Assembly: GCA_963851385.1 (NCBI GenBank) | Contig: CAWKPE010000010.1 | Span: 199,269-263,268 of the forward strand | DNA length: 64,000 bases | Direction: 5' to 3' | Source of the DNA: an uncultured Bacteroidota bacterium | GTDB lineage: Bacteria; Bacteroidota; Bacteroidia; Bacteroidales; DTGW01 | Program-made: the position numbers and the translations under genes | In this document: positions 1 through 64,000 of the stretch, piece by piece | Numbering within the stretch: position 1 is the stretch's first letter | Layout of the letters: the number at the start of each line of letters is the position of its first letter | The notes under the pieces: model-generated | The model's database searches: none | What the model saw: only the letters and a program-made list of their open reading frames with translations | What the model was told of the DNA's origin: nothing

Positions 1-61
1 TCATCGCTTTACGATGTGAACTTGTTCTGCCTAAATGATTAACAACTCTGTTATGTCTCAT
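1..61 (-). CDS. rplQ: 50S ribosomal protein L17, first 20 codons only (runs off window start)
   Basis: Hand translation of the minus strand from ATG at 61 gives MRHNRVVNHLGRTSSHRKAM, the conserved L17 N-terminus. It lies directly downstream of rpoA. Absent from the ORF track because there is no stop in the window. Confidence 0.8.
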   Translation of the reverse strand, partial: MRHNRVVNHLGRTSSHRKAM

Positions 62-66
62 TGTAA

Positions 67-1059
67 TTATTCTTTGTCTAATTTATATTTGCTTACATCC
101 ATTCCAAAGGTCAGGTTCATCCCTTCGAGAAGTTCGTCTAATTCAGTAAGAGATTTTTTACCAAAATTTCTGAATTTCAACAAATCGTTTTTATTGAATT
201 TTACTAAATCACCAAGTGTTTCAACTTCAGCAGCTTTTAAGCAATTTAAAGCGCGAACAGAGAGGTCAAGATCAACAAGTTTAGTTTTGAGCAATTGTCG
301 CATGTGCAAAACTTCTTCATCAAATTCTTCATTTGCATTTTTTTCGTCTGAATCAAAAGTAATTTTTTCATCAGAAAAGAGCATAAAATGATAAATAAGA
401 ATCTTTGCAGCTTCTTTTAAAGCATCTTTAGGATGAATTGAACCATCAGTAACAATTTCAAATACCAACTTTTCATAGTCAGTTTTTTGCTCAACGCGAT
501 AGTTTTCAATGGAATACTTTACATTTTTAATAGGTGTAAAAATAGAATCCATAGCTATTACGCCTATTTCTGCATTAGGTAGTTTGTTTTCCTCAGAAGG
601 TACATATCCTCTTCCTTTGTTGATGTTAATCTCCATTTGAAGTTTAACATTGGGTTCTAAATGACAAATTACCAAATCGGTATTAAGCACCTTAAAACTA
701 CTTAAAAATTTATTCAAATCACCCGCTTTAAAAGCATTTGAACCACTAATGGTGAAATGAATTTTTTCATGATCAATATCTTCTACTACACGTTTAAAAC
801 GTACTTGTTTAAGATTAAGAATTATTTCTGTAACATCTTCAACAACACCTTTTATTGTAGAGAATTCATGATCTACGCCTTCAATTTTAATAGAGGTGAT
901 TGCAAAACCCTCTAAGGAAGAAAGTAAAATTCTTCTAAGTGCATTGCCAATGGTCATACCATAACCCGGCTCCAGGGGTCTGAACTCAAACTGCCCCGAA
1001 GTTTCGGTTGCACTAACCATAATTACCTTATCGGGTTTTTGAAAAGCTAATATTGCCAT
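67..1059 (-). CDS. rpoA: DNA-directed RNA polymerase subunit alpha
   Basis: 330-aa ORF with [12 protein letters not shown]... N-terminus and C-terminal domain [21 protein letters not shown]. Sits between rpsD and rplQ. Confidence 0.97.
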
Positions 1060-1073
1060 ATAAATATTTAAAA

Positions 1074-1682
1074 TTATTTCGAATATAGTTCTACAATCAA
1101 TTGTTCCTTAATATTTTCAGGTATTTCATTTCTTTCAGGAACATTAAGAAATTTACCTGTATAGTTATCTTTATCCCATTCTAACCAGGATGATTTTGTA
1201 TATCTTGCTGTACCCAGAGAATCGTTAATAACTTCAAGTGATTTTGATTTTTCACGTACGCCAACTATATCGCCAGGTCTTACATGAAATGAAGGAATAT
1301 TTACTACTTCTCCATTAACAGTAATATGACGATGTGTAACAAGCTGCCTGGCACCATTACGTGATTGTGCCACTCCTAAACGAAATACCACATTATCCAG
1401 TCTTGATTCTAATAATTGTAACAATACCTCACCTGTTACACCTTTGCTTCTTTGCGCTTTGTCAAAAAGATTTGCAAACTGTCTCTCCAGGCAACCATAA
1501 GTGTGTTTTGCTTTTTGTTTTTCACGTAATTGAATGCCATATTCAGAAAGTTTCTTTCTTTTTCTATTTAAACCATGTTGGCCCGGAGGATAATTTTTCT
1601 TCTCAAAAGTTTTATCTGGTCCAAAAATAGGTTCTCCAAAAATTCTTGCAATTCTAGTTTTCGGTCCTTTATATCTTGCCAT
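1074..1682 (-). CDS. rpsD: 30S ribosomal protein S4
   Basis: 202 aa, [20 protein letters not shown]... Alpha-operon position. Confidence 0.97.
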
Positions 1683-1726
1683 TATAGATAATATGAATAA
1701 ATAAAGTAATTATTAATGTATTGTCT

Positions 1727-2116
1727 TTATACTCTTCTTCTGCTGGGAGGTCTACAGCCATTGTGAGGTAAGGGAGTGACATCTACTATTTCTGCAACTT
1801 CAATACCACACGCATGAATAGAACGAATAGCGGATTCTCTTCCTGCACCTGGTCCTTTTACATACACTTTTACTTTTCGCAATCCGGCTTCATAAGCTAT
1901 CTTCCCACAATCTTCTGCAGCTGTCTGAGCAGCATAAGGTGTATTTTTTTTCGATCCCCTAAATCCCATTTTTCCGGCAGAAGACCACGAAATTACTTGT
2001 CCTTCATTATTAGTTAGCGAAATAATAATGTTATTAAATGATGCATGAATATGAGCCTGTCCTGTAGACTCAATTTTTACAACTTTTCTTTTTGATGCGC
2101 CTGTCTTTTTAGCCAT
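1727..2116 (-). CDS. rpsK: 30S ribosomal protein S11
   Basis: 129 aa, ...[19 protein letters not shown]...GRESAIR... Operon position. Confidence 0.97.
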
Positions 2117-2124
2117 TTTATTTA

Positions 2125-2505
2125 TTATCCTTTAACTGCTTTTTTCTTATTAGCGATAGTTTTCTTTCTGCCTTTTCTGGTTCTAGCATTATTTTTTGTA
2201 CGTTGTCCTCTTACCGGTAATCCTGAGCGATGACGAATTCCTCTATAACTCCCGATATCCATTAAACGTTTTATATTCAATTGAACTGATGAACGAAGTT
2301 CTCCTTCAACTTTCAATTGTTCATTGATGATAGACCTTATTTTAGTAAGTTGACTGTCGTCCCAGTCATTTACTTTAACATCTTCACTAATTCCAGCCTG
2401 AGCCAGAATTTTTTTGGCAGAGCTTCTGCCAATACCGAATATATAGGTCAAACCTATTACTCCTCTTTTATTTTTTGGTAAATCAACTCCTACGATTCTT
2501 GCCAT
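2125..2505 (-). CDS. rpsM: 30S ribosomal protein S13
   Basis: 126 aa, [14 protein letters not shown]..., basic C-terminus. Confidence 0.97.
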
Positions 2506-2539
2506 AGATTAAATTTTTGGAAGTGCAAAATTAAATAAT

Positions 2540-2656
2540 TTATCCCTGACGTTGTTTATACTTAGGATTTTTTTTGCTAATTACATAAAGACGACCTTTC
2601 CGTCTTACAATTTTGCAATCGGCGCTTCGTTTCTTTATAGATGTTTTGACTTTCAT
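2540..2656 (-). CDS. rpmJ: 50S ribosomal protein L36
   Basis: Too short for the ORF track. Hand translation gives [38 protein letters not shown] (38 aa). Lies between infA and rpsM. Confidence 0.9.
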
Positions 2657-2752
2657 TGTTTTATATTTAAATATTCTTAATTTCTATTAATTTTTGTACA
2701 GCCTGCTTGAAGCAGTCTTTTTATTGGTCCAGCTACAAACTGGCTCTTACAA

Positions 2753-2971
2753 TTATTTGTATCTGAATGTAATTCTACCTTTTGTTAAATCATAAGGTGA
2801 CATTTCAACTCTTACCTTATCTCCAGGTAATAATTTAATATAATGCATCCTCATTTTGCCGGAAATATGAGCTGTAATAACATGCCCGTTTTCCAGTTCT
2901 ACACGAAACATTGCATTTGATAATGCTTCGGTAATTGTTCCATCTTGCTCTATTGAGGCCTGTTTTGACAT
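2753..2971 (-). CDS. infA: translation initiation factor IF-1
   Basis: 72 aa, ...[35 protein letters not shown]. Confidence 0.97.
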
Positions 2972-2982
2972 AAAAAATAAAT

Positions 2983-3768
2983 TTAAAAGTCTTTATTTCC
3001 TAATACTTTTTCAACATATGAAAACGTAGACAATACATCTGCTTTATCTTTATCAATCGCCACAGCCAGTTCAAAATGAGCAGATGGTTTGTTGTCCGCT
3101 GTTCTTACTGCCCAACCATCATTCTCCTGGAATATTTTTTTCTCTCCCAAATTAATCATAGGTTCAATGCAAAGTACCATTCCTTTTTTGAGCAATGGTC
3201 CTGTTCCTCTTTTCCCGTAGTTAGGAACTTCCGGTGCCTCATGAAGGTGCGTACCTAAACCATGACCTACCATTTCACGAACTACTGAGTAACCTGATGC
3301 TTCACAATAGGATTGAACAGCAAAAGCAATATCACCAATTCTTTTTCCATCTATTGCCATTTCTATACCTTTGAACAGGCTTGCCTTGGTAACTTCAAGT
3401 AAATTATGAACTTGTTCAGAAATTTCGCCTACAGCAAAAGTATAGGCAGTATCACCATAGTACCCATTCAAAATTACACCGCAATCAATTGAAACAATAT
3501 CTCCTTCTTTTAATTCTATCTTGGAAGGAATGCCATGGACAACTTGGCTGTTTATTGAAGTACAGAGAGTTTTAGGATATTTATTATAGCCTAAAAAACC
3601 TGGAACTCCGCCATTGTTTCTAATATATTCCTCAGCCTTTTTATCCAAGTATTCGGTTGTAACTCCGGGTTTGATGAACTCGGTTACTGCGGCAAGAGTT
3701 TTTGAAACCAATAAGTTACTCTGCCTTAGTAACTCAATTTCTTCAGCTGTTCGGATATTGACCATCAA
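2983..3768 (-). CDS. map: type I methionine aminopeptidase
   Basis: 261 aa with MetAP-like contexts (VVHGIP, IDCG, VGHGLG, CIEPM). Lies between secY and infA. Confidence 0.95.
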
Positions 3769-3785
3769 AGAACTTTACGTGACTA

Positions 3786-5111
3786 TTACATACTGCTTCT
3801 ACCTTTAATACGGCCAGTTTTCATCAAACCGTCGTAATGACGCATCAGCAGATGACTTTCTATTTGTTGCAATGTATCAAGAATTACACCAACCATAATC
3901 AGCAAGCTTGTACCTCCATAAAAATGGGCAAATTTATTTTGCATACCCGAAAGGATAGCAAATGCCGGCAAGATTGCTACAATTGCTAAAAATATTGCCC
4001 CAGGTAAAGTAATTTTTGACATGACTGAATCAATAAATTCAGAAGTTTTTCTTCCGGGTTTGACACCAGGAATAAATCCACCATTTTTTTTCATATCTTC
4101 TGCCATTTGATTGGGATTAACAGTAATGGCAGTGTAAAAATATGTAAATACGACTATAAGCAATCCAAATACAAAATTATACCAAAACCCAGTAATATGT
4201 GAAAAAGCAGAAACAAAACCGCTTATACTTTCAGATTTTGCAAAACCAGCAACAGTAATTGGAATAAACATAAGAGCCTGTGCAAATATTATTGGCATAA
4301 CACCGGCAGCATTCACCTTTAATGGTATATATTGGCGAACTCCACCATATTGTTTATTACCTACAATTCTTTTTGCATACTGCACAGGAATACGCCTTGT
4401 TCCCTGAATAAGTAAAATAGTGCCTGCAAATACTACAAATAAAACTATCAATTCAGCTAAAAGAACTACTAAACCTCCTCCTTTCTGCTCTAATCTTGAT
4501 CCGAATTCTTCTAATAAAGCCGAAGGAAGCCTAGCAATAATTCCAATCATAATTAACAGTGAAATTCCGTTCCCAATTCCCTTTTCAGTTACTCTTTCGC
4601 CGAGCCACATTATAAATATAGTTCCTGCAGTTAATAATATAGCTCCAGTGACATCAAACAAGGCACCTCCCTTAAAAGCTTCACGGGGTATTGTAGCATG
4701 AAGATTTGCCAAATAACTTGGAGCTTGTAAAAGTAAAATAAGAACAGTCAAATAACGAGTATGCTGATTCATTTTGCGACGACCACTCTCGCCCTCTTTC
4801 TGTAATCTCTGATAATAAGGAACTGCCATCCCCAGCAATTGCATAACAATAGATGCAGAGATATAAGGCATAACACCAAGAGCAAAAACAGATGCGTTAG
4901 AAAAAGCACCTCCTGAAAACATGTCAAGTATTCCAAGTATACCAGAATTGACCTGATTTTTTAATTGACCAAGCATTAATGGATCAATACCTGGCAAGAC
5001 AACAAATGAACCAAGCCTATATATAAGTACAATGCCTAAAGTATAGAGTATTCTTGCACGCAATTCCTCTATCTTCCAGATATTACTTAAAGTTTCAATA
5101 AACTTTTTCAT
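3786..5111 (-). CDS. secY: preprotein translocase subunit SecY
   Basis: 441-aa polytopic membrane protein, ...FYGGTSLLIMVGVILDTLQQIESHL... Follows rplO. Confidence 0.97.
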   Translation of the reverse strand: MKKFIETLSNIWKIEELRARILYTLGIVLIYRLGSFVVLPGIDPLMLGQLKNQVNSGILGILDMFSGGAFSNASVFALGVMPYISASIVMQLLGMAVPYYQRLQKEGESGRRKMNQHTRYLTVLILLLQAPSYLANLHATIPREAFKGGALFDVTGAILLTAGTIFIMWLGERVTEKGIGNGISLLIMIGIIARLPSALLEEFGSRLEQKGGGLVVLLAELIVLFVVFAGTILLIQGTRRIPVQYAKRIVGNKQYGGVRQYIPLKVNAAGVMPIIFAQALMFIPITVAGFAKSESISGFVSAFSHITGFWYNFVFGLLIVVFTYFYTAITVNPNQMAEDMKKNGGFIPGVKPGRKTSEFIDSVMSKITLPGAIFLAIVAILPAFAILSGMQNKFAHFYGGTSLLIMVGVILDTLQQIESHLLMRHYDGLMKTGRIKGRSSM

Positions 5112-5560
5112 TAGTCAACAAGTTTTACTGCGGTTCCTTTAACTTCCAAAATAGCTGCCTCAGCAGACTTTGAAAAGGCATGAGCCTTTACTTCAAGTTT
5201 AGCAACTAACTTTCCTTTGCCCAATATTTTAATAAGATTGTTTTTAGATGCCAGACCCGCTTCAATAAGTACCTGAGGACTGACACTTGTAAGTCCTTTG
5301 TCAGCTAATCTTTGCAAAACTTCAATATTAATAGCTTTGTATTCAACTCTGTTGTAATTAGTAAAACCAAATTTAGGCAAGCGCCTTTGTATGGGCATTT
5401 GACCTCCTTCAAAACCTCTTTTTCTTGAATATCCTGAGCGAGATTTAGCACCTTTATGCCCTCTTCCGGAAGTACCACCATCTGTAGATCCCTGTCCTCT
5501 TCCAGCACGTTTATTGGCTCTTATAGATTTTTTTGCCGGTTTTAAATTACTCAAATCCAT
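5111..5560 (-). CDS. rplO: 50S ribosomal protein L15
   Basis: 149 aa with Gly/Arg-rich N-terminus [18 protein letters not shown]. Confidence 0.95.
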
Positions 5561-5652
5561 GATGTTTTTTATTTGTTTTTAGTTGTTTGTTAATAGTCGT
5601 TTGCAGAGAAATATTTTCCATCAACTTACAACCATCAACTATTTTCTATATT

Positions 5653-5832
5653 TTAAATTGGTTCAGTCTTTACTAAATGATGCACTTTCGCAATCATTCC
5701 TTTAATTACCGGATTGACTTCTACCTCAACACTGCTATTGCGTTTACCAAGACCTAATGCTTGAAGAGTTCGCAGTTGACGTTTAGTGCTACCGCTTTTA
5801 CCTTTTACCAAAACAACTTTTATTTTACTCAT
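5653..5832 (-). CDS. rpmD: 50S ribosomal protein L30
   Basis: Not in the ORF track (59 aa). Hand translation gives MSKIKVVLVKGKSGSTKRQLRTLQALGLGKRNSSVEVEVNPVIKGMIAKVHHLVKTEPI. Lies between rpsE and rplO. Confidence 0.9.
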   Translation of the reverse strand: MSKIKVVLVKGKSGSTKRQLRTLQALGLGKRNSSVEVEVNPVIKGMIAKVHHLVKTEPI

Positions 5833-5851
5833 AATACATTAGAAAAATCAA

Positions 5852-6370
5852 TTATCCTTTAAATACTTTTTCTATAGTTATATCTCGTGATTGAGCTACC
5901 CTGATAGGATCACGGAGTTCAAGTAAAGCACGAAAAGTAGCTTTTACTAAATTGTGAGGGTTAGATGATCCTTTTGATTTTGCAAGCACATCGTGGATAC
6001 CAACACTTTCAAGCACTGCGCGCATAGCACCTCCTGCTTTTACGCCAGTACCACCAGAAGCAGGTTTTAAAAATACCTTTGCACCACCATATTTAGCAAT
6101 TTGTTCATGAGGAATAGTGCCTTTATAAATCGGAACCTTAATCAGGTTTTTCTTAGCATCTTCAATTCCTTTTGATATTGCAGTAGTAACTTCACTGGCT
6201 TTTCCTAAACCATAACCTACAATTCCATCTTCGTTGCCTACTACAACTATTGCTGAAAAACTGAAAGTACGGCCTCCTTTTGTAACCTTAGTTACACGCT
6301 GAATACTTACTAACCTGTCTTTTAGTTCCAGATCGCTTGTTTTTACTTTACGAATAGCGTTTTCTGACAT
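5852..6370 (-). CDS. rpsE: 30S ribosomal protein S5
   Basis: 172 aa, ...[22 protein letters not shown]... Confidence 0.97.
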
Positions 6371-6376
6371 AATCTA

Positions 6377-6736
6377 CTATAATTTAAGACCGCCTTCACG
6401 GGCAGCATCTGCTAAAATTTTAACTCTTCCATGATACAGGTATCCATTGCGATCAAAAACAACTTCTTTAATACCTTTTTGCAAGCTAATTTCTGCTATC
6501 TTTTTTCCAACAAGTTTAGCCTGTTCAGCTTTTTTCCCTTTTGATGCTTCTGCAATTTCCTTTATTGTTGAAGAAACAGCAGCAAGAGTATGTCCTGATA
6601 AATCATCTACCAATTGAACATATATTTGTTTATTGCTGCGAAAAACAGACATTCTTGGTTTCAGGCTAGTGCCAGACACTTGCTTCCTGATCCTGTGTTT
6701 AATTCTTATTCTTCTTTCAAGCTTTGTTAATGACAT
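6377..6736 (-). CDS. rplR: 50S ribosomal protein L18
   Basis: 119 aa, ...IYVQLVDD...[22 protein letters not shown]. Confidence 0.97.
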
Positions 6737-6748
6737 ATTCTTAATATT

Positions 6749-7312
6749 TTACTTTGCAGCTGCAGCTGCAGTTTTACCGGCTTTTCTTCTGATCTTTTCA
6801 CCAACAAACTTAATACCTTTACCTTTGTAAGGTTCTGGTTTTCTGAGTGAACGTATTTTTGCAGCAACTACACCCAGTAATTGTTTATCGGCACTTTTAA
6901 GTGTAATAACAGGATTGGATCTTTTTTCAGTCTTAGCTTCTACTTTAACTTCCTTAGGTATCTGAAATAAAATTTCATGTGAATAACCAAGAGCTAATTC
7001 AAGATTTTGTCCTTTTGCTTCTGCTCTATAACCTACTCCGACTAATTCCTGTTCAATTGTAAAACCTACTGATACACCTTTAACCATATTGGCAATTAAA
7101 GATCTGTATAAACCATGCAATGAACGATGACGTTTTTGATCCGTTGGTCTTGTAACTAAAATCTGATTGTCTTCTATTGTAACTTTGATATCAGGATCAA
7201 CTTTTTGTTTCAATTCTCCTAGTGGACCTTTAACTGTAACTAAATTTGAAGAATCAACAGTTATTGTCACACCTTTTGGTATATCTATCGGTAATTTTCC
7301 AATTCTTGACAT
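6749..7312 (-). CDS. rplF: 50S ribosomal protein L6
   Basis: The 198-aa ORF is trimmed to the internal start MSRIGKLPI (ATG at 7312). The upstream 11 codons overlap the rpsH 3' end. Confidence 0.93.
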   Translation of the reverse strand: MSRIGKLPIDIPKGVTITVDSSNLVTVKGPLGELKQKVDPDIKVTIEDNQILVTRPTDQKRHRSLHGLYRSLIANMVKGVSVGFTIEQELVGVGYRAEAKGQNLELALGYSHEILFQIPKEVKVEAKTEKRSNPVITLKSADKQLLGVVAAKIRSLRKPEPYKGKGIKFVGEKIRRKAGKTAAAAAK

Positions 7313-7329
7313 TGTATTATTCCTCCGAA

Positions 7330-7726
7330 TTAATAAACATAACATAAAACTTCTCCGCCGATATTTTTCTCTCGTGCTTCTTTATCGGTCATTACTCCTT
7401 GAGAAGTTGATAATATAGCTATTCCAAGACCATTTAATATTCTTGGCATATTTTCTTTGCCAGCATAATTTCGTAAGCCCGGACGGCTTACTCTTTGTAT
7501 TGATTTAATAGCAGATTTCCTGTTTTCAGGATTGATATTTTAAAGCAATTTTAATTATACCCTGCGGGCCCTGGTCCTCAAATTTGTAATTCAGGATATA
7601 ACCTTTTTCATAAAGAATTTTAGTTATTTCTTTTTTTAAATTTGAAGCAGGTATCTCTACAATTCTATGATTAGCTTTAATAGCGTTTCTTAATCTGGTA
7701 AGAAAATCTGCAATAGGATCTGTCAT
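7330..7726 (-). pseudogene. rpsH: 30S ribosomal protein S8, reading frame broken once as sequenced
   Basis: The N-terminal 66 aa (MTDPIADFLTRLRNAI...ALKYQS*) stop at 7526. The rest is [67 protein letters not shown], read by hand in another frame down to 7330. Removing one base near 7529-7540 rejoins the two parts. Confidence 0.9.
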
Positions 7727-7748
7727 TATTAATATTTCATTTATAATT

Positions 7749-8018
7749 TTACCAACTAGCTTTTTTAACTCCAGGAATTAAACCTTTAGAAGCCATTTCA
7801 CGGAATAGTATGCGACTGATTCCAAACTGGCGAATATAACCTTTTGGACGACCAGTAATCATGCAACGATTATGCATCCTGATAGGATTTGAGTTTTTAG
7901 GCAAATTTTGTAATGCACTATAATCACCAGCAGCCTTTAACTTGGCTCTTTTTTCGGCATATTTATCTACAAGATTTTTACGCTTAACTTCGCGTGCTTT
8001 CATTGATTCCTTAGCCAT
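7749..8018 (-). CDS. rpsN: 30S ribosomal protein S14
   Basis: 89 aa, ...[35 protein letters not shown]. Confidence 0.96.
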
Positions 8019-8021
8019 ATA

Positions 8022-8579
8022 TTATTTCTTTTTCATAGTTTTAAACGGAATACCAAATTCTCTTAACAAAGCCATACCTTCTTCATCAGTATTAGCAGAA
8101 GTAATGAAACTGATTTCAAGTCCCATTAATTTTGTTATCTTGTCAATATCGATTTCAGGAAAAATTATTTGTTCTGTTAACCCAAGATTGTAATTTCCAC
8201 GACCATCAAATTTGCTATTAACTCCTTTAAAGTCGCGGATACGAGGCAATGCAACAGATATTAATCTTTCAAGGAATTCGTACATCTTGTCTTGACGAAG
8301 TGTAACCTTCACTCCAATGGGCATTTTCCTCCTCAGTTTAAAATTCGAAATATCTTTCTTTGCATAAGTTTGAATTGCTTTTTGTCCACTGATATTACTT
8401 AACTCATTAAGCGCAACTTCAATTAGTTTTTTATCAGCAACAGCATCTCCAACACCCTGGTTAAGAATTATCTTTTCCAACTTTGGAACCTGCATTACAC
8501 TTTTATATTTGAATTCTTTTTTTAATGCAGGAATAATTTCTTCTTTATATTTACGCTTTAGATTAGGTACGTAATTCAT
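8022..8579 (-). CDS. rplE: 50S ribosomal protein L5
   Basis: 185 aa, spc-operon position between rplX and rpsN. Confidence 0.96.
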
Positions 8580-8902
8580 TATTTTATTTCCTCCCCTGAT
8601 TTTTTAGCGTATTTAACTAATTTATTATCTTCATTGAGTCTGCGACCAATACGTGTTTTTTCACCACTTTTAGGATCAATCAGCATTAAATTTGAAACAT
8701 GAATAGGAGCCTCTTTTTTTAAAATTCCACCTTGCGGACTTTTAGCATTTGGCTTAGTGTGTTTAGATACCAAATTTATGCCTTCTACTATGGCTTTCTT
8801 TTTATCACGGATTACTTCAAGTACTCTACCTTGCCGGCCTTTATATTCGCCTGTATTTACTATTACAGTGTCGCCTTTTTTTATATGAAACTTAGTTTGC
8901 AT
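8579..8902 (-). CDS. rplX: 50S ribosomal protein L24
   Basis: 107 aa, KOW motif [23 protein letters not shown]. Confidence 0.96.
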
Positions 8903-8920
8903 TGAACTAATAATTAAAAA

Positions 8921-9286
8921 TTAAAGTACTTCAGGAGCAAGTGAAACAATTTTCATGTAATTGTCACGTAATTCTCTGGCAACAGGTCCAAATATACGTG
9001 TCCCACGAATTTCATCCACATTGTTTAACAAAACAACTGCATTATCATCGAATCTTATATAAGAACCATCTGGTCTCCTGATTTCTTTTTTAGTACGAAC
9101 TACAACTGCTTTACTTACTGTTCCTTTTTTTACTTCGCCTGCAGGTAGCGCGCTTTTTACACTAACTACAATTTTATCTCCCACACTAGCATATCTTCTG
9201 CGTGTGCCTCCTAAAACACGAATGCAGAGCACTTCTTTAGCGCCACTGTTATCTGCTACTGCTAATCTGGTTTCCTGCTGTATCAT
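8921..9286 (-). CDS. rplN: 50S ribosomal protein L14
   Basis: 121 aa, [27 protein letters not shown]... Confidence 0.97.
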
Positions 9287-9288
9287 GA

Positions 9289-9543
9289 TTATTTAACTTT
9301 CTCGATAATTTCTACTAATCTCCATCTTTTTGATTTAGATAATGGCTTTGTTTCCATAATCTTTACAGTATCTCCTATGCTGCAAGCATTTTGTTCGTCG
9401 TGCGCGTATAATTTAGAAGTTTTATTTACGAATTTTCCGTAAATAGGATGTTTCATTTTACGCTTTACAGTAACAATAATGGTTTTTTCCATTTTGTTGC
9501 TTACTACAACGCCAATACGTTCTTTTCGTAAGTTTCTTTCCAT
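9289..9543 (-). CDS. rpsQ: 30S ribosomal protein S17
   Basis: 84 aa, ...[16 protein letters not shown]...HDE.N....GD.V.I.E..PLSK.KRWRL. Confidence 0.95.
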
Positions 9544-9559
9544 CGTATATTCTTATTTG

Positions 9560-9757
9560 CTATTGCTCAGTTAAAACTCTTTTGCGTAATTCGCTCTGCA
9601 TCCGGGCAATATTTTTACGAGTTAAATTTATCTTCATCGGATTGTCCAGAGGTGATACGGCATGATTCATTCGAAGCTTTACCAACACGGTTTTTTCCGC
9701 ATCGATTCTTTCTTCAATTTCTTTTGTTGTTAATTCCTTAATAATTTCTCTTTTCAT
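9560..9757 (-). CDS. rpmC: 50S ribosomal protein L29
   Basis: 65 aa, position between rplP and rpsQ, helical KE-rich sequence. Confidence 0.93.
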   Translation of the reverse strand: MKREIIKELTTKEIEERIDAEKTVLVKLRMNHAVSPLDNPMKINLTRKNIARMQSELRKRVLTEQ

Positions 9758-9763
9758 AATTTA

Positions 9764-10190
9764 TCAGATTGTTTCTGAATAATCACGTCGTACCATAAAT
9801 TTGGTTGTAATAGGTAATTTCTGTGAAGCACGTTGTAATGCTTCTTTAGCAACACTAAAAGGAACACCGTCAATTTCAATAATAATACGTCCAGGTGTAA
9901 TTGGAGCCACAAAACCTTCAGGAGCACCTTTACCCTTTCCCATACGAACTTCAGCTGGTTTCTTGGTTATAGGTTTATCAGGAAAAATTCGAATCCATAC
10001 TTGGCCTTCACGTTTCATATGGCGGCTGACAGCCTGACGTGCTGCTTCCAATTGTCTTCCTGTAATCCATGCAGCTTTCTTCAGCTTTAATAGCAAATGA
10101 ACCAAATGCAATAGTGTTGCCACGTTGCGCATTTCCTTTCATCTTGCCTTTTTGCTGCCTTCTATATTTTGTCTTTTTCGGCTGTAACAT
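9764..10190 (-). pseudogene. rplP: 50S ribosomal protein L16, reading frame broken once as sequenced
   Basis: [38 protein letters not shown] then continues in another frame as [35 protein letters not shown]... The junction is at GAAGAAAGC (plus 10074-10082). Dropping one A restores L16. Confidence 0.9.
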
Positions 10191-10207
10191 TTTTAATAAG
10201 TGTTATA

Positions 10208-10912
10208 TTATTTCCGTCTTCTTTTGAAATCACCACCACCTTTTTGTTTTTGGCTCTTTAGTCCAATATTAGGAGTGAGATCACGTTTACCAAAAATTTC
10301 TCCATTACAAATCCAAACTTTTACTCCTAAACAACCAACTTTTGTATGAGCTTCAGCGAGAGCATAATCAATATCTGCACGAAAAGTATGTAGTGGAATA
10401 CGTCCTTCTTTCAGCATTTCTGTACGGGCCATTTCTGCTCCACCCAAGCGTCCTGAAATCATAACTTTTATACCTTCTGCACCCATGCGCATGGTTGACG
10501 CAATTGCCATTTTAATAGCTCGACGGTAAGATATTTTACCTTCAACCTGCCGGGCAATATTGTTAGCAACAATACATGCATCCAGTTCAGGTCTTTTAAC
10601 TTCAAAAATATTGATCTGAACTTCTTTATTGGTTATTTTTTTTAATTCTTCTTTCAATTTATCCACTTCCTGGCCACCCTTACCAATTATGATACCTGGA
10701 CGAGCAGTATTGACAGTAACAGTAATAAGTTTCAATGTACGTTCAATAATAATTTTAGAAATACTTGCTTTGGCTAAACGGGCATTAAGATATTCTCTTA
10801 TCTTGGTATCTTCAATAAGTTTGCTGCTATAATTTCTTCCACCATACCAATTAGAATCCCAACCTTTGATGATTCCTAACCTGTTTGAAATCGGATTAAC
10901 TTTCTGTCCCAT
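10208..10912 (-). CDS. rpsC: 30S ribosomal protein S3
   Basis: 234 aa, [23 protein letters not shown]... Confidence 0.97.
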
Positions 10913-10917
10913 CTATA

Positions 10918-11331
10918 TTAATTAGTTTGACTTGTGTTATTAACTGATTCTACTATTAACGTAACATGATTAGATCTTTTTCTAATCCGGTAACCTCTGC
11001 CTTGAGGCGCAGGACGAAGTCTTTTTAGTTGTCTGCCAGGATCAACAAATGCCTGTTTAACAACTAATTTTGTATCTTCAAGACGAACGCCTTCATTTTT
11101 AGCCTGCCAATTTGCAATAGCCGACATGAGCAATTTTTCAATTCTACGCGAAGCTTCTTGCTGAGAAAACTTTAGTATATCAAGTGCTTTGTTTACTTCA
11201 ATTCCACGAATAAGGTCAACAACCAATCGCATTTTGCGTGGTGAAGTAGGGCAATTACGAAGAATGGCCATAGTTTTCTTCTGCTTGGCTTCTTTAAATT
11301 TATTCGCTGTATTTCTTTTACGTGCGCCCAT
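10918..11331 (-). CDS. rplV: 50S ribosomal protein L22
   Basis: 137 aa, ...[14 protein letters not shown]... S10-operon position. Confidence 0.95.
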
Positions 11332-11370
11332 TTCAGTGTTCTGAATAATAATTTATTGCTATATGTTTTA

Positions 11371-11640
11371 CTAATCTTTTCTATTACCGCTGTGTCCACG
11401 GAATGTTCTGGTAGGTGCAAATTCACCTAACTTATGTCCAACCATATTTTCTGTTATATAAACAGGAATGAACTTATTACCATTGTGAACTGCTACTGTA
11501 TGTCCAACAAAATCTGGTGGAATAACAGAAGCTCTTGCCCATGTTTTTACAACCGATTTTTTATTCGATTTATTCATAGCGGCAATTTTCTTATCCAGCT
11601 TATTATTAATATATGGTCCTTTTTTTAGTGAACGGCTCAT
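11371..11640 (-). CDS. rpsS: 30S ribosomal protein S19
   Basis: 89 aa, [11 protein letters not shown]...[16 protein letters not shown]. Confidence 0.97.
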
Positions 11641-11658
11641 AAAAGTATTATGTAAAAT

Positions 11659-12483
11659 TTATTTCTTTCTTTTTTCAATTATATATTTGTTAGAATCCTT
11701 GTTCTTTTTTCGTGTCTTATATCCCTTAGCTGGTATGCCCTTACGCGAACGAGGATGTCCTCCTGATGCACGGCCTTCACCTCCACCCATTGGATGATCT
11801 ACCGGGTTCATAGCCACACCTCTGTTCCTTGGACGACGGCCTAACCAACGTAAACGGCCAGCTTTGCCCATTTTTTCATTTGAATGATCAGTGTTGGAAA
11901 CTGCACCAACTGTTGCACGACATGAAACCAAAACCATACGTGATTCACCTGATGGAAGTTTGATAATAGCAAACTTGCCATCTCGTGAAGTAAGTTGTGC
12001 ATAAGTTCCTGCACTTCTGGCCAACGTGCCACCCTGGCCCGGACGAAGTTCTACATTATGTACGATAGTTCCTAATGGAATATCACTTAAAGGAAGAGTA
12101 TTACCAATTTCCGGAGCTATTCCATTTCCACTCTGTATCTTCTGTCCTACTTTTAATCCATCTGGAGCTAAAATATATTTCTTATCTCCGTCAGAATAAA
12201 CTAATAAAGCAATACGTGCAGTGCGGTTTGGATCGTATTCAATACTTTTAACAACTGCCTGCATACCATCTTTACTTCTTGCAAAGTCAATTATACGATA
12301 TTTACGTTTATGGCCTCCGCCAATATAACGTATAGTCATTTTTCCAGTATTATTCCTGCCTCCGCTACTCTTGATAGTCTCAATTAAAGATTTCTCCGGG
12401 ACAGTTTTAGTAATTTCGGAAAAATCACTTAAGATTTTGTCTCGCTGGCCAGGAGTTACCGGTTTATATTTATTCACTGCCAT
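11659..12483 (-). CDS. rplB: 50S ribosomal protein L2
   Basis: 274 aa, ...[17 protein letters not shown]... Confidence 0.97.
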
Positions 12484-12492
12484 TGTTCAATC

Positions 12493-12783
12493 CTATATAT
12501 TGCTGTAAAAATCAATTTTATCATCTTTTGCTACTTTAACTATAGCTTTCTTATATGAACCAGTTCTACCCTGGATGAAACCACCCTTTGTATAACGGTT
12601 CTTGCTTTTACCACCTGCTATTGCAGTATTAACTGATACAACAGTTACTCCGTACATGGCTTCAATAGCCTTTTTAATCTGCAATTTGTTAGCCCTCATG
12701 TCCACTCTAAAACCATAACAGTTGAGGGTTTCTCCCTGCGAGGTTAATTTTTCAGTAACTATTGGTTTAATTAAAACATCCAT
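12493..12783 (-). CDS. rplW: 50S ribosomal protein L23
   Basis: 96 aa, position between rplD and rplB. Confidence 0.94.
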   Translation of the reverse strand: MDVLIKPIVTEKLTSQGETLNCYGFRVDMRANKLQIKKAIEAMYGVTVVSVNTAIAGGKSKNRYTKGGFIQGRTGSYKKAIVKVAKDDKIDFYSNI

Positions 12784-12805
12784 GGTATTTTTATTTCAAT
12801 TGTTG

Positions 12806-13429
12806 TTATGCATTCTTTTGCAAAGCGTCAATTGTTTTCTCGGAAAACACTATAGTTGATGCGTTCATTATGTCATATGTGTTTAATTCTGAAAGCGTTA
12901 CAACTTTACTATCCTGTAAATTCCGGGATGACAAATATACATTTTTATTTTGTTCGTGAATCACGAGCAATAATTTTTTATCTTGAATTTTAAGATTATT
13001 GCGTAATTCAATAAATTCTTTAGTTTTCGGAGCTTCATAATTAAAATCTTCAACTACAAGTATGCATTTTTCTTTTGCCTTGTAACTAAGTGCAGATACT
13101 CTTGCCAATTGCTTAACTTTTTTATTTAATTTAAAGTTATAATCCCTTGGACGTGGACCGAATACACGACCACCTCCAATAAATACTGGAGATTTAATAC
13201 TACCGGCACGTGCACCACCAGTACCTTTTTGCTTTTTAATTTTGCGCGTACTATATGAAACTTCTGCACGTTCTTTTGACTTATGAGTTCCCTGACGCTT
13301 GTTAGCAAGATATTGTTTTACATCAAGATAAATAGCATGATCGCTGGGTTCAATGCCAAATATCTCAGGTTTCAGCGTTACCGATTTTCCGGTTTCTGTA
13401 CCAGCTATATCATAAATTGAAAGTTTCAT
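12806..13429 (-). CDS. rplD: 50S ribosomal protein L4
   Basis: 207 aa, ...[32 protein letters not shown]... Confidence 0.96.
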
Positions 13430-13454
13430 TGTAATATTATTTACTTAAATCATT

Positions 13455-14072
13455 TTATTTTTCAAGAATCAAATACGTGCCAACAGCTCCTGGTACAGCA
13501 CCTTTGACCATAACAATATTATTTTCAGGAATAATTTTTACTACCTTTAGGTTAAATATTTTTACAGTTTCATTACCTAAATGACCAGCCATACGCTTGC
13601 CTTTCCAAACCCTCGAAGGAAAAGATGAAGCTCCCATTGAACCGGGAGCACGAAGTCTGTTATGCTGACCATGAGTTGCACCACCAACTCCACTAAAGTT
13701 ATGGCGTTTAATTACTCCCTGGAAGCCTTTACCTTTTGTATTGCCCTGTACTTCTAAAAAATCTTCAGTAGTGAACATATCTGCCACTGTTAAAACATCA
13801 CCAATTTTGGCAGCCTGGAAATTTCTAAATTCGGCAACTTTACGCTTTGGCGCAGTATTGGCCTTTTTGAAATGACCAATCAATGCTTTAGTAGAATGCT
13901 TTTCTTTTTTATCGTCAAAAGCCAATTGCACTGCATTGTATCCGTCAATTTCAATTGTTTTTACCTGGGTTACCACGCAAGGACCAGCCTCTATTACTGT
14001 TACAGGAACATTCTTTCCTTCTTCAGTATATAGAGAAGTCATTCCTACTTTTTTACCAATCAATCCTAACAT
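13455..14072 (-). CDS. rplC: 50S ribosomal protein L3
   Basis: 205 aa, [13 protein letters not shown]... Confidence 0.96.
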
Positions 14073-14092
14073 TTCTGTACAATTTAATATTG

Positions 14093-14398
14093 TTATACTT
14101 TAATTTCTACTTCAACTCCACTGGGCAATTCAAGCTTCATTAAAGCATCAATGGTTTTGGGAGTAGAACTGTAAATATCGAGCAATCTTTTAAATGAGTT
14201 TAATTCGAATTGCTCCCTGGACTTTTTGTTAACAAAGGGCGAGCGCAATACAGTAAAAATTTTCTTATGTGTGGGCAATGGAATTGGACCACTGACAACA
14301 GCACCGGTCGATTTCACTGTTTTCACAATCTTTTCGGCTGATTTGTCAACCAGATTGTGGTCGTATGACTTTAATTTAATTCTAATTTTTTGACTCAT
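14093..14398 (-). CDS. rpsJ: 30S ribosomal protein S10
   Basis: ORF trimmed to [20 protein letters not shown]... (ATG at 14398). First gene of the S10 block. Confidence 0.95.
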
Positions 14399-14411
14399 TA
14401 TCAATAATTAT

Positions 14412-16521
14412 TTAGATTACTGTTGATTTTCCTTTTACTTTATCAAGAATATCTTTTGCCAAATTTGGTGATACCTGCTGGAAATGTGAAAACTCCATAC
14501 TTGATGTAGCACGTCCTGAAGTAAGAGTACGCAATACTGTAACATAACCAAACTGTTCAGCAAGTGGTACTTTTGCTTTAACCACTCTACCGCCAGCTTT
14601 CATTTCCATACCTTCAATATTACCACGCCGTTTGTTCAAGTCACCTATAACATCGCCAACATATTCTTCAGGAGTAACTACTTCAAGTTTCATTATAGGT
14701 TCCAGGAATACTGGATTTGCCTTATTGCATGCTTTTTTAAATGCCATCTTAGCACAAATCTCAAATGATAAAGAATCTGAATCTACAGCATGATATGAAC
14801 CATCAAGTAATGTAACTTTCAAACTGTCCATTTTATAACCTGCCAATACACCATTTCGCATTGCTTCCTTAAAACCTTTTTCAACAGAAGGGATATATTC
14901 TTTAGGCACATTACCACCTTTTACCTTATTTTCAAATTGAAGACCTGTTATATTAGCATCAGCAGGCTCAACACGAACTTCAATGTCAGCAAACTTGCCA
15001 CGGCCACCACTTTGTTTTTTAAATGTTTCACGAATTTCAACTGCAGAAGTAATAGCTTCCTTATAAGCTACCTGAGGAGCTCCTTGGTTACATTCAACTT
15101 TAAATTCGCGTTTCAACCTGTCCACAATAATTTCTAAGTGAAGTTCTCCCATACCGCTAATAATAGTCTGGCCGGAATCTTCATCCGTGTGAACACGAAA
15201 TGTTGGATCTTCTTCGGAAAGCTTACCAAGTGCAATTCCTAATTTATCAAAATCTCCCTGGGTTTTAGGTTCAATTGCGATACCAATAACCGGTTCCGGG
15301 AATTTCATTGATTCAAGTGTAATAGGATGTTTTTCATCACAAAGTGTATCACCGGTACGAATATCTTTAAAACCAACGGCTGCACAAATATCACCAGCTT
15401 CTATAATATCACGGGGATTTTGCTTGTTGGCATGCATCTGGAAAAGACGGGCAATACGTTCTTTCTTACGAGTACGGCTATTTAAAACATAAGAACCGGA
15501 TTTTATAGTACCTGAGTAAACTCTCATATAACACAAGCGACCTACAAAAGGATCAGTTGCAATTTTAAATGCCAATGCTGTAAGAGGTTGTTTTTCATCA
15601 GGTTTTCTGGTAACAGGTTTATGAATTACCGGATTTATACCTTCGATATCAGGAACATCTAATGGACTGGGAAGGAAATCTGCTACTGCATCTAAAAGCT
15701 GCTGAACTCCTTTATTTTTAAATGCTGCACCACAAAGAATAGGCGTAATTTTCATGCTGATGGTTGCTTTGCGACATGCGTCTCCTAAGCTCATCCGCAT
15801 TTAAAGAATTTTTATCATTAAAGAATTTTTCCAATAGAACATCGTCTTGTTCACAAATTACTTCCAATAATTTATCTCGCCATTCTTCAACAGTTTCTTT
15901 TAAATCATCAGGAACATCAACAATATTGAATTTTTCACCCTTTGGATCATCTGTGTCATAAATATGTGCCTTTCTTTCAAAAAGGTCAACCACACCCATG
16001 AATTTTTCTTCAGCACCAATGGGAACCTGAATAGGAACTGCATTTGCTCCTAACTTATCTTTGATTTGTTGAATCAACTCAAAAAAATCGGCACCTGTAC
16101 GATCCATTTTATTGACGAAGCCTATCCGGGGAACATTATATTTGTTGGCCTGACGCCACACAGTTTCCGACTGAGGTTCAACTCCGGCAACTGCGCAGAA
16201 AAGAGCGACAGCACCGTCAAGGACACGCAAAGAACGCTCAACTTCAACAGTAAAGTCAACATGACCTGGAGTATCAATAATATTTATTTTGTATTCCTGA
16301 TTTTTATATTTCCAGAAACAGGTTGTAGCTGCAGAAGTAATAGTAATTCCTCTCTCCTGCTCTTGAACCATCCAATCCATTGTAGCTGCACCATCATGAA
16401 CCTCACCAATCTTATAATTCACACCAGTATAATATAGGATGCGCTCGGTAGTAGTAGTTTTACCGGCATCTATGTGGGCCATAATTCCTATATTCCTGGT
16501 ATATCTTAAATCCCTGCTCAT
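14412..16521 (-). pseudogene. fusA: elongation factor G, reading frame broken once as sequenced
   Basis: An N-terminal 267-aa piece ([19 protein letters not shown]...) and a C-terminal 462-aa piece (…[26 protein letters not shown]...) overlap at 15718-15800. The junction is ...ELRR/ACRKATI near 15775-15787. One extra base separates the frames. Confidence 0.92.
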
Positions 16522-16655
16522 TTAAAAAAATCTCCTGTCTTCTTACTTCTATTTTATTTACAACCAATTTCAAATATTTTAGTTTTAATGGAAACATCCA
16601 AAAAATCTAATTTGACTAACAATAAAAAAGTTCTGATAACTTTTTAAAGTGTTTC

Positions 16656-17132
16656 TCAGAACCTGAAATGAGCGAATGCTTTGTTAGCATCGGCCATTTT
16701 GTGCATATCCTCTTTCTTCTTGAAAGCTCCGCCTTCTTCGTTGAAAGCAGCCAAAATTTCTGCAGCTAATTTTTCAGACATTGATTTTCCTGCTCTTTTA
16801 CCGGCAAAAAGTATCATATGTTTAATACTTAAAGCAACTTTTCGATCAGCCCTTACTTCCTGGGGAACCTGAAAAGTAGCACCACCTACCCGGCGGCTTT
16901 TAACTTCAACCTGCGGAGTAATATTTTCGAGCGCTTTTTTCCATATATCAAGAGCCTGCTTCTCGGCATCTTTGTTTTTTTCAGCTACCTGGTCAATAGC
17001 ATCATAAAATACTCTTAACGCAACACTTTTTTTACCGCGCGTCATCAGGTTGTTTACAAACCTTGTTACCAACAAATCACCATACTTGGGATCGGGCAAT
17101 AATAATCTTTTTTTTGGCTTTGCTTTTCTCAT
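16656..17132 (-). CDS. rpsG: 30S ribosomal protein S7
   Basis: 158 aa, [19 protein letters not shown]... Confidence 0.97.
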
Positions 17133-17174
17133 TTGGTCAGCAAAAATTTTATACCTATATATATATAATGTTAT

Positions 17175-17580
17175 TTAAACTTTTTTAGCTGCTGCAGCTA
17201 TTGCACTTACTTTTGGACGTTTAGCACCGTAAAGTGACCGACTCTGTTTTCTGCCTTCAACACCAGCTGCATCGAGGGTTCCCCTTATTAAATGATAACG
17301 TACACCTGGAAGATCTTTAACACGTCCACCACGAACTAAGAACAATTGAGTGCTCCTGTAAGTTATGTCCTTCACCTGGAATATAAGCCGTTACTTCTAT
17401 ACCGTTTGTAAGCCTTACACGTGCAACCTTGCGCATTGCTGAATTTGGTTTTTTTGGAGTTGTCGTGTAAACTCTTGTACAAACACCACGCCTCTGCGGA
17501 CAACTTATCAATGCCGGAGCTTTACTTTTAAATTCAAGTTTCTTTCTTCCTTTTCTTACTAATTGCTGTATTGTTGGCAT
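17175..17580 (-). pseudogene. rpsL: 30S ribosomal protein S12, reading frame broken once as sequenced
   Basis: True start is [14 protein letters not shown] (ATG at 17580). ...[12 protein letters not shown] then slips, and [19 protein letters not shown]... continues in another frame. The junction is at plus 17331-17343. One extra A separates the frames. Confidence 0.9.
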
Positions 17581-17621
17581 ACAATCTATGTATTTACTGT
17601 ATTTATTAATAAAATGGGTTG

Positions 17622-17651
17622 CAAAGGTAGATTTTTTTTTGAAAAAACAAA
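17622..17651 (-). promoter_or_regulatory. candidate Bacteroidota-type promoter of the str operon
   Basis: Minus strand reads TTTG, then 18 nt, then TACCTTTG. This fits the TTTG (-33) / TAnnTTTG (-7) consensus. It lies about 40 nt upstream of the rpsL ATG. Confidence 0.5.
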
Positions 17652-17752
17652 CATGACCTTTTAAAATATTTTCTACAAACTCTGACAATGAATTTAAATG
17701 AATAGAATTTCAACTTTAATTCGTTAAAAATTGTGAAGTATTAAAAAAATAT

Positions 17753-17760
17753 TATTTTTG
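17753..17760 (+). promoter_or_regulatory. candidate -7 box (TATTTTTG) for the EF-G-like gene
   Basis: Matches TAnnTTTG and is followed by CAA. It lies ~93 nt upstream of the ATG at 17853. Confidence 0.35.
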
Positions 17761-17852
17761 CAACGCTCTTGCTGATTTTGAGAAAATTAAGGCCTTCCAG
17801 AAGGAATGGGGGTTTTCAATTACTGAACTTAACTAATTAAATAAATATTACA

Positions 17853-20009
17853 ATGAAAAATTATGTAACAAACCAGGTAAAAAATATTACCCTGCTTGGC
17901 AATTCGGGCTCGGGTAAAACCACTCTTGCCGAAGCAATGCTTTTCGAGGGTGGCGTTATAGAAAGACGTGGTACAGTAGAACAAAAAAATACAGTGTCTG
18001 ACTATAATGATATAGAACATGAAAATAAAAATTCAATTTTTTCATCTGTACTGTACACTGAATATCTTGATAAAAAAATAAATATCATAGACAACCCGGG
18101 ATTAGACGATTTTGTTGGTGGTGCTATTGCATCTATTATGGTTGCTGATTCCGCCGTACTTTTAATTAATGCCCAGAATGGTATTGAGGTTGGAACTGAA
18201 ATACATGCCCGTCATCTGGAAAACCATAAAAAACCAATGATTATATTGGTTAACCATTTGGACCATGACAAAGCAAATTTTGAAAAGGCCATTGAAATGG
18301 CCAAAGAACGTATAGGAAATAATATTACAATTTTACAATATCCAATAAATGAAGGTTCAAGCTTTAACAGTGTTATTGATGTAATGCTGATGAAGATGTT
18401 AAAATATCCCGCAGATGGAGGCAAAGCAGAAGTTGCCGACATTCCTGCAAATGAATCAGAAAAGGCTACTGCGTTGCACAATCAATTAATTGAAAAAGCA
18501 GCTGAAAGTGATGAAAAATTAATGGAAGTATTTTTTGACAAAGGCACATTGACGAGTGATGAATTACAAAAAGGAATTATGGCAGGTATAATTTCAAGAG
18601 GATTATTTCCTGTTTTATGTGCATCGGCTAAAAAGAATATGGGTGTTGGTAATTTACTTGAATTCATTTGTAATGTTGCACCAGGTCCACAGGATGTGCC
18701 CGGTTTAAAATCAACTGATGGCAAAGAAATTAAAGTCAACCCATCTTTACCGGCAGCGCTCTTTGTTTTTAAAACAAACATCGAACAGCACATTGGTGAA
18801 ATAAATTATTTTAAAGTAATAGGCGGTGAAATAGTTGAAAGTATCGACCTGGTTAATAATAATAACCAGACAAAAGAAAGATTGAGCCAATTATTTGTAT
18901 CGGCCGGTAAAAACCGCACCAAAGTTCCTAAACTTGCAGCCGGTGATATTGGCGCGACAGTAAAGCTTAAGAATACCAAGACACAACATACGCTTACTTT
19001 ATCTAATCAATCAACTATTTTCGAAAAAATAGCATTTCCAAATCCAAAATTTCGCACTGCAATTAAGGCAAAAAGCGAAGGAGATGAAGAAAAACTTGGC
19101 GAAGCACTTAACCGGATGCAACAGGAAGATCCTACTATAATAGTTGAATATTCTAAAGAACTTAAACAAACTATTCTGCATGGACAGGGAGAATACCATC
19201 TTAATATATTAAAATGGCATCTTGACAATATTTTTAAAATTCAAACTGAATTCCTTGCTCCAAAAATTCCTTATCGCGAAACAATAACTAAAATAGCTGC
19301 TGCCGACTATCGTCATAAAAAGCAATCAGGAGGAGCCGGACAGTTTGGTGAAGTTTACCTGGTAATAGAACCATATATAGAAGGAGCTCCAGACCCAACA
19401 ATGTATAAAGTTGGAAGTAAGGAAATAAAAATAAATGTTCGTCATAAAGATGAGGTTGACATGCCCTGGGGAGGTAAACTTGTTTACTATAATTGTATTG
19501 TAGGCGGTTCTATTGATGCACGTTTCATGCCTTCAATACTTAAAGGAATTATGGAAAAAATGGAAGAAGGACCACTTACGGGTTCTTACGCCCGCGATAT
19601 ACGAGTAGCAGTTTATGACGGTAAAATGCACCCTGTCGATTCTAATGATATTTCATTCAGATTAGCCGGAAGAAATGCATTTAAAGAAGCTTTCAAAAAT
19701 GCCGGTCCAAAAATTATGGAACCCATATATGACGTTGAAGTTTTTGTACCTTCCGACCGCATGGGAGATGTGATGAGCGATTTACAGGGACGCCGTGCAA
19801 TTGTTCAGGGAATGAGCAGTGAGAAAGGCTTTGAAAAAATAATTGCCAGGGTACCTCTGGCTGAAATGAATAAGTACTCAACTGCCTTGAGTTCGCTGAC
19901 TGCAGGCCGTGCAATTTATACTATGAAATTTGCCGAATATGCACAGGTTCCGGGTGAAATCCAGACTGAACTTCTGAAAGCTTATGAAGCTGAAGAAAAA
20001 GAAGAATAA
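17853..20009 (+). CDS. EF-G-like translational GTPase (paralogue, not the canonical fusA)
   Basis: 718 aa. It has P-loop GNSGSGKTT, DNPG and NHLD G-motifs, then EF-G-like domains (…YRHKKQSGGAGQFGEV…). It is divergent from the str operon. Confidence 0.85.
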   Translation: MKNYVTNQVKNITLLGNSGSGKTTLAEAMLFEGGVIERRGTVEQKNTVSDYNDIEHENKNSIFSSVLYTEYLDKKINIIDNPGLDDFVGGAIASIMVADSAVLLINAQNGIEVGTEIHARHLENHKKPMIILVNHLDHDKANFEKAIEMAKERIGNNITILQYPINEGSSFNSVIDVMLMKMLKYPADGGKAEVADIPANESEKATALHNQLIEKAAESDEKLMEVFFDKGTLTSDELQKGIMAGIISRGLFPVLCASAKKNMGVGNLLEFICNVAPGPQDVPGLKSTDGKEIKVNPSLPAALFVFKTNIEQHIGEINYFKVIGGEIVESIDLVNNNNQTKERLSQLFVSAGKNRTKVPKLAAGDIGATVKLKNTKTQHTLTLSNQSTIFEKIAFPNPKFRTAIKAKSEGDEEKLGEALNRMQQEDPTIIVEYSKELKQTILHGQGEYHLNILKWHLDNIFKIQTEFLAPKIPYRETITKIAAADYRHKKQSGGAGQFGEVYLVIEPYIEGAPDPTMYKVGSKEIKINVRHKDEVDMPWGGKLVYYNCIVGGSIDARFMPSILKGIMEKMEEGPLTGSYARDIRVAVYDGKMHPVDSNDISFRLAGRNAFKEAFKNAGPKIMEPIYDVEVFVPSDRMGDVMSDLQGRRAIVQGMSSEKGFEKIIARVPLAEMNKYSTALSSLTAGRAIYTMKFAEYAQVPGEIQTELLKAYEAEEKEE

Positions 20010-20225
20010 TTTAATGACTAATTACCAATCAATATCGTTTAGTTAAGGAACGAAACACCCTTCGACAAGCTCAGGGTGACAATAAGATGAGGTCATACTG
20101 AGCTTGTCGAAGTATGACCAATGATATAAAACTGCTTAACTAAACGACATTGAATTACCAATGACTAATTACTGATTATAATAAGTCAAATAAAAATTGA
20201 GCCCTGCAAAAGTGGAGCTTTTTGA
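19853..20225 (+). repeat. direct repeat copy 1 (3' end of EF-G-like gene + MITE + terminator start)
   Basis: Aligns by hand with 21013-21388 at a constant offset of 1160 bp. I counted 9 substitutions before the terminator region, where small indels begin. Confidence 0.9.
20030..20152 (+). mobile_element. 123-bp MITE-like nested-hairpin element, copy 1
   Basis: Terminal inverted repeats caatatcgtttagttaag / cttaactaaacgacattg. Two internal hairpins are built on cttcgacaagctcag. Flanked by a perfect 10-bp direct duplication AATTACCAAT (20020-20029 and 20153-20162). Confidence 0.8.
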
Positions 20226-20341
20226 TTACATTAAATGCAAAAAGATCAAAGTCAACTGCGATAGAATCACTAAATTTTCCATAGCGTTGTGTCCCATTTA
20301 AAAAATAAATTTCATCGAAACTTCTTAAGATTTTTTTATCT

Positions 20342-20584
20342 TTGAAAAAAAGAAAAATGCAAGCATATAGATTTGAAACACGGATATCCAAAAAAGGAGT
20401 AATACAATTACCTTTTAATCAGCAATTAGTTGATAGAGAGGTTGAAATTATTATATTGCCCAAACAGGATTTAAAAGCAAATAAAAATGCTTCTGTTGAT
20501 TTTGTAAATAAATGGGCCGGATTTCTTTCAAATGTAAATATAGAGGATTCAAAGTTTCAATATTTGAAAGAAAAATACAAATAA
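20342..20584 (+). CDS. putative antitoxin of a type II TA pair (family not recognised)
   Basis: 80-aa ORF whose stop overlaps the PIN gene start (TAATG). It is small, charged, and immediately upstream of a PIN toxin. An alternative start is M6 (20357). Confidence 0.6.
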   Translation: MKKRKMQAYRFETRISKKGVIQLPFNQQLVDREVEIIILPKQDLKANKNASVDFVNKWAGFLSNVNIEDSKFQYLKEKYK

Positions 20585-21003
20585 TGAGAGTTCTATTTGA
20601 TACAAATATAATTCTTGATATTGCTCTTGGTCGGGAACCGTATTTTACTGATTCTGCCAATGCTTTTAAGAAAATTGACAATAAATCAATATTTGGGTTC
20701 ATCACTGCAACTACAATTACAGACATCTATTATATTGCTAAAAGAGAAAAAGGCCATCAAGTTATAATTGATTTTATTGGTAACTTGATTGAAATAATTG
20801 ATGTAATAGGGATTGATAGGCAAGTAATAATTGAATCACTATTTTCTCAGCTTTTTGATTTTGAAGATGCTATACAATCGGTTTCATCTCGTTTAAATGG
20901 TATTGATTATATCATAACGCGAAACCAAAAGGATTTTGCTAAATCTGAAGTAAAAGCTTTAACTCCAAAAGAATTCTTGAACTTATTAAAGAAAATAAAA
21001 TAA
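20584..21003 (+). CDS. PIN-domain (VapC-like) toxin
   Basis: 139 aa from MRVLFDTNIILDIALG..., with acidic PIN positions (FDTN, DFEDA, ITRNQKDF). The ORF-track start at 20512 is an upstream extension. Confidence 0.8.
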   Translation: MRVLFDTNIILDIALGREPYFTDSANAFKKIDNKSIFGFITATTITDIYYIAKREKGHQVIIDFIGNLIEIIDVIGIDRQVIIESLFSQLFDFEDAIQSVSSRLNGIDYIITRNQKDFAKSEVKALTPKEFLNLLKKIK

Positions 21004-21012
21004 TAAAAACAG

Positions 21013-21169
21013 ACCTCTGGCAGAAATGAATAAGTGCTCAACTGCCTTGAGTTCGCTGACTGCAGGACGTGCAATTTATACTATGAAATTTGCTGAATAC
21101 GCTCAGGTTCCCGGTGAAATCCAGACTGAACTTCTGAAAGCTTATGAAGCAGAAGAAAAAGAAGAATAA
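21013..21169 (+). pseudogene. orphan 3' fragment (last ~52 codons) of an EF-G-like gene
   Basis: Reads PLAEMNKCSTALSSLTAGRAIYTMKFAEYAQVPGEIQTELLKAYEAEEKEE*. An in-frame TAA lies a few codons upstream and there is no N-terminal part. Confidence 0.85.
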
Positions 21170-21189
21170 TTTAATGACTAATTACCAAT

Positions 21190-21312
21190 CAATATCGTTT
21201 AGTTAAGGAACGAAACACCCTTCGACAAGCTCAGGGTGACAATAAGATGAGGTCATACTGAGCTTGTCGAAGTATGACCAATGATATAAAACTGCTTAAC
21301 TAAACGACATTG
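21190..21312 (+). mobile_element. 123-bp MITE-like element, copy 2 (inside repeat copy 2)
   Basis: Identical by eye to copy 1, including the same 10-bp flanks. It was therefore duplicated with the repeat and not inserted independently. Confidence 0.8.
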
Positions 21313-21358
21313 AATTACCAATGACTGATTACTGATTATAATAAGTCAAATAAAAATT

Positions 21359-21388
21359 GAGCCCTGCAAAATGAAGTGGGGCTTTTTT
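21359..21388 (+). terminator. weak rho-independent terminator
   Basis: agccc ... gggct stem (5 bp) followed by TTTTTT. Confidence 0.4.
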
Positions 21389-21637
21389 ATTTTAATCACA
21401 TACAAACGTAGTGTTCATTTCTACAACATAGCATTTGTTATGTAATAAATATTTAGAATATAAACAGAAATATTAGTTATTTATTTACAAAAATTTTGTT
21501 TTGACATAATTATTTATATTTTTGATTGTCAATTACTTTTAACGCTCATGTACAAAGTATTTTATATATCACGAATAGATAGAATAAGTCAAAGCCGAAA
21601 AGCTAAATAAATGTAAGAAAATTTAAAACTTAATATT

Positions 21638-22825
21638 ATGAAAACTTCAAAATTATTTTTACTTTTTAATTGTATTGCTGTGTTTTTATAACTAATGTAC
21701 AAGCGCAAACGAATGTTGCTGCTGCTCCTACCAAGCCGGTATTTTTAATAAATGGTACATGTTCCACTACACTTTCCTATATGAATGATGGTAATACATC
21801 TACATTAGCCAGTCTGTATTATCCTGGCGCTATTTCCTTTTATATTGATTTGGGGAATGGAGCTGCGAATTATTTTGATCTTACCTCTACAACAATTTAT
21901 TGGGCAAGTGGAAATTATTTAACAAGTTATACTATATACACATCACCTGATAATACCAACTGGACAGTTGCATTATCAGTTACTGGTAATTCAAGTCTTA
22001 CAGATTCACACAGTCTTACTACAGGCAAAACATACGTGAGGTATGTGAAATTTGTGGCAGGTAATTATGCGAATCTCTATAATCTTGGAATTTATGATTT
22101 CCAGGTATTTGGTTCTCCCAGTATTGCATTACCGGCTTCGTTCAGTACAATAAATGTTTCTAGTACTGCCACTTTTGGCGCTACTGCCTCATTTACCGGG
22201 GGAATTACAGCAGGTGCTTTAAACACGCCAACTATAAATAATTCGGGTAACTTGAATCTGCAAACTGGCGGAACAAATAGAATCACTATTCTCAACCCAA
22301 GTGGTCAGGTAGATATTTTAAATGATTCTTTTAGTTTCTGGAGCAACAACTACCGGAAGTTTAACAACTACAGGTGCAATTTCTGCAGGAAGCTTAACAG
22401 CAACAGGTACAATTTCGGCAGCAAATTTAACAGTTTCCGGTAGTACATCTTTAAATAATTTATCAATTGCCGGATGTTTTTCTATTCCAGGTACTGTTAG
22501 TATTGGCTGTAATAGAATTGAGCCAGGTTATTCTCTTGCAGTAAATGGTGGAATTATTACTACTGGATTAGTAGTACAATATTATAATAATTGGCCTGAT
22601 TTCATATTTTCAAAGACTTATAAACTAAAATCCCTTGCTGAAACGGAAGAATACATAAAAGCCAATAAACATCTGGAAGGTGTGCCAACTGAAACCGAAG
22701 TTAAAGAAAAAGGTATTGATGTTGCTGAAATGAATACCATTTTATTAAAGAAAATTGAGGAAATGACCCTGCTGATGATTGAGCAGAATAAACGCATTGA
22801 AGCTTTGGAAAAAAAAGGAAAATGA
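21638..22825 (+). pseudogene. secreted tail-fibre-like protein with F5/8 type C (discoidin)-like N-domain, two frame breaks as sequenced
   Basis: The ATG at 21638 gives signal-peptide-like MKTSKLFLLF... and stops after 17 codons. ORF 21670-22443 continues with a discoidin-like domain. ORF 22322-22825 carries 11-aa GSLTTTGAISA-type repeats and a coiled C-terminus WPDFIFSKTYKLKSLAETEEYIKANKHLEG... Confidence 0.6.
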
Positions 22826-22854
22826 TTATTATTTAAGCATTTATACTATTTAAT

Positions 22855-23757
22855 ATGAAAACATATTTTTGCTTTATTTCTTTGATTTTTATGATTGCGA
22901 TAAAAGCAACTTCACAAGACATGGATATAAATGCCAAAGGGGGAGATTATGCACCAGATACAGCCGGATTTTGCCATGATCAATATAATTATCCTGATTA
23001 TGGTGGCTTGGATTTTAAAATTCAACCCTGTAGGAGAGAAATCATTGGTACCTTAAAACAGAATAGTAGCAAAAAACATAAACTGGATATTACTAAATTC
23101 ACTGATCCTACATTAATTCCTTATCATAATCTTACCCTTGAAAACAAATGGCAATTAAAGCAATTGGTATCTATAACAAAAGATCAAAAATACTTTAATT
23201 TGCTAACAAAATTAGCTCTTGATTCTGCAGAACGACTTCCTGATCGTTTAGAATATATTAAACTCTTAGAAATATATTCACCAAGATGTATAGAAGTATT
23301 GAATCAACTACTAAATGATAGTATAGAAGAATTGGCTGCCAATGCTGCATGTGCGTTAGTTGAATTGGGAAAATATGATAAAGCATTCCTCTTCTTTAAG
23401 GTTTATCATAGCGCTGAACCTGCTTTTGAGGTATACTTGTCACTTGCAAAAATGAATACGCCCGAAGCTACTAAAGAATTAATCAGGCTGGCAAAAGAAG
23501 ACAGGCAGCCAGGCCTCGTGCTCTCTGCCGTATCATCTTTGTCATTACATAATGGACTTTGCAATGTAGCATTTGAAGTTTTTTCTGAATTTGCCAAAAG
23601 CAAATTTGAGCATATAAGGGAAAAGACAGTTTCTTGCCTGGCTTATTATACTGGAACGCCCGAAGCCTTCAATATTATCAGACAAATGAAAAATGACCCA
23701 AGCGAAGTGGTAAGAAACGAAGTTAACCATGTTTTAAGTATTTACAATAAAAACTAA
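22855..23757 (+). CDS. exported HEAT-repeat protein
   Basis: 300 aa. It has a signal peptide MKTYFCFISLIFMIAIKATSQ and HEAT/PBS-lyase-like helical repeats (…EELAANAACALVELGKYD…, …NDPSEVVRNEVNHVL…). It ends 6 nt before the next gene. Confidence 0.55.
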   Translation: MKTYFCFISLIFMIAIKATSQDMDINAKGGDYAPDTAGFCHDQYNYPDYGGLDFKIQPCRREIIGTLKQNSSKKHKLDITKFTDPTLIPYHNLTLENKWQLKQLVSITKDQKYFNLLTKLALDSAERLPDRLEYIKLLEIYSPRCIEVLNQLLNDSIEELAANAACALVELGKYDKAFLFFKVYHSAEPAFEVYLSLAKMNTPEATKELIRLAKEDRQPGLVLSAVSSLSLHNGLCNVAFEVFSEFAKSKFEHIREKTVSCLAYYTGTPEAFNIIRQMKNDPSEVVRNEVNHVLSIYNKN

Positions 23758-23762
23758 AATTT

Positions 23763-26276
23763 ATGAAAATAAAATCAATATTGCTCTATTTATATTTTTT
23801 TTCCTGCGCTATAAATATACATGCCCAGGACCCGACTGATCAATCTGGGGATACAGATCCTGATATGATTATAGGCAGTTCAGTGGTTGATTTAAACGAT
23901 CCAATTTATAACAACTTATATTCGACCTCTTGCAGTTCAAAAAAGAAAGCTGCGAAAGATGCATCCAGGACCTTTTCTATTGAATATAATCAAGGTAGCA
24001 ATGCGTGTAACATACCTGTCGCATGTGATTGGGGACTACAAAGCGATAATACTTGGACTACAATTTGTAATACTTCAAGTATATTTAGAGATGAAGGTTG
24101 TTTGATTACTTGCCAGGCGATGATTCTTGCTAATTCTGGTTTCACAGACGTAACTCCCTTAACTTGGGCTAATACATTATGTTCATATAATCCTTCAGGA
24201 ATTAGTGAGAGCGGAGCTATGACTATATGTGGTAATTGTACAGATTATTTAGATGTATATTCTGGAAGTAAAGTTTTTCAAAGTTATGTTTTCACATGGA
24301 ATAGTTCAAGCGATAATAATCATTTGGTAGGCCTTATGAAAAATCAGATTGATAATGGGGGTTGGGTAATTGCAAGAATTAATGATATTCTTAATGCTAA
24401 GACTGGAGGAGGATGTAATATAATATCTGCTTCACATCATTTTGTTTTAATTTATGGGTATAATGGTGACAATCCTGACTGGAGCGATTTTTTAGTATCG
24501 GACCCATCGTCCCATTGCGAAGATGTTTGTCACGATAATGATACTTGGACATTAGGAGATTATAGCGATGACATTCCGCTAAATAGTGGCACTTACGTTG
24601 TTTTTTATAATGTTCAGCAACAAGGAACCGCTACACATTTAAAAATAAATACACCAAAAACAAGTACCGTCGGAAATATATTAAAATTAATGTTTGCATT
24701 ATTATCTACAACTGAAAAAAGTGCAACTGCAACTAATGACAGTTATTGCAATGTAATTTGGAAAATTACAAATTCTGCTGGGTTTACATACAGTATAAAT
24801 TCTGATGTTCCTTCATTTACGTTTGACCAACCAGGAATATATACTATTTCGGCAGTAGCCGAAAATGCAGATGGCATTTATACAGATGTGGAAGAAATTG
24901 ATGTACAAGGAGATCCCACGTCAACTTCGAATAGCTCTGCAAATACAGACTGGACAGCTAATGGTAACGATACGTATTTTTGTGCAACATGTCAGCCGGC
25001 TCCATGTCCTTCCGCTGCACCTGGTATACCTAACGGCCTTACCAGTTCAAAAGTTTCAACTTCCGGGTTCACGGTATCATGGGGAACTGTTGCTTGTACA
25101 ACAAATTATTTGGTTTATATTGATGTTAATGGCACTCAAATTTCAGGCAGTCCATTTACAGTTACAACAAATAGCTTAACCGAAAGTAAATTAACTGAAG
25201 GTGTTTATTATAATGTGAAGGTAAGTGCACAGAACAGTTATGGAGTATCCGCAACAAGTCAAGTATTACAAATTCAAACTGTAAATCCTCCTCCGCCTTC
25301 ACAATCTTGCTACCAATTTAATGACTTTAGTTACGTTGGTAATAACTGGTATGCAACTGCCATGAATACTACTTTCGAAATTCAGGACAATACTGTTGCC
25401 TCAGGCTGGAATCCGCATGTTTGGATATGTTGGGATGTAAAACGTGGTTGTGGAACACTAGACTATGATGTTGGTGATTATTGGGCTTGGACCGAAGAAA
25501 AGGTTCAATATATGGGGGGGGACGGGCCCGTTATGATAGATTTTAAACCAATGTATCCTGGGCATTTAATAGATCACGTTTACTATACAGAAGGGCAATA
25601 TATAATCAAGTATTATGAAAGAGAAGCTCATTGTGATGAGGATGTCAGCGACGAATTAGCAAATGATAATATTGCATGGGGCGGTGCCAACATTGTTGAT
25701 TGCAGCAAAACAAAGTATCCTGCTGACCTCCTCGCTAAAGTTAATAATTACGATTGGGGCTGGGGTCATGGATATTTTGGGGGTTCGTTCATATTGAATG
25801 ACCTTTCTCCAATTAAAGATAAAAATGGAAGTTCCTGTAGCAACAACATGAAGCTTATTTTATCGGCATGCAATTCAATTGAGTTGGATCCGGGGATTTC
25901 TCTTGCACCTACGGTTGCTGGTAATTATATTCAACTGGAAGTAGGTGTAATAGAAGGTTCGCAAGGCAGTACCAAAAAATCGGCAGAAATTGAGGATATT
26001 GCTACCAATATTACTCCTGTTGAAACAGATAATAAAGAAGCAAACATTAGCATTTTCCCTAACCCCAATAAAGGTTCATTTACTGTGTCGTTAACGAACG
26101 AGGAGGTTAGTGAAATATCCATAGTAAACATTTTTGGCCAGGTGGTACAATTTAAAACCAATAATAATGTAGGCAGTTCGTTTACTATTTCCCTGCCAGG
26201 CGGGTGCAAAGGAATGTACCTTGTAAGGTTAAGAGGCAGTCAAAAAACTTATTTGCAAAAAATAGTAGTTGAATAA
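23763..26276 (+). CDS. secreted papain-fold (C39-like) cysteine peptidase with PKD-like and FN3-like domains and T9SS type A sorting domain
   Basis: 837 aa with a signal peptide. Cys/His/Asp contexts are DEGCLITCQAM, SHHFVLIYGY and VSDPS. An FN3-like segment reads GFTVSWGTV..YLVYIDVNG. The C-terminus ISIFPNPNKGSFTV...GMYLVRLRG..TYLQKIVVE is a Por secretion tail. Confidence 0.65.
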   Translation: MKIKSILLYLYFFSCAINIHAQDPTDQSGDTDPDMIIGSSVVDLNDPIYNNLYSTSCSSKKKAAKDASRTFSIEYNQGSNACNIPVACDWGLQSDNTWTTICNTSSIFRDEGCLITCQAMILANSGFTDVTPLTWANTLCSYNPSGISESGAMTICGNCTDYLDVYSGSKVFQSYVFTWNSSSDNNHLVGLMKNQIDNGGWVIARINDILNAKTGGGCNIISASHHFVLIYGYNGDNPDWSDFLVSDPSSHCEDVCHDNDTWTLGDYSDDIPLNSGTYVVFYNVQQQGTATHLKINTPKTSTVGNILKLMFALLSTTEKSATATNDSYCNVIWKITNSAGFTYSINSDVPSFTFDQPGIYTISAVAENADGIYTDVEEIDVQGDPTSTSNSSANTDWTANGNDTYFCATCQPAPCPSAAPGIPNGLTSSKVSTSGFTVSWGTVACTTNYLVYIDVNGTQISGSPFTVTTNSLTESKLTEGVYYNVKVSAQNSYGVSATSQVLQIQTVNPPPPSQSCYQFNDFSYVGNNWYATAMNTTFEIQDNTVASGWNPHVWICWDVKRGCGTLDYDVGDYWAWTEEKVQYMGGDGPVMIDFKPMYPGHLIDHVYYTEGQYIIKYYEREAHCDEDVSDELANDNIAWGGANIVDCSKTKYPADLLAKVNNYDWGWGHGYFGGSFILNDLSPIKDKNGSSCSNNMKLILSACNSIELDPGISLAPTVAGNYIQLEVGVIEGSQGSTKKSAEIEDIATNITPVETDNKEANISIFPNPNKGSFTVSLTNEEVSEISIVNIFGQVVQFKTNNNVGSSFTISLPGGCKGMYLVRLRGSQKTYLQKIVVE

Positions 26277-26315
26277 ACTATATTTATTTAAATTCTAATT
26301 TGTTTTTGCACATTA

Positions 26316-26345
26316 CCCTGTCAGGCTTTGAAAACCTGACAGGGT
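26316..26345 (+). terminator. hairpin terminator / REP-like palindrome
   Basis: ccctgtcagg-ctttgaaaa-cctgacaggg, a 10-bp perfect stem followed by TTTGTTT. Confidence 0.65.
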
Positions 26346-26447
26346 TTGTTTAATCTGAAATGTGTAACTTTTTAATATACTTTATATAGTTTGAAGTAAG
26401 AAATAGTATGGTAGAGGTAGGATACTGTTTCATACTGTCAGGACATG

Positions 26448-26570
26448 TTATAATAAACCGAATAATATTTATTACGTAATCAAAAACCAGACTTCGACTA
26501 TGCTCAGTCTGACATTAAATGTCATATCGCGTAGTCGAGATATGTTATATCTTATATTCGGTTTAATATA
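26448..26570. repeat. REP/MITE-like palindromic element (distant relative of the 123-bp MITE)
   Basis: Terminal inverted repeats taaaccgaata / tattcggttta enclose two hairpins (agacttcgactatgctcagtct and catatcgcgtagtcgagatatg). Single copy in the window. Confidence 0.55.
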
Positions 26571-26597
26571 ATTGTTGATAAATAAACTTAGTTAAGT

Positions 26598-28118
26598 TTA
26601 TTTCTTATTCCTGAACAAATAAAAAAAACCTCCGCCTTTTAATTCCATGGGTCCCTGAGTAGAAGAACTACTTTGATTGGATGAAGACGTACCGGTAGCA
26701 AATGGCCCCCAACCTATTGCATCATAAAAATAATAATAAACTCCCGCTGGTGCATCATAATTATATTTGGTTGTTCCATCCCATCCTTTCCAGTCAGATG
26801 ATGATCCTGATCCAAGGTATTCCCACATCCATTTGCCCCACTGGTTATAAATTGTTAAGTGGAAAATCCTAATAGATTTATAATTCGTATTATGACTAGG
26901 TGTAGTATCTTCTTTAAAAGTAAAAAATCCATAATACTTATTTCCAGGTTCAAACGCATTCGGAAACCTAAGAGAAGAAGAATCACCTAGAGGTCCAAGC
27001 TGAGATTGATCAACTGTTACTTTTTTAAGTACAGAATCTGTGCAAATATTATATGGACCGGTAGAATAGAGCTTGACAGTATAAATATACGGCCTGTAAT
27101 AAGTATAAGAAACAGAATCTTTTGGATTGCTACTAAGATAAAAGTCAATTTGTCTGGTATCAAAATAACGATGAAACGAATCAGCTAAGAACCATTGGAA
27201 ATTATATCCGTTTTTTGACTTGTTTTTAAATTTAACTAATAATGGTGCTTCTCCTATAGCGGAAGTATCATTTATAAAAGCTTTGGTAGAATCTTTTAGT
27301 CTGTGAAAAATAGAATCCTGAAAAGTAAAATAATCAAAATCAGCTATTGTTCTTATGGGATCATAAATTACAGTATCGGCAGCATTATTGCCAAACGTAT
27401 CAGAAAATGAAACAGAAAAAATAGTAGTATCAGTGGGAGGAGCATACTTGTAAATTTGAGGTTCTTTATCCAAAGTACCTGCATCAGGAACTGATGACCA
27501 TAAAATATTGGTATCATTTCTAAAAACCAGGTTTGCTCTTCCGGGAACAGGATTTGCATAATAAAAATCATTATGGATATAGGTTAATGAAGTATCAGCA
27601 GCAGGTTCGCCAGCTTTTATAACTCCAAGCTTTACATAGGCGCACTGGGAATAAAAAGGGCTTACCTTCCCGTCCGAAGTTTTTCTCAAATGAAACCTCA
27701 ATTTGTTAATAAATATCCAAGCTCTAAACGTGGTATCAATGGAATCTTTAATCATTCGAACCTGGTAACCACCAGAAACAAGGTTACTTCTTGATTCTGA
27801 ATTGCTGCCCGACATAACTAATGAATCGAACTTTACAAATATTTTTTGAAAATAATCATATTGGCTCCATACAAATGTCCAGCCTAAAGTACTGTCCGGT
27901 GAATTTGCAATTAATTCACCTCTCCTGGTATATAAATCTTTTTTAGGTAATCTGTCAGTAGCGTTGAACGCATAAACAGTGTCTTTGCCATCATTCAGCG
28001 CAGAATTTACCGTAACCTTATAATCGTAACCAATACCGTACAATTGTGCGTTGGTTTGCTGTTCAATTAGCTGTATAAAACAAAAGCAAAATAAAAATAT
28101 TTTAATAAAATACTTCAT
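26598..28118 (-). CDS. secreted protein with T9SS type B (gliding-motility-associated C-terminal) sorting domain
   Basis: Start trimmed to MKYFIKIFLFCFCF... (ATG at 28118). The C-terminus is ...FPNAFEPGN...IYNQWGKWMWEY...GWDGT...APAGVYYYFYDA... Confidence 0.7.
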   Translation of the reverse strand: MKYFIKIFLFCFCFIQLIEQQTNAQLYGIGYDYKVTVNSALNDGKDTVYAFNATDRLPKKDLYTRRGELIANSPDSTLGWTFVWSQYDYFQKIFVKFDSLVMSGSNSESRSNLVSGGYQVRMIKDSIDTTFRAWIFINKLRFHLRKTSDGKVSPFYSQCAYVKLGVIKAGEPAADTSLTYIHNDFYYANPVPGRANLVFRNDTNILWSSVPDAGTLDKEPQIYKYAPPTDTTIFSVSFSDTFGNNAADTVIYDPIRTIADFDYFTFQDSIFHRLKDSTKAFINDTSAIGEAPLLVKFKNKSKNGYNFQWFLADSFHRYFDTRQIDFYLSSNPKDSVSYTYYRPYIYTVKLYSTGPYNICTDSVLKKVTVDQSQLGPLGDSSSLRFPNAFEPGNKYYGFFTFKEDTTPSHNTNYKSIRIFHLTIYNQWGKWMWEYLGSGSSSDWKGWDGTTKYNYDAPAGVYYYFYDAIGWGPFATGTSSSNQSSSSTQGPMELKGGGFFYLFRNKK

Positions 28119-28199
28119 TTGAAAATTCAACTTGTAATTTAACCGGGACTGCAAATATACCTAATTATGCGAATTAAGAATTAAATGAATAAAAAAAAC

Positions 28200-28298
28200 C
28201 TAACCGCGAAGCTCGCAAAGTCCCGAATAATCAGGATTAGCAAAGCCCGCAAAGATTTCTCTGCGCACTTTGCGTCTTCTTTGCGTTCTTTGCGGTTT
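28200..28298. repeat. ~100-bp palindromic REP-like element built from CGCAAAG / CTTTGCG units
   Basis: aaccgcgaagctcgcaaag ... ctttgcgttctttgcggtt. Three cgcaaag-type units face three ctttgcg units. Confidence 0.6.
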
Positions 28299-28370
28299 GA
28301 ATTTTTTTCTTTCTAAAATATTAACATATTCTTATTCTTATTATTGTGTATTGATTCTTTTTTCTTTAAA

Positions 28371-28904
28371 CCCCATACCTCTTAAAAAAGGTAATTTCCT
28401 AGATTATGGTACATTCTAAATCCCTTCCAAATTTAAATGTCACATATTCAATTATTTTTTCTCTACCTTTTTCTTAAAAAAAAGTAGCCAAAATTCAAGA
28501 AAATCTGAAGCTTCAACCCACAAGGCTCCCGCACCCTCGCCAGATTTTCAGGCCCACGCACACCGGCCTTTGTCCGGTTTTGGGGAAGTGCTCAAAATAA
28601 ACATTAGTCGCCATTGAATATGAACTAAAATAAATTAATAGCTAGCCAATGTGTAATGGCTTTTTCACGGATGGTGCGGAAAGCAGGTTTTGATGCATAA
28701 GTTCTAATCATTAAAAAAACAATGAATTTATTTATGTGCCACTTCTCTCAATTTACATGCAAAACCGAAACCTGATTTCTTCATTCGTGGTGACTTTTTT
28801 TGTTACTTTTTTTTATGGCAGAAAAAAAAGTAAATTCCAGTATGATAAGAACGTCATTATTTTGTGCCAATATCTAGGAAATTATTCTTAAAAAGGGTCT
28901 GGGG
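28371..28904 (-). mobile_element. structured intergenic repeat, copy A (shares ~85-nt core with 35069-35457 and 54684-55089)
   Basis: Imperfect terminal inverted repeats (…aggtaatttcctagat / atctaggaaatta…, ends cccca / tgggg). The core gtagccaaaattcaagaaaatctgaagcttcaaccc...ccctcgccagattttcaggcc aligns with the reverse complement of copy B. Confidence 0.6.
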
Positions 28905-29073
28905 TTAATTATGTAAAATAATTTAAACATTAACCGAAAAATTATTTTATAGAACCAATAGCTAATAGCCAACAGCCCTTTTGTTAATAAAATTTTTAAT
29001 GATTTTAACGTTGCATTCAAAAAGAAAACTTAGTAGTAAGTACCTTTAGAAATTATTTATAAAGAAAAAACAA

Positions 29074-31421
29074 GTGATCAATTTTCTCAAAGATTTGAAT
29101 GAGCCGCAGTACGAAGCAGTGGTTTATAATGATGGTCCTTCTTTAGTTATAGCAGGTGCAGGTTCAGGTAAAACAAGAGTTTTAACTTATAAAGTCGCTT
29201 ATTTGCTTTCGCAGGGCGTAAATGCGCGATCTATTCTGGCACTTACATTTACCAATAAAGCAGCCAGGGAAATGAAAGAGCGTATTTCCAAACTTGTGGG
29301 ACCCGATTTGGCCCGCAACTTATGGATGGGTACATTTCATTCAATCTTTTCAAAAATCCTCAGATTCGAATCAGCCACTATGGGATATAGTTCAAATTAC
29401 TCCATTTACGATACTTCGGATTCGAAAAGTGTTATTAAAGCAGTAATAAAAGAACTTAATCTCGACGACCAAATTTATAAGGTTAATGAAGTTATGAGCC
29501 GTATTTCAATGGCAAAAAACAATCTCGTTACACCACAGGGTTATATTGCCAACAACCAGATCATGGAGCAGGACAGGGCTTCTCGCAAACCCCGAATTGC
29601 TGACATTTACCGGCTTTATTGCCTGCGTTGCAAGAAAGCCGACGCTATGGATTTTGACGATCTGTTGCTTAATACTAATATTCTGTTTCGAGACGTTGCT
29701 GATATTTTGGATAAGTACAGGAGGATTTTCAGTTACATTCTTGTTGACGAATACCAGGACACAAATTTTTCCCAATACCTGATTGTAAATAAACTCGCAT
29801 CTGTTCATAAAAAAATATGCGTAGTTGGCGACGATGCACAAAGTATTTATTCATTTCGCGGGGCCAAGATTGAAAACATCCTGAATTTCAAAAATGATTA
29901 TCCCGATTACAAACTTTTCAAACTTGAACAAAATTACCGATCGACACAAAATATAGTTAATGCGGCAAACAGCATTATTGCTAAAAATAAAGGACAGATT
30001 CATAAGAAAGTCTGGTCGGCCAAAGAGCATGGTGAACCAGTAAAAGTGTTCGAAGCTGAAACCGACCAGGAAGAAGGATTTATTATCGCCAATAACATTT
30101 TAGACACGAGATTGACCAAGCAACTTAATTTCAACCAGTTTGCAATATTGTATCGCACAAATGCCCAAAGCCGTATTTTCGAAGAATCACTGCGAAAAAG
30201 AAATATACCTTATAAAGTTTATGGAAGCTTATCGTTTTACCAGCGAAAAGAAATAAAAGATCTGTTGGCTTATTTTCGCCTTACTGTAAATAAAAACGAT
30301 GAAGAGGCTCTAAAACGGATTATTAATTATCCTGCCCGTGGAATAGGTTCCGTGTACAATTGACAAAATAGAAGAATATTCAAATACATCTGAAAAGAGC
30401 ATGTGGACGGCAATTAACGAACCTGATATACATAATTTGGGACTCAATAAAGGTACTATTCAGAAAATCGAAAATTTCAGAGATTTGATTAATGGGTTTT
30501 CTGTAAAGTTATATGACAGAAGAAGCGTACAATCTTGCCATGCATATTGCCAAGTCAAGCGGCATTATGTCTGACCTTAAAAGTGAAAGCACTTTTGAAA
30601 GTATGAGCAGAATGGAGAATATTGAAGAACTATTGAACAGCATCAAAGAATTTTCGGACAGTTTACAAAATGAAATTACTACTATTATTACTCTTGATAA
30701 ATATCTCGAAAATGTTTCCCTGCTAACCGATGCTGACACAGATAAAAATGAAGATCGTGATAAAGTCAGCCTGATGACAATTCATTCTGCAAAAGGATTA
30801 GAATTTGATTATGTATTCATTGCAGGAGTTGAAGAAGATTTGTTTCCTTCGAAAATGGCACTTGTATCACCACAGGAACTTGAAGAAGAAAGAAGACTGT
30901 TTTACGTTGCAGTGACACGAGCAGGTCAATTAGCAACTATTTCGTACGCTTCACATCGATATAAATGGGGCGTGCCTACTGTTTGCACTCCAAGCCGCTT
31001 TATAAAAGATATTGATGAAAAATATGTTGAATTGCCGCTATCAATTGAAAATGATAATTCATCAGACTTTGATTTTAACAACCTTTTTGATAAGCCTGAA
31101 GAATTAAAAACCAGACAGCGTAATATTTCAAAGTCCAAGATAGCAGAATCGGTTAAAACAGTTACACCTCTAAATCTAAATAAAAAGCTGGTAGATATGA
31201 AAACTGCATCCAGGAAACAATCTCAGCTTAGTGAAACTTTCGATGCTGATGACCCTTCTAAAATAAAAACAGGTATGACAGTAAATCATCAGCAATTTGG
31301 CAATGGGAAAATCATCAGCATTGAAGGAAAAGAACCAAATACCAAAGCTGTAGTATTTTTTGAGAGTGCAGGAGAAAAGAAGCTTTTGCTAAAATTTGCC
31401 AGATTGAAAATTGTTGAATAA
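29074..31421 (+). pseudogene. UvrD/PcrA/Rep-family ATP-dependent DNA helicase, two frame breaks as sequenced
   Basis: ORF 29074-30363 carries AGAGSGKT and VDEYQDTN motifs. A middle piece TIDKIEEYSNTSEKSMWTAINEP... was read by hand in a second frame (30355-30510). ORF 30513-31421 carries the C-terminal helicase motifs (…SLMTIHSAKGLEFDYVFI…, …RRLFYVAVTRA…). Confidence 0.85.
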
Positions 31422-31647
31422 GGAATAATCCCATTTTAATAAGCTAAAAAAATAGTTTTTTATACTGATTCTAAATATTTTCTTACTTTTGCCATTGATA
31501 TTTGTTATCTTTAATATATGAATTGCAGAAAGCAAAAAATCATATCTTGGAATTTAACAAAAAATAATTTGACACATTACTATTAAGGCTTTCTCTTAAT
31601 CATTAACGTTTAATCAAACACTTAATTTAGATAAACAATAAATAATT

Positions 31648-32265
31648 ATGAATTTCGATTATAATACCTCCCGCAAGAAGCTTGCATTGCCTGAATATGG
31701 CCGGCATATTCATAAATTGGTAGATTACATTGTTAACATTAAAGATCGTGAGGAACGAAATCGTGCCACAAAACAATTAATTAATGTCATGGGCAACCTT
31801 AATCCTCATTTACGCGACGTTTCTGACTTTAAACATAAACTTTGGGATCACCTGGCAATCATTTCTGATTTTAAACTTGATATTGATTCACCATACCCCG
31901 TACCAACGCGAGCTATTCTTACAGAAAAACCCCGCAGAGTACCATATAACCAGGGACCTATTACTTACAAACATTATGGAAAAGTGCTGGAACGGATGGT
32001 CAAGAGAGCAACGGAAATGCCTGAAAATGATGAGAAAAAAGTATTGACTGAAGCACTTGCCAATTTAATGAAAAAACAATATCTTACCTGGAACCGAGAA
32101 GCTGTAAATGATTCAAACATCTTAAAAGATTTGTCAGAATTATCTAAAGGTTTGATTAATATTAGTGCACAGGATATGAAGCTTTCCGAAACCCGTGATA
32201 TCCTGTTAAAGACAAAAAAGAACAAAAAGATCATAACAAAGAAAAATAAATCACAACAGAATTAA
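31648..32265 (+). CDS. DUF4290-family protein
   Basis: 205 aa, ...LPEYGRHIHKLVDY...DREERNRATKQLINVMGNLNPHLRDVSDFKHKLWDHLAIISDFKLDIDSPYP. It sits in the conserved position upstream of murA in Bacteroidota. Confidence 0.75.
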   Translation: MNFDYNTSRKKLALPEYGRHIHKLVDYIVNIKDREERNRATKQLINVMGNLNPHLRDVSDFKHKLWDHLAIISDFKLDIDSPYPVPTRAILTEKPRRVPYNQGPITYKHYGKVLERMVKRATEMPENDEKKVLTEALANLMKKQYLTWNREAVNDSNILKDLSELSKGLINISAQDMKLSETRDILLKTKKNKKIITKKNKSQQN

Positions 32266-32274
32266 GTATCCCGC

Positions 32275-33580
32275 ATGGCAACCTTTGAGGTTTACGGAGG
32301 CAGGCGCCTGAAAGGTGATCTATATCCACAGGGTGCTAAAAATGAGGCATTACAAGTAATATGTGCTTGCTCTTCTTACTTCAGAAAAAGTTACAATTCA
32401 CAATATTCCTGATATCAGCGATGTTGAAATTCTAATTGATTTGTTGAAATCGCTTGGTGTTGAAGTTGAAAAAACCGGGCAACAAAGTTATTCTTTTAAA
32501 GCTGCAAATGTAGATATCCATTACCTTAAATCTGAAGATTATAATATAAAAGCCATTAAACTTAGAGGATCAATTATGATTATCGGGCCGTTACTTGCAC
32601 GCTTTGGTAAAGGATACATTCCAAAGCCCGGAGGTGATATGATTGGTCGTCGCAGGCTCGATACTCACTTTATTGGCTTTGAAAAACTGGGTGCTAGTTT
32701 CAACTTTGACACCAAAGAAAATATTTATTATGTTGAAGCTGGTAATTTAAAAGGCGCCTACATGCTGCTTGACGAAGCTTCGGTGACAGGTACAGCTAAT
32801 TTGATTATGGCTGCAGTGATGGCTAAAGGAATTACAACTCTTTATAACGCCGCATGTGAACCTTATATTCAACAACTATGCAAAATGCTTGTATGCATGG
32901 GTGCGCAAATTGAAGGTATCGGATCAAACCTGCTGACAATTACAGGTGTAAAACAATTAAAAGGCTGTGAACATACTATTTTGCCTGATATGATCGAAGT
33001 GGGAAGTTTTATCGGGCTTGCTGCAATGACCCGCTCTGAAATTACAATTAAAAATGTATCTTTTGATAATTTAGGTATTATACCAGATTCTTTTAAACGC
33101 TTAGGTATTGCCCTGGAACGGAAAGGTGAAGACATATTTATTCCTTCACAGGATGAATATGAGATTGAAACTTTTATTGACGGATCTATTCTCACAATAT
33201 CTGATGCTCCCTGGCCAGGTTTAACTCCAGATCTGCTTAGCATATTCCTTGTTATTTCAGCACAGGCAAAGGGCAGTGTACTCATTCACCAGAAAATGTT
33301 CGAAAGTCGTCTTTTCTTTGTTGACAAGCTTATTGATATGGGTGCACAAATTATTCTTTGCGATCCTCACCGGGCTACTGTTATAGGTTTAAATAATCGC
33401 TTGCAATTGCGACCCACTGTCATGAGTACTCCAGATATAAGGGCCGGTGTGGCATTGCTTATTGCTGCCATGTCGGCTGATGGTAAGAGCATTATTCATA
33501 ATATTGAACAAATCGACCGGGGATATTTCCGGATTGATGAAAGATTGAATGCTGTAGGTGCTGATATCAGGAGAATATAA
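32275..33580 (+). pseudogene. murA: UDP-N-acetylglucosamine 1-carboxyvinyltransferase, one frame break as sequenced
   Basis: The ATG at 32275 gives MATFEVYGGRRLKGDLYPQGAKNEALQVICA. After one extra T near 32362-32372 the 405-aa ORF follows (LALLTSEKVTIHNIPDI...). Confidence 0.9.
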
Positions 33581-33586
33581 GATAAA

Positions 33587-33665
33587 AGTTTTAAGTTTTC
33601 AGTTTTAAGTTTTCAGTTTTAAGTTTTCAGTTTTAAGTTTTCAGTTTTAAGTTTTCAGTTTTAAA
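33587..33665. repeat. tandem repeat, 14-bp unit agttttaagttttc x5 plus a partial unit (7-bp sub-period agtttt[a/c])
   Basis: Read directly. Five perfect units span 33587-33656, followed by agttttaaa. Starts 7 nt after the murA stop and ends 56 nt before the next ATG. Confidence 0.95.
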
Positions 33666-33720
33666 TCACAAATCCCAATAAAGAATCAAGAATTAACTTT
33701 GAACTTTAAAATATTTCATC

Positions 33721-34233
33721 ATGCCAAAAATTTTTCACATCAAGGAAATAAATTTTGAATTGCGTGAATCGCGTGTTCCTGAATTTAGCTGGCATACAAG
33801 TCCAAGACTAGCCAATTTAGTAAATTCAAAACACCTGCAATTTGATATCCGTTCGTTAGATACAGGTAAGTTTTCATTTCCCTATCATTCCCACAGGGCT
33901 TCTGAAGAATTGTTTTATATAATTTCAGGTGAAGCAACATTACGAACACCGGAAGGATTTCAAAAGGTAATGACAGGTGATATAGTTTTTTTTGAAGAAG
34001 GTCCGACCAGCGCCCATCAACTTTATAATCATACTGAATCGCCTTGCATTTATTTGGACATCCGGTCTTTTACTGGAATTGATGTTACAGATTATCCTGA
34101 TTCCGGAAAAATCAATGTATCTCCTTTTATGGAGATTTTTGAAAACACCTCTAAAACCGATTACTACAAAGGCGAAGAAGATGTCTCAAAAAAGTGGCCG
34201 GATGATATTATTATTAAACCTTCTGAAAGTTAG
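33721..34233 (+). CDS. cupin-domain protein
   Basis: 170 aa, cupin motif context FSFPYHSHRASEELFYIISGEATLRTPEG. Confidence 0.7.
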   Translation: MPKIFHIKEINFELRESRVPEFSWHTSPRLANLVNSKHLQFDIRSLDTGKFSFPYHSHRASEELFYIISGEATLRTPEGFQKVMTGDIVFFEEGPTSAHQLYNHTESPCIYLDIRSFTGIDVTDYPDSGKINVSPFMEIFENTSKTDYYKGEEDVSKKWPDDIIIKPSES

Positions 34234-34877
34234 GCTTTAAGAAGCTTAAAAGCATGTGACCATTCATTTCTCAGCAAACCTGGGATGCACCAGAGAATGC
34301 AGAGCGGTTCAATTGCTCTTGCACTTTCGACACCTCCCATATCAGCCGTTTCAAAGTCAAATTTATCCAATATTTCAGAAACTGTTTTCTTTGCATTTTC
34401 ATGATTGCCGCAAATAAACATTGTTGGTTTGACACCCTTGAAATCAGGATTTACCATAAATGCATTGCCAATACTGCTAAAAGCTTTTACAAAATGAGCT
34501 TCAGGATGTAAAGCCTGCAATTGTTCCATTAGTGAATAATCCAAAGTTGTGAAAAACTTAATTACGCCATTTTCCGGTGGCATATCAGATATTGGATTTG
34601 TAGTGTCAATTACTGTCTTGCCTTTAATATATTTTGCTACGTCTGTATCCAGAATTTCTTTAGCTATCGTTGCTTTTACTGCCAAAACAACAATTTCACC
34701 AAAAGCTGCTGCATCACCAAATGAGCCTACATGTCCATTCTTCCCAACCTTTTTCTTCCAATCCTCAAGTTTTGAAATTGTGCGGGTACCAATCATTACT
34801 TCATATCCATGCTTAATAAAGCCACTGGCAAGTGTTTGTCCAACTACTCCTGAACCGATTACTCCGACCTTTTTCAT
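34230..34877 (-). CDS. NADP-dependent oxidoreductase (F420-dependent NADP reductase-like Rossmann protein)
   Basis: Start trimmed to MKKVGVIGSGVVGQTLASGF (ATG at 34877). Rossmann GxGxxG at the N-terminus. Confidence 0.65.
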   Translation of the reverse strand: MKKVGVIGSGVVGQTLASGFIKHGYEVMIGTRTISKLEDWKKKVGKNGHVGSFGDAAAFGEIVVLAVKATIAKEILDTDVAKYIKGKTVIDTTNPISDMPPENGVIKFFTTLDYSLMEQLQALHPEAHFVKAFSSIGNAFMVNPDFKGVKPTMFICGNHENAKKTVSEILDKFDFETADMGGVESARAIEPLCILWCIPGLLRNEWSHAFKLLKA

Positions 34878-35068
34878 AAATTGATTGTTTGTTTTTATGT
34901 TCAATCTTTATAGAATTTGTATTACTTGATTAAAACCTACTATGTTGTTTTGTTTTGACTTTTAAACATATTAGCAAATATATTGTTTAAGTAGTTGACA
35001 ACTTATTAAATAATTATAAGAATCATTAACATAACAACAGAATTTAAATCTAATTGAACAAATTAAGC

Positions 35069-35457
35069 AATTAATGTGAGTTCGACGAAATAAAAAATGT
35101 ACTTATCAAGTAATCAGAATTATGTTCATTTCTTTTTTCGCCAAAAAAGAAACGAACCAAAGAACTTAGCGGAGCGATCTCACGAACGAAGTGAGTAAAA
35201 AGGCTTGGTTGCAAAAACTCGCTCCTTCGCCATTTGGCGTATTCGCTCAAACAGCTTGCAACCGAAAAGGAATTTATTTTTAATCCCGCCGAAGGCGGGA
35301 AAGAGCGTTGGCCAGAAAATCAGGCGAGGGTGTGTGCGCATTGCGGGTTGAAGCTTCTGATTTTCTTGACTTTTTGGTTACTTTTGTGTCAAGACAAAAG
35401 TAACATATTGATAACAATATATTTATATTCATTTCTTATGTCGAACTTACGTTAATT
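35069..35457 (+). mobile_element. structured intergenic repeat, copy B (MITE-like, ~389 bp)
   Basis: Terminal inverted repeats aattaatgtgagttcgac / gtcgaacttacgttaatt. It holds several internal hairpins. A 46-nt block (ccaaagaacttagcggagcgatctcacgaacgaagtgagtaaaaag) is identical to copy C in reverse orientation. ORF 35234-35455 inside it is judged spurious. Confidence 0.7.
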
Positions 35458-35486
35458 AAGTCCAGAAGTCTAAAAAATATTTTAAT

Positions 35487-36509
35487 ATGGAATACAAACA
35501 GCTTGGAAAAACTGGTGTTCTGCTTTCTGAACTTTGCCTTGGCGCCATGACATTTGGCGGTAAAGGCTTTTGGGAAGCTATAGGCAAATTGCAGCAGAAA
35601 GAAGTCAATAAATTAGTAAAAACCTCATTAGATAGTGGTATAAATTTCATAGATACTGCAAATGCATATTCCGAGGGTTTATCAGAAATTATTTTGGGAA
35701 AAGCATTGAAAGAACTGGGCATTAATCGTCAGCAAATTTTTATAGCTACCAAATTACGTATCAGGATGGGAACTGGAGCTAACCAGGTTGGTCTTTCAAG
35801 ATTGCATATAGTAGATTCGGTCAATGACAGCTTGGAAAGGTTGGGACTATCGCATATCGATCTTTTATATATCCATGGTGTAGATCCATTGACATCGCTT
35901 GAAGAAACAATGCGAGGCCTGGAAGATGTGGTTCGTTCAGGAAAAGTAAGATACCTGGGCATTAGCAATCATCCTGCCTGGATGGTAATTAAAGCTAACG
36001 GTATAGCTGACAAAATGGGTTGGACCAAATTTATTGCATTACAAAACTACTATAGCATTGCCGGGCGGGACATAGAAAGAGAAATAGTGCCAATGGCCTT
36101 AAGTGAGGGATTATCGCTAATGCCCTGGAGTCCTTTAGCAGGTGGATTTTTGTCAGGCAAGTTTACACGCCATAACGAGAAAGCTGGTGATAGCCGAAGG
36201 GACGTTTTTGATTTTCCTCCTGTAAATAAAGAGAAAGCCTACGATATTATCGATCTGATGCTAGAAATTGGCAAACAGCACAATGTGTCTGTTGCACAGG
36301 TTGCATTAGCGTGGATGCTAAAAAAGCCTGCAGTTACTAGCATAATTATCGGGGCGAAAAAACATGAACAATTGGTGGATAACATTGCAGCTACTGATCT
36401 TCACCTTTCTGATGAAGAAATGAAAAAATTAGATGATATTTCTGCCCTGAAATCAGAATATCCCGGATGGATGATTGAACGACAATTTCAGGGAAGAATG
36501 CCTGGTTAA
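35487..36509 (+). CDS. aldo/keto reductase
   Basis: 340 aa, ...GINFIDTANAYSEGLSEIILGKAL..., ...IDLLYIHGVD... typical AKR. Confidence 0.85.
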   Translation: MEYKQLGKTGVLLSELCLGAMTFGGKGFWEAIGKLQQKEVNKLVKTSLDSGINFIDTANAYSEGLSEIILGKALKELGINRQQIFIATKLRIRMGTGANQVGLSRLHIVDSVNDSLERLGLSHIDLLYIHGVDPLTSLEETMRGLEDVVRSGKVRYLGISNHPAWMVIKANGIADKMGWTKFIALQNYYSIAGRDIEREIVPMALSEGLSLMPWSPLAGGFLSGKFTRHNEKAGDSRRDVFDFPPVNKEKAYDIIDLMLEIGKQHNVSVAQVALAWMLKKPAVTSIIIGAKKHEQLVDNIAATDLHLSDEEMKKLDDISALKSEYPGWMIERQFQGRMPG

Positions 36510-36611
36510 ATAATCTCAAATCAAAAATCGTTAATTCTTGTTCTCTAATAGAAAATAAAACTAAGAACAATGATTAGCGAATAATGAATTGTGAAATTAA
36601 AAATCATAATT

Positions 36612-36734
36612 CAATGTCGTTTAGTTAAGCAATTTTATATCATTGGTCATACTTCGACAAGCTCAGTATGACCTCATTTTATTGTCACCCTGAGCTTGTC
36701 GAAGGGTGTTTCGTTCCTTAACTAAACGACATTG
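36612..36734 (-). mobile_element. 123-bp MITE-like element, copy 3 (opposite orientation, independent insertion)
   Basis: Same termini and internal hairpins as copies 1 and 2. Flanked by a different perfect 10-bp duplication AATCATAATT (36602-36611 and 36735-36744). Confidence 0.8.
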
Positions 36735-36799
36735 AATCATAATTATCTGACTATAACAAAAGATTTTGAATAAATTTTATCAATCAAAAATTATATTAA

Positions 36800-37384
36800 A
36801 TGAAAAAATTAGTTTTCTTATTAACGTTGGGTCTTTTGCAAGTTGCAGTAAATGCCCAAACCAAATGGACAGTGGACGCTGTTCATTCATCAATTAAATT
36901 TACAGTAACCCACCTTGTGATTTCCGAAGTTGAAGGAGATTTTAAAACCTTTACCGGAACAGTTGTAACAAACAATCCTGATTTTGCCGATGCGGCAATT
37001 GATTTCTCAGTCGATGTCAACAGTATAAATACAGATAATGAAATGCGTGACAAACATTTAAAATCAGCTGACTTTTTCAATGTTGAAAAATATCCACAGA
37101 TGACATTTAAAAGCAAATCATTTAAAAAACTGACTGATAACAAATATGAACTTAACGGTGATCTAACAATTCATGGCATTACAAAACCGGTAAAATTCGA
37201 TGTTACCAATGGTGGAACGGCTAAAGATGGATATGGAAATACTAAAGCAGGTTTCAAAGCAACTACAACAATAGACCGTTTTGATTACGATCTGAAATGG
37301 AACACTCTTACCGAAGCAAGTGGTGCAGTAGTAAGTAGAGATGTAAATATCTCGGTTAGGCTAGAACTGGCTAAAGCAAAATAA
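36800..37384 (+). CDS. YceI-family periplasmic protein
   Basis: 194 aa with a signal peptide, ...WTVDAVHSSIKFTVTHLVISEVEGDF..., ...LTIHGITKPV... Confidence 0.85.
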   Translation: MKKLVFLLTLGLLQVAVNAQTKWTVDAVHSSIKFTVTHLVISEVEGDFKTFTGTVVTNNPDFADAAIDFSVDVNSINTDNEMRDKHLKSADFFNVEKYPQMTFKSKSFKKLTDNKYELNGDLTIHGITKPVKFDVTNGGTAKDGYGNTKAGFKATTTIDRFDYDLKWNTLTEASGAVVSRDVNISVRLELAKAK

Positions 37385-37415
37385 TAAGCATTTGTTAAGA
37401 ATATTAAGTCATACA

Positions 37416-37450
37416 AAATCACTCTTTAAATTATGCAGAGTGATTTTTTT
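37416..37450 (+). terminator. rho-independent terminator
   Basis: aaatcactct / agagtgattt 10-bp stem followed by a T-run. Confidence 0.8.
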
Positions 37451-37565
37451 CCTTTAATAAACAATATTTTACATTGTGCCATAAATCAAACAATCTGTAT
37501 ATCATCTATATGTAAACAGTACATTTTTTTTATATCTTTATATATTATTTTTCTAAGCAAATAAC

Positions 37566-38138
37566 TTGAAACTATACATTAAAAATATGGTTTGCATCCG
37601 TTGCAAAATGGTTGTGAAAGCTGAATTAGAAAAACTCGGGTTGCATTATTCTGTAGTGGAGTTAGGTGAAGCAGAAATTAAAGAAAGTATAACTTCAGAA
37701 CAACGGAATACGTTAAACATTGATTTAAAAAAATCAGGGCTTGAACTGATGGACGATAAAAAAAGCATGTTAATTGAAAAAATAAAAAATATTATTATAG
37801 AATTGGTTCACTATTCCGATGAACAACCTAAAATAAATTTTTCTGATTATATAAGTGAAAAACTAAATCACGATTACACGTATCTTGCTAATCTTTTTTC
37901 TGAAGTTGAAGGGACAACCATTGAAAAATTCTTTATTGCTCATAAGATTGAACGTGTAAAAGAATTGCTTGTATACGATGAACTCAATCTTACTGAAATT
38001 GCATATAAACTACATTATAGCAGCGTGGCACATTTATCCAATCAATTTAAAAAAGTTACAGGCTTAACTCCCTCCCATTTCAAGCAACTCAGGCATAAAA
38101 GACGTATTATGTTAGAAGACTTGTCAGCCGGCAATTAA
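37566..38138 (+). CDS. AraC-family transcriptional regulator with small N-terminal CxxC domain
   Basis: 190 aa. The N-terminus is IKNMVCIRCKMVVKAELEKLG. The C-terminal HTH is ...LNLTEIAYKLHYSSVAHLSNQFKKVTGLTPSHFK. The track start is TTG; an ATG alternative is at 37587. Confidence 0.8.
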   Translation: MKLYIKNMVCIRCKMVVKAELEKLGLHYSVVELGEAEIKESITSEQRNTLNIDLKKSGLELMDDKKSMLIEKIKNIIIELVHYSDEQPKINFSDYISEKLNHDYTYLANLFSEVEGTTIEKFFIAHKIERVKELLVYDELNLTEIAYKLHYSSVAHLSNQFKKVTGLTPSHFKQLRHKRRIMLEDLSAGN

Positions 38139-38204
38139 TGTGTGAATCATGTAACTTATTTGCAGAGTTGTGTAACACTTTTTAGCAAAGATGTGCTCAC
38201 CTTT
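38138..38204 (+). promoter_or_regulatory. conserved cis-motif, copy 1 (ATGTGTGAAT ... 30-nt register ... TTGTGTAAC)
   Basis: Begins on the last base of the araC stop codon. It lies 54 nt upstream of the cupin ATG. It recurs at 52090, 53910 and (degenerate) 54054. Confidence 0.55.
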
Positions 38205-38229
38205 ATACCATCCTTACTTACACATAAAA

Positions 38230-38568
38230 ATGGATAACCAGGAAATTGAAAAATCGAAAGCACTCATAATTGTTGAAATAATAGAATATGTTTCTCATTC
38301 CGTTGTGAGCAAAACAATAATTAGAAAATCGACAGGTAATATCAGCGTAACTGCAATTGATTCAGGTGAAGGATTAACTGAAAAAACTTCGCCTTTTGAT
38401 ACCTTTGCTCAAATAATAGACGGAAAAGCCGAGATTGTAATTGATGGAAATTCAATTCAGCTTGAAACTGGCCAATCAATAATAATACCAGCTCACACAC
38501 CAAACATTATCAAAGCAAATGAGCGTTTTAAAATGATTTCAACAATCATAAAAAGCGGGTACGAATAA
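38230..38568 (+). CDS. small cupin-domain protein
   Basis: Start trimmed to MDNQEIEK (ATG at 38230). ...GKAEIVIDGNSIQLETGQSIIIPAHTPNIIKA... Confidence 0.65.
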   Translation: MDNQEIEKSKALIIVEIIEYVSHSVVSKTIIRKSTGNISVTAIDSGEGLTEKTSPFDTFAQIIDGKAEIVIDGNSIQLETGQSIIIPAHTPNIIKANERFKMISTIIKSGYE

Positions 38569-38742
38569 CCAATTGAATCAAGAACTAGAAGCCAAGATTC
38601 AAGCGCTGAGTAATGCCTTATTTACATCAAATTTTAATTCTAATAAATCACTTGCTCAAATAAACAAGAATCGAAAAAGAATTCACTCTCTTGGTTTTTG
38701 ATTCTTGATGCTTTAATATTTACCTATTCAGAAAATTAAAAC

Positions 38743-39786
38743 ATGATACAAGTTAAAAAAGAAGGCATCATATTAAAAAAGACAGATTTTAAATTTGAAA
38801 ATGAAGGCGTGCTAAATCCAGCTGCAATACGCCTGGGTGACAGTGTCCACCTTTTTTACCGTGCAGTGCAAAAAGGAAATTATTCAAGTATTGGATATTG
38901 CAGGCTGGATGGACCGTTAACAGTTGCTGAAAGATGGGATAAACCTATTATGGTTCCTGAATTCGATTATGAATCACATGGGGTTGAAGATGCCCGCATT
39001 GTAAAAATTGATAACTTGTATTATATGACTTACACTGCTTACGACGGGATAAATGCACAGGGAGCATTGGCTACTTCAAAAGATTTAAAGCATTTTAAAA
39101 AGCATGGAATCTTAGTACCACAGATTACATATGACGAATTTGCATTTCTGGCTAAATCGGCCGTTAAAATAAATGAGAAGTATTATCTTCATCACACTTT
39201 ATATTTCAAAGAGGAAAATCTTGATAAAAAATCATTATTATGGGATAAAAACTTGATTTTTTTTCCAAGAAGAATCAACAATAAATTAGCTTTTCTGCAC
39301 CGAATCAGGCCTGGCATTCAAATTGCATTCGTCAATAATATAAAAGAACTCACCAAAGAATATTGGAAAAACTATTGTCTGAACCTCCATGAACACATAG
39401 TAATGGATCCTCTATACGAACACGAATCGAAATATATTGGCAGTGGGTGCCCTCCAATTGAGACAAAACACGGATGGTTATTAATTTATCACGGAGCGGA
39501 AGAAACCAACAAAGGCGTTGTTTATTCTGCCTGCGCAGCTCTGCTGGATTTGAATGATCCATCAAAAGAAATAACCCGGCTGCCTCATACTTTGTTTTCA
39601 CCAGAATATGAGTGGGAGCAATTTGGAGAAGTTGATAATGTAGTTTTTCCTACCGGCACTTCATTATTTGGCAATACCTTATTCATATACTATGGTGCTG
39701 CTGATGAACATATTGCCTGTGCTTCTGTGAGTTTATCAGCATTATTGAAGAAACTATTATCTAACACTAGGAAAAATGAAAAATAA
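38743..39786 (+). CDS. GH130-family glycoside phosphorylase/hydrolase-like protein
   Basis: 347 aa, ...EGVLNPAAIR...HLFYRAV...GVEDARIVKIDNLYYMTYTAYDG... five-bladed propeller family signature. Confidence 0.75.
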   Translation: MIQVKKEGIILKKTDFKFENEGVLNPAAIRLGDSVHLFYRAVQKGNYSSIGYCRLDGPLTVAERWDKPIMVPEFDYESHGVEDARIVKIDNLYYMTYTAYDGINAQGALATSKDLKHFKKHGILVPQITYDEFAFLAKSAVKINEKYYLHHTLYFKEENLDKKSLLWDKNLIFFPRRINNKLAFLHRIRPGIQIAFVNNIKELTKEYWKNYCLNLHEHIVMDPLYEHESKYIGSGCPPIETKHGWLLIYHGAEETNKGVVYSACAALLDLNDPSKEITRLPHTLFSPEYEWEQFGEVDNVVFPTGTSLFGNTLFIYYGAADEHIACASVSLSALLKKLLSNTRKNEK

Positions 39787-42208
39787 AATCATTACATCGA
39801 CTGCCAAAAATGTAATAATACCTAAAATAGATTCATTATTATCCGTAAATTTGTTTTCCCAGGAAATTTTTTCAGAAAGCAGTAAACATATCACGGTTAA
39901 TAAAAATGAAATGAAACTACCGGAGGTTTTATTCATAACTACCTATCCACCCAGGGTATGCGGCATTGCAACCTATTCGCAGGATTTATTAAAGGCACTG
40001 AATAATAAATTCAATACATCTTTCTCTATTAAAGTATGTGCAATGGAATCAGGATATACAAAATATAATTATCCGGATGAAGTAACTTATGTTCTTGATA
40101 CTTCTCATTTTTCGGAATATACGAAATTAGCAAATAATATTAATCGAAACATTCAAATTAAAATAGTACTTATTCAACATGAGTTTGGATTTTTTAAGTC
40201 CGCAAGTGAAAAGATATTCCTTCAATTTTTAAATGAAATTGTAAAACCGGTTATCATCGTTTTTCACACTGTATTGCCCCATCCAAACGAGGAATTAAAG
40301 ATCAAAGTAAAAAGTATCGTAGTGGCGTGCGAATCTGTTGTTGTAATGACACACAACTCTGCGCAGGTACTAATAAATGATTATGATGTACCATGGCAAA
40401 AAATTAATATCATTGCACATGGCACCCACCTTGTGCCGCATTTAAGTAAAATTTTCCTTAAAGAAAAATATGAACTTACAGGTAGGAAAGTTCTTTCAAC
40501 TTTCGGACTGCTCAGTTCAGGAAAGGGCATTGAAACTACATTGGAATCATTGCCTGCCATAGTAAAAACAAATCCGGAAGTAGTATTCCTGATAATAGGT
40601 AAAACACATCCCGAAGTAATAAAATCGGAAGGTGAAAAATACCGTGACATGCTGAAAGCAAAAGTTGAAGCACTAAATTTATATCACTATGTGAGATTTA
40701 TTAATAATTATCTGGCATTACCTGATTTACTCGAATATCTGCAGCTTACCGATATTTACCTGTTTACATCTAAAGACCCTAACCAGGCAGTAAGTGGCAC
40801 ATTTTCCTATGCTATAGGTTGTGCATGTCCGATTATTTCCACTCCTATCCCGCATGCGTTAGAAGTGCTTAGCAATGACACCGGAATTATCATCGAATTT
40901 CAAAACTCCAAGCAATTGGCAGAAGGTGTTATTCGTCTTCTGAACAATGAGCCATTAAGAAAGTCTCTAAGCTCAAACACATTGCAAAAAATAGCATCAA
41001 CAGTATGGGAAAATTCTGCTGTAGCGCATGCCATGTTGTTCAAAAAAATAGCCGGTGATAATATTAAATTGCGATATAGTCTTCCCGCGATTAAACTGGA
41101 TCATATTAATAAAATGACCACCGATATTGGTATGATCCAGTTTTCAAAAATTAACCAGCCGGATATTGATTCAGGATTCACCCTGGATGACAATGCCCGG
41201 GCATTGATAGCCATGTGCATGCATTTTGAATTGACCGAAGATGAAAATGATCTGGCATATTTACAAACATATCTGAATTTTATTGAGCATTGCCTGCAAC
41301 CCGAAGGAAACTTTTTTAATTATGTAGATCAATATAACGGGTTCACGCAACAGAATAATACTTCCAACTTAGACGATTCTAACGGCAGGGCTATTTGGGC
41401 GCTGGGCTATATCATTTCGAAGAAGGTTTTATTGCCTGCACAATTTTCAGTAGCCGCTGAAAAAATCCTGCAAAAAGCGTTGCTTCAGGTGGAATTAATA
41501 CATTCAACCAGGGCTATGGCTTTTGCTATAAAAGGTTTGTATTATTATCTTAATGAAATAAACTCAACTGAAAATATCTTGCTATTAGAAACGCTTGCAA
41601 ACAGGTTAGTTGAGATGTACAAGCATGAGTCGACTGATTCTTGGAAATGGTTTGAGGGTTATCTCACTTATGCAAACAGTATATTACCCGAAGCCATGTT
41701 ATTTGCATGGTTGCTTACCGGGAATTCTCTTTATAAATATATAGCCAGAGAATCTTTTGATTTCCTTTTGTCGCATATCTTTAACGAAAATGGAATAGAA
41801 GTAATCTCCAATAAAAACTGGTTGAATAAAGGACAAGAAGCAGGACATTTTGGTGAACAACCTATTGATGTTGCATATACAATTATGACATTAAGCAGGT
41901 TTTATAATGAATTAAAAGACGAAAACTATTTGTATAAAATAGAAATTGCATTCAATTGGTTTTTAGGAAACAACCGCTTACACCAGATTATATATAACCC
42001 CTGTACCGGCGGATGTTACGACGGGCTGGAGGAAACTCATGTGAACTTGAACCAGGGAGCAGAATCTACTTTGAGTTACCTGATGGCAAGATTAACCGTC
42101 GAAAAGTATAAGTTTTTAGATAAACCGATCAAACCTCAATTGCATAAGCATAGCAGGGTACACACAAAACTAAGGAAACGTGTTTATTCAACTGATGATA
42201 AAAATTAA
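39776..42208 (+). CDS. GT4-type glycosyltransferase fused to a C-terminal (alpha/alpha)6-like domain
   Basis: 810 aa. The N-terminal half is GT-B/GT4-like (…FGLLSSGKGIETTLESL…, …LFTSKDPNQAVSGTFSYAIGCACPIISTPIPHALE…). The C-terminal ~400 aa look like a helical-repeat glycosidase. It overlaps the GH130 gene by 11 nt. Confidence 0.65.
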   Translation: MKNKIITSTAKNVIIPKIDSLLSVNLFSQEIFSESSKHITVNKNEMKLPEVLFITTYPPRVCGIATYSQDLLKALNNKFNTSFSIKVCAMESGYTKYNYPDEVTYVLDTSHFSEYTKLANNINRNIQIKIVLIQHEFGFFKSASEKIFLQFLNEIVKPVIIVFHTVLPHPNEELKIKVKSIVVACESVVVMTHNSAQVLINDYDVPWQKINIIAHGTHLVPHLSKIFLKEKYELTGRKVLSTFGLLSSGKGIETTLESLPAIVKTNPEVVFLIIGKTHPEVIKSEGEKYRDMLKAKVEALNLYHYVRFINNYLALPDLLEYLQLTDIYLFTSKDPNQAVSGTFSYAIGCACPIISTPIPHALEVLSNDTGIIIEFQNSKQLAEGVIRLLNNEPLRKSLSSNTLQKIASTVWENSAVAHAMLFKKIAGDNIKLRYSLPAIKLDHINKMTTDIGMIQFSKINQPDIDSGFTLDDNARALIAMCMHFELTEDENDLAYLQTYLNFIEHCLQPEGNFFNYVDQYNGFTQQNNTSNLDDSNGRAIWALGYIISKKVLLPAQFSVAAEKILQKALLQVELIHSTRAMAFAIKGLYYYLNEINSTENILLLETLANRLVEMYKHESTDSWKWFEGYLTYANSILPEAMLFAWLLTGNSLYKYIARESFDFLLSHIFNENGIEVISNKNWLNKGQEAGHFGEQPIDVAYTIMTLSRFYNELKDENYLYKIEIAFNWFLGNNRLHQIIYNPCTGGCYDGLEETHVNLNQGAESTLSYLMARLTVEKYKFLDKPIKPQLHKHSRVHTKLRKRVYSTDDKN

Positions 42209-42586
42209 ATGAACCAGTTCTCATTGAGTCATTCTTTTAAAAATACCGAAAGTTTGAAAGAGTAATTTCTGTTCCATTAATCTCCTGCCCCACCTAAATC
42301 CTTGCCTATAGACTATGTCTTCTGACAACCTCATGCTCTTGCATTTTGTATTAATCACCAACCCCTGATAGGACTCATAACCTCAAATCCCGGACATCCA
42401 GGAAAGAAAGTATGGAAAGCTTTTTTGAAACTTTTGGTTAATAAAGTTGGCTTGCCTGAAAGTCAATAAAAAATCTATATCCACAATAAATTTATAATTG
42501 TTTATAAGTTATGAATTATATATTTAAGGATTTATAAACAGATATATTACATTTATAACCTGAATTTTAATTATAAATTGTGATCC

Positions 42587-44061
42587 ATGCAAGTTACTGT
42601 AACAAGAAAAGATGTTAAATTTTATCCCGGATCCGACCAGGATAATTGCCCGCTTTCTTTATACCAATGACGAAAGAAGTGCAAATATAATCCGCGAGGT
42701 ACTGGCTATGTCAAAAGAAGATGTAAATATTGCAATGAGCCAGGTTTTGAGAGGGTATTCCAAACGTCACAGAAATATTTCAAAGATATTTGAAAACCAT
42801 TTCAATAAATTGTCTCACCTATTTAATGGGCTTGATATTAACCCGGAAACTTTAGATCAATCCAGAAAAGTGCTTATTGGTTCCTATTTCACAATGGAAT
42901 ATTCTATTGAATCAGCAGCTTTTTTTAATCCATCCATTATAGAACATCCTGATCAAACCGAATTAGGGCCCGGAGAAAAAAGAGTGATTTTAAGTTTCAG
43001 GGCAACAGGAGAAGGACATATTTCCTCAATCGTTTTCCGTGCCGGGGTTCTTGACAAGGATAATAACCTGAGTATTGAACCTGTTGGTAAAATGCTGGAT
43101 GAGGCAGAACGTATTAAAAGACATGTTTATAATAAACAATCCTTTACAAAGAAACTGGATGAGATGCAGAAATATTAATAATATAATTCCTGCTGAACTT
43201 GTTTTTGATAAATTAGGTGAAAATTTCACTTATGGGGAATTGAAAAAATGTGTGGACGAAACAAGAAAGACTCTTCACCTTGCGGCAAATAAAGAATTGT
43301 TATTTAATCAAATAATGTGGCTGGCTTCTTCTCATTATGAACTTGAATTCTCCATTGATTCGGCAATTTCTGAAAGAGTTATTTTTCCTATCTCCGAAAC
43401 AGAAAAAAATGGAATTGAAGATGCACGTTTTGTTAAATTCAAAGACGATAAAGGTGAAGTAACTTACTATGCCACTTACACTGCTTATGATGGCATGACT
43501 ATATTACCTAAGTTAATTGAAACCAAAAATTTTTATACTTTTAAAGTATTACCTCTTCACGGTGAAATTTCGGAAGATAAAGGTATGGCATTATTTCCAA
43601 GGAAGATTAAAGGAAAATATGCCATGCTCTGCAGAATAGATGGAGAAAATAATTACATTGCCTTTTCAGATAACATTAATATATGGCGAGATGCCAAACT
43701 CATCCAGGAACCCAAATATCATTGGGAATTCGTTCAAGTTGGAAATTGTGGATCGCCCATCGAGACTAAAGAGGGATGGTTGGTTATTACGCATGCTGTC
43801 GGACAAATGAGGGAGTATGTTCTGGGCGCTTGTTTATATGATCTTGAGAATCCTGAAAAAGAAATAGGAAGATTAAAGACTCCGTTAATGATGCCAAATG
43901 AAGTGGAAAGAGAAGGATACGTACCCAATGTAATTTATTCATGCGGTTCAATTATTCATAATGACGATTTGATTATTCCTTATGCCATGTCAGATTATGC
44001 TTCTACCTACGCTACTGTTAATCTAAAAGAACTTCTGAATGAGTTGAAAAACTCCAGGTAA
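42587..44061 (+). pseudogene. two-domain GH130-like protein, one certain and one probable frame break as sequenced
   Basis: ORFs 42612-43178 and 43075-44061 join at ...KKLDEMQK/NINNIIPAELVF... The C-terminal half has the GH130 context GIEDARFVKF..YYATYTAYDG. The probable true start is MQVTVTRKDVKF at 42587, separated by one extra T in a TTTT run. Confidence 0.65.
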
Positions 44062-44340
44062 CTTCGAGGAACATTAATAGAAATCAATTTCCAAAATTTA
44101 CATTGAAAATATTTCTTCCATTGCTTTGATCTGCTACAGCTCCTAGCAGTCACTCGTTGGTGATAAGTACATTACTGTTAACATTCTGCATAAAACCAAA
44201 ACCCCAATCTAGTTGAAAGGTTTAAAAACAATCAGACTTTGATCAATGGAATCCATAAGGATTTATTTTGTATTTTTGATAAAAAAGGATATCCCGATTA
44301 TCCTCTATATAAAACCTCATGAATACAATTCAATAAATAC

Positions 44341-45228
44341 ATGACTTTCTTAGACTATTATAAAATATTAGGGGTTGATAAAACTGCATCAACAAAGGAC
44401 ATCAAAAGTGCCTACCGGAAATTGGCCAGAAAGTATCACCCCGATTTAAATCCAAATGATAAGGATGCTAAAAAGAATTTTCAGCATATCAATGAAGCAA
44501 ATGAAGTATTAAGTGATCCCGAAAAACGTAAGAAATACGATCAATACGGAAAGGATTGGCAACATGCTGAAGAATTTGAAAAAGCAAGACAATATCAGGA
44601 ACAACCGCCAAATTCTCGTAGGACAAAATATTCAGAGGCTCAATCTGAAGGGGATTTTTCCGATTTTTTTGAATCCTTGTTTGGTGGTGCAGCAGGTGCC
44701 GGCAGAAGCAGACAAGTGAAATTCAGAGGAGAAGATTACAATGCGGAATTACATCTCGACCTCATCGATGCATATACAACTCACAAACAAATGTTAACAG
44801 TAAATGGGGAAAAAATAAGAATTACTATCCCTGCCGGAATTGAAAATGGGCAAACTATTAAAATAGCAGGCCATGGTGGCCAGGGAATAAATGGTGGGCC
44901 GAATGGTGATTTGTATATTACATTTTCAATAGCCAATCATTCAAAATTTAAACGTTTAGGAAATAATTTATATACTACAGCAGAGTTAGATTTATACACA
45001 GCGGTGTTGGGAGGAGAAATCATAATTGATACATTGAACGAAAAAGTGAAAATAAAAGTAAAGCCCGAAACGCAAAACGGTAGTAAAATAAAGATAAAAG
45101 GTAAGGGATTTCCTGTTTATAAAAATGAAGGACAATTTGGAGATTTATATGTAACTTATGCTATTAAAATCCCGACAAATTTAACGGATAAGCAAAAAGC
45201 ATTATTTACTGAATTGTCTAAATTATAA
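44341..45228 (+). CDS. cbpA: DnaJ-class co-chaperone of the CbpA type (J domain, no zinc finger)
   Basis: 295 aa, [33 protein letters not shown]. It is followed by a cbpM-like gene. Confidence 0.8.
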
Positions 45229-45245
45229 TTTTTAAAATGTAAGCA

Positions 45246-45542
45246 ATGCAAACAGAAAATTTAATTTCCATAAATGAATTCTGCATCAACCAAAATATAG
45301 AAATTTCATTTATCAATTCTTTACGACAAGCCGGATTGATAGAAATTACTACTATTAAAGAAGTAGAGTTTATTAATGCAGACCAGCTACAACAATTAGA
45401 AAAAATTGTTCGCTTATATTACGAGATGGATATTAACCTGGAAGGTATTGAAACCATTACTCATTTATTACAGCGAATAAATTCTCTGCAGGATGAAATT
45501 ATTGTACTCAGAAACAAGCTTCGTCTTTATGAAACGGATTAA
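45246..45542 (+). CDS. cbpM: chaperone modulator CbpM-like (MerR-type HTH)
   Basis: 98 aa, immediately downstream of cbpA. The C-terminal part is helical and leucine-rich. Confidence 0.6.
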   Translation: MQTENLISINEFCINQNIEISFINSLRQAGLIEITTIKEVEFINADQLQQLEKIVRLYYEMDINLEGIETITHLLQRINSLQDEIIVLRNKLRLYETD

Positions 45543-45605
45543 TAGTTTGACCGAAATTCAGATATAAAAATAGGATTAATATTCATAAACAAAATATGAA
45601 AAAAA

Positions 45606-46094
45606 ATGAAAACAAATAAGATGAAAAAAGTATTGATTGCGCTGGATTATGATCCAACTGCACAAAAAATAGCAGAAACAGGTTTTTCATTAGCTAAAAC
45701 AATGGGTGCTGAAATTATACTACTGCATGTAATTGCAGATGCTACATATTATTCTTCACTTGAATATAATCCGATAACAGGTTTTCTGGGTTTCAGCGCT
45801 ACAGACGCATCTCATTTATTAGAACCTGAAGGACTGAAAATAGCAACAAAACATTTTCTTGATAAAGTCAAACACCATCTTGAAGATGATAATATTAAAA
45901 CTATAGTAAAAGAAGGTGATTTTGCCGATTCTATATTAAAGTCTGCAAAAGATTTAAATGTGGATATTATTGTAATTGGTTCTCACAGCCGGAGATGGTT
46001 AACCGAAATACTAATAGGAAGTGTAACTGAAAAAGTTTTACATCACTCTTCCATACCTCTTTTCATAATTCCAGTTAAAGAACACAAATCATAA
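45606..46094 (+). CDS. universal stress protein (UspA family)
   Basis: 162 aa, ...KKVLIALDYD..., ...DIIVIGSHSRRWLTEILIGSVTEKVLHHSSIPLFIIP. Confidence 0.85.
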   Translation: MKTNKMKKVLIALDYDPTAQKIAETGFSLAKTMGAEIILLHVIADATYYSSLEYNPITGFLGFSATDASHLLEPEGLKIATKHFLDKVKHHLEDDNIKTIVKEGDFADSILKSAKDLNVDIIVIGSHSRRWLTEILIGSVTEKVLHHSSIPLFIIPVKEHKS

Positions 46095-46127
46095 AAACAA
46101 TATAATTCTCTTACAAACATAGTAGTA

Positions 46128-46742
46128 ATGGAAAATATCTGGAGCTATTCATTAACTGTTTTTATGGCATTTTTTGCCATTATGAACCCTGTTGCCAATA
46201 TTCCAATTTTTGTTCAGTTAACAGAAGGCCTCGATGAAAAGAAAAAAAAGGAAATTTCTAAAACAGCCAACATTGTTGCATTTCTAATTGTTTTAGCGTT
46301 TATTTTAGTTGGTAAATATATTTTCGAAATATTCGGGTTAACCGTTCCTGCATTCAAAGTATTTGGGGGAATTTTAATCTTTTTTATTGGATTTGAAATG
46401 CTTCAATCAAAAAAATCCAGCATACATCTTCAGGAAAAAGCAACTTTTGATGAAGGTGTAACCATATCCCCTTTAGCCATTCCTATTTTGGCCGGCCCAG
46501 GAACAATTGTTACAGCTATGAATTTTGTTGTAAAAGCAAATTATTTTTACGTACTCATAACCATATTAATATTTGCCCTAATCGTTTTTTTAACCCATTT
46601 GGCTTTTATTTACAGTAGTTTTATTGTAAAGTTAATTGGAAAAAGAAATTTTGTAATTATAGGTAAAATCATGGGACTGATTTTAGGTGTACTTGGAGCA
46701 AATATGGTAATTCAGGGAATCAAATTAGCATTTAATATTTGA
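46128..46742 (+). CDS. MarC-family integral membrane protein
   Basis: 204 aa, six predicted TM segments, ...FFAIMNPVANIPIF... Confidence 0.75.
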   Translation: MENIWSYSLTVFMAFFAIMNPVANIPIFVQLTEGLDEKKKKEISKTANIVAFLIVLAFILVGKYIFEIFGLTVPAFKVFGGILIFFIGFEMLQSKKSSIHLQEKATFDEGVTISPLAIPILAGPGTIVTAMNFVVKANYFYVLITILIFALIVFLTHLAFIYSSFIVKLIGKRNFVIIGKIMGLILGVLGANMVIQGIKLAFNI

Positions 46743-46813
46743 GTTGATTAAAAGTTTAACCCAAATCTCCATTATTAGGAGCCTGGATTTAATTTACTCG
46801 ACATATCTGCAAC

Positions 46814-46854
46814 ATATCTAAATGATTTTTAATTTTAAAAAATCATTTAGATAT
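46814..46854 (+). terminator. long perfect hairpin downstream of marC-like gene
   Basis: atatctaaatgattttt / aaaaatcatttagatat, a 17-bp stem with a short AT loop. No clean T-tail. Confidence 0.5.
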
Positions 46855-47040
46855 TTACGAAAAGACTAAATAAACAATCCTTTAAAAATACTTCTAATTA
46901 AAAACTTTATTAATTATCCCTGGGAGTTGCATTGTAACTTTTAAAGAAATAACATTATATTTAGTGTCTGTACAAGCATTAATTTTGCATTGCAATGAAT
47001 TAATTATTATTAATAATATTCTTAAAACTCAAAATTGACA

Positions 47041-48405
47041 ATGTTATTAAAACAGTCAAATATTTCAAAGAAGATTATTTTCATTGTTATTGCTTTCAGT
47101 ATTTTATTGAGATTATTCTTTGTATTTATTGCCCATCCACCTGAAAAATATCTTTACAGTGATATGCAGGGTTATTACGAACGTGCTGTAAAGTTCGCTG
47201 TTGGCGAGAAAGAAGATATTTACGATTCTTTTTATCCTCCAGCAACACATATTATTTACTCAGTATTTATCAAAACAAAAGATCCTTTCTTTTGGATAAA
47301 ATCATTTAACGTATTTATTAGTATTGCAACTTGCTTTTTTATTTACCTAATTGCAAAAGATATCTTTAGCAGGCAGGCAGGATATATCGCTTTCACCATC
47401 GCCAGCTTTAATTATTTATTCATTGATTTTGCCGGATACTTAATGTCTGAAACATGCTTTACATTTATGTTGGCGTTTATGTTTTATTGTTTTCTGAAAA
47501 GCATAATGGCACGAATGCAAATTAACAGATGGTTATTTTCAATTTTGGCAGGTTTGTCTATTATCGTAGCCGGGGCAATAAAATCTTCAGTTCTTTTATT
47601 CATTCCTTTATTCGGTTTATGGTGGGTTTTTAATTTTAAAAAGTACAAGATATTTTTTAACCTTGCATTTTATGTCGCAGGCTTTCTTCCATTTTTTATT
47701 TTGCTTGCTTTGCGGTTTCATTCATTAACATGTGAATATGGGGTTATCTCTTCGAATGGTGGTTTTAATTTCTTTCAGGGACGCTCGCATATTAAGGATG
47801 CCAGGTTTGTAGACAAGAAACGGGGTGTGGAATATTTGTTTGCTTCGCCGGTAGCTGTTTGCAACCATTACACTTACAATGATTCCTTTCAAACAGGTCC
47901 GTATGATTCTAAATTTTTTTACGGGAAGGGAATAGAAGAAGCAAAAAAAAATATTCCTCGTACAATTTATTACTCTTTAGACAATTTATACGACCTTTTT
48001 CTTTTACCTGATGTATGGCCATCTTTCGCAATTGAAAAACCTTTTTCAATATTAATTAAAACTGCAAGCATCCTTTTCATTCTCTTTGTTCTTTTACCGT
48101 CATTAATCATTCTAATTATATGTTTTAGATTTTTATTGAAAGAATTAAGGGTTTTGATTTTCTTTCCAATTCTCACAATCCTTATAACTTCAGTTGTTTT
48201 TTATGGCGACCCGCGTTTCAGGATACCTTATGATGTTTTTTTTATAGTTCTTGCAGGGTATTTTTATACTGAAGCTAATAAAAAATTAAAGAAATGGTAT
48301 TCCAAAAGACTTATTAATCAAAATCAATTGCATACATACTATAAAAATATATTTTATTTCTTTATGAAGTCTTTCTTGTCTTTTTCTACCTTAGTTAAGC
48401 TTTAA
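47041..48405 (+). CDS. polytopic membrane glycosyltransferase-like protein (GT39/ArnT-like fold)
   Basis: ~454 aa from the ATG at 47041, with about 10 TM segments. An early loop ...EKYLYSDMQGYYERA... precedes the TM bundle, as in lipid-linked sugar transferases. The assignment is by architecture only. Confidence 0.45.
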   Translation: MLLKQSNISKKIIFIVIAFSILLRLFFVFIAHPPEKYLYSDMQGYYERAVKFAVGEKEDIYDSFYPPATHIIYSVFIKTKDPFFWIKSFNVFISIATCFFIYLIAKDIFSRQAGYIAFTIASFNYLFIDFAGYLMSETCFTFMLAFMFYCFLKSIMARMQINRWLFSILAGLSIIVAGAIKSSVLLFIPLFGLWWVFNFKKYKIFFNLAFYVAGFLPFFILLALRFHSLTCEYGVISSNGGFNFFQGRSHIKDARFVDKKRGVEYLFASPVAVCNHYTYNDSFQTGPYDSKFFYGKGIEEAKKNIPRTIYYSLDNLYDLFLLPDVWPSFAIEKPFSILIKTASILFILFVLLPSLIILIICFRFLLKELRVLIFFPILTILITSVVFYGDPRFRIPYDVFFIVLAGYFYTEANKKLKKWYSKRLINQNQLHTYYKNIFYFFMKSFLSFSTLVKL

Positions 48406-48432
48406 ATGATTAAGAAAACAGAATAGTAAAAA

Positions 48433-49737
48433 ATGACTGATAAAAAAACTAATACTTTGATAGGTATTTTACCTAAATCGTGTACTTCTGGACTAATATG
48501 TTTTACTGGCTTGATAAGCTTTTCAATTTCACTTTGGTTCATTAATAAATACAATATTGATAATTACACGGGAGGTATTTTCGCCGGATTGGCATTTGCT
48601 GTTCCTATTATTATTTTAGAAAATTTTGTACTTAAAACATATAGAAGAGTATCGACGGGATTAGACTTTACATTCAAAAATAAAATAAATATTGAAAGAG
48701 TTGTTATAAGACTAGTTGGACTTTATTCTACTTTAGCTGTGGTCATTATTTTTTATTGGCTGTTCCCTGAATACAATTCAAATTTATATGGATTATACTG
48801 GCGTTTAGCAAAAACCTTGCTTAAAATTATTGTTTTTGGATCAATCCCTTATTTTCTTATACTTGACAAATTTCTAATTGAGTCCAAAGAGAGCTATTGG
48901 AAGATAGGGATGATTGTATTAGGTAAATGGAAAGGATTGAACTATGATGGCTTAAAGAACTATTTCTTAGGCTGGTTGGTGAAAGCATTCTTTTTGCCCT
49001 TAATGTTTGTTTCGTTATGTGGAAATATAGGTTATTTAAAAGAAAATCAATTTTATATAATATCATCTCACTTTAATTTCTCAGGTTTTTTTGCCAGCAT
49101 GACTAACTATATATACACTATTGACCTGGTTGTAGTAACAGTCGGCTACACCTTAACGTTAAGAATTTTTGATTCTCATATTCGAACAGTAGAACCAAGT
49201 TTTTTAGGTTGGTACGTAGCATTACAATGTTACCAGCCGTTTTGGGGAGCATTAAGTGGAAATTATTTCGCTTATGCCGGAACCTATTCATGGGAAAAGT
49301 GGCTATGGGGTTACCACGATATATATATATTATGGGGAATACTAATTTTACTATTGTTATCGATTTATTCATGGGCCTCAGTTTTATTTGGATTAAGATT
49401 TTCGAACCTCACAAACAGGGGAATTATAACTAATGGACCATACAGGTACATGAGACATCCTGCATACATTAGTAAAAACCTTTCATGGTGGTTAGTATCC
49501 GTGCCATTTATTTCAAATGAAGGACTTTTAATTGGATTAAAACATTGTTTGCTTTTATTGCTTGTAAACTTCATATACTTTATGAGAGCAAAAACTGAAG
49601 AAAGACATTTATCAAAAGACGCTGTTTATGTGCAATACGCCCTTGGTATTAATCAGAAAGGTATATTCAAAGCGATTTATAAAATATTGCCTTTTCTTAA
49701 GTACAATCCAGATAAGTATATTAAAAACACTAATTAA
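48433..49737 (+). CDS. membrane protein with C-terminal ICMT/PEMT-like methyltransferase domain
   Basis: 434 aa. The C-terminal motif is ...LTNRGIITNGPYRYMRHPAYISKNLSWW...RAKTEERHL, as in the isoprenylcysteine carboxyl methyltransferase family. It is preceded by ~250 aa of extra TM segments. Confidence 0.6.
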   Translation: MTDKKTNTLIGILPKSCTSGLICFTGLISFSISLWFINKYNIDNYTGGIFAGLAFAVPIIILENFVLKTYRRVSTGLDFTFKNKINIERVVIRLVGLYSTLAVVIIFYWLFPEYNSNLYGLYWRLAKTLLKIIVFGSIPYFLILDKFLIESKESYWKIGMIVLGKWKGLNYDGLKNYFLGWLVKAFFLPLMFVSLCGNIGYLKENQFYIISSHFNFSGFFASMTNYIYTIDLVVVTVGYTLTLRIFDSHIRTVEPSFLGWYVALQCYQPFWGALSGNYFAYAGTYSWEKWLWGYHDIYILWGILILLLLSIYSWASVLFGLRFSNLTNRGIITNGPYRYMRHPAYISKNLSWWLVSVPFISNEGLLIGLKHCLLLLLVNFIYFMRAKTEERHLSKDAVYVQYALGINQKGIFKAIYKILPFLKYNPDKYIKNTN

Positions 49738-50096
49738 TAATATTCTTTTCCTGATTCTTTAAGTTCTTCAACTCACTTTTGAATTATTAGAAAATCGGAT
49801 TAAGATCACAATAATTTGACAAAATATTTAAACCTTGTCAATCTCAAAAAATACCGCAAAATAAAGATTTTATAATATGGTTTTCATTCCAATCAAATAA
49901 ATTTCAATTATTCACAAAATAAATATATCTTTAGTTATTGACTATTGAATTCTAATCTCTAATTTAAGTTCTGGCTATTTAATTAATTACAGTTACAGTT
50001 ATTTATAGAAATAATCTTTGTTAATCTAACAAATATTGGCTAGACGAATACAGTTTTTAATTTATTATTAACTATTTACTAACTAACAATTAATCT

Positions 50097-51308
50097 ATGA
50101 AAACAAAAATTTTGACAATTAGTGCATTTATTGTGCTTATTGCAATTTTAATTGTAATAAGTTGTAGCAAATCTAATGATGAAAATTCAGCATCTAATGA
50201 CAGACTGAAAGCAGCTGTGAGTTGTTCGGGAATTGCAACATGGAACGCAACAACTATTTATGCCAATGCTGGAATGGAGGTTCAATATAATTGTAACTTG
50301 TACAAGAACAATTGGTACACTCAAAATCAGAATCCTGCACAGAATTCAGGAGCTTACCAGGTTTGGACATTAGTTGGAAGTTGCACAGGATGCAGTAGTA
50401 GCTCAAGTAGCAGTTCAAGCAGCAGTTCAAGTAGTAGCTCAAGTAGTAGTTCCAGCAGCAGCTCAAGTAGTAGTTCTGGCGGAAGTGTCAGCTGTTCAGG
50501 ATATCCTGTATGGAATTCACAAGTAGTATATAATACAACTGGTCAATTGGTAGAATATAATTGTAAATTATATAAAAATCAAGGTTTTGCTTACGACCTT
50601 AATCCTGAAACTAATAATGGACAGTACTATGCATGGCTCTTAGTTGGAACATGCACAAGCGGTTGTGCAATGGGTGAAGGACCCTTTATTGGTTGCGGTA
50701 ATTATGATAAATATGTAAATGGTAATTACACAATTTATAATGATGTTTGGGGCAGTGGTGCAGGTCAGCAATGTTTGACAGCATACTCATACAGCAATTG
50801 GTTTGTTGTTTCTACGCAGCCTGCCACAAGTGGTGTAAAGTCTTATCCTAATAGTGGTATTGTAAATCTTGGCAAAACTATAAGCTCATTAGGTACTCTG
50901 ACAAGTAGTTTCAATGTTACCGTACCTGGTAGCGGCGATTGGGAAGCTGCATACGATATTTGGGTCCCTAGCGAAGTTATGCTTTGGATGTACACAAATG
51001 GCAACGTAGGTCCTATTGCAGCCAGTTGGGATGCCTCTGGAAAGCCAGTACCAAGTGCAACAAATATTACTGTAGGAGGTCATACATGGAATGTTTACCA
51101 TGGAGGTAACAATGTAGTTTCATTTGTAAGAACGAGCAATACAACCTCTGGTACCGTTGATATTAAGGCCATAGTAAACTGGATTAAAACCCAGGGATGG
51201 ATAAGTGATGGTACTATTGGTGCTGTTCAGTTTGGCTTTGAAATTAGTGGAACAGGTGGAGTTGCTACAACTTTCACTTGCAACAGTTTTTCCATTACAT
51301 CAAACTAA
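50097..51308 (+). CDS. lipoprotein: two CBM5/12-like modules, poly-Ser linker, GH12 glycoside hydrolase domain
   Basis: 403 aa with a lipobox ...LIVISC. Two W/Y-rich modules are present (…YNCNLYKNNWYTQNQNP…, …YNCKLYKNQGF…). I counted 28 consecutive Ser codons at 50394-50477. GH12 catalytic contexts are SEVMLWMY and FGFEISG. Confidence 0.75.
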   Translation: MKTKILTISAFIVLIAILIVISCSKSNDENSASNDRLKAAVSCSGIATWNATTIYANAGMEVQYNCNLYKNNWYTQNQNPAQNSGAYQVWTLVGSCTGCSSSSSSSSSSSSSSSSSSSSSSSSSSSSGGSVSCSGYPVWNSQVVYNTTGQLVEYNCKLYKNQGFAYDLNPETNNGQYYAWLLVGTCTSGCAMGEGPFIGCGNYDKYVNGNYTIYNDVWGSGAGQQCLTAYSYSNWFVVSTQPATSGVKSYPNSGIVNLGKTISSLGTLTSSFNVTVPGSGDWEAAYDIWVPSEVMLWMYTNGNVGPIAASWDASGKPVPSATNITVGGHTWNVYHGGNNVVSFVRTSNTTSGTVDIKAIVNWIKTQGWISDGTIGAVQFGFEISGTGGVATTFTCNSFSITSN

Positions 51309-51345
51309 CTATTTAAAGTAATTATTAATCCGGAAACTAAAATAA

Positions 51346-51396
51346 TAAGGCTGTCTGAAAAATCTTTCGATCTGAAATTGACAGCCTTATTTATTT
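51346..51396 (+). terminator. hairpin terminator after GH12 gene
   Basis: taaggctgtc / gacagcctta 10-bp stem, 24-nt loop, then TTTATTT. Confidence 0.55.
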
Positions 51397-51732
51397 ATAA
51401 AATATTAAAATTTCCTCTGTCTATACAATCGAATTCGTGCGAGGTTATTTAGTTTATAGCAAAACCAGATTGACACAAACAATATTATTTTTCAATTATT
51501 CTCGCATTGAAAGCGCGTGATTGCACAATTAATCATATTAAAGTATATTTAATACTAATATCCCGATAATTAAACGTACCTTGCACCAATTATTTAATTC
51601 ATATTTTGAAACCCACATATTAAACAAGTTAAACACAAAGACCGGATGCATTACATCTCAGAAGCTAATTTAGAAGCCACAAAACTGAGAAATGTGGGTT
51701 CCATTCGAGCTTTGAAATAATAATTTTTTATA

Positions 51733-51924
51733 ATGAAAAATGGAATAGTAAAATTTTTTAACGATTCTAAAGGTTTTGGATTCATTAAAGAAGCTGATTC
51801 AGTAAAAGAATACTTTGTTCATTCATCTGGTCTAAAAGACAGTATTAAGGAAAATGATGAAGTAACTTTTGACCTGGAACAAGGAAAAAAAGGATTAAAT
51901 GCTGTGAATGTTAAACTAGCTTAG
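51733..51924 (+). CDS. cold-shock protein (CSD)
   Basis: 63 aa, GIVKFFNDSKGFGFIKE (RNP1) and FVHSSG (RNP2). Confidence 0.95.
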   Translation: MKNGIVKFFNDSKGFGFIKEADSVKEYFVHSSGLKDSIKENDEVTFDLEQGKKGLNAVNVKLA

Positions 51925-51953
51925 TTTATATAATATTAAACATTTAAAATTTT

Positions 51954-51980
51954 GAGTCCCGTATTCTCGGGACTTTTTTG
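51954..51980 (+). terminator. rho-independent terminator
   Basis: agtcccg / cgggact stem followed by TTTTTT. Confidence 0.8.
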
Positions 51981-52089
51981 TTTCAAATCCCCGGAATGTT
52001 TTCCACTTCTCTTTTATGTACATCATGCCTTTTGAATTAACCTGATTATGCATTCACCCGCATATTAGATAATTTCTTGATTTTATAAA

Positions 52090-52128
52090 AATGTGTGAAT
52101 TATGTAAATATGTCAAAGAATTGTGTAA
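52090..52128 (+). promoter_or_regulatory. conserved cis-motif, copy 3
   Basis: ATGTGTGAATTATGTAA ... TTGTGTAAC with the same 30-nt register. It lies ~100 nt upstream of the radical-SAM ATG. Confidence 0.5.
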
Positions 52129-52227
52129 CTAATTTGATACATAATTGAAATAAATTTACTCTCTTGTATCCATTACATATCATTACTACAAATTATCAAG
52201 TCTGAAATAAATAATAAATAATTGCAA

Positions 52228-53874
52228 ATGAAGGATTTTTTTAGAGGATTTACCAAATGTTTAATTGTTCAAACAAAATTTTCAGACTATAGTTTCTGGA
52301 ATTATCAGGATGTATGTAAAATTGTTGGAGCCAAATATCCTGCAGCACCTCTTGGTTTGTTGACTCTGGCTGCACTTTTACCTCAACATTGGACATTTAA
52401 ACTGGTTGACGAAAACGTTGAGCCTTTATTAGATGAACATCTGAAATGGGCTGATATTGTTTGCACTGGAGGTATGTTGCCTCAGCAAAAGAGTATGCTT
52501 GAGTTTATTAAAAGAGCTCATAACTTAAATTGTACTGTAGTTGTTGGAGGTCCCGATCCGACATCACAACCGGATACTTATAAAGAAGCTGATTTTTTAG
52601 TTCTTGGTGAAGGCGAAGTAACCGTTCCTATATTTCTCCAGGCAATTGACAACATGGTGCTAAAAGTGGAATTTTTGCTTCTGAGGAAAAAGCCGATATG
52701 TCAAAAGCGGTTGTTCCCAGATATGACCTTATTCGTTTTCGTGATTATATTATGATTGGCGTGCAGTTTATACGAGGATGCCCTTACAATTGCGAATTCT
52801 GTGATATCATAGAACTATTCGGACGCATACCCAGATTTAAAACTACAGAACAAGTTATTAAAGAGTTGCAAAACCTTTATGATCTTGGTCACAGAGGACA
52901 TATTGATTTTGTTGACGATAATTTTATTGGCAATAAAAAGAAGGCAAAAGAATTGCTTCGTGAAATCAGGAAATGGACTATTGAACATAAATATCCATTC
53001 TATTTTTCTACTGAAGCATCTATAAATCTTGCCGAGGACGATGAACTGCTGCAGCTCATGAAAGATGTTGATTTCCGGTATGTATTTCTTGGTATTGAAA
53101 CTCCGGAGAATGAAACGTTGGCAATTAATCAGAAAAACCAAAATGTAAATAAATCTGTTGAAGATGCTGTACGAAAAATAATGTCATATGGAATTATATG
53201 TAATGGCGGTTATATTATTGGATTCGACAGTGAAAGTCCAAGGATAGCCGAAAATATGATATCATTCCATACAAAATTCAGGCATATGCATGGCTATGTT
53301 GGGACTATTATATGCATTACCGAATACACAACTTACCCGCCGGCTTGAATCTGAAGAACAGATTGTTTCAAAACGCGTCAAAAACAATCAGTGAATTCGA
53401 TATAGATCAATCGACGAGTGGACTTAATTTTATAACTAAAAAACCCCGCACTGAAATAATAAATAATTATTTACGGGTAATTAGGTATATTTATGAACCC
53501 TAAAAATTATTATAAAAGGATTATTTATAATGGCCTTAATCTCAAAACCGATTATAAATATAAACCTGGCTTTGGAATAATGGCTTATTTATTTGCGCTC
53601 ATTTCTGAAGGTATGCTTGCAGGTTGGATTTAATAAACATACTGGATACCTATATTGGAAAATGTTTTTTACCGTTTTATTCCGAAATGCAAAATCAATG
53701 GAAGCCGCTATAAATCTGGCTGCAATGTTTATTCATTTTCAAAAACAAAAAGAGTTATGTTGTTAGATGCAATGAATAGAATGATTAAAGCATGTTGAAG
53801 AAATAGGTGAAGCTGAATTTTATAGAATTATGGTTTACGAAGTTTCTGAACCTGTTGAAGCAGATTTAGAATAA
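52228..53874 (+). pseudogene. B12-binding-domain radical SAM protein (with DUF4070-like C-terminus), at least six frame breaks
   Basis: Pieces read in alternating frames. They are the B12-binding part (…VVVGGPDPTSQP…), the core IRGCPYNCEFCDI, then IQNSGICMAMLGLLYALPNTQLTRRLESE / RLFQNASKTISEFD.. / KNYYKRIIYNG.. / GYLYWKMFFTVLFRN.. / ..EAEFYRIMVYEV. Confidence 0.75.
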
Positions 53875-53909
53875 TCACTAATTATGCAATTTGATGCTAA
53901 TAAAGGGAA

Positions 53910-53977
53910 ATGTGTGAATGATGTAACTTAATTCCAGAGTTGTGTGACACTTTTTATCATAAAGATGTTCACTTTTG
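53910..53977 (+). promoter_or_regulatory. conserved cis-motif, copy 2 (closest to copy 1 over ~68 nt)
   Basis: ATGTGTGAATGATGTAACTTAATTCCAGAGTTGTGTGACACTTTTTATCATAAAGATGTTCAC. Same 30-nt register. Confidence 0.55.
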
Positions 53978-54053
53978 CACATAAGTTTACTCTTAATTGA
54001 TAAATCAGAAATACCAAGCATAAAGTTCAATTGAACTTAGAAACCTTGGGGTG

Positions 54054-54093
54054 TCGTGTCATTCGATGTAAATCATTTCATAAGTTGTGTAAC
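54054..54093 (+). promoter_or_regulatory. conserved cis-motif, degenerate copy 4
   Basis: cgtgtcattcgatgtaaatcatttcataaGTTGTGTAAC. The first box is degenerate with 31-nt spacing. It lies 68 nt upstream of the ATG at 54161. Confidence 0.4.
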
Positions 54094-54160
54094 ATTTACC
54101 TCTATAAAACAAGGTACTTAATAGACAAAGATTTGTTGTTTTTATTAAATATTTTAAAAC

Positions 54161-54319
54161 ATGAAAAACGCTCTTTACGTTATTGCCGGTTTACTAATAG
54201 TAATTTGGTTAATTGCTGTCATTGGCTTTAAACCTTTCGGAATTATTCATATGTTGCCTGTTTTGGCTGTTATTATCATACTATTCAGAATCTTTTTTAA
54301 CAAGCAGCTATCAAAATAG
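54161..54319 (+). CDS. lmo0937-family small membrane protein
   Basis: Not in the ORF track. Hand translation gives MKNALYVIAGLLIVIWLIAVIGFKPFGIIHMLPVLAVIIILFRIFFNKQLSK (52 aa, two TM helices). Confidence 0.7.
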   Translation: MKNALYVIAGLLIVIWLIAVIGFKPFGIIHMLPVLAVIIILFRIFFNKQLSK

Positions 54320-54389
54320 TTTTTAGCATAATTAATAATACCTTTATTTTAGAAATTTATAACTTTTATTCACATAACATTTAAATTTA

Positions 54390-54575
54390 ATGAGTACAGT
54401 ATTAGATAAGATTAATTGGCATAATATTAAAAACCACTTAAAACAGAAATACCCGGTATTAACAAATTCCGATTTGCTTTTTAGAAAAGGCATGGAAGAT
54501 GATTTATTAACAATGATTGCATATAAACTGGGGAAAACTACCAAAGAGATGCATGAAATAATTACAAAGCTTTAG
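54390..54575 (+). CDS. CsbD-like general stress protein
   Basis: 61 aa, ...WHNIKNHLKQKYPVLTNSDLLFRKGMEDDLLTMIAYKLGKTTKEMHEII. Confidence 0.65.
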   Translation: MSTVLDKINWHNIKNHLKQKYPVLTNSDLLFRKGMEDDLLTMIAYKLGKTTKEMHEIITKL

Positions 54576-54683
54576 TAAAAAGCTTTTTCAGTTGCAATTA
54601 TTAAAATAAAACCTTCATTCTTTAAATGCAGGACAAAAAATATCCAAGTGATCTTAGGTAATTTAATCGTGAGCGTTTAATAT

Positions 54684-55089
54684 ATAATTAACTTCAGTTC
54701 GATATAAGAAAATGTTTAAATATTTTGTTTTAAACACTTTACCTTTTGTCTTGACACAAAAGGTAACCAAAAAGTCAATCCCGCCTTAGGCGTGATGAAG
54801 CTTCCACCCACGAGCTTTCGCACACTCGCCAGATTTTCTGGCCAACGCACTTTCCCGTTTCACGGAAATTAGAAGAGAATTCCTTTTCTGCTGCGTGCTT
54901 CCCGAAATTTCGTGATGAGCAAAGGCGGCAGCCGGAGTTCACGCAGCCAAGTCTTTTTACTCACTTCGTTCGTGAGATCGCTCCGCTAAGTTCTTTGGTT
55001 CATTTCTTTTTTGACGAAAAAAAGAAATGAATAATATTCTGATTATCTGTAATAAGTATGTTATCTTAGGTCGAACTCACGTTAATTAT
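54684..55089 (-). mobile_element. structured intergenic repeat, copy C (inverted relative to copy B)
   Basis: Terminal inverted repeats ataattaacttcagttcgat / gtcgaactcacgttaattat. It shares the 46-nt identical block and the GAAGCTTC...CTCGCCAGATTTTCTGGCC core with copies B and A. Confidence 0.7.
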
Positions 55090-55297
55090 ATTAATATGTA
55101 AAAAGACATTATATCATGAATGTTTTAAACGCATGAATAAAAATCAACCAGGATGAGTAAACTTTATTTCGCCATTCGCGTATTGTGTCAACTGCAACAA
55201 CCTTTACTATTTAAAGGCTATCATAATAGAAAATTATTCGGATTTTTGAAATAAAATCAGGATATTTGATAATAAAAACATCAATTATTTAATTAAA

Positions 55298-56177
55298 ATG
55301 GAGGTTTATATGAATATGAATTTCATTATTACCGCTTCAATTGCAATTGTAATATTATTCTTTTGGGGAATAAGAATTGTAAGGCCTACACATAAAGGCT
55401 TAATCGAAAGGTTAGGTAAATATAATCGTTTTGCCCAACCAGGATTTCATTGGGTTGTACCTATAATCGAACGGCTTTTTATGGTGAATATTACCGAACA
55501 AATGGTAAATGCTGAATCCACAGGAAATAATTACCAATGATAACCTGAATGCCAGCGTTGATGCACAGGTATATTTTAAAGTAAAGGATGATGAGGACAG
55601 TGTTAAAGGATCGCAGTATAATGTAAACAATTACAAATGGCAGATAGTAAATCTTGCCCGCACTACTTTAAGAAACATTATTGGTACTCTCACATTAAAA
55701 TCGGCCAATAGTGAACGCGGAAAAATAAATGCTGAATTACACAAAACCTTACTTATTGAAACAAAGAACTGGGGTATTGAAATTGTAAGAACAGAGTTGA
55801 AGGAAATAGATCCGCCAAAAGATGTGCAGGAAACCATGAACAAGGTTGTAAAAGCCGAGAATGAAAAAATTGCAGCTATCGATTTTGCATCTGCAAGAGA
55901 AACTGTAGCAGATGGTGAAAAACGTGCAAAAATAAAAGAGGCTGAAGGTTATAAACAGTCAAAGATTCTGCATGCCGAAGGTGAAGCCGAAGCAATAAGA
56001 CTGGTGAACGAAGCTGCCGATAAATACTTTGTGGGTAATGCCCAGTTGCTAAGAAAACTTGAAGCAATGGAGCAATCACTTAAAGATAATGCTAAAATAG
56101 TAATTCCTGAAGGTTCCGAAATAGTGAATCTTATTGGTGAAATGGCAGGTATAGTACCACTGAACAAAAAACAATAG
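55298..56177 (+). pseudogene. SPFH/band-7 (stomatin/prohibitin-like) membrane protein, one frame break as sequenced
   Basis: An N-terminal TM plus IRIVRPTHKGLIERLGKYNRFAQPGFHWVVP... is followed by ...MVNAE/PQEIITNDNLNASVDAQVYFKV... after one extra T near 55515-55525. Confidence 0.85.
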
Positions 56178-56224
56178 TACTCCTAAAGGACAGCTCAAAA
56201 GTCAAAAAATCGACCTGACAAAGT

Positions 56225-56264
56225 ACACAAAAGCCGCTAATCGCTTGATTAACGGCTTTTGTGT
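56225..56264 (+). terminator. hairpin terminator after SPFH gene
   Basis: acacaaaagccg / cggcttttgtgt 12-bp stem with a 16-nt loop. Confidence 0.6.
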
Positions 56265-56639
56265 TGTGATTAAAAACTGACAAAATTACTTTTGAGACAG
56301 CCTCTTTAATTTCAAAAAAATCATGGATTTCATTTATTAATATTGCCTGAAATAAATAACACTACTTCTTCTTCAAATTAAATTTATTTAACAAGAAAGC
56401 TTAACTTTTGTGAACTATAAAAAGCTATGCTCATCAATTTCTTTATTTTGCTTTCCTCAAGGTATCTTAATATTCATCATCGAACTGTTTATTAAATAAT
56501 CTACGCTCTTTATTCAACAAGGTTCTTATTATCATTGGATATACTTTTAAGTATGGTTTTAAAATGGCATGTTTCAATTAATTTTATTCATTCTTCAATA
56601 GTTGTACTTAAAACATTATAAGCAAAAATTAAAAATATT

Positions 56640-56655
56640 ATGAACATATGTTCAT
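56640..56655. promoter_or_regulatory. perfect 16-bp palindrome ATGAACATATGTTCAT (candidate operator)
   Basis: Read directly. It lies 50 nt upstream of the peroxiredoxin ATG and just upstream of a TAnnTTTG-like box (TATTTTTG at ~56665). Confidence 0.5.
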
Positions 56656-56705
56656 ATTTATTCATATTTTTGTATCGCTTTTTTAAACTTTAAAAAATAG
56701 AAATC

Positions 56706-57407
56706 ATGGAACAGGAAATTGTTTCTTTGCCTCGAATAGGCGACAATGCACCTTCATTTGAAGCAATAACAACCCAGGGTAATATAAAATTTCCGGGAGA
56801 TTATAAAGGGAAATGGGTAATCCTTTTTAGTCATCCTGCCGATTTTACACCTGTTTGCACTTCGGAGTTCATGACTTTTGCAAGCATGGAATCTGAATTT
56901 AACGCCTTAAACTGTCAACTTGTAGGCTTATCAGTTGATGGTTTATACAGCCATATTGCATGGCTGCGGACAATCAAGGAAAAAATCGAATACCGTGGAA
57001 TGAAAAACGTAGAAGTAAAATTTCCTCTGATTGAAGATATTACTATGGAAGTTGCTAAAAAGTACGGAATGTTGCAACCTGGTGAAAGTAATACAAAAGC
57101 AGTACGTGCCGTATTTTTTATTGACCCAGTCGGTAAAATCCGTGCTATTATTTATTATCCCTTGTCACTTGGGCGCAATTTTGAGGAACTGAAACGTGTA
57201 ATTATCGCTCTTCAAACGGCTGATAAATTTAGCGTTGCCACTCCGGCCGACTGGCAACCTGGTGATGATGTGATTGTTCCTACTGCCGGTTCGTGCGGTG
57301 TTGCCAAAGACCGCGTTGAAGGAAAAGAAGCTGGGGTAAAATGTTATGATTGGTTTTTCTGCACTAAACCTATCAGCAAAGACCAGGTTTTTAAAGCCTT
57401 AAAATAA
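56706..57407 (+). CDS. peroxiredoxin (Prx6-like/1-Cys-type length class)
   Basis: 233 aa, ...WVILFSHPADFTPVCTSEF... peroxidatic Cys context. Confidence 0.9.
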   Translation: MEQEIVSLPRIGDNAPSFEAITTQGNIKFPGDYKGKWVILFSHPADFTPVCTSEFMTFASMESEFNALNCQLVGLSVDGLYSHIAWLRTIKEKIEYRGMKNVEVKFPLIEDITMEVAKKYGMLQPGESNTKAVRAVFFIDPVGKIRAIIYYPLSLGRNFEELKRVIIALQTADKFSVATPADWQPGDDVIVPTAGSCGVAKDRVEGKEAGVKCYDWFFCTKPISKDQVFKALK

Positions 57408-57408
57408 T

Positions 57409-57804
57409 ATGGCACGTACCAAAAAAGACAGGTTAATCCAAATGGCGCCTCACTTTTGCGGGTTCAAACCTCAAGGAATACAATGTAAAACCGGTACAGA
57501 GGTTTACATTAATTTCGAAGAATACGAAGCAATGAACTTGTGCGATTATGAACTGCTTACCCAGGCTGAAGCAGCAAAACTGATGAACATATCACGGCCC
57601 ACATATACGAGAATTTATGAAAGTGCGCGCCGGAAAATAGCCAAAGCCTTTGTAGAAGGCAGTTGCATTCATTTCGAAGGCGGGAATGTTTCTATTGCCA
57701 ACTGGTATAAATGCAACCATTGTAAAATCACTTTTACAATTCCGGACAACTCTGACAAATCCTGTCCTTTATGTAAATCACAAGTAATAACTGAAAATAA
57801 ATAA
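57409..57804 (+). CDS. DUF134-family DNA-binding protein with C-terminal Cys4 ribbon
   Basis: 131 aa. ...FKPQG....INFEEYEAMNLCDYELLTQAEAAKLMNISRPTYTRIYESARRKIAKAF, then CNHC...CPLC. Confidence 0.75.
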   Translation: MARTKKDRLIQMAPHFCGFKPQGIQCKTGTEVYINFEEYEAMNLCDYELLTQAEAAKLMNISRPTYTRIYESARRKIAKAFVEGSCIHFEGGNVSIANWYKCNHCKITFTIPDNSDKSCPLCKSQVITENK

Positions 57805-57808
57805 AGCC

Positions 57809-58120
57809 ATGATAATTGCCATAGCTGCCAATGAAAATCATTTAAAAGCGACTGTTGACCCGCACTTTGGCAGATGCGACTGGTATTGTTTATACGATAC
57901 CGAAACCCGTAAAAGTTCATTTATTGAAAACCCTGTACGCTATTACCAGGAAAAGGCAGGGTGCGATGCTGCAGAATTATTGGTAGGTAAAGGCATCAGT
58001 ATGGCCATCGCTGGTCGCTTTGGCTCTAAAGTCGTGGAAGTTTTCAGGAAAAACAATGTACAAATGATAATTCCTGAGACACAGCAAACATTAATAAAAA
58101 TTATTAACCAAATAAAATAA
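57809..58120 (+). CDS. NifB/NifX-like (dinitrogenase FeMo-cofactor-binding fold) small protein
   Basis: 103 aa, MIIAIAAN...VDPHFGRCDWYCLYD... Confidence 0.7.
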   Translation: MIIAIAANENHLKATVDPHFGRCDWYCLYDTETRKSSFIENPVRYYQEKAGCDAAELLVGKGISMAIAGRFGSKVVEVFRKNNVQMIIPETQQTLIKIINQIK

Positions 58121-58126
58121 TTTAAA

Positions 58127-58504
58127 ATGAAAATTGCAGTACCAACAAGAGGAACAAATGTAGATGACCATTTTGGCCATTGCGAAGCTTACACTGTTTT
58201 TACCACCAACGAAAACAAAAAAATTATTAATTCTGAAATATTGCCTTCTCCACAGGGTTGTGGTTGCAAAAGCGATATTGCATCTGTTTTACAGCAAAAG
58301 GGTGTAAGTGTAATGCTTGCCGGAAATATGGGCGGAGGAGCATTGAATATATTAACCGGACATGGGATTGATGTATACCGGGGATGTTCAGGAGATGTAC
58401 GCCAAATTACTGAGGCTTTTTTACAGGGCAAAATAGGTGATTCGGATGAAAGTTGCCACCAGCATGAACATCACCAATCCGATGGCAATACCTGTAATCA
58501 TTAA
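58127..58504 (+). CDS. NifB/NifX-like small protein with His/Cys-rich tail
   Basis: 125 aa, MKIAVPTRG..VDDHFGHCEAYTVF..., tail ESCHQHEHHQSDGNTCNH. Confidence 0.7.
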   Translation: MKIAVPTRGTNVDDHFGHCEAYTVFTTNENKKIINSEILPSPQGCGCKSDIASVLQQKGVSVMLAGNMGGGALNILTGHGIDVYRGCSGDVRQITEAFLQGKIGDSDESCHQHEHHQSDGNTCNH

Positions 58505-58555
58505 ATTATTGCAGGTAAATAAAGGCGACTTTGTATTTAAATCGAATAGGTCATT

Positions 58556-58981
58556 ATGATAGAACATGAATATACTTTCAGGGTTATGTACCCCGATACT
58601 GACCAAATGGGTACGGTACATCATTCAAATTATGCGAAATATTACGAAACAGCCCGTTGGGAATTATTCCGCAGCATCGGCATTTCATATCATTCTATAG
58701 AAGAAGCCGGATACATGCTTCCGGTAATAACAATGAATTTCAGGTTTTTAAAAAGCACACATTACGATGCTCTGCTCAGGGTGAAAACAACTCTCAAGGC
58801 AATTAAAGGGGTACGGATTTGGTTTACCTATAAACTATACAACGAGCAAAACGAATTGATTAACGAAGCAGAGACAGAGCTTGCCTTTGTTGGCCTGAAT
58901 ACATGGAAACCTTGTGCTGTCCCTGATTTCGTTTTAAAAGCAATAGAAAAAAAACATATCACCAAACATACAAATGCTTAA
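58556..58981 (+). CDS. acyl-CoA thioesterase, YbgC/4HBT (hotdog) family
   Basis: 141 aa, ...FRVMYPDTDQMGTVHHSNYAKYYETARWE... Confidence 0.8.
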   Translation: MIEHEYTFRVMYPDTDQMGTVHHSNYAKYYETARWELFRSIGISYHSIEEAGYMLPVITMNFRFLKSTHYDALLRVKTTLKAIKGVRIWFTYKLYNEQNELINEAETELAFVGLNTWKPCAVPDFVLKAIEKKHITKHTNA

Positions 58982-59606
58982 TAACTTAAATAAAGAATTA
59001 TTAACAACCATCTGTATTATTCGGCATGGTGAAACGGATTGGAATTCATCAGGAAAATTGCAGGGTCGTGAAGATATTGAGCTTAACAACCTGGGCCGGG
59101 AACAAGCAAGTCAAATTGCGCAATATTTTAAAACCGAACCTTGGGATGTAATCGTTTCCAGCCCATTAAAACGGGCTTATGAAACGGCTCAAATTATAGG
59201 TTCTCAACTTTCAATTCAAAATATTTATATAGTTGACGAAATGATCGAACGCTGTTATGGTTCAGCATCCGGTTTGCTACCTGAAGAACGTCAAATGCGT
59301 TTCCCCGATGGCATCACAGACCAGGAAGATTTTGAACATTTGCGCCAACGGGCCATGACAGGTTTAGCCAAAATTGCAAACGATTTTAAGGGCAAAAGAA
59401 TAATTGTTGTATCGCACGGAGGGCTTACCAATTCAATTTTATATTCGATTTCGGGCGGCGAATTCGGCAGCTTCAAAACCCGCCTCAAAAACGGATGTAT
59501 CAATAAGATTAAATTGCAAAACAATAAATGGTCGGTTGAATTCTACAATAAAACTGTTGAAGAATTATTAAACCCTTTGGAAAGTATGAGGAGTATCAGA
59601 ATATGA
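58974..59606 (+). CDS. histidine phosphatase family protein (phosphoglycerate-mutase-like)
   Basis: 210 aa, RHG motif ICIIRHGETDWN, later VSHGG. Confidence 0.8.
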   Translation: MLNNLNKELLTTICIIRHGETDWNSSGKLQGREDIELNNLGREQASQIAQYFKTEPWDVIVSSPLKRAYETAQIIGSQLSIQNIYIVDEMIERCYGSASGLLPEERQMRFPDGITDQEDFEHLRQRAMTGLAKIANDFKGKRIIVVSHGGLTNSILYSISGGEFGSFKTRLKNGCINKIKLQNNKWSVEFYNKTVEELLNPLESMRSIRI

Positions 59607-59624
59607 AATAAAATTAAAAATAAT

Positions 59625-60329
59625 ATGTCTGAAACACTATTTCATCAGTTGAATAATGATGTCCGTTTTCAGGAAGGGCTGAAGGCTTGTATTAACTGTG
59701 GAACTTGCACTGCCATTTGTCCGGCTGCACAGTTTTATGATTACGACCCCCGTTTAATTGCCGAAACTGTACAACGAAAAAATGAAAAAGAATTGGAAGA
59801 GTTGCTCAAAAGTGACACCATTTGGATGTGTGGCGAATGTATATCTTGCAAAACACGTTGTCCGAGAGACAACACACCCGGATATATAATTCAGGCTTTG
59901 CGGGCCTTATCTATTGAAACAGGTTATTTTATAGAATCAGAAAAAGGCAGGCAGCAATTGGCCATAAAACGCACTGTGGGTGAACACATCCTGCAATATG
60001 GATACTGCGTATATACTGATGAAATTGATACCGATATGTATCCCGAACAGGGACCTGTATGGGAATGGATAAAAAAACACCGGAAAGAAATTTCAAAACG
60101 ATTAAATACAAAATATAAACAGGAAGGTGCAGGAACATTGCGAAATATTCCGCAGGAATCACTTGCCGAGTTGCAAAAAATATTCGATAAAACTGGTGCA
60201 ACAGAACGTTTTGAAAAGATTGAACATTATTCTTCAATAAAGGCACAGGAAATGGGTATGGAAATAGGTTCAGGAACTAAAACAGAATATTTTAAACACG
60301 TTTACAATAACTCAAAGACAAACAAATGA
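59625..60329 (+). CDS. HdrC-like 4Fe-4S dicluster protein
   Basis: 234 aa with two cluster motifs, CINCGTCTAICP and CGECISCKTRCP. Confidence 0.7.
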   Translation: MSETLFHQLNNDVRFQEGLKACINCGTCTAICPAAQFYDYDPRLIAETVQRKNEKELEELLKSDTIWMCGECISCKTRCPRDNTPGYIIQALRALSIETGYFIESEKGRQQLAIKRTVGEHILQYGYCVYTDEIDTDMYPEQGPVWEWIKKHRKEISKRLNTKYKQEGAGTLRNIPQESLAELQKIFDKTGATERFEKIEHYSSIKAQEMGMEIGSGTKTEYFKHVYNNSKTNK

Positions 60330-61396
60330 AATACGAATCTAATAAGCGTGTTTGGTCAGCTTATCAGAAAGATATAGCTGATGACCATTATTATTTTGCC
60401 CGAAGCTGTGTCCGTCAAAACTTTTTCCCGGCTGCTGAAGGTGTTTTTCTTAAAATTCTCAGGGATGAGTTAAGCAAAGATATTTATGATGACCCTAAGC
60501 AAACCACCTGTACCGGTATTGCTTACCATTCCGGTATTTTGCCGTTGGAAACTACCATGACGGTTGTTGCCCGCCAGTTTGCCTTAATGAATGAGGCAGG
60601 TTATGAGAATTTCGTTTGTTCCTGTGTGACATCATTCGGCATTTACATCGAAGTTCTCAATACATGGCAGCAATTTCCTGAAACAGAAAAAAAGACGCGT
60701 GAAATTTTAAAACAGACAACTGGAAAGAATTTTCAAATTCCTAAAAACCTTGTTCATGCCAGCGACATAATTTACAAATATCGTAAGGAAATATTCTCTA
60801 AATCCAAATACACTCTTACAAATCCAAATACTGGCCAGCCTCTTAAAGTTGTTGAACACATCGGTTGTCATTATGCTAAAATATTTCCTGAACAAGGTGT
60901 TGGCGGAGCAGAGTTTCCAAAAGTCCTGTCAGGATTGATTGACGATTGGGGCGGACAACAGGTTGATTATCCCGAGCGTCGTCATTGTTGTGGTTTTGGA
61001 TTTAGGCAATATCTTGTAAAAGCCAATCGCGGTTATTCCATTGCCAATTCCAAACGCAAATTCGATTCCATGAAACCTTTCAAACCCGATTTGATTATTG
61101 CCAATTGTCCCGGTTGTACTTTTTTTCTCGACCGCTGGCAATATGTAATAGCTGAAATGGAAGGTACGACTTATGGGGAAAATGGTTTTGGAATACCCGT
61201 ACTTACTTATGAAGAGCTTGCTGGTTTATTACTGGGTTACAATCCCTGGGATATTGGGTTACAGGTTCACCAGGTTTCGGCTGAACCCTTGCTTGATAGA
61301 ATGGGAATTAAATTTAATCCTGGCGATAAGTATAAAGGAAAAAATAACGAAAATTTGGGACAACCTGAAAAACCAAAAGTGTTAAAAGTAAATTAA
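60326..61396 (+). CDS. HdrB-like protein with CCG domain
   Basis: 356 aa. The C-terminal CCG motif counted by hand is C-x39-CC-x38-CxxC (GCHYAK...RRHCCGFG...NCPGC). It overlaps the upstream gene by 4 nt. Confidence 0.7.
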   Translation: MKYESNKRVWSAYQKDIADDHYYFARSCVRQNFFPAAEGVFLKILRDELSKDIYDDPKQTTCTGIAYHSGILPLETTMTVVARQFALMNEAGYENFVCSCVTSFGIYIEVLNTWQQFPETEKKTREILKQTTGKNFQIPKNLVHASDIIYKYRKEIFSKSKYTLTNPNTGQPLKVVEHIGCHYAKIFPEQGVGGAEFPKVLSGLIDDWGGQQVDYPERRHCCGFGFRQYLVKANRGYSIANSKRKFDSMKPFKPDLIIANCPGCTFFLDRWQYVIAEMEGTTYGENGFGIPVLTYEELAGLLLGYNPWDIGLQVHQVSAEPLLDRMGIKFNPGDKYKGKNNENLGQPEKPKVLKVN

Positions 61397-61415
61397 CAAT
61401 TTAAAAGTAATATTT

Positions 61416-61808
61416 ATGGAAATAACATTCGACGGTGGTAAAGTGATAACCGCACATTTAAACGATCACATAATAAAAACCGACCAACCTGAATCTGCAG
61501 GTGGTAAAAATTTAGCCCCTACACCCTTTGAATTATTCTTGGCATCATTAGGAACTTGTGCAGGTATTTATGTAAAATCGTTTTGTGATACACGGAATAT
61601 TCCATCGGATAACTTAAAAATAATACAATCCATGGAATACGATGGTCATGGTTTACCTGCAAATATCAAAATTGACATACAATTACCTGACAATTTTCCG
61701 GAAAAATATATTGATTCTGTAATCAATGCTGCCGAATTGTGCAAAGTGAAAAAGACAATTGCAAGTCAGCCTAAAATTCAGGTAATATCAACTAAAACAA
61801 AACAATGA
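61416..61808 (+). CDS. OsmC-family peroxiredoxin-like protein
   Basis: 130 aa, ...APTPFELFLASLGTCAGIYV... Confidence 0.75.
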   Translation: MEITFDGGKVITAHLNDHIIKTDQPESAGGKNLAPTPFELFLASLGTCAGIYVKSFCDTRNIPSDNLKIIQSMEYDGHGLPANIKIDIQLPDNFPEKYIDSVINAAELCKVKKTIASQPKIQVISTKTKQ

Positions 61809-62449
61809 ACGAATTTGACAGCAAAGCCCGTGAATGGGACAATAGCCCTATTCACTGGGAGCGCTCCGAAGCAGTTGCCAGACACCTGATTGAAATGGTT
61901 ACTCTAAGCAAGGACATGAAAGCTCTGGAATTTGGAGCCGGAACAGGAATTCTCAGCTTTTTATTGCATGATCATTTTTCTGAAATTATCTTGATGGATA
62001 GTTCTCAAGAGATGGTAAAAGTAATTCAAGAAAAAGTGTCTAAAACAAAGACGAAAAACCTCAAACCTTTATTTTTCGCTCTTGAACATTCCGATTACAA
62101 GGCCCAAAAATTTGATTGTATATTTTCACAAATGGTATTGCATCATATTAAAGATATTGAAGTTATTTTCAATAAGTTTTATTCTCTGCTAAATCCTGAA
62201 GGATATTTGGCCATTGCCGACTTATACACCAAAGACGGTTCGTTTCATGGACCGGATGTTGAAGTGCATCGGGGTTTTGACCCGGACAAGCTTGCCGAAA
62301 TCCTTAGCCTTAAAGGGTTTAAAAATATCGAATACAGAACTTGTTTCGAAATAAAACGTGAACCTGGTGAAAAATTTCCTCTATTTTTATTGGTAGCTCA
62401 AAAGTTAATACAAGACTTAGATACTCTTTCATATAGTCGCATTTCCTAA
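61805..62449 (+). CDS. class I SAM-dependent methyltransferase
   Basis: 214 aa, motif I ALEFGAGTGILS. It overlaps osmC-like by 4 nt. Confidence 0.75.
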   Translation: MNEFDSKAREWDNSPIHWERSEAVARHLIEMVTLSKDMKALEFGAGTGILSFLLHDHFSEIILMDSSQEMVKVIQEKVSKTKTKNLKPLFFALEHSDYKAQKFDCIFSQMVLHHIKDIEVIFNKFYSLLNPEGYLAIADLYTKDGSFHGPDVEVHRGFDPDKLAEILSLKGFKNIEYRTCFEIKREPGEKFPLFLLVAQKLIQDLDTLSYSRIS

Positions 62450-63144
62450 CCTTTTTCACTAATCTGCATAAGCATTTTGTGGTTCAAAATAGTAATATTT
62501 CGACCGTCAATTTTGATTATTTTCTCGTTATGAAAATCAGTTAATATGCGACTTATTCCTTCCCTTGAAATTCCGGTAAAATCGCCAAAATCCTGTCGTG
62601 AAATAGGGAGTATGAATGTGTCATTTTGATAAACTTCCTTTGAGAAAAATAAAATAGCATCGGAAATACGGGCAATGTTTTGCTTCTGAATATTATTTAT
62701 GTTATTATGGAAATTCAATAGCTCATCTTTGCTCAAATCTAAAATAATCTGGTATGCAAACTCACCATTTTGATAAATAAAATTTTTAAAAATGGTTACA
62801 TCAATAAAACATACTGTTGTTTTTTCAAGCGCAGTAACCGAAAAGTGATGGACCTTATCACCAAAATTACTTGGAAGGCACAAATATGCTGGTGCTCTTG
62901 ATATTTTCATAATTTGCTCCTTAATAGGCCCTCTAAGATGTATTTTAACCAATCCCGATTTAATATAAGCCACATTTGTTGAAAGGGTATCTTGCTTTAT
63001 AATAATATCACCGGATTCAAACGTTACCTCAGCGCAATTAACGCCCATCACATCTAACTCTATGTCGTTCAGTTTTTGCGCTGCGAACGATTTTAAATTA
63101 CATTGCTTACAGGTCATAGTTGCGTTTTTAATTATACTATGCAA
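62446..63144 (-). CDS. Crp/Fnr-family transcriptional regulator
   Basis: 232 aa with a cNMP-binding-like beta-roll and C-terminal HTH (...RQDFGDFTGISREGISRILTDF...). An N-terminal CxxC (MTCKQC) is present. An alternative start is M10 at 63117. Confidence 0.8.
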   Translation of the reverse strand: MHSIIKNATMTCKQCNLKSFAAQKLNDIELDVMGVNCAEVTFESGDIIIKQDTLSTNVAYIKSGLVKIHLRGPIKEQIMKISRAPAYLCLPSNFGDKVHHFSVTALEKTTVCFIDVTIFKNFIYQNGEFAYQIILDLSKDELLNFHNNINNIQKQNIARISDAILFFSKEVYQNDTFILPISRQDFGDFTGISREGISRILTDFHNEKIIKIDGRNITILNHKMLMQISEKG

Positions 63145-63161
63145 ATTAAGAAAAAATTAAT

Positions 63162-63183
63162 ATATGTGAGCTATCTCACATAT
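63162..63183. promoter_or_regulatory. 22-bp palindrome containing TGTGA-N6-TCACA (Crp-type box)
   Basis: ATATGTGAGCTATCTCACATAT read directly. It lies in the divergent spacer between the crp/fnr-like gene and the TonB-dependent receptor gene. Confidence 0.6.
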
Positions 63184-63382
63184 AGTTGTGCACATATTCA
63201 CATAATTGTTTGCAACAACATAACAATATTAAGAATATTTTTGATTCAATTCATTTATTGCCCTTTGAAAAAATCCAATATACAATAAAATGAACAAATT
63301 GATGAATTTATTTTAGAATATTAACAAAAAAACCGTGCACCTTTTTTTTAAAACATTTCCAAAAATAACTTTTTCATATATA

Positions 63383-64000
63383 ATGTTTTTTTATTGCTCT
63401 TTTTCTTGGGGACAGAACATAATAATTGGGAAGGTATTTGGCAAAGTAATTGACAAACAATCACAAATATCTATGCCGGGTGTGAATGTTGTTGTGTATT
63501 CTCAGGGAAAGTCTAACGGTATTACTACTGACAATGAAGGACAATTTAGTTTGGATAATATCCCCGTTGGTCGTTTTAATATTGAATTCAGTTTTATTGG
63601 ATATGAAAAAATAGCTATTCAAAATGTTAATTTAACCTCAGCTAAAGCCGTCTTTTTAAACATTGAGATGCTTGAAAAAGTTGAGAAATTGGATGAGGTG
63701 TTCGTAAAAGCATATTCGAAAGATAAAACAATAAATGAATTTGCAACAATAAGCACACGTACATTTTCTATTGAAGAAACCAATAAATATGCCGGAAGCT
63801 GGGGCGATCCTGCCCGCATGGCTTCAAATTATGCAGGTGTACAAACAGCCGGAGACCAAAGAAATGACATAATAATACGTGGTAATTCACCAACTGGCCT
63901 TTTATGGCGTTTAGACGGCGTTGTAATTCCAAATCCGAACCATTTTGGCACATTTGGCACCACAGGCGGGCCTATCAGTATTCTTAACAATAATCAACTT
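63383..64000 (+). CDS. TonB-dependent receptor, N-terminal part (carboxypeptidase-regulatory-like domain + plug start), runs off window end
   Basis: Hand translation gives MFFYCSFSWGQNIIIGKVFGKVIDKQSQISMPGVNVVVYSQGKSNGITTDNEGQFSLDNIPVGRFNIEFSFIGYE...DEVFVKAY...IIIRGNSPTGLLWRLDGV... Absent from the ORF track because there is no stop in the window. The start is uncertain because the signal peptide is short. Confidence 0.75.
   Translation, partial: MFFYCSFSWGQNIIIGKVFGKVIDKQSQISMPGVNVVVYSQGKSNGITTDNEGQFSLDNIPVGRFNIEFSFIGYEKIAIQNVNLTSAKAVFLNIEMLEKVEKLDEVFVKAYSKDKTINEFATISTRTFSIEETNKYAGSWGDPARMASNYAGVQTAGDQRNDIIIRGNSPTGLLWRLDGVVIPNPNHFGTFGTTGGPISILNNNQL

Follow-up and report, generated by a model that had tools for sequence, protein, structure and literature searches.

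The movement of chromosomal toxin-antitoxin (TA) modules carrying no mobility gene is poorly understood, and the locus analyzed here raises the question in a concrete form. In a 64,000-nucleotide stretch of DNA (the window) from an uncultured Bacteroidales bacterium, a two-gene cassette is located directly downstream of the gene encoding the translation GTPase EF-G2, between two direct repeats that both contain the 3' end of this gene. How did the cassette come to be inserted there, and what keeps the repeats in place?

The EF-G2 gene (17853–20009, + strand; ORF scan) encodes a protein of 718 aa, which matches the NCBIfam profile NF058620 (EFG2_Bacteroid) with 1218 bits versus a cut-off of 1000 and contains the EF-G domains described in Pfam. 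The gene is intact: as stated in the initial annotation, its reading frame terminates within the first repeat, which supplies the last 52 codons and the stop. Copy 1 of the repeat (19853–20225, + strand, 373 bp) and copy 2 (21013–21388, + strand, 376 bp) were delimited by constant-offset comparison and BLAST, the latter giving a pair at 19853–20227 and 21013–21391 with 96% identity, gaps included. The copies had been described as aligning base for base at an offset of 1160 bp. The pairwise alignment recommended on that occasion confirmed the pair and the constancy of the offset, but the identity amounts to 350 of 359 bases (19853–20211 versus 21013–21371; nine mismatches, 97.5%), and the offset is lost at 20212/21372 because of a 4-nt indel in the loop of the terminator hairpin. 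The coding 140 nt of the repeat carry eight of these nine mismatches; all the differences between the copies are located at or before 19991 or from 20167 onward, i.e., outside the miniature element (MITE) and its target site duplication (TSD), and the middle of the repeat, about 175–220 bp including the MITE, is virtually identical in both copies. Each copy contains the last 52 EF-G2 codons, a 123-bp MITE with its 10-bp TSD, and a terminator; the first three of these components had already been recognized, along with what was taken to be only the start of the hairpin, whereas the whole hairpin is present in both copies. Apart from a third MITE, no other repeat comparable to this ~370-bp pair was detected in the window. 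The 1160-bp unit is the exact product that recombination between the repeats would release.

The EF-G2 3' fragment in copy 2 (21013–21169, + strand, 52 codons plus stop), detected by a Pfam EFG_C match on a 47-aa ORF, is an orphan, closed upstream, as previously noted, by an in-frame TAA at 20996–20998, and it carries a Y to C substitution that is absent from all functional EF-G2 sequences. Copy 2 ends in the native intrinsic terminator (21359–21394, + strand; 9-bp stem, 8-nt loop, T run; −13.2 kcal/mol), which is orthologous to the terminator 3' of EF-G2 in L162, a relative lacking the cassette. The corresponding hairpin in copy 1 (20199–20220, + strand) is degenerate, with one C-A mismatch, a 4-nt loop and a short T run (−6.2 kcal/mol), and was not called by the terminator scan. 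The two MITE copies (20030–20152 and 21190–21312, both + strand, 123 bp) are identical, have a fold energy of −48.1 kcal/mol and 18-nt terminal inverted repeats (CAATRTCGTTTAGTTAAG), and are flanked by the same TSD, AATTACCAAT (20020–20029 and 20153–20162 in copy 1; 21180–21189 and 21313–21322 in copy 2), in agreement with the earlier description. The third copy, identified by sequence comparison on the − strand (36612–36734), shows three differences and has its own 10-bp TSD, AATTATGATT. As expected of a MITE, the sequence is short and non-coding, ends in inverted repeats and is present three times, with two different 10-bp TSDs; the third copy with its different TSD shows that the element is mobile and defines its ends.

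The insert between the repeats consists of 787 bp of unique DNA (20226–21012, + strand; repeat comparison) with a G+C content of 27%, versus 37% in EF-G2. It had been described as the only unique DNA between the copies, a two-gene operon with a TAATG overlap devoid of any integrase, transposase or att-like repeat, and this description holds: it contains only the antitoxin and PIN_3 toxin genes, the antitoxin stop and the toxin start overlap by 1 nt (TAATG at 20582–20586), and no recombinase, transposase or defined termini were found in the cassette, nor any recombinase nearby. The core conserved in the TA family extends from about 20326 to 21005 (the BLASTN matches with L231, L170, L001, L330, and L331 cover 20326–21008 only). 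The toxin (20584–21003, + strand, 139 aa) is VapC-like: it matches Pfam PF13470 (PIN_3) with 61.9 bits (cut-off 27; E = 1.3e-16), shows a weak match with VapC 7by2, and possesses D6, E94, D95, and D117, which are kept in 142–154 of 154 homologues. The putative antitoxin (20357–20584, + strand) is a conserved partner upstream of the PIN gene at no fewer than 33 of 80 loci. It was initially given as an 80-aa protein starting at TTG 20342, but is most likely 75 aa long from ATG 20357, the equivalent position being the start of all 18 homologues in alignment A1. The profile searches suggested for both proteins identified the toxin as a PIN_3 protein, whereas the antitoxin gave no match in Pfam, NCBIfam or PDB profiles, none of the DNA-binding folds of antitoxins (AbrB, RHH, Phd or HTH) being recognized; its single-sequence AlphaFold model has a pLDDT of 46.7, which is too low for use. 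Judging from its sequence, the operon is a predicted VapBC-like type II TA module comprising a promoter stub, the 75-aa antitoxin and a predicted PIN_3 RNase toxin. It resembles VapBC-type modules in its PIN_3 toxin with the conserved acidic residues of the active site, its small upstream gene, the 1-nt overlap, its patchy distribution and its low G+C content, and differs from them in that its antitoxin, the activity of which is putative, matches no described antitoxin family.

This layout might be an assembly artefact, a single path having been built from two strain haplotypes or from an empty-site chromosome plus a small circle. The window assembly is error-prone, since 1-nt errors shift the reading frames of rpsL and fusA, and the central 175–220 bp of the repeats are identical, so that short k-mers cannot phase the copies. 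However, both novel junctions are present in L081, an independent k = 31 contig from another assembly (run ERR10755942), which is 100% identical to window positions 20182–21142 and ends exactly where the k-mers become common to both repeat copies. The toxin|orphan junction is also found in L176, a ~10% diverged contig from a different JGI metagenome, which matches 20264–21189 at 89.5% and shows the same PIN stop|ACCT(T)TGGC junction without the MITE. Both contigs cover the left part of copy 2 (at 100% identity in the case of L081); the left junction (20225|20226) is backed by L081 only, a contig possibly derived from the sample that also yielded the window, and the linkage of the two copies is based on the assembly plus these two short contigs, each of which covers only a part. 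In addition, a joint between the toxin and the middle of a gene cannot be created by a simple insertion polymorphism, and the same layout occurs in the isolate genomes of Moheibacter lacus (L020) and Rhodohalobacter (L025). All in all, we regard an artefact as very improbable. Most of the close homologues of the TA genes were found on contigs shorter than 3 kb. Repeats of this kind disrupt short-read assemblies in the vicinity of TA genes.

The empty site, which the initial annotation had proposed looking for in related genomes, was found in three related species (EF-G2 84–91% identical at the amino acid level), where the EF-G2 stop leads directly into an orthologue of the copy 2 terminator, with a convergent CHU_C gene next to it. 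These sequences (L162–L169), which are ~15% diverged at the DNA level, have one EF-G2 3' end and the orthologous terminator, without any TA genes or MITE. They show what the ancestral site would have been, namely the EF-G2 stop followed by the terminator and the next gene. At the filled site, the 3' ~240 bp of the EF-G2 stop/terminator region are present on both flanks of the cassette and EF-G2 is kept intact. No empty-site or MITE-only allele was found in the same species, the empty sites occurring only in the ~15% diverged species. Since L176 has the same toxin|orphan junction at ~10% divergence, the insertion event appears to be neither recent nor unique to the window genome; and since L176 has this junction without the MITE, the latter did not belong to the original duplicated target.

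The coding differences between copies 1 and 2 include seven synonymous and one non-synonymous changes (probability under neutrality, 2e-4), and those specific to the L176 orphan eight synonymous and two non-synonymous changes, both amino acid variants being also encountered in functional EF-G2 proteins. There are eight differences between copies 1 and 2, and 20 between either copy and the L176 orphan. The fact that these changes are almost exclusively synonymous points to an exchange of sequence between the repeats and functional alleles via homologous recombination or gene conversion, which probably also carried the MITE from one repeat to the other. By such concerted evolution, the orphan gene fragment would be changing in the way a live gene does. 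Since the copies differ from each other in the same way as alleles under purifying selection, homologous exchange is favored over site-specific integration; the synonymous bias can nevertheless also result from gene conversion or allelic replacement at a later stage, irrespective of how the duplication was first made, and a homology-driven origin is not proven thereby.

The same TA family was found on other arms, as had been suggested to be worth checking, at L022, L038, L052, L331, and other loci. Tight flanking direct repeats of 30–440 bp are present at 17 of the 125 loci of the family (~14%; 9 of the 70 genome loci and 8 of the 55 metagenome loci carrying the PIN gene). The control values were 0 of 6883 for positions in EF-G2 loci and 25 of 4163 (0.6%) for positions elsewhere in the same TA loci, which amounts to a ~20-fold enrichment over these controls, consisting of positions rather than matched accessory cassettes. 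At L022, the repeat (82 bp) consists of the upstream gene's 3' end, its six differences are all synonymous, and the empty site was verified in four relatives; in L262 and L264, the left junction of the TA is the one seen in L022, but the right flanks differ. The 126-bp repeat at L038 extends across a gene-gene junction, and L331 has an exact 30-bp repeat around a cassette showing 80% identity. From one locus to another, the repeats have no sequence or length in common, each of them being made of local sequence. The insert in the window has EF-G2 and surface-protein genes as its neighbours; since other family members adjoin unrelated genes, the proximity to a translation GTPase gene, to which attention had been drawn, looks incidental. 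The PIN homologues on known plasmids are distant only (≤37% identity). Some family members are located in repeat-rich arrays, possibly cassette arrays (L024, L032, L033, L174, and L187).

Members in such arrays, together with the fact that att sites typically involve a duplicated gene 3' end, might suggest a site-specific element moved in trans, either an integron cassette or an integrase-mobilized island for which the 3' end of EF-G2 served as att site. This origin is hardly credible, however: neither the insert nor its surroundings contain a recombinase, the repeats are local and wholly different in sequence and length between loci, and the 373-bp repeat, composed of coding sequence, MITE and terminator, is not an attC-like palindrome.

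The explanation we favor, and which we take to be the probable one, is that a VapBC-like cassette without any mobility gene or defined ends was inserted directly 3' of EF-G2 with a long target duplication, via one homologous exchange and one illegitimate joint, that the repeats later exchanged sequence, and that addiction keeps them in place. The incoming DNA would already have consisted of an arm plus the TA genes; a single homologous exchange would have occurred in the EF-G2 3' region, and a single illegitimate joint (toxin stop|ACCTCTGGC) would have been formed. The product would be the same with a linear fragment, via homology-facilitated illegitimate recombination, and with a circle, via Campbell integration. 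Both repeats would afterwards have continued to exchange sequence, mutually and with functional alleles, and the MITE would have landed in one repeat and been copied into the other by gene conversion. Loss of the cassette via repeat recombination would be counter-selected, the segregants losing an antitoxin presumed to be labile, and this putative addiction would explain the persistence of an otherwise unstable 370-bp repeat and the enrichment of repeats around the TA family. What counts against this explanation is that RecA-dependent integration works poorly with exact repeats as short as those found elsewhere in the family (30–50 bp).

The earlier proposal that the TA module spread by homologous rather than site-specific integration is supported by the local single-copy repeats, the allele-like 7:1 differences and the lack of a recombinase; the circular molecule with its Campbell-type crossover is not. 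In that scheme, a circle carrying the TA genes and an arm running from the EF-G2 3' end to the terminator would integrate by a single RecA-dependent crossover, and cycles of excision and re-integration would spread the TA between related genomes. The repeat-cassette-repeat topology and the homology of the arms with the target fit this idea, as does the same closure joint (toxin stop|ACCTYTGGC) in two lineages ~10% apart; the orphan arms resemble functional alleles, as expected if the crossover in each cycle reshuffles the arm, and the 1160-bp unit is exactly equal to the product of inter-repeat recombination. Nothing indicates a circular form, however, the L081 and L176 junctions fitting a chromosome or a circle alike, and a 1.2-kb circle would have no replication or transfer function. 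The plasmid-borne PIN homologues do not exceed 37% identity, the 30–50-bp repeats at other loci are short for RecA crossovers, and the first illegitimate joint would still be unexplained. The conserved left junction and variable right flank of the L022 group (L022, L262, and L264) correspond to a one-sided anchor rather than two fixed joints, which favors the linear route. We therefore consider the circle unlikely.

Alternatively, the duplication may have been made in place, by filled-in, widely staggered breaks or by a replication template switch into foreign DNA and back, in which case the repeats would have been identical at birth; the differences now seen would go back to flanks replaced later on, through recombination, by those of MITE-less, TA-less relatives. 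The variable repeat lengths (30–440 bp) without defined ends are reminiscent of restriction-modification (R-M) systems, for which the same proposal exists; the exact 30-bp repeat in L331 is in line with it, and none of the differences in the window reaches the MITE from either side, a pattern expected if this heterology obliged imported MITE-less tracts to end. However, the L176 junction without the MITE means that the MITE was absent from the original target and had to be transferred from one repeat to the other in any case, and the PIN toxin, being an RNase (Pfam), cannot supply the DNA breaks invoked in the case of R-M systems. Moreover, we know of no enzyme that nicks DNA at sites 30–440 bp apart. 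In-place duplication seems to us to be an improbable origin.

Insertion via one homologous exchange and one illegitimate joint can be compared with several known systems. R-M gene complexes inserted with long target duplication were reportedly described by Nobusato et al. in 2000 (Gene 259:99). R-M insertions with 46–423-bp target duplications are documented, with DNA breakage by the restriction enzyme offered as their cause (Furuta, Abe and Kobayashi, 2010, PMC2853133), and long target duplication is listed in reviews for R-M systems only (PMC3874152). The present locus, with an insert of less than 20 kb, no mobile element, repeats longer than 30 bp and a single copy at the empty site, would belong to this class as a variant, its cargo being an RNase-type TA pair (antitoxin and PIN toxin) and not an R-M system. 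The two have in common a small addiction-type unit without mobility genes, repeats of variable length (46–423 bp there, 30–440 bp here) that occur only once in genomes with the empty site and in many cases include the 3' end of the adjacent gene, and a significant enrichment of flanking repeats in comparison with average genes. They differ in that the cargo is here a type II TA with a PIN RNase toxin, to which the DNA-breakage cause is inapplicable, the repeats have diverged in an allele-like, synonymous-only manner, the structure is common to lineages ~10% apart, and the MITE was probably copied between the repeats.

In homology-facilitated illegitimate recombination and C-terminal displacement at Rhs/CDI/T6SS effector loci (de Vries and Wackernagel, 2002; Prudhomme et al., 2002; Kirchberger et al., 2017, PMC5361080), a conserved gene likewise provides the one homologous anchor and the other joint is illegitimate, the original 3' end of the anchor gene comes to lie downstream as an orphan fragment, and a conserved left junction is combined with a variable right flank, as at L022, L262, and L264. 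In those systems, the incoming 3' end encodes a new toxin domain that lacks homology to the old one and is accompanied by an immunity gene, whereas here it is homologous to the resident one, the cargo being a separate TA operon. Campbell integration of suicide plasmids (insertion-duplication mutagenesis) gives the same arm-insert-arm layout, with the target gene intact thanks to the duplicated arm, but here the structure is natural and old, with no vector backbone, origin, marker or observed circle. In Microcystis aeruginosa PCC 7806, a ParDE-like TA with identical 152-bp direct repeats adjoins an orthocaspase gene (Klemencic et al., 2021, PMC7935541); this TA pair is also located just 3' of a host gene between long direct repeats, but belongs to another TA family, its repeats are intergenic and include an inverted repeat, and PMC7935541 contains no empty-site or mechanism analysis.

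The locus provides a concrete case of a selfish cassette entering at the 3' end of a gene and leaving this gene unharmed. More generally, and quite tentatively, small type II TA cassettes might constitute a class of recombinase-free mobile DNA, carried between related genomes along with a piece of a neighbouring gene and inserted via one homologous and one illegitimate joint; RecA would normally eliminate such long target duplications, but deletants would die by post-segregational killing, so that the repeats would persist, evolve with the live gene and be able to release the cassette again. The fact that the layout known from R-M systems surrounds an RNase-type TA and is enriched ~20-fold at its loci points to a cause common to addiction modules, namely flanking-homology recombination combined with the killing of deletants. 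If this is true, addiction rather than DNA cleavage would underlie long target duplication in R-M and TA systems alike.

The two direct repeats enclosing the toxin-antitoxin (TA) cassette, copy 1 (19853-20225) and copy 2 (21013-21388), can be superimposed by a shift of 1160 bp, which leaves 9 mismatches over 359 nt between 19853-20211 and 21013-21371; past 20211/21371 there is a 4-nt indel, after which similarity continues through a hairpin up to ~20225 and ~21388, and beyond 20225/21388 no similarity exceeds that of shuffled controls. The BLAST alignment of the pair covers 19853-20227 and 21013-21391 at 96% identity. Eight mismatches lie within the first 140 nt, which are coding, and one lies at 20167, the remaining differences being inside the hairpin, of which copy 1 carries a weakened variant (-6.2 vs -13.2 kcal/mol in copy 2). 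The final 52 codons and the stop of a 718-aa ORF (17853-20009, ending inside copy 1) are present in both copies. This ORF scores 1218 bits against NCBIfam NF058620 and encodes the EF-G2 paralogue of Bacteroidota; exact-protein look-ups with it and with P0001 returned no record. In copy 2, the EF-G2 3' end is an orphan fragment, closed on its upstream side by an in-frame TAA at 20996-20998. The initial annotation had described the repeats in much this way, and its description is right apart from small corrections. Further diverged repeats with 75-86% identity, mostly inverted, were observed elsewhere in the window (35069-35458 vs 55087-54685; 28464-28559 vs 35402-35305 and 54796-54850).

Both repeat copies also hold an element of 123 bp that ends in 18-nt inverted repeats and has AATTACCAAT on either side, followed by the hairpin; the two elements are identical to each other. 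Since a third copy on the minus strand (36612-36734) has 3 substitutions and a 10-bp duplication of its own, AATTATGATT, the element is a genuine MITE. It appears to be lineage-specific, as a 39-nt arm taken from it had no exact match in 185,579 GTDB representative genomes, a collection from which the window species and the lineage of L176 (a JGI metagenome contig about 10% diverged) are absent. The Rfam scan of the whole window gave no family at the gathering score, so that the MITE and the hairpins match no known RNA family.

The 787 bp separating the repeats (20226-21012) contain two ORFs joined via TAATG. The second encodes a 139-aa PIN_3 protein (Pfam, 61.9 bits) in which D6, E94, D95, and D117, invariant or nearly so across 154 homologues, are kept. 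The first encodes the 75-aa putative antitoxin, which among 80 related loci lies ahead of the toxin gene in at least 33; it matched no described family by Pfam, NCBIfam or PDB profile, and the quality of its single-sequence AlphaFold model was too low for use. The ends of the cassette are not fixed: only ~20326-21005 of the window's insert is common to other family members. When plasmids were searched with the PIN protein, only distant homologues were found (at most 37% identity, on cyanobacterial and Ligilactobacillus plasmids), so that no vehicle was identified.

The window consensus is error-prone, since rpsL and fusA carry 1-nt frameshifts with respect to a relative, and is most likely the product of a long-read assembly. 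These single-base frameshifts, which split the essential genes fusA (14412-16521, at ~15789) and rpsL (17175-17688, at ~17340), together with one at ~21690 in the signal peptide of a surface-protein gene (21639-22825), look like consensus errors rather than pseudogenes on comparison with L162, an empty-site relative. The repeats are not an assembly chimera, a possibility ruled out by the junctions present in two other contigs. The 961-bp Logan contig L081 (run ERR10755942) is identical to window 20182-21142, and its two ends coincide exactly with the outermost 31-mers that distinguish one repeat copy from the other, so that both new junctions are supported; both sequence variants occur in the sample of that run. 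L176, 1131 bp in length, aligns to 20264-21189 with 89.5% identity and has the same junction as the window, namely the toxin stop, a few bases, and then ACCTTTGGCTGAAATG..., which means that the toxin-to-mid-gene junction occurs in two lineages ~10% apart. A scan of the GTDB representatives, which include neither the window species nor the L176 lineage, gave no match to this junction. That both copies lie on one molecule, rather than on a chromosome plus a 1160-bp circle, is probable on the strength of the assembly and the short contigs. In L176 (1-1131), the PIN gene appears to be frameshifted, and the orphan EF-G2 fragment is followed by a possible orphan fragment coding for a T9SS C-terminal sorting domain, which may be a second displaced 3' end. 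Most of the contigs carrying close PIN homologues (P0121-P0240) are shorter than 3 kb, which suggests that short-read assemblies often break at the repeats or strain variation around the cassette.

The empty site that the initial annotation had proposed to look for exists in the lineages of the nearest public EF-G2 proteins (91%, 85%, and 84% identity). In all three, a short spacer, the convergent CHU_C gene, and UvrD come in that order after the EF-G2 stop, and there is no TA pair, duplicate, or MITE at the EF-G2 3' site; the ancestral state is therefore an empty site. The terminator in the 125-bp spacer of L162 is an orthologue of the copy 2 terminator, which is therefore the native one. The interval between EF-G2 and CHU_C in the window also carries ~5 kb of surface-protein genes (21400-26300, encoding an F5/8-type-C protein, a HEAT-repeat protein, and an 837-aa protein with fn3 and a T9SS tail). 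Because this stretch is missing from the three relatives, the region after EF-G2 is a variable spot.

The differences between the copies do not correspond to the neutral decay of a freshly made duplicate, which is ruled out by their synonymous bias. Seven of the eight coding differences are synonymous third-position changes, where random mutation of the repeat coding sequence would give 22% synonymous changes (P = 2e-4 for at least 7/8); the only non-synonymous one, Y to C, is in the orphan and was seen in no functional EF-G2. The L176 orphan differs from either window copy at 20 positions, with 17 synonymous codon differences and two (copy 1) or three (copy 2) non-synonymous ones. Its own derived changes consist of eight synonymous and two non-synonymous substitutions, and its two amino-acid variants both occur in functional EF-G2 proteins such as P0009. 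The window copies, with 8 differences between them, are more alike than either is like the L176 orphan (20 differences). The orphan fragment changes as if under purifying selection and groups with its genome's own live copy, from which it follows that the repeats exchange sequence with each other or with functional alleles, whether by homologous recombination or by gene conversion. In the central 220 bp (19992-20211), which contain the MITE, the copies show a single difference, all the differences lying outside the MITE and its target duplication, and the MITE is missing from L176; the simplest history has the MITE entering one repeat once the duplication existed and then being copied to the other through conversion. 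Polarisation of the 8 SNPs with L162 did not tell which copy is donor-derived.

The same layout was searched for by self-comparison of 80 genome and 80 metagenome loci encoding PIN homologues, counting those with enough flank and taking direct repeats that tightly flank the TA pair with a length of 45 bp or more and an identity of 80% or more. Such repeats were found in 9/70 genome and 8/55 metagenome loci (17/125), as against 0/6883 pseudo-cassette positions in 80 EF-G2 loci and, within these TA loci themselves, 25/4163 other positions (0.6%); with a more sensitive alignment, ~20 of 141 loci have flanking repeats. Some of the positives are repeat-rich arrays (L024, L032, L033, L174, and L187) and may be something else; in L024 (3600-8800, a Sunxiuqinia MAG), five or more TA pairs form an island, with non-coding repeats of ~440 bp between one pair and the next. 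In many others, a stretch of local sequence is simply present twice. The repeat is 82 bp long in L022, where it corresponds to the final 80 nt of the 507-aa gene lying upstream and all six differences are synonymous, 126 bp in L038 (running from the end of a gene into the start of its neighbour), 100 bp in L052 (the end of the convergent downstream gene), 185 bp in L010, 226 bp in L078, 200 bp in L179, and 50 bp in the isolate L020. In the Rhodohalobacter isolate L025 (3613-6814), a 305-bp repeat starting from the metH stop brackets an IS110-family transposase together with the TA pair. Exact 30-bp direct repeats enclose a cassette 80% identical in DNA to that of the window in L331 (2096-2929) and L332; in L330 (827-1282), a cassette with 80% DNA identity lies upstream of sucD, its PIN frame being 12 aa longer and extending into the flanking DNA. 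The TA family is thus attached to other arms, as in L022, L038, L052, and L331, a point that the initial annotation had suggested checking; as other members adjoin unrelated genes, a functional link to EF-G2 is rejected. The L022 site is empty in four related genomes, in which the upstream stop is followed by usp after 57-84 nt. In two other genera (L262 and L264), a TA pair of the family occupies the left junction of L022, with different right flanks and no orphan.

What the data show is the absence of a recombinase and of defined termini, repeats of variable length made of local sequence, empty sites, intact neighbour genes, and allele-like repeat divergence. An integron with attC or an integrase att site is rejected on account of the repeats and the absence of a recombinase. 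The initial proposal, a Campbell-type insertion of a circle, is partly supported: the evidence favours a homology-based rather than a site-specific insertion, and it does not support a circular intermediate, nor a recent event or any link to the function of EF-G2. Two events would be needed for the structure, an illegitimate joint between the toxin end and mid-EF-G2 and an exchange inside homologous sequence. The observed product would arise from a linear fragment (EF-G2, arm, TA) whose left side is anchored by homology and whose right side is joined illegitimately within the arm of the recipient, and equally from a single crossover with a circle carrying the arm and the TA pair; in-place duplication followed by allelic replacement would be an alternative origin. 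The fixed left and variable right flanks of L022, L262, and L264 favour a one-sided anchor, and the junction shared with L176 is compatible with either route. The persistence of direct repeats of 30-440 bp would be explained most simply by addiction, since recombinants deleting the cassette would lose the putative antitoxin gene.

The architecture in the window is that of the "insertion with long target duplication" of restriction-modification (R-M) systems, in which 46-423-bp repeats, sometimes overlapping the 3' end of a neighbouring gene, are enriched at the flanks and DNA breakage has been proposed as the mechanism (PMC2853133). A review covering both R-M and TA systems gives long target duplication only for R-M (PMC3874152), and one repeat-flanked TA pair has been reported anecdotally, in Microcystis (PMC7935541). 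The orphan EF-G2 3' end also resembles what is seen at Rhs and T6SS loci, where C-terminal displacement has been put down to homology-facilitated illegitimate recombination (PMC5361080). One such locus would not surprise specialists in mobile DNA; the points meriting systematic follow-up are the enrichment of the repeats across the family, the way in which the orphan evolves as if under selection, and the implication that addiction, and not DNA cleavage, may lie behind long target duplications.

Follow-up and report, generated by a model that had tools for sequence, protein, structure and literature searches.

The window analysed here, a 64,000-nt stretch of DNA from an uncultured Bacteroidota bin, contains the 3′ end of one gene twice. 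The question raised by this locus is how the two copies came to differ within the coding sequence while the non-coding DNA that follows them is nearly identical. The gene is EF-G2, and its displaced end lies behind a small two-gene insert.

17853–20009, plus strand: live EF-G2 gene (718 aa), an open reading frame that matches NCBIfam NF058620 EFG2_Bacteroid and the Pfam EF-G domains
19853–20224, plus strand: left repeat arm, composed of the last 51 codons and stop of EF-G2, a MITE and a weakened terminator hairpin; it carries the 'live' allele
20225–21012, plus strand: inserted cassette of 788 nt with a promoter region and two overlapping genes; 27% GC versus 33% for the genome
21013–21169, plus strand: orphan EF-G2 3′ fragment of 51 codons and a stop, with seven synonymous differences and Tyr675Cys relative to the live gene

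EF-G2 scores 1218 bits against the NF058620 EFG2_Bacteroid model (cut-off, 1000 bits) and is transcribed divergently from rpsL/rpsG. The left arm leaves the gene whole, with an intact frame of the full orthologue length of 718 aa. The orphan fragment begins 9 nt past the stop codon of the second cassette gene, a toxin gene, and is the right arm of a direct repeat of ∼372 nt that brackets the cassette. The two arms (19853–20224 and 21013–21387) are 96% identical. In an ungapped alignment of 19853–20009 with 21013–21169, the offset between the arms is constant at 1160 nt, and the coding stretch differs at eight sites, seven synonymous third positions and the one that produces Tyr675Cys.

Coding differences, live/orphan, in live-gene coordinates: 19862 T/A, 19876 A/G, 19907 C/A, 19934 C/T
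Coding differences, continued: 19940 T/C, 19943 A/T, 19952 G/C, 19991 T/A

The adjoining 202 non-coding nt (20010–20211), which include the 123-nt MITE, differ from the right arm only at 20167 (A/G). Beyond this point, the two arms remain alignable through a terminator hairpin to approximately 20224 and 21387, respectively, and there differ by a 3-nt indel and one or two substitutions. The differences thus cluster at the two edges of the repeat, whereas the central ∼220 nt hardly differ between the arms. An earlier sequence-only reading had counted eight substitutions in 157 coding nt, seven of them synonymous third-position changes and one a Tyr-to-Cys replacement, and a single difference in the ∼200 nt beyond. 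The alignment recovers the same eight sites and both coding counts, and the single non-coding difference holds over the 202 nt.

The distribution of these differences was quantified by a codon-aware comparison. The Nei-Gojobori method applied to the 51 codons gives seven synonymous differences over 34.3 synonymous sites and one non-synonymous difference over 118.7 non-synonymous sites, corresponding to dS = 0.24, dN = 0.0085 and dN/dS = 0.036, a strong synonymous bias. With both copies neutral, the probability of at least seven synonymous changes among eight is 1.8e-4. Under the fairest in-situ model, in which constraint acts on the live copy only, it is 4.8e-3. The synonymous sites also contrast with the non-coding DNA (Fisher P = 5.2e-6); had the 202 nt changed at the synonymous rate, they should show ∼41 differences, and they show one. 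A plain duplication in situ, after which the live copy stayed under purifying selection and the dead one decayed neutrally, is compatible with the geometry of the repeat taken alone, and the single non-synonymous change of the dead copy does fall on a tyrosine that is invariant among orthologues. This history is scarcely credible, because it is precisely the model that is rejected both on codon position (P = 0.005) and on the coding/non-coding contrast (P = 5e-6), as the sequence-only reading had anticipated when it judged a dead in-situ duplicate to be a poor fit. Its further claim, that the coding copies diverged under purifying selection in different lineages, is likewise supported by the two sets of statistics. 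Both copies mostly diverged under purifying selection and therefore belong to different lineages that were joined by recombination. The coding 140 nt represent two EF-G2 alleles that split under purifying selection in separate but close lineages (dS ∼0.24).

The non-coding part of the arms has a different age, which is set by the MITE.

20030–20152, plus strand: MITE copy 1, 123 nt, a nested hairpin with a 10-nt target duplication (AATTACCAAT) at 20020–20029 and 20153–20162
21190–21312, plus strand: MITE copy 2, identical to copy 1 at 123/123 positions

The MITE folds with −50.8 kcal/mol (z = −10) and belongs to a family of elements with 10-nt target duplications, of which the genome contains 43 near-full-length copies. 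The other copies are mostly 95–96% identical to copy 1 (2–8% different), and the nearest one has two differences. The ∼220 nt that follow the coding stretch in the two arms descend from a very recent common ancestor. Under the assumption that MITE copies and synonymous sites drift comparably, the last common ancestor of the arm centres is at least 40 times more recent than that of the coding parts, and the two coding alleles had already separated when the MITE family spread. The MITE of the two arms would therefore not go back to the common ancestor of the coding alleles. Either the arms were recently duplicated or converted, or the coding stretch of one arm was swapped. A plain single crossover would not by itself homogenise the non-coding part; a heteroduplex or conversion tract or a separate event is needed. 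A link between the MITE and the mobility of the cassette was also considered and was rejected, since four other cassette loci of the assembly, described below, have no MITE in their arms.

The relationship of the two lineages was addressed by comparison with EF-G2 orthologues. Among ∼60 orthologues, the live and orphan ends are mutual nearest relatives, with eight differences between them versus at least 22 to any other, and the second lineage is therefore a close relative. Tyr675 is invariant in 55/55 orthologues and is replaced by cysteine in the orphan. Because of this invariance, the Tyr-to-Cys change fits a derived, later and relaxed mutation in the dead copy, as judged from the aligned sequences. 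The seven third positions are saturated among 33 orthologues, so that Tyr-to-Cys is the only change that outgroups polarise. The proposal of the sequence-only reading that one arm was imported from a relative thus stands as far as the close-relative lineage is concerned, with either arm a candidate for the import. Taken together, the arms are probably a recombination mosaic, in which two EF-G2 alleles from separate close lineages meet around a recombinase-free cassette insertion.

Donor and conspecific sequences were sought in several collections. An exact-protein look-up of the live EF-G2, at full length and as the 710-aa piece expected on a k = 31 contig, gave no match. In a search of 5.8 billion protein clusters, the nearest non-self EF-G2 is 95% identical in amino acid sequence over the last 249 residues, and the nearest EF-G2 ends show 22–24 nucleotide differences in the last 156 nt. 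The best match among 40 GTDB relatives reaches 79% nucleotide identity, the best in a scan of metagenome contigs 87% amino acid identity, and plasmids, phages and viral contigs gave none. The five closest orthologous loci (85% nucleotide identity) contain a single EF-G2 end with no cassette and no MITE, and their downstream synteny differs. A similar toxin (69% amino acid identity) occurs in only one relative, 2.7 Mb from its EF-G2. In the only relative of the same genus, EF-G2 is cut by the end of a contig (C44, 1–352) ∼100 nt before the position at which the repeat would start. The 3′ end of this EF-G2 is absent from the whole assembly, which could hint at a repeat there too.

A second, independent assembly covers most of the locus. 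A Logan contig of ERR10755942 (961 nt) is 100% identical to window positions 20182–21142 and confirms both cassette junctions and seven of the eight fragment alleles. Its left end lies 30 nt before 20212, the first base specific to the left arm, and its right end lies 30 nt past the fragment-specific base 21112. Both ends coincide with the points at which a k = 31 graph would branch in a sample that contains these two arms and no others. Since the contig runs unbroken from 20182 to 21142 at k = 31, the sample contains no other sequence in which the orphan alleles stand behind the DNA upstream in EF-G2. Among the live alleles, 19952 is the one backed by this assembly, indirectly through the break point at 21142. 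These observations bear on the idea that the mosaic is an assembly or consensus artefact, produced either by polishing errors or by threading the EF-G2 allele of one strain onto the cassette locus of another. The genome is a metagenome bin with 3% contamination, and one of its contigs (C30) is visibly chimeric, with the GC content falling from 65% to 31% at ∼8.5 kb, so that an artefact is conceivable in this material. It is nevertheless quite unlikely. Errors would not favour synonymous third positions (7/8), the EF-G2 frame is intact over its 718 aa, and the Logan contig reproduces the 961 nt exactly. A strain-chimeric contig is disfavoured in particular because a strain with identical arms would break the k = 31 contig near 21042, and the contig instead reaches 21142.

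The insert between the arms contains two overlapping genes.

20357–20584, plus strand: antitoxin-like gene (75 aa), whose stop overlaps the toxin start (TAATG); its role is suggested by its position
20584–21003, plus strand: intact PIN-domain (VapC-like) toxin gene (139 aa), PF13470 PIN_3, E = 1.3e-16

The toxin retains all columns that are invariant in 20 homologues, including D12, D47, D92, D95 and D117. The 75-aa partner has no Pfam or NCBIfam match and is conserved upstream of every homologous PIN gene retrieved. Homologous two-gene cassettes (65–84% amino acid identity) are found in many unrelated metagenome contexts, and the homology of the cassette to other contigs is limited to the stretch between a point ∼70 nt before the antitoxin ATG and the stop codon of the toxin gene. 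On these features, the cassette is predicted to be a portable VapBC-like toxin–antitoxin module. The 788-nt insert holds the two cassette genes only, with no integrase or transposase, and a screen of the 328-kb contig C10 that was confined to tyrosine and serine recombinases (PF00589, PF00239) finds none. Repeats flanking the cassette were also sought at homologous PIN cassettes elsewhere. On an unrelated contig (Logan contig SRR27069942), a perfect 30-nt direct repeat (2096–2125 and 2900–2929; spacing, 804 nt; intergenic) flanks a homologous PIN cassette (81% amino acid identity). At three other homologous cassettes, flanking repeats are absent or doubtful.

Each arm ends in a copy of the EF-G2 terminator, and the two copies differ in quality.

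20199–20224, plus strand: degenerate copy of the EF-G2 terminator with a 3-nt loop deletion and one stem mismatch
21359–21394, plus strand: intact native rho-independent terminator with a 9-bp stem and a T tract, detected by a terminator scan

The left copy folds with −6.7 kcal/mol, no better than shuffled sequences, and is missed by the terminator scan. The right copy folds with −14.2 kcal/mol (z = −2.9) and resembles the terminator behind the EF-G2 gene of a relative. The cassette operon now finishes with the orphan end, MITE copy 2 and the native terminator. Further downstream in the window, the ORFs 21670–22443 (F5/8 type C domain) and 22322–22825 overlap and resemble a single gene broken by a frameshift.

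A self-comparison of the genome revealed four more loci at which a gene 3′ end, a cassette and an orphan copy of the 3′ end follow one another.

Contig C1, 12418–12567 and 13322–13471, cassette on the minus strand: glycosyltransferase (group-1) host gene with a HEPN/nucleotidyltransferase (MNT-like) pair
Contig C13, 149620–149745 and 150454–150579: FeoB-like host gene with a single cation-efflux gene as the cassette
Contig C3, 62305–62385 and 64483–64563: outer-membrane β-barrel host gene with a two-gene cassette, one gene of which is TonB_C
Contig C30 (high-GC foreign segment), within 1500–6000: serS host gene with a HicB/HicA cassette, followed by an orphan serS 3′ fragment

The arms on C1 are 150 nt long and 91% identical and duplicate the last 51 codons of the glycosyltransferase gene. 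Their homology ends at the stop codon, and in the first seven codons nearly all differences are at third positions. The C13 arms (∼120 nt, 85% identical) comprise the last 41 codons of the FeoB-like gene, with 14 synonymous and seven non-synonymous differences. The C3 repeats (∼81 nt) duplicate the last 22 codons and 13 nt of the β-barrel gene. The arms on C30 are 345 nt long and 87% identical, and the orphan starts 4 nt past the hicA stop. The segment 1–8500 of C30 has a GC content of 65% versus 31% for the remainder, and the contig is probably a chimeric join with DNA from another organism. Across all five loci, the orphan starts 0–43 nt past the last stop of the cassette, and pN/pS between the arms ranges from 0.04 to 0.23. 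At three of the four other loci, the homology stops exactly at the stop codon. The pooled counts (45 synonymous and 24 non-synonymous differences) reject the in-situ model with P = 1.4e-6, and the rejection holds without the EF-G2 locus of the window (P = 4.4e-5).

Because the window and C1 loci both duplicate 51 codons and a stop, a fixed 51-codon ruler was considered; it was rejected, since the other loci duplicate 22, 41 and at least 64 codons. Three further repeat structures in the assembly were recorded. On C25, 118-nt palindrome-rich repeats (4268–4385 and 4780–4897) flank a 125-aa gene that is DUF559-like by sequence judgement. On C28, 84-nt repeats (28440–28523 and 29066–29149) flank a 153-aa gene that resembles IS200-like or REP-associated transposases by the same kind of judgement. 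The C25 and C28 repeats look like different, hairpin-based elements and not like duplicated gene ends. Contig C19 (1–3525) is a tandem array with a period of 252 nt and ∼99% identity between units.

The low dN/dS of the EF-G2 arms would also be expected if the fragment were alive, that is, if a 47-aa EF-G2 tail peptide starting at the ATG at 21026 were maintained by selection, for instance because it acts in the PIN system as a third component. The 47-aa frame is open, begins 22 nt past the toxin stop and lies within the cassette transcript, before the strong terminator. A living fragment is highly improbable even so. It does not account for the age gap between the non-coding DNA and the synonymous sites, the former being at least 40 times younger, and the sole amino acid change would have struck the residue that is invariant in all 55 orthologues. 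Homologous cassettes elsewhere also lack such an ORF, and the orphans at the other loci contain in-frame stops or frameshifts upstream of their homologous part.

Every path that was constructed for the mosaic requires at least two events after the MITE insertion. The favoured path, held at slightly under an even chance, has the cassette insert duplicatively and the live gene acquire an imported allele afterwards. In its first step, the MITE would have landed behind EF-G2. In the second, the insertion of the cassette would have copied the gene end, the MITE and the terminator, producing identical arms and a scarred left terminator. In the third, homologous recombination would have replaced part of the live gene with the allele of a related lineage, with the right-hand crossover of the import falling between 19992 and the MITE. 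The orphan would then preserve the older resident allele as a fossil. Import into the live gene is preferred because imports are the commonest recombination events and no fine-tuning is needed. An import confined to the orphan is implausible, because its first difference has no more than 9 nt of homology on the left. A point against the favoured path is the left terminator, whose indel and substitutions fall within ∼15 nt and require an extra assumption, either a junction scar or selection.

The diverged left terminator fits better with a foreign left arm. In such an alternative, the cassette arrived together with a foreign gene end, so that the live arm is donor DNA, the orphan is the displaced resident end, and the centre was homogenised later. 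This is a sub-path of the two-lineage mosaic and no denial of it. Entry would have occurred by homology-facilitated illegitimate recombination or by Campbell-type integration of a circle composed of an EF-G2 3′ end and the cassette. The central ∼220 nt, including the MITE, would have been homogenised by gene conversion or by the heteroduplex tract of a crossover. Diverged edges around an identical centre are the classic pattern of conversion between repeats, and the left terminator looks like a different allele. The other cassette loci point in the same direction, with a synonymous bias at all four and homology that ends exactly at the stop codon at three, a limit that fits better with homeologous arms than with a random target duplication. 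There is also a precedent in icd/e14, where the replacement gene end carries synonymous differences. The alternative is possible but doubtful. Conversion would have had to cover the most diverged part of the arms, the non-coding DNA with a 133-nt MITE heterology, and to spare the 95%-identical coding part. The donor arrangement, EF-G2 followed by the cassette, was not found in relatives, plasmids, phages, viral contigs or metagenomes, and the two events needed equal those of the favoured path, duplicative insertion with import into the live gene.

A gene end orphaned by a cassette can serve as an internal fossil, through which allelic replacement by homologous recombination becomes detectable in an uncultured lineage without a sequenced close relative. 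The synonymous bias of the arms at five loci bears on the mechanism of insertion, namely on whether the repeats are true target duplications or pairs of donor and recipient ends. A tentative generalisation, unlikely rather than likely at present, is that small cassettes (PIN toxin–antitoxin, HEPN/nucleotidyltransferase, HicAB and cation-efflux) spread between related lineages, in this and other uncultured genomes, without a recombinase by using the accompanying 3′ end of a conserved host gene as a homology arm, and that long target duplications are really donor and recipient gene ends. If true, this would explain the synonymous bias, the homology limits at stop codons and the orphan starts within ∼40 nt of the cassette at five loci. 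Such repeat arms could loop out or amplify the cassette, and they are trouble spots for assemblers and annotators.

Compared with known systems, the locus is a further case of an already described class of cassette insertion without a recombinase and is not a new system. Its cargo resembles type II VapBC modules in that a small gene precedes a 139-aa PIN gene in a two-gene operon, its stop overlapping the PIN start codon, and in that the acidic residues of the PIN gene product are conserved. It differs from curated VapBC modules in its 75-aa putative antitoxin, which matches no curated family.

The mode of insertion is closest to the long target duplications described for restriction-modification (RM) units (Nobusato et al. 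2000; Furuta, Abe & Kobayashi 2010, PMC2853133). These RM units have no mobility genes and are flanked by repeats of 46–423 bp that often overlap the 3′ end of a neighbouring gene, and a life cycle of insertion, amplification and release has been hypothesised for them (PMC2853133). The EF-G2 locus likewise contains a small addiction-type unit without a mobility gene between long direct repeats (372 bp). Its repeats exceed the 30 bp, and its insert stays below the 20 kb without integrase or transposase, by which long target duplications are delimited. The cargo is a PIN toxin–antitoxin pair instead of an RM unit, but RM cargo was a search criterion and not a mechanistic one, and the host is an uncultured Bacteroidota bin. 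In RM units, the repeats duplicate unique target DNA and are nearly identical (for example, 417/423; PMC2853133), whereas the arms here are different alleles with a strong synonymous bias. The EF-G2 arms are therefore not, or no longer, a simple duplication. The five loci extend long target duplication from RM units to toxin–antitoxin and other small cassettes in Bacteroidota.

A second counterpart is found in the unconventional circularizable structures (UCS; Palmieri et al. 2013, as described in PMC7843796), which are recombinase-free segments between long direct repeats. According to that description, their definition rests on resistance genes of Gram-positive mobile elements, and PCR demonstrated their excision. 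The long direct repeats at the EF-G2 locus similarly bracket a recombinase-free segment, which could in principle loop out as a circle with one repeat and re-enter by homologous recombination.

The third counterpart is the icd/icdC pair around e14 (and phage 21) in E. coli K-12, for which PMC13626634, citing Hill et al. 1989, gives mostly synonymous and a few conservative differences. The 15-kb prophage e14 brings its own site-specific integrase and has a defined att core. The insert here measures 0.8 kb, has no tyrosine or serine recombinase on its contig and shows an identical stretch of ∼220 nt. The resulting layouts are alike. In both cases, the insert occupies the 3′ end of an essential gene, the gene remains whole, and a displaced C-terminal pseudogene fragment stands at the far end of the insert. 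As in icd/icdC, the end of the live EF-G2 gene and its displaced fragment differ mainly at synonymous sites (7 versus 1 here).

Follow-up and report, generated by a model that had tools for sequence, protein, structure and literature searches.

Dispersed folded repeats and MITEs, i.e. non-autonomous mobile elements, are well known. The REP, BIME and REPIN repeats of Proteobacteria, for instance, which are associated with RAYT, are intergenic, multicopy mosaics of hairpin modules that occur as inverted doublets and in tandem clusters; their hairpins are kept by compensatory change, and they have been proposed to protect upstream mRNA from 3' exonucleases. The Correia elements of Neisseria (CREE/NEMIS) are MITEs that insert at A/T targets; their folded transcripts influence how neighboring mRNAs are processed and how stable these are. 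The closest published objects to the repeats described here are the BoxC/PIT/TMECO sequences, intrastrand triplex repeats of Proteobacteria (Holder et al., 2015; PMC4666352). These are dispersed and intergenic, their function is not known, and they carry a pyrimidine arm, a purine arm and a mirrored second purine segment on one strand; TMECO forms a DNA triplex in vitro (PMC4666352). Among RNAs, comparable features are found in H-type pseudoknots with U.A-U triples (telomerase RNA, the SAM-II riboswitch), where a U-rich loop 1 occupies the major groove of stem 2, as it would here, and in the 3'-end triple helices of ENE and MALAT1, whose position at the 3' end, where they could block decay, would also be that of the structure discussed below.

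The window analyzed here, a stretch of 64,000 nucleotides (C10:199269-263268), stems from a 4.18-Mb, 91%-complete assembly of 35 contigs and holds three repeat elements, A, B and C, which share traits with each of these systems. They are REP-like in all the respects named above, but their units are longer (~125 nt), have a pseudoknot and a triplex-type register, and lie inside DDE-type MITEs; no Y1 (RAYT) transposase gene adjoins any of the 16 copies in the genome. They resemble the Correia elements as folded MITEs that may insert at A/T targets, except that the TIRs form the Correia fold, which RNase III cuts, whereas here an internal module folds independently of the TIRs. With IS982-derived MITEs, B and C share 14-16-bp TIRs identical to those of a 1.1-kb IS982-family element, a size of 200-400 bp without an ORF, a flanking 4-bp AATT and the existence of several subfamilies that are alike only at their ends; yet the interior of B and C is not a deletion derivative of the IS, and the folded modules are also found with other ends. 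TMECO, finally, is G/C-rich, with 9-nt blocks, 3-nt loops and no pseudoknot, whereas the corresponding part here, the head, is rich in A/T, a 6-bp helix between its loop and a hexamer closes it, and its third segment comes directly after an extension of the stem by 3-5 bp, with no loop in between. The TMECO consensus CCCTCNCCC N3-6 GGGNGAGGG N3 GGGNGAGGG was not found in the heads, which are A/T-rich and have no loop 2. True BoxC-like motifs occur separately from the head, at L031 ~1385-1418 (genome G007) and at C18:282810 (G000). The telomerase, SAM-II, ENE and MALAT1 structures are single-copy functional RNAs, or eukaryotic or viral, whereas we are dealing with a dispersed bacterial repeat.

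The module is apparently uncatalogued. Rfam 15 gave no match in the window at gathering score and only noise for element B at E-values up to 10, and in text searches of the literature, no account of a repeat with a triple-helix pseudoknot turned up for Bacteroidetes. What the three elements share is not an ordinary MITE interior; it belongs to an uncatalogued family of repeats that are capped by a pseudoknot and extend across the phylum, and we call it the type-I unit.

Carrier elements and their copies

Judged by their ends, A, B and C are MITEs, with the ends of A being unrelated to the IS982-type ends of the other two. Their outlines and the parts outside the type-I unit are as follows.

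28369-28906, no strand: element A, a MITE of another type, with 35-bp inverted ends AACCCCAKACC..TAATTTCCTAGAT at 28369-28404 and 28872-28906
28803-28833, minus strand: second Y/R hairpin of A, ttacttttttttatggcagaaaaaaaagtaa, preceded by a T-run on the plus strand and inverted relative to A's type-I unit
35069-35457, no strand: element B, a MITE with IS982-type ends and AATT at 35069-35072 and 35454-35457
35073-35086, plus strand: left TIR of B, AATGTGAGTTCGAC, matching the ends of a 1.1-kb IS982-family IS in genome G135 (L206)
35124-35164, plus strand: Head-2, the second hairpin unit of B, read from the sequence
35165-35202, plus strand: module X of B, cttagcggagcgatctcacgaacgaagtgagtaaaaag, within a 49-nt block identical in B and C
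35440-35453, minus strand: right TIR of B, GTCGAACTTACGTT
54686-55087, no strand: element C, an IS982-type MITE, inverted relative to B and 77% identical to it

A sequence-only reading of this DNA had singled out these three elements, and all of them were recovered, together with the shared core, the terminal inverted repeats of B and C, which are of the IS type AAYGTGAGTTCGAY, and the different ends of A. B and C are 77% identical end to end, and the core of ~100 nt common to all three exceeds chance by far (BLAST against the genome, E = 1e-17 to 1e-9). Where a family of three had been described, however, an nhmmer search with a profile of the three cores yields 16 copies in the genome; full-length copies of B at 77-79% identity (BLAST against the genome) are element C, two on contig C33 and one on C19. 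Likewise, the block identical between B and C measures 49 nt (35154-35202) instead of 46.

The ends of the B/C type, TTAACGTGAGTTCGAY, are paired at distances of ~210, 347 and 385-400 bp in this genome, and the three resulting size classes have nothing in common beyond ~20 bp at each end. In G135, an element of 1,106 bp lies between the same ends and encodes a transposase of 310 aa, which scores 247.8 bits against the IS982 model NF033520 (NCBIfam cut-off 130); B and C are therefore IS982-type MITEs. The search for an autonomous element with these ends, which the earlier reading had suggested, was thus successful in another genome, while tblastn found no match to the G135-type IS982 transposase in the present 91%-complete assembly. 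Repeated IS copies are often missing from MAGs. Within the order, 40 of 201 genomes contain the TTAACGTGAGTTCGAY ends themselves, in many cases where a contig stops. At least 10 copies have AATT on both sides, and as this is always one and the same palindrome, it could belong to the end rather than being a target-site duplication; the G135 copy of the IS is flanked by ATTTT.

Other carriers are different. The left-end sequence of A recurs on contigs C7 and C12, on the latter also as an inverted copy; the copies C32, C33b and C18b represent a 325-bp family without recognizable TIRs; and in genome G109, a type-I unit lies inside a MITE with a third TIR type, GGCTAAATCTTTTTTTGAGGTG. MITE ends of three or more unrelated kinds thus enclose the folded module, so that no single transposase can require it. 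The suggestion that it is a transposase-recognition module does not hold up against these unrelated TIR types and the units without TIRs. A MITE family with swappable ends, which had also been put forward, is supported in both respects: the elements are MITEs, and the same module lies in at least three unrelated TIR families. In the same-genus genome G001, checked for an empty site of A, the genes that flank A are syntenic, but the intergenic DNA is too diverged for an empty site to be aligned; the spacer there looks shorter (roughly 200 bp versus 919 bp), on the basis of a single 15-bp match.

In addition to the type-I unit, each of the three elements holds a second pyrimidine/purine hairpin in inverted orientation, and the elements are hence inverted doublets of such units. 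In Head-2 of B, the Y arm (35124-35138), the loop CGCC and the R arm (35143-35157) form 14 of 15 stem pairs, and the following linker CAAAGAA (35158-35164) mirrors the arm segment AAGAAAC, with the linker G at the mirrored position of a C-G pair; no pseudoknot partner was seen for this hairpin. Module X, which follows it, is also found inserted into the linker of heads in G007.

The type-I unit and its covariation

The ~125-nt unit common to A, B and C is composed of a hairpin (P1), a pseudoknot, a second stem (P2), the motif GGCCAACGC and a third hairpin (P3). We modeled it on the strand that is plus for A and C and minus for B, and refer to the P1 hairpin with its paired loop and third strand as the head, to which P2, motif and P3 are joined as the body. 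On the modeled strand, the arms of the A/T hairpin P1 (10-12 bp) are rich in pyrimidines on the 5' side and in purines on the 3' side, and they enclose the loop CTTGAN. P1 is followed by a linker of one C and 5-7 A, corresponding to a U-run on the opposite strand, and by the hexamer N'TCAAG, which forms the 6-bp pseudoknot with the six loop bases, at a distance of 6-7 nt. P2, a stem of 9-10 bp, closes a C-rich loop of 33 nt with the conserved elements GAAGCTTC..CCC..CGC, and P3 is a GC hairpin whose sequence differs from copy to copy. For the analysis of pairing, we built a covariance model, R1, and an alignment, A2, of 70 distinct copies from 58 loci.

28460-28584, plus strand: type-I unit of A, 118 bits with R1
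28463-28487, plus strand: P1 of A
28488-28499, plus strand: linker and pseudoknot strand of A
28498-28507 and 28541-28549, plus strand: P2 arms of A
28551-28559, plus strand: motif of A, GGCCCACGC
28563-28577, plus strand: P3 of A
35280-35406, minus strand: type-I unit of B, 138 bits with R1, fold z-score -5.8
35285-35299, no strand: P3 of B, cccgcc gaag gcggg; 75.5% of cells paired, 5/5 pairs with double changes
35305-35313, minus strand: motif GGCCAACGC of B, gcgttggcc on the plus strand; near-invariant in alignments A1 and A2
35314-35366, no strand: P2 of B, arms 35314-35323 and 35357-35366, 33-nt loop with GAAGCTTC
35365-35370, no strand: pseudoknot strand of B, CTTGAC, complementary to the P1 loop GTCAAG (35388-35393); found by MI scan
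35371-35376, plus strand: T(U)-run of B, tttttg (CAAAAA on the minus strand), candidate third strand along P1
35377-35404, no strand: P1 of B, arms 35377-35387 and 35394-35404, loop 35388-35393
54736-54871, plus strand: type-I unit of C, degenerate; R1 falls to 69.7 bits

Parts of this fold had been recognized before: the A/T hairpin beside the core is P1 (35377-35404 in B), and the stem read as gaaaatcAg/cTgattttc in B and gaaaatcTg/cAgattttc in A is P2, although its loop, estimated at ~45 nt, measures 33. The pseudoknot, the triple register of the A-run, the second inverted hairpin, the IS982 identity and the phylum-wide spread were missing from that account.

In A2, 93.6% of the cells are paired, compared with 68.6% in shuffles and 44-58% with slid partners, and double changes are found in 25 of 26 pairs; A2, like alignment A3, was fitted to the model, which favors the modeled pairs, and cells count sequences, not events. 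At the level of single helices, P1 is paired in 97.4% of the cells, with double changes in 9 of its 10 pairs, and P2 in 98.3% (70 copies), with double changes at every pair. The pseudoknot reaches 92.9%, and its variable N:N' pair is realized as UA (24), CG (22) or AU (7). An MI scan over all column pairs returned exactly the helices as top scorers, along with one pair that had not been predicted, between the last base of the P1 loop and the N' that precedes TCAAG; it gave no further pairs inside the 33-nt loop. Loop and hexamer co-occur in four variants: CTTGAC/GTCAAG, CTTGAT/ATCAAG, CTTGAA/TTCAAG and CTTGGC/GCCAAG.

The structure-blind MAFFT alignment of the copies in this genome displays P2 in three pairing variants (ctg/cag, ttg/caa and cag/ctg). 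There are thus two covarying positions, where the sequence-only reading had correctly noticed covariation but counted one pair. In the related complete genome G007, P2 appears as AGATCATCCG/CGGATGATC in place of AGAAAATCTG/CAGATTTTC, with three more double changes and an unchanged loop length, and across the named genomes it has 9 bp with sequences that are unrelated between genomes. The helices are supported by covariation, in the alignment fitted to the model; the fold is under selection for pairing and outlasts a full turnover of its stem sequences between genomes.

This does not extend to every copy. In C, a GC hairpin, tcccgccttaggcgtga (54779-54795), has taken over the 5' arm of P2 together with the 3' portion of the pseudoknot strand, so that P2 is broken in C; two sister copies likewise have a GC hairpin instead of the P2 5' arm. 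The preserved pairing claimed earlier is upheld across the family by many compensatory changes, but not in every copy. A further degenerate copy, C18:118440, lacks the head. The GC hairpin TCCCGCC..GGCGGGA, considered as an abundant mini-repeat, has just 8 copies. An ORF called at 35234-35455 and suspected to be spurious is very unlikely to be coding, since it spans P2 and P1, the stem changes compensate each other, and the indels are not multiples of three.

Of the genomes of the family, 7 of 10 contain the type-I unit; for the order, the figure is 26 of 201, with a patchy occurrence of 1-16 copies, and for a wider phylum sample 10 of 400. Matches also come from Sphingobacteriales- and Cytophagales-type genomes; named carriers include Pedobacter planticolens (96 bits), Mucilaginibacter, and MAGs of Flammeovirgaceae, Cyclobacteriaceae, Lentimicrobiaceae and Bacteroidaceae. 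In four genomes (G007, G066, G449 and G378), type-I units form same-strand tandem arrays. The head alone is more widespread than the type-I unit and is also joined to at least one other body type; by pattern scan, it occurs across Bacteroidota as well as in Balneolaceae/Fodinibius and Ignavibacteriaceae. Within a genome, copies are near-identical in their stems, and the differences lie mostly between genomes.

Probable triple-helix register and strand

In the heads, three blocks succeed each other on one strand: a Y arm, the R arm that pairs with it and a third block that is a mirror repeat. The A-run of the linker is aligned one-to-one with the P1 A-tract, the arrangement expected for the third strand of a triple helix. 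Two regularities point to this. First, the distance from the loop to the boundary G, i.e. the G that ends the A-tract of the P1 3' arm, minus the length of the linker equals 1 in 102 of 114 unique heads with arm lengths of 6-11, while the lowest 3-5 bp of the stem vary freely. Second, a G in the linker is matched by a C-paired G at the mirrored position of the 3' arm in 15 of 21 cases, or in 13 of 14 if the base adjoining the pseudoknot is omitted; other registers give 0-9 of 20-22. Replication errors do not produce such a mirror relation, the signature of a third strand that is read against a duplex. The alternative view of linker and P1 arm as a direct repeat fails in the G-containing heads. 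On the other side, a triplex would require that all six bases of the loop be paired and that the third strand meet the stem 3-5 bp below the last triple, a geometry that may count against it.

The two strands would form different triples. On the modeled strand, these would be A.A-U and G.G-C triples of the purine motif, whereas on the opposite strand, an H-type pseudoknot whose loop 1, the U-run, occupies the P1 major groove would give canonical U.A-U and C+.G-C triples. Purine-motif triplexes are known for DNA and reported not to form in RNA, while the pyrimidine motif does (PMC4666352). This canonical form of the triples is the first of three lines that weakly favor the strand opposite the modeled one, i.e. 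plus for B and minus for A and C. The second is that wobble-type mismatches in P1 fit G.U on the opposite rather than the modeled strand by 20:8 (167 heads), and the third that, where flanking genes are co-directional, the opposite strand is the sense strand by 27:13 (heads, across the phylum). The corresponding gene-orientation count for type-I units is 31:14, or 23:14 with one copy per intergenic region (p = 0.19). In A2, G.U and A.C mismatches are about equal (13:12 in P1, 5:4 in P2), and a palindrome maintained at the DNA level would look alike.

For the 15 copies of this genome, the orientation relative to flanking genes is mixed, a further point against a preferred strand. The idea of an sRNA candidate voiced in the earlier reading is not borne out in the form of an sRNA or leader tied to one gene, and a leader or UTR element of one gene family can be dismissed for the same mixture of orientations and neighbors. 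A Bacteroidetes promoter (TAnnTTTG) in the P1 arm was rejected as well, being present in some arms only and without a -33 box at the right distance, as was an intrinsic terminator, because no T-run follows P1 or P3 on either strand.

Proposed role and alternatives

We consider it an even chance that RNA is the active form of the module, transcribed so as to contain the U-run. On this strand (plus for B, minus for A and C), the U-run would follow the major groove of P1 and form U.A-U and C+.G-C triples, so that the pseudoknot-triplex would constitute the 3' end of the unit. Read-through from a neighboring gene into the element would then produce a compact 3' structure that stalls 3'-to-5' exonucleases and thereby delimits or stabilizes the transcript. 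The inverted arrangement of two units per MITE would, as we propose, leave one of them productive whichever direction the element is transcribed in.

An action at the DNA level, though unlikely in our judgment, is the most serious rival. Single-stranded or supercoiled DNA would fold into a hairpin with an intrastrand triplex of A.A-T and G.G-C triples on the modeled strand, serving as the substrate of a structure-specific enzyme that copies the units (cf. REP/RAYT) or acting as an obstacle to replication or recombination that promotes rearrangement. The almost purely Watson-Crick pairing and the near-equality of G.U and A.C in A2 speak for this, as do the many stem changes that are transversions, for which no wobble intermediate is possible. 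The mirror layout of Y arm, R arm and R linker is that of TMECO, a DNA triplex in vitro (PMC4666352), but the arms of TMECO are separated by 3-nt loops, whereas here the linker comes directly after the stem. The occurrence of units with unrelated TIRs, without TIRs (C32/C33b/C18b) and in same-strand tandem arrays also counts in favor of the DNA-level reading, as do the G-rich BoxC-like motifs beside heads in G007 and elsewhere in this genome, yet no candidate for the enzyme was found. Furthermore, the 20:8 wobble asymmetry and the bias in gene orientation favor one strand, which is unexpected for a double-stranded signal, but possible for single-stranded DNA.

It is improbable that the units are functionless, selfish passengers whose palindromes are kept or re-created by template switching or gene conversion and whose covariation was inherited from a few founders. 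Stems that are near-identical within a genome and differ mostly between genomes would be expected in that case, degenerate copies exist, and the paired cells count sequences rather than events. However, template switching generates inverted, not mirror, repeats and leaves the mirrored G and the length rules unexplained, as it does the complementarity between the loop and a distant hexamer in four variants; nor does it account for a length and architecture that stay constant while the sequence turns over completely across orders. Least probable of all, each unit could be an sRNA gene with its own promoter that acts in trans via the 33-nt loop: its conserved unpaired segments (in the loop, GAAGCTTC..CCC..CGC, and the motif GGCCAACGC) and the precedent of FopS, a multicopy sRNA family in Bacteroides (PMC11697453), are outweighed by an upstream sequence that differs with the carrier MITE and has no conserved promoter-like motif at a fixed distance, by the absence of a U-tract terminator after P3 or P1 on either strand, and by the make-up of FopS as a single-stranded seed plus terminator listed in Rfam, which gave no match here, so that an identity with FopS/GibS is likewise rejected.

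Returning to the exonuclease-stalling RNA, a more specific version, which we regard as doubtful, is that the head is a bacterial RNA triple-helix pseudoknot with 6-8 consecutive U.A-U/C+.G-C triples, carried across Bacteroidota by MITEs of several kinds as a portable 3' cap that blocks exonucleases, and that the type-I body with its constant 9-bp stem and conserved 33-nt loop is a platform for binding protein or RNA, joined to the cap. Such a cap would correspond, in prokaryotes, to the triple helices of ENE and MALAT1, with transposons as its means of spread.

Independently of its mode of action, it is unusual that a module with a pseudoknot and a base-triple register is kept across orders of Bacteroidota despite the complete turnover of its stems, and that unrelated transposon ends have picked it up. 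For annotation, it accounts for several long 'empty' intergenic regions and for the spurious ORFs called in them. To our knowledge, post-transcriptional control in Bacteroidota is poorly understood. If RNA is its active form, the module would provide a compact 3' structure, borne by transposons, that influences how stable neighboring messages are, and it may offer a tool for the stabilization of transcripts in these bacteria.

Small modules within the MITEs

Within the window, the MITEs B and C, which are 77% alike over their whole lengths, share an identical 49-nt block that holds a short sequence, module X (cttagcggagcgatctcacgaacgaagtgagtaaaaag). In the genome G007, the same module sits within the linker of heads, the hairpin-pseudoknot parts of the folded units (type I: ~125 nt), with the A-run on one side and the pseudoknot hexamer on the other. 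It has the appearance of a small insertion module in its own right. C-type copies have the 5' arm of their P2 stem replaced by a GC hairpin, TCCCGCC-TTAG-GCGGGA, and P3 of B is a GC hairpin of the same kind, of which the whole genome of the window (G000) holds only eight.

Sites of module X and of the GC hairpins
35165-35202 (in B) and 54953-54990 (in C): module X
G007 L031 1445-1482 and 1815-1852: module X
54779-54795, G000 C33:38927 and G000 C19:65805: GC hairpin of C-type copies
35285-35299: GC hairpin, P3 of B

Elements with IS982-type ends

G135 (L206 196-1301; C57) contains an insertion sequence of the IS982 family that is intact, 1.1 kb long and flanked by ATTTT; its ends are the same as those of the window's MITEs. 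Contigs of G127, G184 and G073 terminate inside the same TIR, which suggests a multicopy insertion sequence in these genomes. Two further MITE families in G000 have only the IS982-type ends in common with B and C and are devoid of the folded unit.

MITE families of G000
C15:44478-44687, C18:175333-175542, C23:35118-35327 and five others: 210-bp family, eight copies, 82-96% identical
C12:273327 and C21:26216: 347-bp family

Arrays of type-I units and their surroundings

In several genomes, type-I units form same-strand tandem arrays with a period of about 300-370 bp, and these units, taken on the modelled strand, are in most cases antisense to the flanking genes. Immediately upstream of heads, G007 carries intrastrand triplex motifs that are rich in G and resemble BoxC/TMECO, such as ccctctcc tag ggagaggg ccg gagagagg. 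Motifs of this kind also occur dispersed in G000; descriptions of BoxC/TMECO have so far come from Proteobacteria (PMC4666352).

Arrays and motifs
G007 L031 1408-2239; G449 L208 11406-12135 and 13535-14253; G066 L054: type-I tandem arrays
G007 L031 about 1385-1418, 1755-1788 and 2090-2123: BoxC/TMECO-like motifs
G000 C18:282810, C15:27478, C21:33179 and C25:19405: BoxC/TMECO-like motifs

At a separate locus of G066 (L055, C110:1-6100), orphan Rhs-type C-terminal toxin cassettes form an array; every cassette opens with MHPVSYTYQPNTNPANHRYGYQGEFAEKDRETGFNHF and has small genes after it. Each is immediately preceded by a single type-I unit, so the unit is part of the duplicated cassette junction at this locus.

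Follow-up and report, generated by a model that had tools for sequence, protein, structure and literature searches.

A repeated promoter module beside an AraC-family regulator gene as the probable activator site of a conserved stress regulon in Bacteroidota

The locus and its four repeats

The window is the whole 64,000-nucleotide stretch of DNA analysed here, taken from the genome of an uncultured Bacteroidota bacterium. It carries a gene for a 183-residue AraC-family regulator followed at once by a conserved motif, and further copies of that motif precede two other loci. The features are the following.

37587..38138, plus strand: AraC-family regulator gene, 183 aa, Pfam HTH_18, TAA stop codon at 38136-38138
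38138..38176, plus strand: operator copy 1, 0 mismatches, 73 bits, the top score of the genome
38144-38155, plus strand: distal repeat of copy 1, GAATCATGTAAC, preceded by TGTGT
38166-38176, plus strand: proximal repeat of copy 1, AGTTGTGTAAC
38198..38205, plus strand: -7 box of promoter 1, CACCTTTA, at the logo position
38230..38568, plus strand: cupin gene, 112 aa, Pfam Cupin_2, first predicted target
52091..52129, plus strand: operator copy 2, 0 mismatches, 43 bits
52151..52158, plus strand: -7 box of promoter 2, TAAATTTA, at the logo position
52228..53874, plus strand: B12-binding radical-SAM gene, Pfam B12-binding and Radical_SAM, second predicted target
53910..53948, plus strand: operator copy 3, 0 mismatches, 67 bits, 36 nt past the end of the radical-SAM gene
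53970..53977, plus strand: -7 box of promoter 3, CACTTTTG, at the logo position
54054..54093, plus strand: operator copy 4, degenerate, with boxes B and C intact and a poor -7 box
54161..54319, plus strand: lmo0937-family/DUF5670 gene, 52 aa, NCBIfam NF033488 and Pfam DUF5670, third predicted target
54390..54575, plus strand: CsbD-like gene, 61 aa, member of a motif-downstream protein cluster

The first-pass annotation had placed the motif, ATGTGTGAAT-n-ATGTAA-N13-TTGTGTRAC (boxes A, B and C), at 38138, 52090 and 53910. Three perfect copies were observed, all on the plus strand, and the middle one starts at 52091. Searched as ATGTGTGAATNATGTAA-N13-TTGTGTRAC, the motif has 0 mismatches at all three positions, with 0 matches expected from 100 shuffles. 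The degenerate fourth copy reported at 54054 was also recovered: it retains ATGTAA-N13-TTGTGTAAC, while its box A (CGTGTCATT) keeps 6 of 9 bases and one extra base separates boxes A and B.

The core ATGTAA-N(11-15)-TTGTGTRAC occurs exactly four times in the 4.18-Mb assembly, each time within the window. A genome scan with a weight matrix, as had been proposed for this motif, was run with 70 columns derived from other genomes. At 8 bits or more it returned copies 1, 3 and 2 only (73, 67 and 43 bits) and no other site in 8.4 Mb (the 4.18-Mb genome on both strands). No further weaker copies were found genome-wide with flexible spacers and the weight matrix, and with the same matrix no module was found upstream of the regulator's own gene in this genome. 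The four repeats are genuine copies of one promoter module, and chance is excluded as their origin.

As first annotated, copy 1 starts on the stop codon of the regulator gene, namely at the last base of the TAA, and box C ends 54, 99, 213 and 68 nt before the next ATG in copies 1 to 4, in agreement with the distances given earlier. The extended similarity of about 68 nt that had been attributed to copies 1 and 2 belongs instead to copies 1 and 3, which are identical at 57 of 70 positions, including 14 of 20 in a spacer that is otherwise unconserved; this identity suggests recent copying. In the copy at 52091, similarity is lost immediately after box C.

In the first locus, GH130, GT4 and GH130 genes lie downstream of the cupin gene and no terminator was predicted between 37300 and 38800. 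The cupin promoter may perhaps also serve these three genes. Upstream of copy 2, a terminator of a cold-shock gene is located at 51954-51975, and in a genome of the same genus an identical operator precedes the orthologue of the gene behind copy 2. This radical-SAM gene is split into several reading frames in the assembly, with its Pfam domains on separate pieces. In the third locus, the lmo0937-family product is a small membrane protein that scores 30.9 bits against NF033488 (cut-off 30), and the CsbD-like protein gives a weak match to PRK10428/YjbJ. The CsbD-like gene is probably co-transcribed with the lmo0937-family gene.

Promoter architecture and the regulator protein

Each copy corresponds to the upstream part of a promoter module of about 70 bp. 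A logo built from 187 sites shows two similar stretches in columns 6-16 (AATnATGTAAC) and 27-37 (A[A/G]TT[G/A]TGTAAC), which agree at 10-11 of 11 positions when offset by exactly 21. The operator is a direct repeat of two AATnRTGTAAC units, 21 bp apart, of which the distal one is extended by TGTG. This repeat, spaced by two helical turns, replaces the pair of TGTGT boxes 30 nt or three turns apart that had been put forward as the repeat. Direct half-sites spaced by about 21 bp centre to centre are what characterizes tandem AraC-type sites. Conservation also extends to columns outside the search pattern, namely A-1 (95%), T20, A27, T29 and the -7 box.

The -7 box (nAnCTTTG; consensus nAcCTTTG) lies in register 21 nt past box C and is strongly conserved in the 187-site logo (A60 90%, T63 98%, T64 99%). 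The published -7 consensus of Bacteroidota is TAnnTTTG (PMC7366714, PMC9723704) and it occupies -12 to -5 (PMC9723704). The boxes of copies 1-3 conform to this consensus of sigma-A/ABfr promoters. Copy 4 has a poor box at the canonical distance (TACTTAAT, 54115-54122); when this copy is scored with a 1-nt deletion, its operator part reaches 29 bits and its -7 part -8.9 bits.

Transcription starts were predicted from the -7 box alone. They fall near 38210 for promoter 1, 20 nt 5' of the cupin ATG, near 52163 for promoter 2, 65 nt 5' of the ATG at 52228, and near 53982 for promoter 3. There is no ORF between promoter 3 and copy 4, and a transcript from promoter 3 would therefore reach the lmo0937-family gene through a leader of about 179 nt. 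Since the -7 box occupies -12 to -5 and lies 21 nt past box C, box C is placed at about -39 to -34. Relative to the predicted start, the proximal half-site thus sits at the -35 region with a constant spacing to the core promoter, as in AraC-type sites. A -33 element TTTG was not found in the 187-site logo, where columns 34-41 read TAACAcTT; box C fills its place. In Bacteroidota promoters a -33 element cannot be detected in every case (PMC7366714), so that its lack here is weak evidence for activator dependence. A sigma-70-type promoter scan gave nothing above shuffled sequences, with a model that is not applicable to this phylum. Taken as a whole, each copy is probably the operator half of a housekeeping-sigma promoter, and the regulon in this genome is likely to be small and local, with three or four promoters. 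The module joins three otherwise unrelated loci of the window into one predicted regulon.

The regulator gene is single-copy in the genome. Its product matches Pfam HTH_18 over residues 90-167 (E 5.5e-16, 59.1 bits against a cut-off of 33.6) and contains the C-terminal stretch of about 100 aa with two helix-turn-helix units that defines the AraC/XylS family. The AF2 model has a pLDDT of 88.7 and shows seven helices. In Foldseek comparisons, the C-terminal half aligned with the DNA-binding domains of AraT, YesN, AdpA, SoxS, MarA and Rob at TM(target) 0.74-0.83. All 22 NCBIfam matches were far under their cut-offs, the best being AryK with 46 bits against 850. By these comparisons the protein is assigned to an unnamed AraC/XylS subfamily without a named NCBIfam equivalog.

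The N-terminal domain comprises about 55 aa of alpha/beta type and begins with MVCIRCK. It was modelled as a helix (4-16), two strands (21-25 and 28-31) and a second helix (37-49), with a pLDDT of 74 when modelled alone and 85-92 within the full model. The best PDB matches of residues 1-60 were HMA domains of the CopZ/Atx1 and CopA kind, covering CopA-MBD, TTHA1718 and Atx1 (3fry, TM 0.69, E 0.015; 2roe; 2xmt). Their E-values are weak (0.015-1.4), and none reached 0.001 or below. As in HMA domains, M-x-C-x-x-C opens the first helix of this protein. Unlike them, with their ferredoxin-like beta-alpha-beta-beta-alpha-beta fold, the domain is devoid of strand 1, because the protein begins at the motif, and a Pfam search with the first 78 residues, at an E-value limit of 10, found no HMA match and only a spurious rotavirus one. 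The N-terminal CxxC described in the first-pass annotation is present in this protein (C3 and C6) but is not a feature of the family: of the two residues, C6 alone is invariant in 55 orthologues, about half of which have Cys at position 3 and the others Ser or Thr. The domain therefore departs from HMA domains, in which the metal-binding CxxC is conserved, and the idea of a CxxC metal or redox sensor throughout the family was dropped, as the first Cys is not conserved. This small HMA-like domain is a candidate for the sensor or dimerisation module.

Conservation across Bacteroidota

Conservation was assessed in 1.32 Mb surrounding 80 regulator orthologues from Bacteroidales, Chitinophagales, Flavobacteriales, Cytophagales and Sphingobacteriales. 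The sample contained 188 modules at 4 mismatches or fewer and 263 by weight matrix, and at least one module was present at 73-78 of the 80 loci. Almost all of these modules are intergenic. A downstream ORF was found for 176 of the 188 sites, with a median of 35 nt from predicted start to start codon. Regulator orthologues are 68-80% identical across orders, cultured carriers include Niastella caeni, Pontibacter humidus, Flavobacterium sp. GB2R13 and Lacihabitans sp., and at many loci the TGA stop codon of the regulator gene lies inside box A.

According to the first-pass annotation, a motif found mostly inside genes or as a dispersed repeat, or one showing no co-occurrence with the regulator, would speak against a regulatory site. 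The opposite was observed on both points. Site centres fall in long open frames in 15% of cases, compared with 83% of random positions. Among 401 Bacteroidota genomes, the strict motif was present in 20, and all 20 encode the regulator, compared with 195 of 401 overall (Fisher p ~3e-7, phylogeny ignored). A reversed control pattern gave 0 matches in the same 401 genomes. With a relaxed pattern, 37 genomes had two or more matches and 33 of them the regulator. Of the 19 other strict-motif genomes, 11 have a site no more than 20 kb away from the regulator gene, in many cases immediately in front of it or behind it. In the same way, among order-level relatives, an orthologue with 67% identity or more is present in every genome with a convincing match to the strict core.

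Of the 195 genomes among the 401 that have the regulator family, a minority gave a motif match with these patterns. In 15 genomes with a close orthologue and no pattern match, variant modules were observed beside the regulator in 10; in the other 5 no module was found within 10 kb. The module is conserved phylum-wide in Bacteroidota.

The families found behind the module are recurrent. The regulator's own gene is a target in 16-18 of 150-176 cases, CsbD in 9-19, cupin in 9-18 and DUF5670 in 9-10. The largest cluster of downstream proteins has 19 members, 9 of which reach Pfam CsbD, and the CsbD-like protein of the window belongs to it. In 18 of 176 cases the gene that follows the motif belongs to the cupin family seen in the window, and cupin targets were also found on contigs without the regulator. 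Other recurrent targets near the regulator are YtxH, BON, OmpA, ice-binding and B12-radical-SAM proteins, a Radical_SAM plus DUF4070 family being found behind the motif in other genomes. Away from regulator contigs, the targets include BON, rubrerythrin, Gsp26-like PNPOx, YtxH, cupin, SOUL and OmpA proteins. Histidine-kinase and receiver genes also occur among the targets. All the target types first annotated in the window (cupin, B12-radical-SAM, lmo0937/CsbD-like) thus recur elsewhere, and the module apparently drives genes of the general-stress type, as judged from their families.

Finally, the protein and its presumed site appear to be matched. Recognition helix 3 with ANLFSE pairs with box A TGTGAAT (158 sites), and helix 3 with ANTFSE pairs with box A TGTGATAT at 5 of 5 sites of a single lineage. 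Helix 6 is near-invariant, as are boxes B and C. This suggests that operator and protein vary together, the non-standard variant being known from one lineage.

Proposed mechanism, rival readings and significance

The best reading, which we hold to be probable, is that the module serves a conserved stress regulon as an AraC activator site of the class-II type. Co-occurrence, adjacency and the co-variation of helix 3 with box A indicate that the 183-aa protein most likely binds the motif; that it activates is inferred. The regulator would occupy the AATnRTGTAAC repeats as two subunits, each setting its two helix-turn-helix units into adjacent major grooves. The proximal repeat would end about 34 nt 5' of the predicted start, in the usual position of the -33 element, where the regulator may recruit RNA polymerase in a class-II-type manner, as AraC does at araI1-I2 and XylS at Pm. 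The targets here would be the cupin gene, perhaps with the GH130/GT4/GH130 genes, the B12-radical-SAM gene and the lmo0937-family/CsbD-like pair. Elsewhere in the phylum the module stands in front of at least a dozen genes of the general-stress type, frequently also in front of the regulator gene.

Activators of the AraC/XylS family are known to work on tandem direct repeats, for instance at araI1-araI2 of araBAD, XylS at Pm, and RhaS/RhaR at rhaBAD/rhaSR. The present operator resembles these in its half-sites, each about 17 bp long and centred 21 bp apart, located at roughly -72 to -34 with the proximal one at -35, and the regulator has likewise a double-HTH AraC domain after a separate N-terminal domain. 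However, a Bacteroidota-type promoter (-7 box TAnnTTTG) without -10/-35 is used here, the N-terminal domain is about 55 aa and HMA-like rather than cupin or sugar-binding, and the half-site sequence is unrelated. Moreover, the targets are stress proteins and not a catabolic operon, and the operator and the stop codon of the regulator gene often overlap.

MarA, SoxS and Rob of E. coli also have an AraC-family domain (Foldseek TM 0.74-0.76 to SoxS and MarA) and activate scattered stress genes from sites beside or overlapping -35, an activity that is presumed here. MarA and SoxS are monomers that bind one asymmetric 20-bp box and are controlled by abundance, whereas two repeats and an extra N-terminal domain are found here. 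In gene content, the system is similar to the regulons of sigma-B (Bacillus, Listeria), RpoS (Enterobacteria) and EcfG (Alphaproteobacteria), with which it has in common CsbD, YtxH, lmo0937-family, Gsp26-like PNPOx, BON/OsmY-like, OmpA-like and rubrerythrin genes. Unlike in those regulons, a transcription factor operator stands before a housekeeping-type -7 box in place of an alternative-sigma promoter.

It is unlikely, though worth weighing, that this real promoter-operator has a different binder, such as another transcription factor or a kinase-linked response regulator, with the AraC gene as a mere member of the regulon. The regulator gene is a frequent target of the module, and therefore co-occurrence alone also fits a regulon member under other control. 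The histidine-kinase and receiver genes among the targets, and the many genomes with the regulator family in which these patterns found no motif, point the same way. On the contrary, none of the 401 genomes was found to have the strict motif and lack the regulator family, the AraC regulator is the sole consistently adjacent DNA-binding protein, and no kinase/receiver pair lies near the sites in the window. Direct repeats of about 17 bp at 21 bp suit the footprint of a double-HTH AraC protein, and box A changes along with helix 3.

Slightly less likely again is that the AraC protein binds but represses, or acts in a dual manner, blocking the -35 region until a signal arrives. The proximal repeat does overlap the place of the -33 contact of sigma, some AraC-family proteins are known to repress, and some promoters of the phylum can do without the -33 element (PMC7366714). 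Yet the spacing from operator to -7 box is rigid (T63/T64 at 98-99%), as is required for a polymerase contact on one face of the helix, whereas sites of a repressor would allow variable positions. A module before the regulator's own gene would also correspond to positive autoregulation, which is typical for stress activators.

That the motif is transcribed as a leader RNA, whether riboswitch or thermosensor, or is part of an ECF promoter with TGTAAC as its -35 element, is very improbable, even though GTAAC is similar to ECF -35 elements and every copy lies on the strand of its downstream gene. The leader-RNA part was rejected: the whole window gave 0 Rfam matches at the gathering score, the RNAalifold consensus of 60 sites was empty (0.0 kcal/mol, both strands, with column-shuffled controls) and the three leaders of the window folded no better than shuffles (z -0.5 to +0.3). 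The module has accordingly neither a covariance-model match nor the covarying structure of a cis-regulatory RNA. The housekeeping-type -7 box downstream of the motif opposes both versions, and its fixed distance from the motif argues against a leader RNA. The CGT-type -10 element that ECF promoters show 16-17 nt past a GAAC/GTAAC -35 was not found, the expected place after TGTAAC (columns 52-58) holding at most 0.16 bits per column. That the copies are relics of a small mobile or dispersed repeat without regulatory role can practically be dismissed: the 57 of 70 bases shared by copies 1 and 3, including a spacer unconserved elsewhere, would fit it, but there are four copies only, without terminal inverted repeats and with unconserved flanks, their orientation and distance to downstream genes are fixed, and what is conserved across orders is the motif and not a repeat.

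The activator-site reading appears to be new. The first-pass annotation knew of no described regulon for this regulator class in Bacteroidota, and a full-text literature search likewise found no published description of this regulator, motif or circuit. Of six sigma-type motifs in a promoter study of F. psychrophilum, none matches this one, and a Breaker-lab ncRNA paper that mentions csbD deals with an unrelated motif. No general-stress master regulator for Bacteroidota was found described in the full-text literature either.

The weight matrix may be used for annotating regulon members, essentially without false positives in this genome, and the module might serve as an inducible promoter part in a phylum that has few genetic tools. 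The 40-bp operator and its regulator are a concrete candidate for general-stress control in Bacteroidota. They point to a candidate gene set that soil, freshwater and marine members may induce jointly, including CsbD, YtxH, BON, lmo0937, cupin, OmpA and ice-binding proteins. A bolder and rather doubtful extension is that the pair is the general-stress master switch of environmental Bacteroidota, reaching sister classes of the phylum. If this is true, a small HMA-like/AraC factor acting on housekeeping-sigma promoters would run the response with no alternative sigma factor.

Motif copies in the window and across the assembly

Four copies of a bipartite motif were observed on the plus strand, next to an AraC-family regulator gene and ahead of the following loci:

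37587-38138: AraC-type regulator gene (183 aa, clear HTH_18 domain)
38138, plus strand: copy 1, on whose first base the TAA stop of the regulator ends
start 38230: cupin gene (112 aa), behind copy 1
51954-51975: terminator of a cold-shock gene, preceding copy 2
52091, plus strand: copy 2
52228-53874: B12-binding radical-SAM gene after copy 2, split over at least six frames in the assembly
53910, plus strand: copy 3
54054-54093, plus strand: copy 4
after copies 3 and 4: lmo0937-family/DUF5670 gene and CsbD-like gene

In the window, the pattern ATGTGTGAATNATGTAA-N13-TTGTGTRAC was matched without mismatch at 38138, 52091 and 53910, while 100 dinucleotide-preserving shuffles gave 0 matches. The first-pass annotation had placed the first and third of these correctly and the second one base too early, at 52090. 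Copy 4 keeps ATGTAA-N13-TTGTGTAAC and displays a degenerate first box (CGTGTCATT) as well as one extra base ahead of the second box. Throughout the assembly (4.18 Mb, 35 contigs, 33% G+C, 91% complete), the core occurs four times, flexible spacers included, and always in the window. A weight matrix built from other genomes only scored copies 1, 3 and 2 at 73, 67 and 43 bits, and copy 4 at 24 bits once one base was removed, its -7 part being poor. Beyond copies 1-3, no further site of at least 8 bits was found on either strand of the assembly. The circuit proposed for this genome is small: its three good promoters and one degenerate site are all found no more than 16 kb from the regulator, whose own gene is not preceded by any module that the matrix detects.

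The long likeness of about 68 nt, initially ascribed to the first and second copies, belongs to those at 38138 and 53910, which share 57 of 70 bases. Their spacers (38177-38197 and 53949-53969) have 14 of 20 bases in common, ACACTTTTTA.CA.AAAGATGT..CAC, and these common bases are unconserved in other genomes. The spacer likeness suggests that one promoter was recently copied from the other, by duplication or gene conversion, or that an additional local element is present.

The genes next downstream of the cupin gene encode GH130, GT4 and GH130 proteins, and no terminator is predicted between any of these genes. In G001, a genome of the same genus, an identical operator stands ahead of the radical-SAM orthologues. 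Its contig C45 (loci L003 and L013) contains two radical-SAM copies, both of them preceded by a cold-shock gene and by this operator, and the tblastn pieces also shift frame (L013, 2121-2243 versus 2243-2680). Since frame changes are found in G001 too, the frame breaks either come from sequencing errors that follow a common pattern in both genomes or are a true feature of the gene. No ORF lies between promoter 3 and copy 4 (53983-54053), so either the lmo0937-family gene would be transcribed from promoter 3 with a leader of 179 nt, copy 4 then serving as an auxiliary site, or a former target gene would have been lost. Elsewhere, two modules in tandem and in the same orientation are seldom seen within 250 nt, with 4 such pairs in the 263 weight-matrix sites. 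Finally, genes for a DnaJ/CbpA-like protein with its MerR_2 partner, Usp and MarC (44341-46742), along with other genes, are located between the motif-bearing loci and carry no motif; these stress genes are presumably under other control.

Geometry of the promoter module

The module geometry was established on 80 loci (1.32 Mb in total) fetched around regulator orthologues of 68-80% identity, from MAGs and isolates labelled Bacteroidales, Chitinophagaceae, Flavobacterium, Aquimarina, Pontibacter, Lacihabitans, Prolixibacteraceae and others. They contain 188 motif matches with at most 4 mismatches of 25, distributed over 73 of the 80 loci, and 263 weight-matrix sites in 78 of them. In the logo of 187 sites, conservation was also observed outside the search pattern, at A -1 (95%), T20, A27 and T29/T30, and in a box nAcCTTTG at columns 59-66 (A60 90%, T63 98%, T64 99%). 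This box is the Bacteroidota -7 element TAnnTTTG, located at -12 to -5 in published maps (PMC9723704; PMC7366714), and the transcription start is therefore predicted at column 71. Relative to this start, the third box TGTAAC (columns 32-37) falls at -39 to -34; the operator in full extends from about -72 to -34. The same word is present at columns 6-16 (AATnATGTAAC) and 27-37 (A[A/G]TT[G/A]TGTAAC), the distal repeat having an extra TGTG. The offset being 21 bp, the repeat is two helical turns apart and not three, as had been proposed for the TGTGT boxes.

An ORF starts downstream on the same strand for 176 of the 188 sites, at a median of 35 nt past the predicted start. The motif is not mainly found inside genes: 15% of site centres are within open frames of at least 120 codons, whereas random positions drawn from these loci fall there in 83% of cases. 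Among the sites inside such frames, many coincide with the final codons of the regulator gene, whose TGA stop is the TGA of box A in many loci.

The regulator and its association with the module

The AlphaFold2 model of the regulator, obtained with 56 orthologues, reached a pLDDT of 88.7. Residues ~57-181 superpose on the DNA-binding domains of AraT, YesN, AdpA, SoxS, MarA and Rob (TM 0.74-0.83 on target), and no NCBIfam equivalog came near its cut-off. Residues 1-55 are modelled as helix-strand-strand-helix. Folded alone (pLDDT 74), this N-terminal domain had HMA metal-binding domains as best PDB matches (CopA 3fry, TM 0.69, E 0.015; TTHA1718; Atx1), none significant at 0.001, and no match to Pfam HMA. 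The window protein begins with MVCIRC (37587-37604) and thus contains the CxxC described in the first-pass annotation, but the family as a whole does not share it. Only Cys6 is invariant; position 3 holds Cys in roughly half of the orthologues and mostly Ser in the remainder, MVCIRC alternating with MVS[I/N/L/A]RC in about half of them (L027-L105). A two-cysteine metal or redox switch was therefore rejected as a general mechanism. In some genomes, the MVCIRC and MVS forms are neighbouring paralogues. The invariant GLELMDDKK linker and the small N-terminal domain could serve in dimerisation or partner binding.

Among 61 related genomes, the strict core was found in 10, with about 25 matches outside the source genome versus 5 for the reversed control. 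Every strict-core genome has an orthologue at least 67% identical, except one with an atypical single match. Of 401 phylum genomes sampled evenly, 20, representing 18 genera, contain the strict motif (at most 3 mismatches of 25); the reversed control pattern matched none of the 401. The expected co-occurrence with orthologues of the AraC gene was observed, as the regulator family is present in 20/20 strict-motif genomes versus 195/401 overall (Fisher p ~3e-7, uncorrected for shared ancestry). A looser pattern gave 229 matches versus 51 in control, and 33 of the 37 genomes with two or more matches have the regulator. Of the 19 strict-motif genomes other than the source genome, 11 have a site no more than 20 kb from the regulator gene, and several of these sites adjoin it directly, upstream or downstream. 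Fifteen genomes with a close orthologue and no pattern match were examined with the weight matrix: ten have variant modules adjoining the regulator and five have no module within 10 kb of it.

One variant, CATGTGATATATGTAAC...TTTGTAAC, belongs to a single family (L109, L112, L114; G108, G397, G449) outside the class of the source genome, in which the regulator also has Leu replaced by Thr in its first recognition helix. The helix ANLFSE pairs with box A TGTGAAT (158 sites) and ANTFSE with TGTGATAT (5/5 sites, one lineage); little variation is seen in the second recognition helix (YSSVAHLSNQFKK) or in the TGTAAC boxes. This co-variation, seen in one lineage, is suggestive of regulator-operator pairing. 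The rival reading that another protein binds the site, the AraC gene being merely a member of the regulon, is judged unlikely.

Proposed regulation and target genes

The analysis shows the geometry of the module and its genomic association with the regulator; we infer binding by the regulator, the sign of regulation and the signal. Two subunits would occupy the two 17-bp repeats on one helix face, the proximal one making contact with polymerase at position -35, in the manner known from araI1-I2 and Pm. The regulator would thereby activate a housekeeping-sigma promoter having a -7 box and no -33 box; that the AraC protein instead represses is judged unlikely. A structured leader RNA is not supported, as the motif is upstream of the -7 box, no Rfam match was found in the window, the consensus structure was empty on both strands and folding was no better than for shuffles. 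Neither is an ECF promoter, since the logo shows no conservation at the columns expected for its -10. Four oriented, intergenic and promoter-positioned copies do not fit a mobile or dispersed repeat.

Proteins encoded downstream of modules near regulators, a sample biased toward the regulator's neighbourhood.
CsbD-like: 19 cases by clustering, 9 by Pfam
Same cupin as in the window: 18 cases by clustering, 9 by Pfam
Regulator itself: 16-18 cases
DUF5670/lmo0937: 9-10 cases
61-aa membrane protein: 9 cases
OmpA: 6 cases
Ice-binding-like: 5 cases
B12-radical-SAM with DUF4070: 2 cases
YtxH, glycine-zipper, kinase/receiver, DJ-1: fewer cases

According to this tally, all three target types of the window recur elsewhere. 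Away from the regulator, on other contigs or regions, 18 good-scoring sites precede genes for further proteins (BON, rubrerythrin, SHOCT, fasciclin, ice-binding, YtxH, cupin, Gsp26-like PNPOx, DUF748, SOUL, OmpA). Two pattern matches ahead of an ABC ATPase gene score low and appear to be spurious. Clusters of 5-7 modules within 15-20 kb were also observed in other genomes (G131 C1:284-304 kb, G364 C24:169-184 kb, G205 C14:1-15 kb), and such stress islands are of similar extent to the 16-kb stretch over which the modules of the window are scattered. A contig labelled Candidatus Saccharibacteria (L088, CAVXOV010000044.1) contains a 68%-identical regulator and six modules, and is probably a Bacteroidota contig in the wrong bin.

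No description of the regulator or the motif was found in a full-text literature search, and the motif is not listed in the promoter maps of F. psychrophilum and B. thetaiotaomicron (PMC9723704; PMC7366714). An AraC-type activator acting on tandem direct repeats is a well known kind of system; this regulator, with its HMA-like domain and stress regulon, seems not to have been described before. The content of its targets resembles the general stress regulons of other phyla.
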